Source: a bacterium
GTDB taxonomy: Bacteria; JAMCPX01
Direction: 5' to 3'
DNA length: 31,306 nt
Assembly: GCA_037439545.1 (NCBI GenBank)
Contig: JBBIVV010000025.1
Location: 1-31,306 of the forward strand
The notes beneath the pieces are model-generated. The model had not been told where the DNA came from. It worked only from the letters and a program-made list of their open reading frames with translations, and searched no databases. Positions within the stretch are counted from its first letter, which is position 1. The number at the start of each line of letters is the position of its first letter. The translations under genes were made by a program, and so were the position numbers. Positions 1 to 31,306 of the stretch are shown one piece after another.

Positions 1-23
1 AGCACTTTAGCTCACTTGTGTAC

Positions 24-54
24 TTGAAAATATTATTCGTATGCTTTATATAAT
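24..54 (+). promoter_or_regulatory. Putative sigma70-type promoter of the uORF-TBDR operon
   Basis: TTGAAA at 24-29 and a perfect TATAAT at 49-54 (19-bp spacer). The uORF ATG is at 60, about where transcription would start. Confidence 0.55.
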
Positions 55-59
55 GCAAT

Positions 60-368
60 ATGCCTTCTAAAGCTCCCATGATAACTAATGCACGTTTTGT
101 AAGGATATCACTTGTATCTCTTTATTTATCCATAATCATCTTTCTTCCATTCTTGCATGATCATCCCCTGGAACTCGGCAGGCCTGAACCTCCGGATTGT
201 CCCGCGCACTCGTTTATTATAGCAAGCTGCGGTGTCGTAAATTATGTTATTCCAACAGTACTACTGTTCTTTACTTTCATCTATGTACTGCCGGTCAGTT
301 TCATCAGAGTTAAATATACTGTTCTTTCAGCTATCAGAGAAAGAGCACCTCCTTCGTTCGTTTTCTAA
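60..368 (+). CDS. DUF2946/CruR/CutF-like regulatory leader peptide (uORF) with C-terminal RAPP arrest motif
   Basis: 102 aa (alternative start ATG 78). N-terminal hydrophobic segment, HDH...DCPAH candidate metal-ligand cluster, second hydrophobic segment, ends RERAPPSFVF. Lies directly upstream of a TonB-dependent receptor. Confidence 0.8.
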   Translation: MPSKAPMITNARFVRISLVSLYLSIIIFLPFLHDHPLELGRPEPPDCPAHSFIIASCGVVNYVIPTVLLFFTFIYVLPVSFIRVKYTVLSAIRERAPPSFVF

Positions 369-570
369 TATATCCCATATCTCATAACCATTACGGGCCG
401 GCGATGTTCCTCAACGAATACGGTATAGTGTTTTAGGTAATACGCAATTCTGTGCCTGATTCTGAATCCGGTTCTTGTCGTTCTCACAGATCAATATCGT
501 GCATTACATTATTATACCGGAACCGGACACAATGCTCTCCCGTAATAAATAAAACAACGAAAAAGGAGGT
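347..570 (+). promoter_or_regulatory. SD-sequestering RNA structure (translational attenuator) for the TBDR gene
   Basis: ACCTCCTT (347-354) is the exact reverse complement of AAGGAGGT (563-570, receptor SD). Further pairings: 355-358/556-559, 360-364/551-555, 390-397/539-546 and 467-474/520-527. Confidence 0.7.
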
Positions 571-573
571 TTC

Positions 574-2829
574 ATGCAACTTATAAAAGCACTTTTACTG
601 TTTCCGCTTATGAGCGGTTTATGCATGGTTGCTGCAAGAGCAAGCACGATGCCTTCACCAGGCACACTCATCGTGCATGTTTCAATAGGTGATACAGGTA
701 AGCCTTTGTCCGGCGCTCTTATTACCGCATCGGGCATTGTGGCAACAGGCGGCATTACGGTTTCCGGTACCACGAATAAAGACGGTCAGTGTGTAATAGG
801 CGGCATGATACCGGTGAAATACACACTCAAAGTAAATTCAAAGGGCTATGCAGAACGGACAGAGAATATCGATATTATGAGCGGCGAAGTGTCGCTCTAT
901 ACGATAAGCTTATACAACGAGCTTGTTTATAATGTTCATGCAAAGGCATTGATTATAGACACAAAAAGTTCGGCGTCTTCTGCCAAGATCTCTCAGCAGA
1001 CCGTATCAACTCTGGCAGCGAGCAATAACCTGTCAAAGATCCTGTATACCGTTCCCGGTGCCGCACAGGGACCTTTTGGTGAGGTACACTTCCGCGGCGC
1101 GCATACCGAGATAACATACAGGATAGATGGTGTTGATATACCTTCCGCTGTTTCCGGCAGCTTTACCGATATAATGGATCCCCAAGACATACAGAGCATC
1201 GATGTCCTGACGGGCGGCTATCCTGCAGAGTACGGCAACAGCCTCGCAGGTGTAGTAAACATTGTGACTAGGCACAACACAGAGAAGGAAATAGGCTTCA
1301 GCGAAGGCAATTACACCACAAACGACATCAACTTCGATGTAGCGGACAGCAAAGGGGCATTTGATTACCACGTGTCAGGCATCAGCTACCATACGGACCG
1401 GGGAGTTGATACGCCTGTCGTTACCCCCCTGCACGATGAACTGTTCAAAAATGCACTGCTCGGTGACTTCGGCTATGTGGTAGATAACAACGACAAGCTG
1501 ACCTTACTGTTATCGGGCAACATATCAAAATATCAAATCCCTAATACGGACGTGCAGCAGTCTCTGGGCGTCAATGACAACCAGAACGAGTCCAATGATT
1601 TCGAGGTACTGATATGGCACCATGATTTTTCAAACGACTCAAACCTCTCCATGTCACAGTACAGGAGAGGTTCGACACTCAGCGCTGATGGAAGCCCCGC
1701 GGATCTTTACGGTGGGACTGCTACATCTCCTGCTTTTCTGAACAACGTCGTAGAATCATACCTCGACTACGGAACGCAGGCTGACTACACAAACAATACG
1801 ATAAAGTACAACCGTATAAAGGCTGGCATAGGATACAAGTATATGATCAACAACCAGTCATTCTATCTCGAGGAGAATCCATCGTCATATATGCCCTTTT
1901 TTGACGTCCATGTAGACAGGTCGTATGAAGGCAGCGGCTATGTCCAGGATGAATTCCATTTCGCCCCGGTAACGGTGAACGCAGGACTGAGGTATGACTA
2001 TCTCAACCAGTACATTACCACGAACCAACTCAGCCCGCGTATCGGCATAGCATTGGAGCTTTTCAGGACAAATACCATCCACGGCTACTATGGGAGGTTT
2101 TTCCAGCCCGCGCCGTTTGAGAATATCCACGTCAACTCGATACCCATGTTTGCAAACCAGAACATGAGCATACCTCTGAAGCCCGAACAGGACCACTACT
2201 TCGAGGTTGGAGACCAGCAGAAGATAGGTAATTATCTGCTGGCAAAACTAACATGGTACTACAAATTAATGACCAATGTCATAGACTATAACCAACTGCT
2301 CAATTCCAACATCTATGTGCCGTACAACATCGAGGCAGGATACACGAGAGGCATAGAATTCAGTCTGAAATCGAGAGAGGTATCCGGACTGTCGGGTGAA
2401 TTTAACATGGCGTGGGAAAAATCGCAGGGGAAGGGCGCTATCACAGGCGGATTGTTCACCGTCGCTCCGGTACCGCCCGGGTATTTCTATTTTGATCACG
2501 ATCAGACGTATACGTCTTCGGCACTGCTCAATTACCGGTATAACCGGTTCTGGAGCATGCTGGATCTGGAATACGGAAGCGGTCTTCCGTATGGAGACAA
2601 TACCGTAACAGGTGAGATGAACTATCTCAAAGTACCTCCGCATACTATTGCCGATCTGTATCTGGGGTATAATTTCAGCAGGAGATTTTATCTCGGCAAG
2701 TCAGCCCTGGTAATCGATATCGGCAATATTCTGAACACATCGTACCTGATAAACCAGCAGAACGGATTTAACAATACGCACTGGGGCAGTCCCCGTACTA
2801 TAACGGTCCTGTTTAAAAAATATTTCTGA
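574..2829 (+). CDS. TonB-dependent outer-membrane receptor with N-terminal carboxypeptidase-regulatory-like domain
   Basis: Signal peptide; plug motifs (RG...IDG, IDVLTGGYPAEYG, GVVNIVT); barrel motifs (AGLRYD, SPRIG, LKPE, NILN); terminal Phe; strong SD; followed by exbB/exbD/tonB. Confidence 0.93.
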   Translation: MQLIKALLLFPLMSGLCMVAARASTMPSPGTLIVHVSIGDTGKPLSGALITASGIVATGGITVSGTTNKDGQCVIGGMIPVKYTLKVNSKGYAERTENIDIMSGEVSLYTISLYNELVYNVHAKALIIDTKSSASSAKISQQTVSTLAASNNLSKILYTVPGAAQGPFGEVHFRGAHTEITYRIDGVDIPSAVSGSFTDIMDPQDIQSIDVLTGGYPAEYGNSLAGVVNIVTRHNTEKEIGFSEGNYTTNDINFDVADSKGAFDYHVSGISYHTDRGVDTPVVTPLHDELFKNALLGDFGYVVDNNDKLTLLLSGNISKYQIPNTDVQQSLGVNDNQNESNDFEVLIWHHDFSNDSNLSMSQYRRGSTLSADGSPADLYGGTATSPAFLNNVVESYLDYGTQADYTNNTIKYNRIKAGIGYKYMINNQSFYLEENPSSYMPFFDVHVDRSYEGSGYVQDEFHFAPVTVNAGLRYDYLNQYITTNQLSPRIGIALELFRTNTIHGYYGRFFQPAPFENIHVNSIPMFANQNMSIPLKPEQDHYFEVGDQQKIGNYLLAKLTWYYKLMTNVIDYNQLLNSNIYVPYNIEAGYTRGIEFSLKSREVSGLSGEFNMAWEKSQGKGAITGGLFTVAPVPPGYFYFDHDQTYTSSALLNYRYNRFWSMLDLEYGSGLPYGDNTVTGEMNYLKVPPHTIADLYLGYNFSRRFYLGKSALVIDIGNILNTSYLINQQNGFNNTHWGSPRTITVLFKKYF

Positions 2830-2837
2830 GGTGAACA

Positions 2838-3464
2838 ATGCAAAACATAGCTCAAGCGATAAGTTTTATAATGAAAGGCGGGGTAATGATGTACCCCCTT
2901 TTGCTCCTATCGGTAGTTTCGATGTCGTTGATCATAGAGCGACTGATATTCTTCGGCAACATAAAGGACCCGGGTATCGGACTGCTCCATAAGATAAAAC
3001 AACTGGTGGATGCCGGAAAAACAGAGGACATGAGGACATTACTGTCGACCCAGAAGACGCCGGTTGCGGACGTGCTCACGGTCGGTGTCGACCATATCGA
3101 TGCAGATATGAGCGATATGGACATTGCCATGGAGCACTATGCATTGAGTATTATTCCGAAGCTCGAAAGCAAGCTTTGGGTACTCGACACCATCATCACC
3201 ATGGCGCCCCTGCTCGGACTGCTCGGTACCATTATCGGTATGATCAACGCGTTCCAGATATTCTCCAATAAAGGCCTGAACCAGCCTACCGCTATATCCG
3301 GAGGTGTAGGCGAGGCGCTCATAGCGACCGCGACCGGACTTATCGTGGCAGTCCTTACACTCCTGTTTTACAACTACTTCAACACAAGGGTAAGGCGCAT
3401 AACGAAGGACATGGAGTTTGCCGCAAACGAGTTTATAAAGTTCGTGAAGCAGGGACGGAAATGA
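2838..3464 (+). CDS. exbB: MotA/TolQ/ExbB proton channel protein
   Basis: APLLGLLGTIIGMI and GEALIATATGL signature helices; operon context. Confidence 0.92.
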   Translation: MQNIAQAISFIMKGGVMMYPLLLLSVVSMSLIIERLIFFGNIKDPGIGLLHKIKQLVDAGKTEDMRTLLSTQKTPVADVLTVGVDHIDADMSDMDIAMEHYALSIIPKLESKLWVLDTIITMAPLLGLLGTIIGMINAFQIFSNKGLNQPTAISGGVGEALIATATGLIVAVLTLLFYNYFNTRVRRITKDMEFAANEFIKFVKQGRK

Positions 3465-3865
3465 AGCTAAGGCAATTGGAACAGCCTAAGAAGGCACGGA
3501 TAGAGGTCATAAACATGATCGACGTGATATTCTTTCTGCTTGTCTTTTTTATGGTAACATCGGCCTCCATTATAGCCATGAAGGGCATGAAAGTGAATTT
3601 GCCGCAGGCATCCACGGTCAGGGCTACGGATACCAAATTTACAACCATCACCATAACAAAAGATCAAAAACTCTTTATCGACGGCAAGGATACCGATACG
3701 GAAAGACTTTATGGACAGCTTTCGGACGAGCTGGCAAAGGACCCCGATAAAGTGGTCGTGATCAACGCGGACAAGGATTCAAACTATGGCTATGTCGTCA
3801 ACATAATGGACATATCCAGGAAGGCTGGTGCGACAAAATTCGCCATCGCAGCGGTAACGAAATAA
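3461..3865 (+). CDS. exbD: Biopolymer transporter ExbD
   Basis: INMIDVIFFLLVFFMV transmembrane helix with the conserved Asp, VNLP and NADK motifs; 4-nt overlap with exbB. Confidence 0.92.
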   Translation: MKLRQLEQPKKARIEVINMIDVIFFLLVFFMVTSASIIAMKGMKVNLPQASTVRATDTKFTTITITKDQKLFIDGKDTDTERLYGQLSDELAKDPDKVVVINADKDSNYGYVVNIMDISRKAGATKFAIAAVTK

Positions 3866-3868
3866 TCT

Positions 3869-4495
3869 ATGGAAGCAGAACAGCGGGAAAATTTTTTAAT
3901 TGCCGGGATTATAATTGCGGTAATGTTCCATCTTGTGGTGTTTTATTTCATAGGGTGGTCAAACCTGTTCAAAAGGCAACAACCGGAAAAAATCTTGATG
4001 CCTATAACAATGCTGTTTAAGTCTCCGGTTGAGATGAACAAGCCTGAAATGCATGTTCGTGTGAAGCAGGTTGTCCACATACCATCACATCGTGTAAAAC
4101 AATCTTTCAATACAGGGCATAATAAATTCCTGTCCAGTGTTGCCAAAACAAATACAAGTGCCGGGTTTTCAGTACCACATGGAGGAAATATAACACCGGG
4201 TACGGTCTTGTCCGGACAGTCTAATAGTTCATTGCCCCCTCTTCCGGTCTTCAACCCTATGCCTGTTATACCCACTGACCTCAGGGCACAAAGATACAAT
4301 ACATCAGTACGGGTTGAATTTATTGTAAATAAAGACGCAACATTTAGAATTAAGCTCCTTTCATCGACAGGCTACGATGAACTGGACAGAAAGGTAATAA
4401 GCACGCTGAAAAAATGGAAGTTCTCCCCTGCAACAATAAACGGCCGACCCGCGAAAGGCACCCTCAAACTCCGCATACAGTTTTCGGTAAATTAG
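3869..4495 (+). CDS. tonB: Energy transducer TonB
   Basis: N-terminal TM with His (AVMFH), linker, TonB C-terminal domain (SSTGYDELDR...WKFSPA). Confidence 0.88.
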   Translation: MEAEQRENFLIAGIIIAVMFHLVVFYFIGWSNLFKRQQPEKILMPITMLFKSPVEMNKPEMHVRVKQVVHIPSHRVKQSFNTGHNKFLSSVAKTNTSAGFSVPHGGNITPGTVLSGQSNSSLPPLPVFNPMPVIPTDLRAQRYNTSVRVEFIVNKDATFRIKLLSSTGYDELDRKVISTLKKWKFSPATINGRPAKGTLKLRIQFSVN

Positions 4496-4578
4496 TTCTG
4501 AAAATGTATCTGCACCGTAGTTTACAGAGGAAGACTGCCGCTCGGTTCTCCCTGCATGTTGACCCGCCCCGAGACTAT

Positions 4579-4607
4579 TTGAAAAACTGTATTCAGTGTG
4601 TTAATTT
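4579..4607 (+). promoter_or_regulatory. Putative promoter for xerC-hslVU-argB
   Basis: TTGAAA (4579-4584), 17-bp spacer, extended -10 TGnTAATTT (4599-4607). The xerC ATG follows at 4617 with no SD. Confidence 0.45.
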
Positions 4608-4616
4608 TAATCCGTA

Positions 4617-5513
4617 ATGGAACATACTTTTGAGGCATTTAAAACCTATCTCAGTATAGAGAAGGGTGCATCAAACAATACCATAGATGCCTACCTTTCG
4701 GACTTAGGACAATTTACAGCATTTTTAAAAAGCCTTGATCCTCGGAAGTCCATCGAGTCCGCCGGTATCCTTGAATTGAGGGGGTTCTCAGCCTCGCTTT
4801 TAAAAACCGAAAAAAAGAGCTCCGTGGGAAGAAAGCTTGCTGCATTAAAAACCTTCTATAAGTTTTTACTCAGGGAGCATGTGGTCGAGATGAATCCCGC
4901 AGAACTGATATCCATACCGAAGAAGGACCAGATGCTGCCGGGGTTCCTCAATATCGACGAGATATTCGGTTTGCTCGAATTGCCGGATAAAACAAAGGTG
5001 TTCGGTTTAAGGGACAGGGCCATACTTGAATTGTTTTATGCAAGCGGGCTGCGTGTCTCGGAACTCGTGGGACTGGATATTGAAAATATCGATATTAATA
5101 TAAGGTATGTAAGAGTCACAGGAAAAGGAAGGAAAGAACGCATAGTGCCTGTCAACGACAAGGCTTTACAGGTCATTAAAAATTATCTCGAAATGAGGAA
5201 GAGCGCTTTCAAAAACACCGGCGGGCAGGCGCTTTTTATAAATAAGTACGGGAAGAGGTTAACCAGAAGGGCAGTCGGATTGATTGTGAAGAAATATATG
5301 ATAAAGTCAGGCATAAACAAACATATAAGTCCTCACTCTTTACGGCATACGTTTGCAACACACCTGCTCGATGCCGGTGCTGACCTCAGGTTGATCCAGG
5401 AGTTTCTTGGACATTCCAGTATATCGACCACTCAGATTTACACGCATACAAGTATGGATAAATTGATGAAGGTTTATGACGATGCGCACCCGCGGGCGCA
5501 CAAGGGGAAGTAG
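4617..5513 (+). CDS. xerC: Tyrosine recombinase XerC
   Basis: GLRVSEL, GKGRKER, HSLRHTFATHL and LGHSSISTTQIYT catalytic motifs; ~300 aa; conserved position upstream of hslVU. Confidence 0.88.
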   Translation: MEHTFEAFKTYLSIEKGASNNTIDAYLSDLGQFTAFLKSLDPRKSIESAGILELRGFSASLLKTEKKSSVGRKLAALKTFYKFLLREHVVEMNPAELISIPKKDQMLPGFLNIDEIFGLLELPDKTKVFGLRDRAILELFYASGLRVSELVGLDIENIDINIRYVRVTGKGRKERIVPVNDKALQVIKNYLEMRKSAFKNTGGQALFINKYGKRLTRRAVGLIVKKYMIKSGINKHISPHSLRHTFATHLLDAGADLRLIQEFLGHSSISTTQIYTHTSMDKLMKVYDDAHPRAHKGK

Positions 5514-5585
5514 CAGGGAATGAGCAGCGCGGCGTGAGGACAGGAAAAAGAACAAGAAAACAGAAGGGAAATACAAGGAGATGAT

Positions 5586-6113
5586 ATGTTTGAAGGAACT
5601 ACAATAATAGCAGTCAGGCACAACGGCAAGGTTGTCATGGCTGGAGACGGACAGGTAACAATCGGCGACACTATCATGAAGCATACGGCAAAAAAGGTCA
5701 GGAGGCTTTATAATGATACCGTGCTGGTAGGCTTTGCGGGCTCTACTGCCGATGCCTTTACGCTCTTCGGCAGGTTTGAGGCGAAATTGGAAGAATTCAG
5801 AGGCAACCTTATGAAAGCAGCGGTTCAGCTTGCCAAGGACTGGAGGACGGATAAGATCCTGCGCAGGTTGGAAGCACTTCTTATTGCAGCTGATAAATCA
5901 GCATCATTGCTGTTGTCAGGCAACGGAGATGTAATAGAGCCGGACGACAATATTATTGCAATAGGCTCGGGAGGAACGTATGCTCTTGCAGCGGCGAGGG
6001 CGCTGATAAAATATTCCAATCTCGATGCAAAAGCGATAGCCGAGAATTCGATGAAGATTGCTTCGGATATCTGTATTTACACAAACAGCACTATTACGGT
6101 AGAGGAACTATAA
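5586..6113 (+). CDS. hslV: ATP-dependent protease subunit HslV
   Basis: N-terminal TT nucleophile, [16 protein letters not shown] and AIGSGG motifs. Confidence 0.97.
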
Positions 6114-6127
6114 AGAGGTAAAGTAAA

Positions 6128-7546
6128 ATGAGAAAGACGAGAAATGCTGTCAGCAAGCTTGACAGACCGGAACAAATTGAGCCAAGCGATGCACTCCTGC
6201 CTGTTGCTATAGTCCAGGAACTGAACAGATACATCGTTGGCCAGAAAGATGCCAAAAAGATGGTTGCTATAGCCTTAAGGAACAGGTGGCGCAGACAGCA
6301 TGTGCCTGCTGAGATAAGGGATGAAATAGCACCCAAGAATATTATCATGATAGGTCCGACAGGTATCGGCAAGACGGAGATCGCAAGAAGGCTCGCCAAG
6401 CTTGCGCAGGCTCCTTTTATAAAAGTCGAGGCTTCAAAGTATACGGAGGTCGGCTATGTCGGAAGGGACGTGGAGTCCATCGTAAGGGACATTGTGGAGA
6501 TATCCGTTAAAATGGTCAGAGAGGAGGAGGAAGACAAGCTCCTGCCGAAGGCTGAAGAACTTACGGAGGAAAGGCTTCTTGATCTGCTGCTCCCGATAAA
6601 GAAAAAGCCGGTGAATAACAAACCGCAGGAAGGCGAGCAGAAGGTGCTTGAGGTCGTTGAAGATACGAAGAGCACACGGGAAAAATTCAGGGTAATGCTC
6701 AGGGAGGGCAAATTCGACAACAGGTATGTCGAGATGGACATACAATATATGCCCATGCCGGTCATTGAAGTCTTTTCGGGGATGGGAAGCGATGAAATGG
6801 AATTCAATCTCAGAGAGATGTTTGAGACCATGATGCCGAAGAAAACGAAGAAAAAAAAGATAGACATAAACGAGGCAAGGGAACTTATCATGCAGCAGGA
6901 ACTTGAAAAGCTTATCGATATGGACAAGGTTGTGAGAACAGCGATAAAAAAGGTCGAGGAATCGGGTATTGTATTCGTGGATGAGATAGACAAGATAGCA
7001 AGCAAGGATTCAGGCTATGGCCCGGATGTATCGAGAGAAGGTGTACAGAGGGACCTGCTTCCCTTGATAGAAGGCACGACTGTTATGACAAAGTACGGAA
7101 TGGTCAGGACCGACCACATGCTTTTTATAGCAGCGGGCGCTTTTCATGTAAGCAAGCCTTCCGATCTCATTCCGGAACTTCAGGGCAGGTTTCCCATAAG
7201 GGTCGAGCTTGAACCGCTCACGAAGGAGGATTTTGTGCGGATACTTACGGAGCCCGACAATGCCTTGACAAAACAGTATGTCGAGCTATTAAAAACAGAG
7301 AAAGTGGAACTTGTTTTTACGAAGGATGCGATAGAAAAACTGGCAGAAATAGCAAGCATAAGCAATGAGAGACTTGAAAATATCGGTGCAAGGAGGCTGC
7401 ACACCGTCATGGAAAGGCTGCTCGAGGACATATCGTTCGATACGTCAAAATATAGAGGCGATAAGATTACGATAGATGAAAAGTATGTCGGTGAAAAACT
7501 GAATCCGATCCTGAAGAACGAAGACCTGAGCAAGTATATATTATAA
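6128..7546 (+). CDS. hslU: ATP-dependent protease ATPase subunit HslU
   Basis: ALRNRWRR, Walker [23 protein letters not shown] and ENIGARRL motifs. Confidence 0.97.
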
Positions 7547-7548
7547 AA

Positions 7549-8418
7549 ATGGAAAAGTTCATTCAAAAGGCAGCGGTTCTCATAGAGGCTTTACCGTATA
7601 TAAAACAGTTTTACGGAAAAACGTTTGTGTTTAAATTCGGCGGGCATGCGATGCTCGATGAGCAGTTGAAAGAGAATTTTGCCCGCGACATTATACTGCT
7701 CTGGTATGTAGGTCTGAAGCCGGTCATAGTGCACGGCGGAGGACCGCAGATAGATGACCTGTTGAAACAGCTCGGGAAGGAAAGCAGGTTCGTCAACGGC
7801 CTCCGTGTCACGGACAGCAAGACGATGGATGTCGTGGAAATGGTGCTCGTCGGCAAGATCAATAAAGATATAGTCGGCTTGATCAATCATCACGGCGGCA
7901 AGGCTGTCGGCATAAGCGGCAAAGACGGCAAGCTTATGACCGCTAAAAAGATAGAAATGCAGAAAGGCGATGGCACCGGGCCTGATGTGGACATGGGCAG
8001 GACTGGTGATATCGTGAACACGGATGCCAAGCTCATAAGAACACTTGAACTGAACCATTTTATACCTGTTATAGCTCCTGTTGCAGTGGGTGACGACGGA
8101 CAGGCATTCAATGTGAACGCGGATATCGCTGCTGCAAAAATAGCCTCGTCTTTAAAAGCGGAAAAGCTCATTCTGCTCACGGACGTAGACGGGGTCCTGG
8201 ACAGCAACGGCAAACTATTGTCGGAGATAAAATCGAATGATGTCGATAAACTTATACGTTCCGGCGTGATCACAGGCGGCATGATACCAAAGGTGACCTA
8301 TGCTCTTGAAGCAATAACCCACGGTGTGAAGAAATGCCATATTATCGATGGACGAATCCCTCATGCAGTACTGCTCGAGATCTTTACGCCGGAAGGCGTG
8401 GGGACAGAGATAACGTAG
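7549..8418 (+). CDS. argB: Acetylglutamate kinase
   Basis: EALPYI, KFGG, VHGGGPQI, GLRVTD, NVNAD and GGMIPK motifs. Confidence 0.96.
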   Translation: MEKFIQKAAVLIEALPYIKQFYGKTFVFKFGGHAMLDEQLKENFARDIILLWYVGLKPVIVHGGGPQIDDLLKQLGKESRFVNGLRVTDSKTMDVVEMVLVGKINKDIVGLINHHGGKAVGISGKDGKLMTAKKIEMQKGDGTGPDVDMGRTGDIVNTDAKLIRTLELNHFIPVIAPVAVGDDGQAFNVNADIAAAKIASSLKAEKLILLTDVDGVLDSNGKLLSEIKSNDVDKLIRSGVITGGMIPKVTYALEAITHGVKKCHIIDGRIPHAVLLEIFTPEGVGTEIT

Positions 8419-8446
8419 TCCGGAAACAGTTATTCCATTCTCCCGT

Positions 8447-9529
8447 TCAATTGTTGAACGGTTCTTCGCGCCAGTATAAAAGAGAGAATACGTGGCTTGA
8501 CCTGTTCCTGTAATATACCGTCCTGATTATATAAACTACGCCGTTTTCAATAATACCGATGCCGTCCACTGAAAAATAATCGCTTTTCACATCAATGTAC
8601 CCATTTACGGCCTGGACCTGCGAATTATTAAGATCGACGCCGACCTTTGCAAGCTCTCCGGTAAATTCCCCTATCGACATAAACGGCTTCTGCTCTCTTG
8701 CCGATACGATATCCTGCAACTGCGAATCATCCAGGCTATACATGGCTTGCAACAATACGGGCGCCGCAGTATTGACATTGATCTTGAACGGTGAATCCGG
8801 GTTATAGTATTTCGGGAATACCGTAAAAATAGGGCTGTCCATGGCATCGGGTGCGGGTATCTGTCCGGGCTGACCTGTTATACCCATAAGAACATTGAAG
8901 GCTTTGCTATCGATACCCTTTATCATTTTTAATTCTGTGATTGAATCAAGAGGCGCATCCTTGGCCATGTATGGAGGATCGAGGCTTTCATAATAATCAC
9001 TCTCAGCACCGTTCGCCCTGGGCAATTCATCCGAATCTATCCAGTCCTCTATGGCGTCTACAATGGATGGATCAAGCTTCAACTGTTGAAAGAGCCTCCT
9101 GCATATGCCGTCAAGGGTCTGGTTTGCCGTTATCGTGTCAGAACCGATGAGTGCATTGAGATCGAACTTACCCGCTTCATCGCTAATCATGCCGCGCATA
9201 ATGCCAATGTTCTGATCTTTTATCGTTACGGGCAAAGGGAAATTGGATATCTGCGACCATAACTGCGCATCTTTGTTCAGTTCGCCGACAACAGGGTAAT
9301 CCGCACCAGGACTTGTGCTCATGTCGGTCAGCAATAGACTCTTTTGTATTTCCAATGCAGCGATTGCAATGCGCCTTGTCTGAAGACTGTCCCGCATGCG
9401 GGATGTTATGTCGACATTTACCCTCGTCGTGTATGCAAATTCGACTACCACGGCAGCAAGGATTGCCACGATGAGCAGCACAAGGATCAATGCCTGTCCG
9501 TTCTCGCTGTTCTCCTTCTTCGGTTTCAT
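8447..9529 (-). CDS. gspK: Type II secretion minor pseudopilin GspK
   Basis: G|xALILVLL N-terminus lacking Glu5; DWIDSD, GAESDYY, INVNTA and DVKSDYF motifs. Confidence 0.92.
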   Translation of the reverse strand: MKPKKENSENGQALILVLLIVAILAAVVVEFAYTTRVNVDITSRMRDSLQTRRIAIAALEIQKSLLLTDMSTSPGADYPVVGELNKDAQLWSQISNFPLPVTIKDQNIGIMRGMISDEAGKFDLNALIGSDTITANQTLDGICRRLFQQLKLDPSIVDAIEDWIDSDELPRANGAESDYYESLDPPYMAKDAPLDSITELKMIKGIDSKAFNVLMGITGQPGQIPAPDAMDSPIFTVFPKYYNPDSPFKINVNTAAPVLLQAMYSLDDSQLQDIVSAREQKPFMSIGEFTGELAKVGVDLNNSQVQAVNGYIDVKSDYFSVDGIGIIENGVVYIIRTVYYRNRSSHVFSLLYWREEPFNN

Positions 9530-10287
9530 TGACCCATCCTCAATTTTACAATCTCCCTGAACGGCACATCGACGCCATTCTCATCCTTTAATACAAGCTC
9601 TACAAGCACTGCGTACGGAAGATAGTTTTTCCCCTGCAGTCTCGTGTCCCATTGGTCAACCCACTGTTTTGTGTTGGAATCAAAAAAATAAAAGGTAAGA
9701 CTGACTACGGATTTTGTTATGATAAATCCCGGTCCCTGGGTCAGAGGCACGGTGGTGAAAAACGGCTGCTCCCGGTGAATCAGATAAACCGTGTTTTTTT
9801 CCTCATCAATCTGCGAATCGTATGCAATGGCTGCATAATCGGAGCCCTGTACCTGATTGCCGATGGGTATGTTGACATGGGCCATGCTTGTGAAGAACAG
9901 CTTGTCCATAGGATTATTGTTCCACTCATCCCTTATCCCTATAAAATAGGTATAGGGGCTTATCTGCTGAGCAGGATTTATATCAAGATATGCGCTTGTG
10001 AGTTCACGTTTTAAGTGTGACATGATCTGCATGCCTACCTGATAAACCTCATTGCGCCGTTCAACATACGATTTTGCATTGAAAGCCGTGAAGAAAGACA
10101 AGTAAACGAATGAAAGAATGGCGCCGAGTATTGCAACGGATATAAGCGCCTCGAGAAGCGTAAACCCCGTTACCTGATTGTCCTTCGGGGAACGATTTGA
10201 TTTTTCCGGGTCTTTACTCTTGTCAGAGAAAGCTTCTGACGGGGTACGCCGGCTGTTGTTTTTATAGATATCGGACTGCATCGGCAT
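9526..10287 (-). CDS. gspJ: Type II secretion minor pseudopilin GspJ
   Basis: G|FTLLE prepilin motif after a 41-aa leader; C-terminal W..W...LP.AV motif; position between gspI and gspK. Confidence 0.88.
   Translation of the reverse strand: MPMQSDIYKNNSRRTPSEAFSDKSKDPEKSNRSPKDNQVTGFTLLEALISVAILGAILSFVYLSFFTAFNAKSYVERRNEVYQVGMQIMSHLKRELTSAYLDINPAQQISPYTYFIGIRDEWNNNPMDKLFFTSMAHVNIPIGNQVQGSDYAAIAYDSQIDEEKNTVYLIHREQPFFTTVPLTQGPGFIITKSVVSLTFYFFDSNTKQWVDQWDTRLQGKNYLPYAVLVELVLKDENGVDVPFREIVKLRMGQ
10164..10245. repeat. 82-bp inverted-repeat-bounded element inside the GspJ leader peptide
   Basis: Arms ACCCCGTTA (10164-10172) and TGACGGGGT (10237-10245); similar to the element in the gspG leader. Confidence 0.6.
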
Positions 10288-10751
10288 TATGGCTTCAGCG
10301 GCGTATTTGCCGTACCCTGAGTCATGCTCAATGCCGCCGGGAGATAATCAATAATCATAAGGCTCTCTTTGTTGCTGTGAAACTTCCAGATTACATTGAC
10401 TGCAAGCACATCGGGCAGGTTGATCGGCAGCTCTATGGGCAGTGACAATCCGTTTTCCAGCGTCGTATCTACCGTAAATGAGGGAAACTGTGCTGTAAAT
10501 GATTTCAATGGAGGAGGGGTCAGATCGCCGAAATTAGCCTTTATCTGTTCTTCTCCGAGCCTGTAATCCGCAAGCATCATGGCGATGCTGAGATCATTTA
10601 TATAATTTGAGGCATCGATGTTCTGGTTCTCAAGCGATTGTATCGATATCAAGCCCACTGCAAGTATTGCAACGGCTACGAGAAGCTCAAGCAGGGAAAA
10701 CCCGCTTTCCCTTTTCTTTTTATGATTTTTCCGGTTCAAAGTATTTGTCAT
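10287..10751 (-). CDS. gspI: Type II secretion minor pseudopilin GspI
   Basis: G|FSLLELLVAVAI prepilin motif; position between gspH and gspJ. Confidence 0.82.
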   Translation of the reverse strand: MTNTLNRKNHKKKRESGFSLLELLVAVAILAVGLISIQSLENQNIDASNYINDLSIAMMLADYRLGEEQIKANFGDLTPPPLKSFTAQFPSFTVDTTLENGLSLPIELPINLPDVLAVNVIWKFHSNKESLMIIDYLPAALSMTQGTANTPLKP

Positions 10752-11265
10752 ACACTATGACCCTGCCGGTAAAAGGATTCACCTCGAGTGAATAGACATC
10801 ATTTTTATCGTCAATCAGGTGAATGACCGTATAAGGCATATATCCCTGCGGATAAAACTGGATTGCAACATCCGTCGCATCCTTGCTTACCATATCTGTT
10901 CCGACGATAATGTCTTCGAACCTTATGCCGTTTGCGAGTCGTGCCGGTTTGCCGAGAACATCATTGTCCTGCTTCCACTCACAGGTATTCGTATCCAGCG
11001 TCGGCATACATTTCTCGACCCAGTATTCGTTCTTTTTAAAATCAAACTTGATCCGGTAGTAGGAGGTTTTTGAAAAGACTGCTCTGGAATAAACATACCG
11101 TATCGTTGACGAGAGCCTCTGCGCATCCGATCTGAGCTGCACACCCGTAAGATCCATGATTCTCGGCACAACCAATCCCATTACGACGGCAATGATAAAG
11201 AGGACTACCGTAAGTTCAATGAGGGTAAAGCCTTTCCCGGATCTATTAATTCGTGTCTGTATCAA
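10720..11265 (-). CDS. gspH: Type II secretion minor pseudopilin GspH
   Basis: G|FTLIEL motif; C-terminal FYPQG and PFTG; TTG start overlapping the end of gspG. Confidence 0.82.
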   Translation of the reverse strand: MIQTRINRSGKGFTLIELTVVLFIIAVVMGLVVPRIMDLTGVQLRSDAQRLSSTIRYVYSRAVFSKTSYYRIKFDFKKNEYWVEKCMPTLDTNTCEWKQDNDVLGKPARLANGIRFEDIIVGTDMVSKDATDVAIQFYPQGYMPYTVIHLIDDKNDVYSLEVNPFTGRVIVYDKYFEPEKS

Positions 11266-11770
11266 GGCTCGTTATGTCCTTGTCCTTACCCTCTCCGCCG
11301 GGTTTTCCGTCGGCGGCGTAAGAGATGATCACATAATCCGCACCATTGGGCGCAGGACTTATATAAACATAATCATTGTCCCAGGGGTCCTTCGGTATAT
11401 GGCCGCCCTCTACGTATCCCCCTTCCTTCCAGCAGCATGGTATCTTCCCTGTTGCGGGCTTTTCAATAAGTGCTTTCAAGCCCTGGTCCGTCGTCGGATA
11501 CATGTGGTTGTCGAGGTAGTAAAGTTTGAGTGCAGTTTCGAGGGACTTTATGTCCGCCCTTGCCTTGACGCGGTTTGCCTCTTCTTTTCTCGGCAGTACG
11601 TTCACGGCAACGATTGTCGCGAGCAGTCCTATGATAAGCACCACGACCATTATCTCAATAAGGGTAAACCCCGTTCGACGCTTGTCTGATGAGAAACGCT
11701 TTACCCCGGTCAAGAACCTGCCTCTGGTGAAGGAAGCTTTTAACGGGGTAATTCCTTTTTGCCTTTGCAT
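11246..11770 (-). CDS. gspG: Type II secretion major pseudopilin GspG
   Basis: G|FTLIEIMVV, YPTTDQGLKAL, PKDPW and Ca-binding DGKPGGEG..D motifs. SD AGGAGGT precedes tandem ATGs (11773/11770). Confidence 0.96.
   Translation of the reverse strand: MQRQKGITPLKASFTRGRFLTGVKRFSSDKRRTGFTLIEIMVVVLIIGLLATIVAVNVLPRKEEANRVKARADIKSLETALKLYYLDNHMYPTTDQGLKALIEKPATGKIPCCWKEGGYVEGGHIPKDPWDNDYVYISPAPNGADYVIISYAADGKPGGEGKDKDITSLDTDTN
11668..11749. repeat. 82-bp inverted-repeat-bounded element inside the GspG leader peptide
   Basis: Arms ACCCCGTT (11668-11675) and AACGGGGT (11742-11749); an internal TTACCCCG (11701-11708) is complementary to CGGGGTAA (11744-11751). Confidence 0.6.
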
Positions 11771-11781
11771 CATCGTACCTC

Positions 11782-13005
11782 CTAATGTACTAATTGATTC
11801 ATCTGAAAGATCGGCAGCAGCACGGACAGTATTATAAACAAAACAATGCCGGCCATGATAAGTATGATCACAGGTTCGAGCAGGGCAGTAAGGGCACTGA
11901 TCGCCGTCGTGACGTTGTCCTCGTACGTCATGGCGATCTTCTCAAGCATATTTTCAAGTTCTCCGCTCTGTTCTCCAACCGCTATCATCCTCGTTACCAT
12001 GGGAGGAAATACGCCGCTCGATTTCAAAGGGGCTGATATCGAAGAACCTTCGATAATCGAGACCTTCGCCTTTTCGATGGCACTGCCGATAATACTGTTG
12101 TTGACGATCGTCTTTACTATATCCATTGCCTTTACAACAGGCACACCGCTTCTAAGCAATGTCGCCAGTGTACGGGTAAACCGTGCTATTATGACGAGCT
12201 TTATGAGCCTTCCGAAAACAGGCAGTCTTAAAAGCATATTTTCATACTTTATCCTGCCTTTGTCCGTTTTTATGTACCACCTGAGAAAGTAATACATACC
12301 TATAAATCCACCGAGGAACAAATACCAGTAAGAAGTCATTATATTGCTCATAAAAATAAGCATCCTGGTGAAAATAGGCAAAGTCTGGTTCATGTCTTTG
12401 AATAGCTGGGTGACCTTTGGAATAACGAAGGTCATGAGTACGACAATAACAAGCATTGCAAGTAAAACCATAATCGCAGGATAAATGAGCGTTGCTATGA
12501 CCCTGTACTTCAATTTGACCTGATTCTCGATATAATCGGCAAGTCTTTGAAGAACAACGTCCAGTGCACCGCTGGATTCTCCCGCAGCAACCATGTTGAC
12601 GTAAAATTCCGGGAATACCCTGGGCGCTATTTTCAATGCATCTGCGAACGAACTCCCCTCATTTACCTTTGTCTTGATGTTGCTGATTATTTTCTTGAGT
12701 TTTATTTTATCTATCTGTTCAACGATGGCATCGAGTGCATCAATAAGCGTAAGCCCGGCACTGAGGAGACTTGAGAGCTGCCTTGTGACGATTGCAACAT
12801 CCTGCTGGCTGATGCTCGTAAAGATATCGGATACCGTCGCCTTCGTTATGTCAGAGGCATGTTCCTCGGCCTCCTGCTTGAAATCAGTCGCGTAAACACC
12901 CATTTCCTTGAGCTTTACACGTGCCTGATGCTGGTTATCAGCTTCTACAATCCCCCGCGTCGACTGTCCCTGCACCGTAAAACCTTTGTACTCAAAAATT
13001 GGCAT
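11782..13005 (-). CDS. gspF: Type II secretion inner-membrane platform protein GspF
   Basis: RQLSSLLSAG, AGESSGAL, YP, VGEQSGEL and LEP motifs of the GspF/PilC family. Confidence 0.95.
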   Translation of the reverse strand: MPIFEYKGFTVQGQSTRGIVEADNQHQARVKLKEMGVYATDFKQEAEEHASDITKATVSDIFTSISQQDVAIVTRQLSSLLSAGLTLIDALDAIVEQIDKIKLKKIISNIKTKVNEGSSFADALKIAPRVFPEFYVNMVAAGESSGALDVVLQRLADYIENQVKLKYRVIATLIYPAIMVLLAMLVIVVLMTFVIPKVTQLFKDMNQTLPIFTRMLIFMSNIMTSYWYLFLGGFIGMYYFLRWYIKTDKGRIKYENMLLRLPVFGRLIKLVIIARFTRTLATLLRSGVPVVKAMDIVKTIVNNSIIGSAIEKAKVSIIEGSSISAPLKSSGVFPPMVTRMIAVGEQSGELENMLEKIAMTYEDNVTTAISALTALLEPVIILIMAGIVLFIILSVLLPIFQMNQLVH

Positions 13006-13015
13006 AAAATATATA

Positions 13016-14734
13016 TCAAACGATCTCGGTCACTTCTTCCTGAGTAACCCTCAAAACCTCTCGTACTGTCGTAATTCCTTCGATAATCTTTTTCATCCCG
13101 TCTTCTTTTAATGATGTCATGCCTTTGTTGACCGCAGCCTTCTTTATCATCGAGGAATCGACTCCTCTCGTGATCATAGACCTTATTTCATCGTCGATGA
13201 CAAGGATCTCGTAGATGCCGGTCCTTCCTTTGTAACCTGTATTGACACAGTTGCCGCAGCCATTGCCCTTGTAGATGACGCCGTCCTTTAAACTATTCCG
13301 TGTTATACCTATCTCCAGCAGCTCATCATCCCCGGGCTTGTAAGCTGTTTTACATACCGGGCAGATTGTCCTGACGAGCCTCTGCGCGGCGATTGCGACG
13401 ACTGACGAGGAAACGAGAAAAGACTCTATGCCCATATCTATCAATCTTGTTATGCCGCCTGCAGCATCATTCGTATGCAGGGTCGAGAACACAAGGTGGC
13501 CTGTTAAGGATGCCTGCACCGCTATTTCCGCAGTTTCCTTGTCCCTTATTTCACCGACAAGCACGATATCGGGATCCTGCCTCAGAATAGACCTGAGACC
13601 GTTGGCAAAGGTAAGATCTATCTTCGAGTTGACCTGTATCTGGCCTATCCCATTTATCTGATATTCGACGGGATCCTCTATAGTCAAAATATTGACCTCC
13701 GGTGAATTAAGGACCGACAGCACGGAATACAGTGTCGTCGTTTTGCCGCTCCCGGTCGGACCCGTTACGAGCACGATACCGTTGCTTCTTTTTATGAGCT
13801 GGTTGATCAGTTTCAGTTTTTCTTCACTCAAGCCTATACTGTTCAAACCGATGAGTACGCTTGATCTATCGAGCAGCCTCATAACGACTCTTTCCCCGAA
13901 CGAGGTCGGTATCACCGATGTCCTTATGTCCACATCCTTGCCTGCTATCTTGATCCTTATCCTCCCGTCCTGCGGCAGCCTTTTCTCGGCTATGTTCATA
14001 CCCGCCATTACTTTTATTCTCGATGTGATACTTGATTGGAAACGTTTTGGCGGCTTGATGATTTCGTAGAGGATACCGTCTATCCTGTATCTTACGGATA
14101 CTTCTTTTTCAAAAGGCTCGATATGAATATCGCTCGCACGCTTTTTCACCGCTTCGAACATAAGAGAGTTTATGAGCCTTATGATGGGCGCCTCATCTGT
14201 GGCATCAAGCAGGTCCTCCGGCTCGCTCAGTTCCTGAGCTACGTGATCGAGGTTCGCATCCTCGAGCTCATCAACCATGTCTTCCGTGCTTACCTGGATC
14301 CTGTCGTAGTAAATGTTTACCGCGTTTATAACATCCTTCTGGCTCACCAGTACGGGGATGACGGGCATATGTAAAAAGAGCTCTGCATCGTTGATAGCTT
14401 CGATATTCGTAGGATCGACAATGCCCAGTTTTACGAAACCGTTTGCTTTAACTATGGGTATGATGCCGAACCGTCTTGATAATGTTTTGGGAAATTTTTG
14501 GATAAGTTCTATATCCAGTTTCAAGCTGGTCAGATTGTTTATGTATTCAAGATCAAACTGAGAAGCCAGTGCCTTCATGAGATCCATTTCCGTGATAATC
14601 TTGAATTTCGTGAGAAGCAGTTCCCCGAGCCTGCCGCCCTTCTCCTTTTGATACGCAAGCGCCTCTTCAATCTGCGCAGGCGTTATTACTTTGTTATTTA
14701 ATAATATCTCGCCTATTAAAGGCTTTTGTTTCAT
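13016..14734 (-). CDS. gspE: Type II secretion ATPase GspE with N-terminal MshEN-type domain
   Basis: ASDIHIEP, RLPQDGR, Walker A GPTGSGKT, EDPVE, RQDPD, TGHLV and tetracysteine CPVC...CGNC motifs. Confidence 0.96.
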   Translation of the reverse strand: MKQKPLIGEILLNNKVITPAQIEEALAYQKEKGGRLGELLLTKFKIITEMDLMKALASQFDLEYINNLTSLKLDIELIQKFPKTLSRRFGIIPIVKANGFVKLGIVDPTNIEAINDAELFLHMPVIPVLVSQKDVINAVNIYYDRIQVSTEDMVDELEDANLDHVAQELSEPEDLLDATDEAPIIRLINSLMFEAVKKRASDIHIEPFEKEVSVRYRIDGILYEIIKPPKRFQSSITSRIKVMAGMNIAEKRLPQDGRIRIKIAGKDVDIRTSVIPTSFGERVVMRLLDRSSVLIGLNSIGLSEEKLKLINQLIKRSNGIVLVTGPTGSGKTTTLYSVLSVLNSPEVNILTIEDPVEYQINGIGQIQVNSKIDLTFANGLRSILRQDPDIVLVGEIRDKETAEIAVQASLTGHLVFSTLHTNDAAGGITRLIDMGIESFLVSSSVVAIAAQRLVRTICPVCKTAYKPGDDELLEIGITRNSLKDGVIYKGNGCGNCVNTGYKGRTGIYEILVIDDEIRSMITRGVDSSMIKKAAVNKGMTSLKEDGMKKIIEGITTVREVLRVTQEEVTEIV

Positions 14735-17109
14735 GGTTTATTGACCGTAGTTCCCGAGGTCGTATCCGACGGGGTCAATGCTTCGGTGGTAAATGCAGTG
14801 CCTGACGGTTTTTCCGAACCCGTTGTTTCCGTAACCTGCTGCGATTCCCGGGATACGGGCATCAGTTCAACCGGCGATGTCCCTGTCGTAACCGGCACGC
14901 CCGAAGAGACCGCCGAAATGGCAGCACCCGCTGTCACCGGTGACACCGTGGTCTGCGTTATCGTGGCAGGTGTTTCCGTAACTGCCGCCTGAGCGGGGAA
15001 TTCTCCTTCCGGAGTGATGTATGTTTCACCGGTAAACAGGAGTGGTTTTAACGGTTGCGCATTTGTTTTTGAAGCGTTATTCATGCTTTTGAATGTTTCC
15101 GAAAAGGGGCTGTTTTTCAGCTCATAGCCGAATGCATCTTTTTCGAACTTTTTACTCTGAGCTTCCTTCATACTGTTTATTGCCGCAATATCGGACTGCC
15201 CTTTTACGATATAGGGGGTAAGAAATATCATAAGGTTTGTCTTGTCCTTTGATTTATTGGAATACCTGAACAGCCAGCCTATTATCGGAAGATCCCCGAG
15301 AAAAGGAATTTTGCTTTCACTCACACTTGAATTGTTCTGGAGCAGCCCTCCGATAACTATCGTACTTCTGTCTTTAATGGTCACAACGGTCTCTGCCGAT
15401 CGTTTTGATGTCGTTATTCCGACTGAATTGGCGTTCAATCCCTGCGGTGACGGAATAATGGCTGTCAGTTCGAAATTCAACTTCAGTCTTACATAATCGC
15501 CTGCATTGATCTGCGGCGTAATCTTCAGTTTCAGACCCACATCCTGTCTCTGTACGAATGTCTGGGTGTATCCGCTGACCTGGCCTATGGCCTGCCCCGT
15601 CGGCATCGGCACGTTCTGCCCGACCATGATCTCGGCGGGTTCGTTGTCCGTCGCAAGTATATTCGGCGTCGACAGGACGTTCGCTTCACTGTTGGTTTCA
15701 AGTGCGTTGATAAAAGAAACAATATTTGGATAGGTAACACCGTTGAGTGTGATCGTACCGTTTATTATGCCCATGGACAGACCTGCCTGGCTAAAAGGAC
15801 CGAGGGGACTCGTGGTCGTCGGGACTATTTGACTGCCTGCTCCCATATTGCTGACTCCGCCAAGGTGGGTCCCGCCCGCATACAGGTTCGGGATGGCGTT
15901 CAGATCGACGCCGAGCTGTTTCGTCCCGCTCATGGACAGCTCTGCTATGACAGCCTGAACATAAACTTCCCTTCTTCTTATATCGAGGTCCTGGATCACG
16001 CCTTTGATAACTTCGTAGTCCTGCGGAGTTGCAATGATGATCAATGAATTGGTTGCCGGATCAGCCGAGATCTTTACACCGCCCGCAAGCTGCGCTACGG
16101 CCGGGCCCCGCTGACCCGCGGCCTGGCCGGGCATCGAAGGTGTGCTGCTCCCTGCAAGGTTTGCAAGAGTAGATGCGAGTTTTTCGGCATTTGCATTTTT
16201 CAGATAATAAACATGTATCTGCCCTTCTCCGACAACAGGGACGTCGAGCTTTTTGATCAATGCCTCAATGGATGCTATCTCATCGAGACTTGCCACAAGG
16301 ATAATGGCGTTCGTCCTGTCATCGGAAAGCACCTTGATCGGCTGCTGGGCCTGGCCCGGCTGGTTTTGCTTGAAGAAGCCGAAGGTAGGTCTTGCCTGTC
16401 CCGCATAAAGATTGTTTATTATGCCTGCCACACTCTGTGCGGTTGCATATTTCAATTGTATTACCTGTATGGTCTGTCTGTTTATGTCCGTATCGAGTTC
16501 ACGAACGATCTTGAGCAGCCTATCGATGTTTGATGCTGCCTCTGTAACGATGAGCGTATTCGTCGGATCATAGGGTTGTATGTTCCCGAATGCAGACAAA
16601 AAAGGCCTGAGGACATTTGCCATATCACTCGCCGTTATATAGCGGAGCGGTATGACCTGGGTTATGTAAACATCGCTCGTTTGTTCCGGTGACCTTCCCA
16701 TGTAGGTGCTGATATTGGTCCCTTTGGCATCCCTTAACGACAGGATCTTTATAATGCTCCCTGTCCCGACGGTGGTAAGCTGATTGACCTGCAGAACAGA
16801 TTCGAATACCTGCCACGCCTCGTCTATTGTTACAGAAGTAGGTGAAATGATCGTGACCTTTCCGCTTATGCCCTGCCCGAGTATAAAGTCTTTTCCCGTG
16901 ATCTTGCTTATTACCTTTATAAAATCCTTGATATCGACATCGTTGAAATCCATAGTTACCTTTTGAACTGCCCTGGGCTGTATCTTCCTTGCAGGTGTGT
17001 GGACTGTTACCGAAGTAACGGGGTTTCCGGCTTCCTGTGCCATCAGGGATGACGGCAGCAAGAGCGTCATTATGCATAAGAGAATATATAAAACTGCTTT
17101 TTTATTCAT
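14731..17109 (-). CDS. gspD: Type II secretion secretin GspD
   Basis: Signal peptide, N0-N3 domains, secretin motifs (LSTPNI, VGLKLKITPQIN, KIPFLGDLPIIGWLF, LMIFLTP), Thr/Pro-rich tail. Confidence 0.96.
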   Translation of the reverse strand: MNKKAVLYILLCIMTLLLPSSLMAQEAGNPVTSVTVHTPARKIQPRAVQKVTMDFNDVDIKDFIKVISKITGKDFILGQGISGKVTIISPTSVTIDEAWQVFESVLQVNQLTTVGTGSIIKILSLRDAKGTNISTYMGRSPEQTSDVYITQVIPLRYITASDMANVLRPFLSAFGNIQPYDPTNTLIVTEAASNIDRLLKIVRELDTDINRQTIQVIQLKYATAQSVAGIINNLYAGQARPTFGFFKQNQPGQAQQPIKVLSDDRTNAIILVASLDEIASIEALIKKLDVPVVGEGQIHVYYLKNANAEKLASTLANLAGSSTPSMPGQAAGQRGPAVAQLAGGVKISADPATNSLIIIATPQDYEVIKGVIQDLDIRRREVYVQAVIAELSMSGTKQLGVDLNAIPNLYAGGTHLGGVSNMGAGSQIVPTTTSPLGPFSQAGLSMGIINGTITLNGVTYPNIVSFINALETNSEANVLSTPNILATDNEPAEIMVGQNVPMPTGQAIGQVSGYTQTFVQRQDVGLKLKITPQINAGDYVRLKLNFELTAIIPSPQGLNANSVGITTSKRSAETVVTIKDRSTIVIGGLLQNNSSVSESKIPFLGDLPIIGWLFRYSNKSKDKTNLMIFLTPYIVKGQSDIAAINSMKEAQSKKFEKDAFGYELKNSPFSETFKSMNNASKTNAQPLKPLLFTGETYITPEGEFPAQAAVTETPATITQTTVSPVTAGAAISAVSSGVPVTTGTSPVELMPVSRESQQVTETTGSEKPSGTAFTTEALTPSDTTSGTTVNKP

Positions 17110-17119
17110 TTTTCACCTT

Positions 17120-17986
17120 TTACTGTACCGTATAATTTAAGGTCATCGACTGACCGTTCCTGCTTACATTAACCGTAAACCGTCTTTCATTCTGCAATTG
17201 CTGGAAAAGCTGCATGGCGCTTTCCGGCGTCGTAACCTGAATACCGTTAACGCTGTGTATGACATCTCCGTCCTGTAATCCAATATTTGCATACAGACTT
17301 CCGGGTGTTATTGCAAATATTTTATACCCGTCTATTCTGCCGTCAGCCAGGTTTGGGACAACTCTTGCCTGTGTCAGCAACGTGCCCATGTTCTGTGTCG
17401 CCGACTTAAACTGGTTCTCGGGTATTACATAATTGCCCTTGCTGACCTGCTGTATGTTTTCTCCTGCCGGCGCCGAATTAGCACCTGACTCCGGACTTCC
17501 CTCTTCGAACATACTCAATTCTTCTTTAGCACCATTATGCAATATTATCACTTTTTTCCGTTCTATGGATAATATGATTGCGTTCCCGAGGTGGTCTTTC
17601 ACCCTGTAAACGCTTGTATCGCTGTCAAGCTGAATGACTGCATATGCATACTCGGGCGATCCTGAGACAGTACCAAGCAGCTTGGCATTAAGGTTGGTCT
17701 TGGATACGGGTCCGGAGCCGCCGGTGGTCATCTCATCGAGACCCTGTGCCGAGGAATTAAATATATTCCGTTCTACGATACTCGTGTAGTACCCCTGGTC
17801 CTTCTTTACCTGAGATACCATCGTCTTTTGCTGCACGGTTGCATTGCCGGCCCCTGCAGAAGGCAGGATGAATAGTTTCGATCGTACATAGGCCGATGTA
17901 AAGGACGCCAGTATGTACGCCAGTACAATCAGTAATACAAGATTAATGAGCCATGAATACTTTTTAAACAACTCTATGTAATTCAT
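17120..17986 (-). CDS. gspC: Type II secretion protein GspC (TM-HR-PDZ)
   Basis: N-terminal TM, RNIF, LLGT HR domain, PDZ domain (GLQDGDVIHSVNG); alternative start 18007; overlaps the end of hflX. Confidence 0.9.
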   Translation of the reverse strand: MNYIELFKKYSWLINLVLLIVLAYILASFTSAYVRSKLFILPSAGAGNATVQQKTMVSQVKKDQGYYTSIVERNIFNSSAQGLDEMTTGGSGPVSKTNLNAKLLGTVSGSPEYAYAVIQLDSDTSVYRVKDHLGNAIILSIERKKVIILHNGAKEELSMFEEGSPESGANSAPAGENIQQVSKGNYVIPENQFKSATQNMGTLLTQARVVPNLADGRIDGYKIFAITPGSLYANIGLQDGDVIHSVNGIQVTTPESAMQLFQQLQNERRFTVNVSRNGQSMTLNYTVQ

Positions 17987-19103
17987 TGTTATCCCATAAT
18001 TTGGCATGATGCCTTATCAATATAAGTTCTTTCATTATCATATCTTTAAGCGTGTCTATACCCGTTCCATCTTTTGCCGATATAAGAACACTATTCTCAT
18101 AGCTATCCGTTATTCCTGTCAAGGATATATCCTGCCCTATCCTGTCGGCTTTGTTGAAGACATAGATTGCAGGGATCCTTTCAGCTCCCATTTCGCCGAG
18201 AACACCTTGAACGACTTTTATATCGTTTTCATATTCCACCTTGGACACATCGACCACAAAAAGCAGCAGAGCGGCATTTGCTACATCCTCAAGGGTGGTC
18301 CTGAAAGCCTTTATAAGCTGCACCGGCAGGTCCTCTATGAAGCCGACTGTATCGGTAACGAGCGCAAAAGTTCCATCTTGCAGCCGCAGCCTTTTTGATA
18401 CCGGATCAAGGGTGGTAAACAGGCTGGCGCTTGATTGCATATCCGTCCTCGCAAGCTTATTGAGAAGAGTAGATTTGCCTGCACTTGTATAGCCGACGAG
18501 AGAAATAAGAGGTATGCCTGTCTTTACTCTCCTGCTTTGTTGAACCATCCTTTGTCTTTTAACGGTATCCATAAGCTGTTTTATCCTGTTTAACCTCTCT
18601 TTTATCTTTCTCCTGTCCGTCTCGAGCTTTGTTTCGCCCGGTCCTCTTGTCCCGACACCACCGCCCGTCTGCGACATAACGACGCCTTTGCCGGTAAGCC
18701 TCGGGAGCATGTATCTCAGTAATGCTTCTTCCACCTCGAGTTTTCCCTCTTTTGAGTGAGCCCTTCTTGCGAATATATCTATGATCAGCCTGGTTCTGTC
18801 TATGAGTCTTCTGTCAATTATTGTTTCAATGTTTCTCTGCTGCTGCGGGGTGAGTTCCCTGTCTAAGACAATCACATCCACGTTCAACTGTTCGGCAATC
18901 TCGTTGATCTTAACGACCTGTCCGCTGCCGAGCAGAGTCGAAACGTTGGGCTGTTTGACCCTCTGCACAATGGTTTCTACGACATCTCCTCCGTCTGCCT
19001 GGATAAGTCCGCTCAGCTCATCCATATACCTTGCCGTATCTCTGCCGGCCTCCCTGCTTGTCTGTATGTGTACGGCAAGCACCTTTTCATTGCTGCTTAT
19101 CAT
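17964..19103 (-). CDS. hflX: Ribosome-splitting GTPase HflX
   Basis: IFARRA..EGKL, RGPGETKLE, G1 GYTSAGKST, LFTTLDP, DTVGFI, NKAD and SAK motifs; directly after hfq. The start could be the GTG at 19139. Confidence 0.95.
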   Translation of the reverse strand: MISSNEKVLAVHIQTSREAGRDTARYMDELSGLIQADGGDVVETIVQRVKQPNVSTLLGSGQVVKINEIAEQLNVDVIVLDRELTPQQQRNIETIIDRRLIDRTRLIIDIFARRAHSKEGKLEVEEALLRYMLPRLTGKGVVMSQTGGGVGTRGPGETKLETDRRKIKERLNRIKQLMDTVKRQRMVQQSRRVKTGIPLISLVGYTSAGKSTLLNKLARTDMQSSASLFTTLDPVSKRLRLQDGTFALVTDTVGFIEDLPVQLIKAFRTTLEDVANAALLLFVVDVSKVEYENDIKVVQGVLGEMGAERIPAIYVFNKADRIGQDISLTGITDSYENSVLISAKDGTGIDTLKDMIMKELILIRHHAKLWDNNELHRVV

Positions 19104-19123
19104 TTTAATCGCCGGATTACCGG

Positions 19124-19402
19124 TCAGGCAGCGCTCCACTTTATCAGGACGATGCCATGTTTGTAGATGAGCTGTTTCCCGTCATTATCAAGAATGATGG
19201 AGTAGTTATCGAAAGCAGTTATCTCTCCCCGGACAACAGTGCCCGATAACAGCTCCACGGAAACTACGGCTTTATCCTTTCTCAGTTGATTCAGCAGTTG
19301 GTCCTGTATATTTATTGACTGGACTTTATGTACGTTGGTTTCCTGCTGCACCTTGATGTTTTCGTTATTCCTGTTTTTTTGAAACTCTCCTATCTTTGCC
19401 AT
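19124..19402 (-). CDS. hfq: RNA chaperone Hfq (divergent)
   Basis: QD..LN.LR helix, G.I..FD.Y Sm1 and IYKH Sm2 motifs; hfq-hflX synteny; SD GGAGG before ATG 19402 (92 aa). Confidence 0.9.
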   Translation of the reverse strand: MAKIGEFQKNRNNENIKVQQETNVHKVQSINIQDQLLNQLRKDKAVVSVELLSGTVVRGEITAFDNYSIILDNDGKQLIYKHGIVLIKWSAA

Positions 19403-19412
19403 AATCCCTCCA

Positions 19413-22400
19413 TTATTGCTTATGAGAATATATCTTTGCTTCACCAAGGATATCTTTTATCTCTGTAAAAAATCTCTGGTCCGGTGTTATTTTCAGATAA
19501 TCAGGGAGTTCAATGATGTATTCCTTCCTGCCCTCTCTTACATAGTCAAAATATACTTTTGTTGTTCCCCTGTGTTTATTGAAACAATCCTTTATCATAA
19601 ACAGCGCTTCATCCGTAAGTCCGCTGAAATTTGCCTCTATGTGCACCTCGTCGACAAGATTCGATGCAGCCTGATCTATGGAAAAGATCTTTTCTGCAAT
19701 AACCTTTACCGTGCTCTCCGCTTCATCGATATTTTCATCGTTTCTTTCTTCAACCCTTACCGTGCCTCTTACAATCATCGGCTTGTTGCTCTTCATGGTA
19801 TCTCTGATACCGCTGTACACCTTTGAGAAAATGACAACCTCAACACTGTCCTCATCATCGGACAGGGTGCCGAAGGCCATGAGCTCTTCCGACTTTTTTA
19901 CTTTAATTTCCTTAATCGATGTCATCATACCGCCTATGGTGACGGATTCTCCATCCTTTTCTATGAGATCACCTATGGCAATATTCGTGAATTTCCCAAG
20001 CTCGGAGCTGTAATTCCGCAACGGCGTGCCCGATATATAAACATCGAGGAGTTCCTTTTCGTATGCCAGTTTTTCAAGCTCGTTCCACTCCTGCACATCC
20101 TCGGGCTGTTCCCGGTAAAGAAGTTTGTCCGTCTTGAACAACTGGTTCTGATCCTGCGACATGCTCATCCTGCCGGCCTGAGCATAAGAACTTTCAAGAC
20201 TGGCAAACAATGCTGCCCTGGCACTACCGGTAAAATCAAATGCGCCCGACTTTATAAGGCTCTCGACGACCTTCCGGTTTACCTTTGACTGATCCACCCT
20301 TACGAGAAAATCCCAGAATGATTCGAACGCCTGTTCCTTTCTTGTTCTGAGGATCGAGTCAATGGCCGCTTCGCCGACATTCTTAATCGCAAGGAACCCG
20401 AACCGTATTTTGCCCTGTTCGATCGAAAAATCTTTATTCGACCTGTTTATGTCCGGGCCGAGCACCGGTATGCCGAGTTTTTTGCAGTAATTGATATAGT
20501 GCGACAGCTTCGATGACTGCTGGCTTTTCTTCGTAGCTGTATTTGAAAGGTTAGCGGTAAGGAATTCTATCGGATAATATGCCTTGAGGTATGACGTCCA
20601 TATGGCGACGATCGCGTAAGCTGCACTGTGTGATTTGTTAAATGCGTACTCCGCAAAGCCCTTAAGTTGAGAGAATATTTCTTCCGCGTCCTTCTTCTTC
20701 ATGCCTTTGCCGACCGCACCCTTGACAAATTTTTCATGGAGGATAGGGAACTCTTCCCCCTCTTTTTTGGAGATGACCTTCCTTACGTAATCTGCCTCTT
20801 CAAGGCTGAAGCCCGCTATCTCGCTCGCTATCCTCATAACCTGCTCCTGATACACGATAACACCGTACGTCTCCTTCAGAATGTCGTTCAGCGCGGGGAT
20901 CTTGTTTGCGGTAACGCCTTTCTCCTTGTTCTTCACAAAATCGTCTATGAATTGAATGGGCCCCGGCCTGTACATCGCGTTCACGGCAATGATATCGTCG
21001 ATCTTCGACGGCTTGACCTTCTTCAGCGTGTTCTGCATGCCGGAGCTCTCGAGCTGGAACAGCGCAACGCTGTCACCCTTCTGCATGGCTTCATACAGCT
21101 TCGGATCATCGAGGTCTATGGTGTTCAGGTCTACGTCGATGTTCCGGTACTGCTTTACGAGGGACTTCGTCTTGTCGATGACCGACATCGTCGCGAGCGC
21201 AAGCAGGTCGAATTTTATCAGGCCCGTCTTTTCCAGGTATTTTCCCTCAAACCCGGTTACGATATTGCCGCTTTTATCCTTGTACAGCGGTAGGTATTCG
21301 TAGAGCGGTTTGTCCGAGATGACGACACCGCTCGCATGGAGAGATTTGTCCCTCAGCAGGTCTTCGAGCTTCAGCGCGATTTCGAGCATTTCCCTGATCT
21401 TTTCGTCCTTTGCAGCCATTTCCTCAAGCTGGGGAATGACCTTGACAGCTTTCGTGAGAGGCATATTCTGGGGGATCATCTTGGCTATACCATCAACGAT
21501 ACTGAGGGGTATATCAAGTACCCGTCCTGCATCCCGGACAACTCCCCTTGACTGAAGTGTGTGGAACGATGTTATTCTCGCAACCTTTTCAGAACCATAT
21601 TTTTCTTTCAGATAGTCTACGACCTGATCCCGCTTGTCCGCACAGAAATCGATGTCGATATCAGGCATGCTTATCCTGCTCTTGTTCAGGAACCGCTCGA
21701 AGTAAAGCCCGTATTTTATCGGGTCTATCCCTGTTATACCAATGCTGTACGCTACCAGGCTCCCGGCAGCAGAACCTCTTCCCGGACCTACCGGTATGTC
21801 ATGAGCCCTTGCATAGTCGATCATGTCCTTCACGATCAGAAAATAACCCGAGAACTTCATCTGCCGGATCGTATCGAGTTCATGCGCAAGCCTGTCCCTG
21901 TATTGCTGCTCATGTGCCTTTATATGTGCATTGCGTTCCACCAGCCCGTCCAGGACAGTATTGGAAAATGACGCAAGCAGCGTGTCATAATCCTTGCTGC
22001 CCTCTATCGTTATCTCCGGAAAGTGGAATGTACCGAGCTCGATCTCGAGGTTACACCTGCCCGCTATTTCCCAGGTAGATTCAAGTGCATCCGGGTGTGA
22101 TGAGAACGCCTTTGCCATCTCCTCCTGCGTTTTCAGGTAAAGATCCTGAGTCGTGAACCTCAGCCTGTCGGGGTCCGTTAATTTCTTTTTTGTCTGTATA
22201 CAGAGCAGCGCATCATGAGATTTTGCATCGGAGCTGTCAAGGTAATGGACGTCGTTCGTTGCAACGACAGGAATATGGAGATTCCTGGAAAGGTCATACA
22301 ATAAATTATTTACCACTGCCTGTTCTTTGATGCCGTTTGACTGTACTTCAAGAAAAAAATCGTCTTTGAATATTTCCCGGTACTGTTCTGCTGCTGCAAT

Positions 22401-22865
22401 CGCCTCCGCTATGTTGCCCGACAGTAGTTTTGACGGGATCTCGCCGTGCAGGCATGCCGACATTGCGACCAGTCCTTCATGGTTTTCAGAAAGCAGGGTT
22501 TTATCTATTCGCGGTTTTCCATAAAAGCCTTCGACATGTGCAATACTGGCAAGCTTCAAAAGGTTTTTGTAACCTTTTTGGTCTTTTGCGAGTAGAACGA
22601 TGTGATACAATTCCGACTTTGCATTCTTATTTTTTATCGTATCGTTGGTAATGTATGTTTCGATGCCGATAATCGGCTTTATGCCTGCTTCGCGCATATG
22701 CAGATAGAAATCGATAGCGCCGAACATATTACCGTGATCCGTCATTGCTGCTGCTGTCATACCGTAGGACTTGAGTCTCTCTGCAAGCCGGTCAATATGT
22801 ACAGCGCCGTCGAGCAGGCTATATTTCGTATGCAGGTGCAGGTGTACAAAATTATAAGACGACAT
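19413..22865 (-). CDS. dnaE: DNA polymerase III alpha subunit
   Basis: PHP domain (HLHLHT, TDHG, NDVHY), GRGSAAGS, MPDIDIDF, KFD, YQEQ, FNKSH, clamp motif QNQLF, OB fold; SD GGGAG before ATG 22865. Confidence 0.97.
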   Translation of the reverse strand: MSSYNFVHLHLHTKYSLLDGAVHIDRLAERLKSYGMTAAAMTDHGNMFGAIDFYLHMREAGIKPIIGIETYITNDTIKNKNAKSELYHIVLLAKDQKGYKNLLKLASIAHVEGFYGKPRIDKTLLSENHEGLVAMSACLHGEIPSKLLSGNIAEAIAAAEQYREIFKDDFFLEVQSNGIKEQAVVNNLLYDLSRNLHIPVVATNDVHYLDSSDAKSHDALLCIQTKKKLTDPDRLRFTTQDLYLKTQEEMAKAFSSHPDALESTWEIAGRCNLEIELGTFHFPEITIEGSKDYDTLLASFSNTVLDGLVERNAHIKAHEQQYRDRLAHELDTIRQMKFSGYFLIVKDMIDYARAHDIPVGPGRGSAAGSLVAYSIGITGIDPIKYGLYFERFLNKSRISMPDIDIDFCADKRDQVVDYLKEKYGSEKVARITSFHTLQSRGVVRDAGRVLDIPLSIVDGIAKMIPQNMPLTKAVKVIPQLEEMAAKDEKIREMLEIALKLEDLLRDKSLHASGVVISDKPLYEYLPLYKDKSGNIVTGFEGKYLEKTGLIKFDLLALATMSVIDKTKSLVKQYRNIDVDLNTIDLDDPKLYEAMQKGDSVALFQLESSGMQNTLKKVKPSKIDDIIAVNAMYRPGPIQFIDDFVKNKEKGVTANKIPALNDILKETYGVIVYQEQVMRIASEIAGFSLEEADYVRKVISKKEGEEFPILHEKFVKGAVGKGMKKKDAEEIFSQLKGFAEYAFNKSHSAAYAIVAIWTSYLKAYYPIEFLTANLSNTATKKSQQSSKLSHYINYCKKLGIPVLGPDINRSNKDFSIEQGKIRFGFLAIKNVGEAAIDSILRTRKEQAFESFWDFLVRVDQSKVNRKVVESLIKSGAFDFTGSARAALFASLESSYAQAGRMSMSQDQNQLFKTDKLLYREQPEDVQEWNELEKLAYEKELLDVYISGTPLRNYSSELGKFTNIAIGDLIEKDGESVTIGGMMTSIKEIKVKKSEELMAFGTLSDDEDSVEVVIFSKVYSGIRDTMKSNKPMIVRGTVRVEERNDENIDEAESTVKVIAEKIFSIDQAASNLVDEVHIEANFSGLTDEALFMIKDCFNKHRGTTKVYFDYVREGRKEYIIELPDYLKITPDQRFFTEIKDILGEAKIYSHKQ

Positions 22866-22870
22866 CGATG

Positions 22871-24403
22871 CTACTCCCACTCTATGGTGCTTGGAGGCTT
22901 GGAACTGATGTCATACACAACCCTGTTTATTCCATGGATCTCGCTGATGACCCTTGCTGACAGCCTGTCTAAAAGCTCGTGCGGCAGTCTTGCCCAGTCC
23001 GCAGTCATTGCATCATTGCTGTTGACCGCCCTTACCGCAACTACATATTCATAAGTCCTTTCATCACCCATGATACCCACGGTCTTTATCGGTAAAAGCA
23101 CGGCAAAATACTGCCAGAGCGTTTTTGATTCTGGCGACTTATCTATCTCTTCCCGTACAATTCTGTCGGCTTTTTTAAGCATGTCTATGCGGGCTTGCTT
23201 GATCTCACCCAGTATCCTTATGCTGAGTCCCGGCCCGGGGAAAGGCTGTCTCGAGAGGATTGCACCGGGAATGCCGAGCATCTTTCCTATGGAGCGCACC
23301 TCATCCTTAAAAAGCAGCCGTAAAGGTTCAAGCACTTTTAATTTCATGATCTTGGGCAACCCGCCTACATTGTGATGGCTCTTGATTGTCTGTGAAGGCC
23401 CTACATATGATATGCTTTCGATAACATCAGGATACAGCGTGCCTTGCAGGAGCCATTTTATGTCCTTGCTGCGGGCATGTTTTTCGAAAACATCAATAAA
23501 TGCCTTGCCGATGATTTTTCTTTTCTTTTCAGGATCGACAACACCTTTTAACCTTTTGAGGAACAGTGAAGAAGCATCGACATACCGGACATGAAGCCCC
23601 ATTTCCCGGAACACTGCCATAACCTCTTCCGGCTCTCCCTCGCGTAGTAAACCATTATTTATAAATACAAGTTTTAGCCTGCTGCCTATTGCCCGCTGGG
23701 TAAGAACCGAAGCTACTGTCGAGTCCACGCCTCCGCTTATGGCACCTATAACATGATCATTCCCGACAGTCTGCTGTATATCCTTCGTTGTGCTGTCTAT
23801 AAACCCGCCCAGGTTCCATTTCTCTTTTATATTACAGCAGGCGGTAAAGTTTCTAAGGATCTGCATGCCTTCAGCCGTATGCGACACCTCGGGATGAAAC
23901 TGAAGCCCGAATATATGTCTCGTGTTGTGTTGAAAACCGGCTATAGGCGAATTCCCCGATGAAGCAATCAGTTTAAATCCCTGGGGAAGTTGTTCTATTC
24001 GATCGGAATGACTCATCCAAACAGTGTGTTTTGACGAAGCAGAAAGGTGCTTGAACAACGGGGATTCATTCATCACGTCAATCTCGGCCCTGCCGTATTC
24101 CCTTGTCTTCGATCTTTGAACGACACCGCCGAATTCGTGCGTTATGTACTGCATACCGTAGCATATACCGAGGACAGGCAGATCTATATCAAGCACTGTT
24201 TTGTCCGGTTTTGGCGCTCCTTTCTGATAAACGCTGTAAGGGCTTCCTGAAAGTATTACACCCTTTGCGTTAAGCTCTTTTATTCGTTCCCATGGAGTAT
24301 TATAAGGCAGGATTTGAGAATAAATACCAAGTTCTCTTATCCTTCTTGATATAAGCTGGGTATACTGAGAACCAAAATCCAGAATAACAATAGATTCAAT
24401 CAT
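22871..24403 (-). CDS. guaA: GMP synthase (glutamine-hydrolysing)
   Basis: DFGSQY, GICYGMQ, QFHPEV, SGGVDS, IKSHHNVGGLP and KPPSTIEWE motifs. Confidence 0.98.
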   Translation of the reverse strand: MIESIVILDFGSQYTQLISRRIRELGIYSQILPYNTPWERIKELNAKGVILSGSPYSVYQKGAPKPDKTVLDIDLPVLGICYGMQYITHEFGGVVQRSKTREYGRAEIDVMNESPLFKHLSASSKHTVWMSHSDRIEQLPQGFKLIASSGNSPIAGFQHNTRHIFGLQFHPEVSHTAEGMQILRNFTACCNIKEKWNLGGFIDSTTKDIQQTVGNDHVIGAISGGVDSTVASVLTQRAIGSRLKLVFINNGLLREGEPEEVMAVFREMGLHVRYVDASSLFLKRLKGVVDPEKKRKIIGKAFIDVFEKHARSKDIKWLLQGTLYPDVIESISYVGPSQTIKSHHNVGGLPKIMKLKVLEPLRLLFKDEVRSIGKMLGIPGAILSRQPFPGPGLSIRILGEIKQARIDMLKKADRIVREEIDKSPESKTLWQYFAVLLPIKTVGIMGDERTYEYVVAVRAVNSNDAMTADWARLPHELLDRLSARVISEIHGINRVVYDISSKPPSTIEWE

Positions 24404-24418
24404 AAAGATTATTATCGA

Positions 24419-26980
<2,562 letters not shown>

Positions 26981-26984
<4 letters not shown>

Positions 26985-27439
26985 TTTATTATCTCCTTTA
27001 ATGATTCAGGATTATTAAAAGTATGAACAAAATACTGCGTTATGTTCAATAGGACCTGATACGCTGCATGTATATTGTTATTCACAAGTTTATTAAAGCT
27101 GTCTTTGGTTATGGTTATAAGTTCTACAGGTATTTTTGCCTTGACTGTCACAAGCCTGTTACCTTCCACATTGTCTTTATGAAACAAAGACATTATTCCA
27201 AGCACATCGCCTGCTCCGAGTTCGCCTATCAAAACTTCTTTGCCCTCTGCCGTATCCTTCATTACATCCACACTGCCCGATACAATCACGAACAGGGCAT
27301 CGGCAGGCGCTCCTTCTGCAAATATCACTGTTTCTGCCGGAACACTTAACGTTTCTGCAATACTTGCGAGGATGTTTATAATCCTTTCTTCAGCCCCTTT
27401 GAAAAGCATGTTTTCCTTTAAGACTTTAACCGTGTTCAT
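26981..27439 (-). CDS. Stand-alone cyclic nucleotide-binding domain protein
   Basis: LF..., IFAEG...DALFVIVSGSV and G.GDVLG...R..TV.A cNMP-binding pattern; no HTH; ATGA overlap with the LysM gene. Confidence 0.88.
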
Positions 27440-27516
27440 ACACTTTTATATATTTATCTTAATCCTTAAAATTATCAAGTAATCAGTACCGATACCTCTA
27501 TGATGAGTTGTCTTAT

Positions 27517-27544
27517 ATCATAACATGTAAGGCCGGTCTATGAA
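27517..27544 (-). promoter_or_regulatory. Possible promoter of the long minus-strand operon
   Basis: Minus strand TTCATA, 16-bp spacer, extended -10 TGnTATGAT, about 78 bp upstream of the cNMP gene. Confidence 0.35.
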
Positions 27545-27584
27545 ATAGCCTGCGGGTGATTAGCCTTCAATAATTGTATCGGCA

Positions 27585-28100
27585 TCAATATCCGGTTTTT
27601 ATGTAGTAAGCGGTAAATTCCACATAGTTCCTTGATGAATCTATGATATAATCGATGTCCTCCTGTGTCAGCTCTCTCTTTACGACTGCAGGCACTCCTG
27701 CAACAAGGGTGCCGGGCGGGACAATCATACCCTCCTTTACCACACTGCCTGCCGCCACTATGGACTGTTCTCCAACAACAGAGCCGTCCAATAGAATGGC
27801 GCCCATACCTATGAGACACCTGCTTTTTATCCTGCAGCCATGGATAATTGCACCATGACCTATGGTAACATCATCGCCTATGAACAGCGGATAGGTCTGA
27901 TGCGTCACATGCAATACACAGTTATCCTGTATATTGGTCCTTGCTCCTATTCTGATATAATTTTCATCACCCCGCACCACTGCATGAAACCAGGCAGAGC
28001 TGTTCTCTCCGATAACGACATCACCTATAATAACAGCGTTGCCGGCAACATACACGCTCTTATGGACATCCGGTAATTTTCCTTTGTAATCTAATTTCAT
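27585..28100 (-). CDS. Gamma carbonic anhydrase family (YrdA/PaaY-like) hexapeptide-repeat protein
   Basis: RGD.N.I.IG..TNIQD...H and IGH...HGC Zn-ligand motifs; left-handed beta-helix repeats. Confidence 0.93.
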   Translation of the reverse strand: MKLDYKGKLPDVHKSVYVAGNAVIIGDVVIGENSSAWFHAVVRGDENYIRIGARTNIQDNCVLHVTHQTYPLFIGDDVTIGHGAIIHGCRIKSRCLIGMGAILLDGSVVGEQSIVAAGSVVKEGMIVPPGTLVAGVPAVVKRELTQEDIDYIIDSSRNYVEFTAYYIKTGY

Positions 28101-28269
28101 ATTTTCACCCTTGACTATATGCTTAACATGAGTTTATCTATATTGTAAACCAAGTTAGGAATCCGGGGCTTTACACCTTGCATTCCTATGATGGACCCGC
28201 GGTTTTTTTACGCTATAAACCCTCTTATGGCTCAACTTTTATAAGTGAAAAACCGCAAAGGAGATTTTC

Positions 28270-28824
28270 ATGAAAATATATATCATCTTGCTTGTAATAA
28301 CAATAAGTTTAATGAACGCGCATAGTGCTCTTTCCGACCAGGGACAGGTATCTTTGACCTTGAATCCAGGATTCACGGTTTTCACAAAAAACAACACCTA
28401 TAAGTTCAACAATGGCCCAAAGGCCGATATCGGCATTGGCTATGATACGTCGGATGAATCGAGTGCAAGCTTTGTCTTAGGAGCGAACAGGTTTGTCAAT
28501 TCCGTTGATACGGACATATCGATGAATCTCCTGTATGCCGGGATGTCTTTAAAGCAATACCTGAGCAACGGCGTATCCAAAGGTTATCTCACTGGCGGAC
28601 TGAATTTCGATTATGCGAACTTTTCGGGCACGCCGTCCGCGTCTTCAAATATGTCGAGACCTGCTGACGATGCCGGGATCGGGTTCAATGCCGGAGCAGG
28701 GGTGGATATAATGGCATCATCGGGTTTTTTCTTTGGTCCTGTGCTGAAATATGAGGGCATCATACTATCAAAAACCTATTTAAGTATGATAACTCTCCAG
28801 TTATCCGCAGGACTTTTATTTTAA
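28270..28824 (+). CDS. Small outer-membrane beta-barrel protein
   Basis: Signal peptide, amphipathic strands (YLTGGL, GFNAGAGVD), C-terminal Phe, SD AGGAG. Confidence 0.78.
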   Translation: MKIYIILLVITISLMNAHSALSDQGQVSLTLNPGFTVFTKNNTYKFNNGPKADIGIGYDTSDESSASFVLGANRFVNSVDTDISMNLLYAGMSLKQYLSNGVSKGYLTGGLNFDYANFSGTPSASSNMSRPADDAGIGFNAGAGVDIMASSGFFFGPVLKYEGIILSKTYLSMITLQLSAGLLF

Positions 28825-28834
28825 AGGAGGTCAT

Positions 28835-29170
28835 ATGAAACAAAAGATTTTAGTGATAATTTCGACGGAAAATAAGTTAAAGGCGCTCAGTGCGCTCGTA
28901 TTTGCACAGACCAGCATAAAGAACAACAGATTCGAGGACACCAAACTCATATTGTTCGGACCGAGTGAAAAATTGGTTTCCGGGGATCCCGCACTTCAAA
29001 ACATAGTGTCGGACATTGTCGCGATGAAGGGCGAACCAGTTGCTTGCAAATTCATATCAGACATGGAGAATATAAGCACCAAGCTTACCTCTATTGGTTT
29101 CAAACTGGAATACGTCGGCGACCCTATCGGACAGTTCATCAATGACGGTTATATCCCGATGGTGTTCTGA
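28835..29170 (+). CDS. DsrE-family protein
   Basis: 111 aa; LILFGPSEKL, PVACK with a single Cys, and VG..I...I..GY....F C-terminus; strong SD AGGAGGT. Confidence 0.75.
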   Translation: MKQKILVIISTENKLKALSALVFAQTSIKNNRFEDTKLILFGPSEKLVSGDPALQNIVSDIVAMKGEPVACKFISDMENISTKLTSIGFKLEYVGDPIGQFINDGYIPMVF

Positions 29171-29188
29171 CCTGTAGTATATTGTCGG

Positions 29189-29235
29189 GTCATTCCTGCA
29201 AAACTTGTCCTCGTGAAAACGGGGAGCAGGAATCC
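29189..29235. repeat. REP/RS3-like palindromic element (GTCATTCCYGC...GCRGGAATCC) between convergent genes; may aid termination
   Basis: ATTCCTGC (29192-29199) pairs with GCAGGAAT (29226-29233), enclosing the hairpin TCCTCGT-GAAA-ACGGGGA. Confidence 0.7.
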
Positions 29236-29315
29236 GGTAAGATTCGTTTCTGCGGTTTTCAAGAAGAGCCGGTTTAAAACCCGCCTCTGTAAAACATGCC
29301 CGGTCTTTCCCGGGT

Positions 29316-31304
29316 TCACAGCTTTATGCTCTGATAGAGCTTTTTTGTTTCTTCCGACGGTTCGACGCCGAGCATTTCAGGAAGGACACCAGCACAGCGT
29401 CTGTATATCGAGGCAACTTCAGAATTGCGTCCCAGAGATTTATATATCACCATGAGCCGCTGGTAAAATAATTCGATCTGGTTGTCTATTTCCAGTCCCT
29501 TCTGATAGGTCAGGATTGCAGAGTGTACATTCCTTCTGTCCTCAAAATACATGCCGGCCCGCTCAACAAACCTTAGAAATTTTGCGTGCAGCTTTTCTTT
29601 ATTCTGTATAGACCATGCCGGGATGTTGCTTCCTGAGGAGAAAGGCCCTTTATATAGATTAAAAACGGTATCTACCGTTGTTCTGACCTTTTCTTTGTCG
29701 GTATCATCTCTTTGTTCGCTCAAGGTAATATCTAATTTTTTGACGGCAAGTTCGAATGCCTTAACATCGGTCCAGCATACGCTCTGGTTCAGCAAGAGCT
29801 TACCTGCCTCTGACAGAACTGCATTATTCGAACCAAGCAGCCTCCTCAACCGGTGCAAGGTTATATCGAGAGTTCTGTGTGCATAATCTCCCGGAGCTTC
29901 TGGCCATAAAACCGCGCCTATCCGATCAAACTCAACTGCCTTTCCATTATTCATAATCAGGTATTGCAACAGTTCAAAAGGTTTGATCTGAGCTTTACGT
30001 GAGAATTCTATGGGTACATCATCTTTTAAGACCCTAAAACTGCCGAGCGTATAAAACCGAAATGCCCATGGCCAGTCTTCGCATGCTGTGGGAGGCTCAT
30101 CCGGCACAAGATCGCGCTTTTTAATCAGACTTCTGACATACTCTGTGCTGATTCCATGTTCGAGCGCCTTGACACAGAGCCGTGCCATGACGGACGGCCG
30201 CCAACCTATGAAATTCACATATCCTTCAGCCTGTCCGATCTGCAGCGCCTGACTCAACAATCTCAAACCGGAGCGCTCGTCATTCCGATCGAACGCAAAC
30301 AATGCCTTTACTATTAGATATATGTAATTGAATTGCTTCTGACCTTTGCTGATTGTATGTGCTTTTTTTAGATAGTACAATGCTTTCTTATCATCTGAGA
30401 GTTCATGGAGTATTTGAGAAATCTGCAGAGCGCTCAGCACCATCAGATTTATGTCGCCTGAATCGCTGGCCAGTCTCATGCCCCTTTTCTGACTATTGAA
30501 TGCAGAAATAAAATCTTCTCTTATCATAGCCTCACCGGTTAAAACAATATAATACAAGACACGATCGTAGGTACCGACACGATCTATTATTCCAGAAATC
30601 TTTTGTAAAAGCTGTTTCCCATGCTGAACATGTCCGGTGGTCAACATCCAACCGGCACCAAAAACCGACAGCGTGAAATCCATCACATGGATGCCGGCAG
30701 TCTCGGCAAAATTTATCCCGTCATAAAATGACTTGAATTGATAATCATGTTCTGCGGTATTCCAATTGTATAAAACATCTATACTTTTGAAAGTAAGAAA
30801 CGTTAACGGAGACACATGTTTTGAATAAGCAAGTTTTCTTAGGGGAGATAGTATACTGTCTCCTTTCGTGATATTCCCTGTCGCTAAATAATAAAGTGCT
30901 ATTATGGTGTTTAACTGTATTCTGAAATCAATATTGGCATTGTTATTTTTCAAGAGTTCCAGAGCACGTTTGAGCCATTTTTTTATTTTAGGGTTAAAAT
31001 GTTGTCTGAAAACCATTGCAAACAACATCTTCATGGTCGCAATAGTCTCCACTTCACTGACCGGAAACCTTTTCTCTTTTGCAAGTTTCTCCATGATGCT
31101 GATCCACGGATCATAGAGTTTATAGCTCCCAAACCCATACGTCACCGAGTCAATGGCTCCTGTCCATGCCATAAGCATTCCATTGCGGTCTGAATTTTTT
31201 GTGAAAAGCTTGAACGTCTTTTTGAAAAGGGTATAGCTTTTTTCTGGATTAAACGGCAGCCTGCATACACCCTGCCAGTAGATCAGCCATGGATTGATTT
31301 TAAC
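29316..31304 (-). CDS. Large TPR-wHTH-BTAD (SARP-type C-terminus) transcriptional regulator, 5'-truncated by the window
   Basis: The frame stays open from 31178 to the window edge (VKINPWLIYWQG...). TLG.F, LWPE, LHRLRRLLG, LY.GPF, E..YQ.LM and LGVEPS.ET motifs. Confidence 0.88.
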   Translation of the reverse strand, partial: VKINPWLIYWQGVCRLPFNPEKSYTLFKKTFKLFTKNSDRNGMLMAWTGAIDSVTYGFGSYKLYDPWISIMEKLAKEKRFPVSEVETIATMKMLFAMVFRQHFNPKIKKWLKRALELLKNNNANIDFRIQLNTIIALYYLATGNITKGDSILSPLRKLAYSKHVSPLTFLTFKSIDVLYNWNTAEHDYQFKSFYDGINFAETAGIHVMDFTLSVFGAGWMLTTGHVQHGKQLLQKISGIIDRVGTYDRVLYYIVLTGEAMIREDFISAFNSQKRGMRLASDSGDINLMVLSALQISQILHELSDDKKALYYLKKAHTISKGQKQFNYIYLIVKALFAFDRNDERSGLRLLSQALQIGQAEGYVNFIGWRPSVMARLCVKALEHGISTEYVRSLIKKRDLVPDEPPTACEDWPWAFRFYTLGSFRVLKDDVPIEFSRKAQIKPFELLQYLIMNNGKAVEFDRIGAVLWPEAPGDYAHRTLDITLHRLRRLLGSNNAVLSEAGKLLLNQSVCWTDVKAFELAVKKLDITLSEQRDDTDKEKVRTTVDTVFNLYKGPFSSGSNIPAWSIQNKEKLHAKFLRFVERAGMYFEDRRNVHSAILTYQKGLEIDNQIELFYQRLMVIYKSLGRNSEVASIYRRCAGVLPEMLGVEPSEETKKLYQSIKL

Positions 31305-31306
31305 GA

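Follow-up and report, generated by a model that had tools for sequence, protein, structure and literature searches.

How a ribosome that stalls near the end of a small leader gene could influence a receptor gene lying beyond a long spacer is the question raised by the locus at the beginning of the window (the whole stretch of 31,306 nucleotides that was analysed). The leader ends in a RAPP motif, and RAPP leaders in front of TonB receptors are a class that was recognised only lately and is barely characterised. With somewhat more confidence than doubt, we propose that the leader is a RAPP arrest-peptide gene heading a receptor-ExbB-ExbD-TonB operon, and that its stall codons mask the receptor gene's Shine-Dalgarno (SD) sequence, so that arrest would be the ON state. 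The features on which this proposal is built are collected in Table 1.

Table 1. Features of the leader-receptor locus, with positions in the window.
Feature	Position	Strand	Remarks
Putative leader promoter	24-54	+	TTGAAA 24-29, TATATAAT 47-54; read by eye
Leader gene	60-368	+	ORF, 102-aa protein ending in RERAPPSFVF-stop
Candidate ligand (metal) sensing loop between helices	codons 156-209	+	invariant columns of alignment A1
5' arm of the predicted long-range helix	335-364	+	anti-SD core ACCTCCTT at 347-354, extensions to 364
RAPP codons AGA GCA CCT CCT	342-353	+	in frame with ORF 60-368
Spacer, leader stop to 3' arm	369-550	+	predicted stems 390-397:539-546 and 467-475:519-527
3' arm of the helix	551-570	+	includes receptor SD AGGAGG, 564-569
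TonB-dependent receptor, 751 aa	574-2829	+	CarboxypepD_reg and Plug domains; ATG at 574
ExbB	2838-3464	+	Pfam MotA_ExbB 2.4e-31
ExbD	3461-3865	+	Pfam ExbD 4.8e-32
TonB	3869-4495	+	Pfam TonB_C 7.6e-10

The receptor domains were recognised by Pfam (Plug 1.3e-09, CarboxypepD_reg 9.9e-09), and the comparison with NCBIfam returned nothing but weak matches below threshold. In the window, the genes of the energising complex (ExbB, ExbD and TonB, 2838-4495) follow in the same orientation as the receptor. A layout of TTGAAA, TTTATATA and ATG, read by eye, precedes the leader in 7 of the 9 distinct loci, and a consensus promoter scan of positions 1-700 reported no promoter. Since the leader ATG stands 5 nt past TATATAAT, a transcript started from the putative promoter would have hardly any 5' UTR or none. 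No riboswitch was found in the spacer by an Rfam scan of 1-3000 (E <= 10), whose sole match, Clostridium-PBP, lies on the opposite strand at chance level (21.9 bits vs a gathering score of 94.4), and a terminator scan of 1-700 predicted no intrinsic terminator.

Homologues of the leader share 51-71% identity, with 28 invariant residues in their alignment (A1). Of the 11 further genomes in this family, 7 give a strong match (E <= 5e-33), and four database proteins and three metagenome loci match as well. Our counts refer to 11 loci, nine of them distinct; excluded were L027, in which a contig end cuts the leader, L028 and L029 (12-residue matches), L009-L020 (E > 1e-4) and G008, where the contig end falls inside the spacer. 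The same TonB-dependent receptor lies downstream on the same strand in all 11 loci, after a spacer of 145-416 nt in the homologues. Receptor orthologues occur in 9 of the 12 family genomes, and the genomes that lack the leader (G003, G007 and G011) lack the receptor too; G008 apart, leader and receptor are either both found or both missing in each of the 12. Judged by this conservation, ORF 60-368 is a real conserved gene which is always linked to the receptor. Its product ends in [D/E]RAPP in 11/11 loci, three to four codons before the stop (residues 95-98 of 102 in the window). In the genome, 13 ORFs with a length of 35-200 codons carry R[AG]P[PG] no more than 12 residues from the stop, and apart from the leader none of them looks like a gene of such a kind.

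The leader matched no family in Pfam or NCBIfam. The model of DUF2946 (Pfam PF11162) matched none of the nine aligned leaders at E <= 10, and DUF2946 was absent from the whole genome at E <= 10 and from the family's 11 other genomes at E <= 0.001. When 1.84 billion representatives were searched with a profile, a single cluster came back, itself part of the leader family, which means that distant relatives for a wider comparison are not at hand; at the level of these searches, the family is without annotation and without detectable relatives beyond one uncultured lineage. The protein has hydrophobic stretches, and an AlphaFold2 model of low confidence (pLDDT 61, pTM 0.31) places helices at residues 10-32 and 49-93. 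In the loop between them H33, H35, E43, P44, C47 and P48 are invariant and H50 is mostly conserved; C47, within CP[EA][HN], is the single invariant cysteine of the leader, with H33 and H35 as the other candidate ligands. By analogy with the CXXC motif of CruR and the CxxxC motif of CutF (PMC9426467, PMC9973294), we infer that this His/Cys loop is a candidate sensor of a ligand, possibly a metal.

The most telling feature of the family is the choice of codons at the stall motif. Both prolines of RAPP are encoded by CCU in 21 of 22 cases (11/11 at the first, 10/11 at the second position, the exception being CCU CCG in locus L024), while CCU makes up only 11/44 codons in four other invariant proline columns, each of which uses three to four codon types. 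The arginine and alanine of RAPP are invariant as residues and are written with four codon types each, which is the expected signature of selection at the peptide level. Third-base pairwise identity reaches 1.00 and 0.78 at the two proline codons, against 0.17-0.44 at seven other invariant four-fold columns and 0.45 (289/640) overall. In the genome as a whole, CCT accounts for 27% of proline codons and CCTCCT for 9.5% of the 1102 Pro-Pro pairs. Since the arrest by ApdA and ApdP is reported to survive synonymous changes, i.e., to be codon-independent (PMC7897499), the arrest itself is unlikely to be the cause of the frozen CCU CCU. CCUCC is present at this codon pair in 11/11 loci, and other CCUCC sites come and go. 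Against the proposal, extra motifs of this sort lie in the spacers of L021, L025/L026 and L030, and the window has a second 7-nt anti-SD at 187-193. This codon use is the main evidence for the putative anti-SD role of the Pro-Pro codons.

In the window, the predicted partner of these codons is the ribosome-binding site of the receptor: ACCTCCTT (347-354) lies opposite AAGGAGGT (563-570), extended by CGTT/AACG (355-358/556-559) and GTTTT/AAAAC (360-364/551-555), and enclosing the nested stems ATTACGGG/CCCGTAAT (390-397/539-546) and TCCGGTTC/GAACCGGA (467-474/520-527). All these stretches were found where an earlier note on this DNA had placed them, and every helix that it had named is present when 330-600 is folded to minimum energy (-61.1 kcal/mol), with closing helices 347-353:564-570 (7 bp), 354-358:556-560 (5 bp) and 360-364:551-555 (5 bp) and inner helices 390-397:539-546 (8 bp) and 467-475:519-527 (9 bp); in addition, 335-346 is paired with 589-600. 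In the centroid, the 467/519 stem is missing, but the closing helix and the stem at 390/539 are retained. The duplex of the two arms has an energy of -20.2 kcal/mol. Against dinucleotide shuffles the fold has z = -2.45, with 4 of 200 shuffles folding as well, and the two strands of the 31.3-kb window together hold three copies of ACCTCCTT (0.92 expected from shuffles), two of the three being the arm at 347 and the SD itself on the opposite strand. The comparative evidence against chance is stronger than these fold statistics.

AGGAGG precedes the receptor start in 11/11 loci, and in 9/11 the SD is joined to the Pro-Pro codons across the spacer in the fold of lowest energy. In a short context the ensemble probability of SD-RAPP pairing is at least 0.91 in 8/11 loci and 0.32-0.46 in the other three, with duplex energies of -13.5 to -22.8 kcal/mol. 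The receptor SD is predicted to be paired with probabilities of 0.82-1.00 in the 11 loci, compared with a mean of 0.62 for 60 other AGGAGG genes of the genome, 10% of which reach 0.9. When a ribosome footprint on RAPP was masked in silico, this probability fell to 0.18-0.74, as expected from the suggestion in the earlier note that occupation of RAPP should free the SD. The result changes with the length of sequence that is folded: with 150 nt added on each side, SD-RAPP pairing remains at 0.91-1.00 in 4/9 distinct loci and is 0.01-0.22 in the other five, and thermodynamic support for the pairing is context-dependent. The claim that the RAPP proline codons double as anti-SD is supported by the motif, its codons and the fold of most loci; in the wider context the predicted pairing holds in four loci of nine.

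The nested stems had been assigned the task of bringing the two ends together. As a conserved scaffold they had to be abandoned, because shuffled spacers retain the predicted pairing of the ends (in the window 9/12 shuffles equal or exceed the native value) and because conservation extends at most to four close relatives: the ATTACGG/CCGTAAT stem is common to four close loci only, with mismatches and one G-U pair and no compensatory change, and the 467/519 stem occurs in the window alone. The covariation that was hoped for among homologues did not appear either, as RNAalifold on the four closest loci gave no pair of the SD-RAPP helix changed on both sides. The core helix cannot covary, since other constraints fix the SD as well as bases one and two of each proline codon; the flanking helix pairs vary between loci, and no common register was found for them. 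A ranking of upstream 48-nt windows by duplex energy was also tried and rejected as a discriminator. The RAPP region is the best partner of the ribosome-binding site in 1/11 loci, and in the other ten a rival upstream window is lower by 0.6-11.5 kcal/mol; such rival duplexes are gapped, and their position varies from locus to locus.

The mechanism that we propose starts from the observed layer, i.e., the gene with its conserved RAPP, the synonymous freezing of CCU CCU and the predicted pairing. When the end of the leader is free of ribosomes, CCU CCU would pair with the receptor AGGAGG, and the next few bases would strengthen the pairing, which bridges about 210 nt in the window and 145-416 nt among relatives; translation of the receptor would then be repressed. 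That distal anti-SD-like sequences, hundreds of nucleotides away, can pair with a ribosome-binding site in vivo and block translation has been described in a preprint (PMC12697547), which also reports that such sequences are depleted from coding sequences. That ribosomes arrest here, in which register, on what signal and with which ON/OFF direction is inferred. RAPP/RGPP leaders in front of TonB receptors are reported as an over-represented class in which the arrest of CruR has been toeprinted (PMC12992588). Following the reported toeprints of ApdA, ApdP and CruR (PMC7897499, PMC12992588), a ribosome arrested on RAPP would hold Pro97 (348-350) in the P site and Pro98 (351-353) in the A site, and the whole 5' arm, which extends from about -13 to +16 nt around the P-site codon at 348, would consequently lie inside the mRNA channel of the ribosome. 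With the 5' arm held in this way the SD would be free and the receptor would be made, and upon release of the arrest the helix would form and the receptor would be switched off. Release may be prompted, as it is by copper in CruR, when the conserved His/Cys loop in the nascent chain detects a signal.

Part of this evidence could also be accommodated by other readings. Translational coupling would do without a programmed arrest, if the mere transit of ribosomes opened the helix, receptor synthesis tracked leader translation, and RAPP served the function of the protein or a mild pause. The helix and the codon constraint indeed require transit only, and a leader defective in arrest is reported to still open an SD-masking stem transiently (PMC10987492). 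On the other hand, the arginine and alanine of RAPP are invariant in the peptide with their codons left free, ordinary proteins are reported to avoid RAPP strongly, and the motif to cause arrest in varied contexts (PMC12992588), and the leader of the window is the only credible RAPP-tailed small ORF among the 13 R[AG]P[PG]-tailed ORFs of the genome, and we consider coupling of this kind rather unlikely. Termination by Rho, as described for CruR and bfrG, is judged unlikely as well. Here the ribosome arrested at RAPP would stop Rho from loading or from reaching the polymerase, premature termination would take place in the spacer, and SD pairing would be secondary or absent in vivo. CruR-bfrG is the closest characterised system, and CruR the only characterised RAPP leader ahead of a TonB receptor; it also has a long intergenic region, and its Rho output is reported as shown (PMC9426467), which fits with the long spacers of 145-416 nt in the homologues and the lack of a predicted intrinsic terminator in the window. 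However, the frozen CCU CCU codons would be left unexplained, and the spacers are A/U-rich and show no clear surplus of C over G, with C minus G of -0.03 to +0.07, whereas the reported rut region of CruR is a C>G bubble (PMC9426467). Since untranslated receptor mRNA would be exposed to Rho anyway, SD masking and Rho outputs could act together.

It may also be that the pairing is incidental, with the leader protein being an unremarkable small membrane component of the receptor system, CCU CCU kept for reasons that have nothing to do with the SD, such as a tRNA or codon-pair effect, and a strong SD always finding some CCUCC nearby. Folding programs do over-predict SD pairing, as the background mean of 0.62 indicates, other upstream windows match or beat the duplex energy of RAPP, and the wider context abolishes the pairing in 5/9 loci. 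The location of the constraint speaks against it: CCUCC stands at the exact codon pair in 11/11 loci with other CCUCC sites being inconstant, third-base conservation is restricted to these two codons, and RAPP arrest is reported to be indifferent to synonymous codons in the systems tested (PMC7897499). We regard such a coincidence as highly improbable.

A switch driven by arrest with the stall codons as the masking strand, which we favour, has several relatives. The earlier note had referred to the logic of secM and mifM, and the logic is indeed the same, but it had overlooked two closer relatives, CruR and CutF, and the Rho output of the former. CruR (Bp2923, DUF2946), in front of bfrG in Bordetella pertussis, is likewise small and first in its operon, with a Cys motif and a C-terminal RAPP a few codons from the stop, followed by a long spacer and a TonB-dependent receptor. 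Its hydrophobic segment at the N terminus may have a counterpart in the hydrophobic stretches of our leader. Expression of its receptor is reported to require the arrest (PMC9426467), which has been reported in vitro (PMC12992588). The two differ in their output, Rho-dependent termination being described for CruR (PMC9426467) and SD masking being predicted here, and the terms Shine-Dalgarno and RBS are nowhere present in the main text on CruR (PMC9426467). They also differ in the protein, which is DUF2946 with CXXC in CruR and here has no DUF2946 match, one invariant Cys, HxH...CP[EA][HN] and two predicted helices, and in the Pro-Pro codons, which here look like a conserved anti-SD. In a side test on six DUF2946 loci of other genomes, seven R[AG]PP tails were seen, with varied proline codons and CCUCC in 3/7. 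CutF (DUF2946), in front of cutO in Rhodobacter capsulatus, which our leader would resemble, is a nascent leader that senses metal, with a proline-rich C-terminal stall (PMC9973294; bioRxiv 10.1101/2025.02.05.636593) that opens an mRNA structure shielding the downstream SD. Its anti-SD lies in a local intergenic stem-loop, whereas here the stall codons themselves would be the anti-SD in a helix spanning 145-416 nt; copper prolongs its stall and switches on a detoxifying oxidase, whereas here an importer gene lies downstream and the stall motif would be RAPP; and its metal-binding motif CxxxC was not found in our leader.

In SecM-secA, MifM-yidC2 and the uDF leader of secDF2, a ribosome arrested close to the leader's 3' end is likewise reported to break an SD-sequestering helix (PMC10987492). 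These leaders monitor the Sec/YidC machinery through compact stem-loops beside the stall site, according to the same source, whereas here a TonB receptor operon would be the target and the two strands lie far apart. ApdA and ApdP share with our leader the C-terminal RAPP, the small membrane or secreted protein and the place in front of a regulated gene (PMC7897499, PMC10951233), and their arrest, with Pro in both the P and A sites, is codon-independent (PMC7897499, PMC10951233). For ApcA, ApdA and ApdP the authors state that they found no SD-sequestering hairpin, whereas here the pairing is predicted and the codons are conserved. The preprint on distal anti-SD sequences (PMC12697547) describes CCUCC-type sequences blocking a ribosome-binding site from hundreds of nucleotides away, as proposed here; such sequences are reported there as harmful and depleted from genes, whereas here one is conserved exactly where a ribosome can mask it. 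Our literature searches turned up no published account in which stall codons serve a TonB receptor gene as its anti-SD.

Taken together, a wider and more tentative reading, which we regard as a real possibility rather than a probable one, would be that a single stalled ribosome holds the repressing strand in its decoding centre and turns on, at a distance of up to about 400 nt, an operon for a TonB receptor. In that case the leader would represent a membrane hairpin of a new type (HxH...CPxH) that senses a metal or another ligand, shares no sequence relationship with DUF2946 and is probably made from a leaderless mRNA. RAPP/RGPP leaders in front of TonB receptors would then generally use stall codons as anti-SDs, an output mode so far unpublished, with Rho control of the CruR type as one branch.

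What would distinguish the switch from those of CruR and CutF is that the stall codons themselves look like the RNA strand that masks the SD. If this is true, the same six bases encode the stalling prolines and mask the ribosome-binding site of the receptor, and the locus offers a simple and testable answer to how a stall reaches the downstream gene. The conservation at codon level lets mutations separate the role of the peptide from the role of the RNA. It would also provide a natural example of a distal anti-SD that seems to have been retained for regulation over hundreds of nucleotides, although selection normally removes such sequences from genes.

Judged by sequence comparison, the upstream ORF at 60–368 of the window is a genuine and conserved gene. 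The leader it encodes is 55–71% identical to four database proteins of 103–110 aa, seven of the family's 11 other genomes gave leader matches at E <= 5e-33, and scanning contigs from genomes and metagenomes added three further loci; the receptor, too, is missing from the three family genomes that gave no leader match. Outside the family no credible match was obtained (best 3e-4), and when 1.84 billion representatives were searched with a profile of the leader family, only the family itself came back. Eleven loci were analysed (the window, L021, L003, L022–L026 and L030–L032), nine of them distinct, because L025/L026 and L031/L032 are near-identical pairs. Excluded from the counts were L027 (leader truncated at a contig end), L028 and L029 (12-residue matches), the weak matches L009–L020, and the genome G008, whose spacer is interrupted by a contig end. 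L027 is a second, partial leader copy in the genome G009 (residues 11–54, 66% identity, ended by the contig edge), besides the full locus L026. A receptor orthologue with AGGAGG ahead of its start lies 3' of the leader on the same strand in all eleven loci, across spacers of 145–416 nt.

All 11 leaders end in the tail (D/E)RAPP, followed by 3–4 codons and a stop; in the window the RAPP codons AGA GCA CCT CCT occupy 342–353, in the frame of the ORF. The 28 invariant residues include H33, H35, E43, P44, C47, P48 and R95-A96-P97-P98, and a low-confidence AlphaFold2 model (pLDDT 61) places helices at 10–32 and 49–93, with the His/Cys stretch in the intervening loop.

Codon use within this motif is uneven. 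Over the 11 loci, Arg is written with four codon types (AGA, AGG, CGA, CGG) and Ala also with four (GCA, GCC, GCG, GCU), as peptide-level selection predicts, while the first Pro is CCU in 11/11 and the second in 10/11 (CCG in L024); at four other invariant Pro columns CCU accounts for 11/44, with 3–4 codon types each. Compared pair by pair, the nine distinct sequences have third-base identities of 1.00 and 0.78 at the RAPP Pro codons, against 0.17–0.44 at seven other invariant four-fold columns and 0.45 (289/640) at all other shared four-fold residues, so synonymous sites elsewhere are near saturation. In long ORFs of the window's genome 27% of Pro codons are CCT, and 9.5% of 1102 Pro-Pro pairs are CCTCCT; a simple binomial for 17/18 CCU gives ~1e-9, which is too strong because the sequences share ancestry. 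As the Pro codons are frozen beside saturated control columns, the six bases CCUCCU are, on this comparison, under selection as RNA, added to that for Pro-Pro. Synonymous changes of the RAPP codons reportedly left arrest by ApdA and ApdP unrelieved, and CCA-CCC or CCC-CCA pairs still arrest (PMC7897499); since arrest as described in that source is codon-independent, it is itself an unlikely origin of the frozen codons.

The earlier note had proposed that these codons are the anti-SD of the receptor gene, with ACCTCCTT (347–354) opposite AAGGAGGT (563–570), lengthened by CGTT/AACG and GTTTT/AAAAC, and with 8-bp stems at 390–397/539–546 and 467–474/520–527. Every stretch lies where it was placed, and the minimum-energy fold of 330–600 (-61.1 kcal/mol) contains all the named helices, at z = -2.45 against dinucleotide shuffles (4/200 equally stable). 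Counting both strands, the window has three copies of ACCTCCTT (0.92 expected), two of them being the pair itself. The predicted helix is extended outward by 335–346 with 589–600, where bases just 5' of RAPP pair with receptor codons 6–9, and therefore the receptor start codon would sit in an 18-nt internal loop, shut on both sides. Folding each locus from 30 nt ahead of the Arg codon to 33 nt beyond the receptor start gives a minimum-energy structure in which AGGAGG is paired to the Pro-Pro codons in 9/11 loci (six pairs in eight, five in L024; unpaired in L022 and L023). In the ensemble this pairing has a probability of at least 0.91 in 8/11 loci and 0.32–0.46 in the other three, and the duplex of the two arms is worth -13.5 to -22.8 kcal/mol, with extensions past the core that vary by locus. 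The receptor SD is predicted to be paired at 0.82–1.00 in the 11 loci, against a mean of 0.62 for 60 other AGGAGG-SD genes of the window's genome in equal-length windows, 10% of which reach 0.9. The anti-SD reading is thus supported by comparative codon evidence and predicted folding.

Several results limit the pairing evidence. With 150 nt added on each side, the pairing stays at 0.91–1.00 in only 4/9 distinct loci and falls to 0.01–0.22 in five, a fold of uncertain weight because the added 5' part is translated in vivo. When all 48-nt windows 5' of the RBS are ranked by duplex energy, the RAPP window comes out lowest in only 1/11 loci; in the other ten a rival is 0.6–11.5 kcal/mol lower, mostly within the translated leader, and the rival duplexes are gapped and involve different codons in different loci. 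Extra CCUCC motifs occur in the spacers of L021, L025/L026 and L030, extra CCTCC in FLP codons of L021 and L030, and in the window a second 7-nt anti-SD, AACCTCC (187–193, codons of E43-P44-P45), complements GGAGGTT at 565–571. The nested stems, which had been taken to bring the two ends together, were rejected as a scaffold: shuffling the spacer with the ends kept leaves pairing about as probable (window mean 0.95, native 0.97; 9/12 shuffles reach native), L023 being the only locus where 0/12 do so. Nor are they conserved, as the ATTACGG/CCGTAAT stem is common to four close loci only, with mismatches and one G-U and no compensatory change, and the 467/519 stem is confined to the window. The core helix is unable to covary, and in none of its pairs did both sides change.

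Only 59 nt lie 5' of the leader ORF, because the window begins at a contig end. Read by eye (window 24–62), they hold a TTGAAA box, ~17 nt, TTTATATA(T) and, 5–10 nt on, the leader ATG, with no Shine-Dalgarno; this layout, present in 7/9 distinct loci (the window, L021, L003, L022, L023, L030 and L031/L032), suggests a leader mRNA that is leaderless or nearly so. In window 1–700 a consensus scan gave no promoter, and no intrinsic terminator or Rfam family was found. A conserved stretch, aaattttaaagcc...gataagtcaatag, is seen ~60–100 nt 5' of the box in L021, L023, L030 and L031/L032 and may be an operator or, alternatively, one end of an adjoining gene; it falls beyond the window because the contig starts too late. 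The genes at 4617–10287 are ordinary neighbours, and every NCBIfam match of the receptor is far under its cut-off.

Genes downstream of the leader in the window
Feature	Position	Location
TonB-dependent receptor (CarboxypepD_reg and Plug domains)	574–2829	downstream of leader
ExbB, ExbD and TonB genes		3' of receptor
Tyrosine recombinase	4617–5513	past the TonB operon
Proteasome-type HslV-like and AAA+ HslU-like genes	5586–7546	
Amino-acid kinase	7549–8418	
Type II secretion/pilus-like K and J genes	8447–10287	opposite strand

In published toeprints, the arrested ribosome holds the third RAPP codon in its P site and the fourth in its A site, with the toeprint 15–17 nt downstream of the first P-site base (PMC7897499, PMC12992588). 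With this register the P site would be 348–350, so that the whole 5' arm (335–364) would lie within the ribosome. The arrested ribosome would hold the anti-SD away from the SD, and the receptor, probably also ExbB, ExbD and TonB, would be translated; after release and termination four codons on, the helix would form and receptor translation would fall. Arrest and its register, like the signal and the ON/OFF direction, are inferred here; we lean somewhat towards this unmasking by arrest and masking after release. If a ribosome footprint around the P-site codon is forced to stay unpaired, the fold loses 8–22 kcal/mol and the probability that the SD is paired falls to 0.18–0.74, about the genomic background.

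Small RAPP/RGPP proteins encoded 5' of TonB-dependent receptors reportedly form an over-represented class (PMC12992588). In CruR (DUF2946, Bordetella pertussis), copper acting via CXXC relieves RAPP arrest, and Rho then terminates ahead of bfrG, in an account whose main text has zero mentions of Shine-Dalgarno or RBS (PMC9426467). Rho-dependent attenuation of this kind may coexist with SD masking; as an explanation here it is quite unlikely, since it leaves the frozen Pro codons unexplained and the spacers lack a clear C>G bias. Ribosome transit might also couple the two genes over a long range independently of arrest; this is compatible with the RNA evidence, yet we consider it unlikely, as it fails to account for the conservation of R-A at the peptide level, and RAPP is reported to be excluded from ordinary proteins (PMC12992588), which is awkward for it. 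That the pairing is incidental is very improbable and the least likely of the three, because third-base conservation is restricted to the two Pro codons.

Compared with known systems, the arrangement favoured here, SD masking relieved by arrest, resembles a cross of CruR and CutF, yet is not a detectable member of their family. Unlike CruR, the leader has no CXXC in its aligned members and no DUF2946 match (none in 9/9 aligned leaders at E <= 10, in the window's genome or in the family's other genomes). In a small set of DUF2946 loci of other genomes the Pro codons vary, and pairing could be judged there only unreliably, from crudely chosen start codons. The leader's invariant His/His/Cys loop makes the nascent chain a candidate metal sensor, by analogy with the proposals for CruR and CutF. 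For ApcA, ApdA and ApdP an SD-masking hairpin was not found, according to PMC7897499, and a preprint describes distal anti-SD-like sequences that pair with the RBS in vivo from hundreds of nt away and of which genes are depleted (PMC12697547). No published account of stall codons as a conserved anti-SD was found in the abstracts and matched passages covered. New here is the use of the stall codons themselves as a conserved putative anti-SD across a long, variable spacer. The locus permits a clean mutational test of the peptide role against the RNA role and, because mutations can separate the two, is of moderate-to-high interest to those who study arrest peptides or regulation by RNA.
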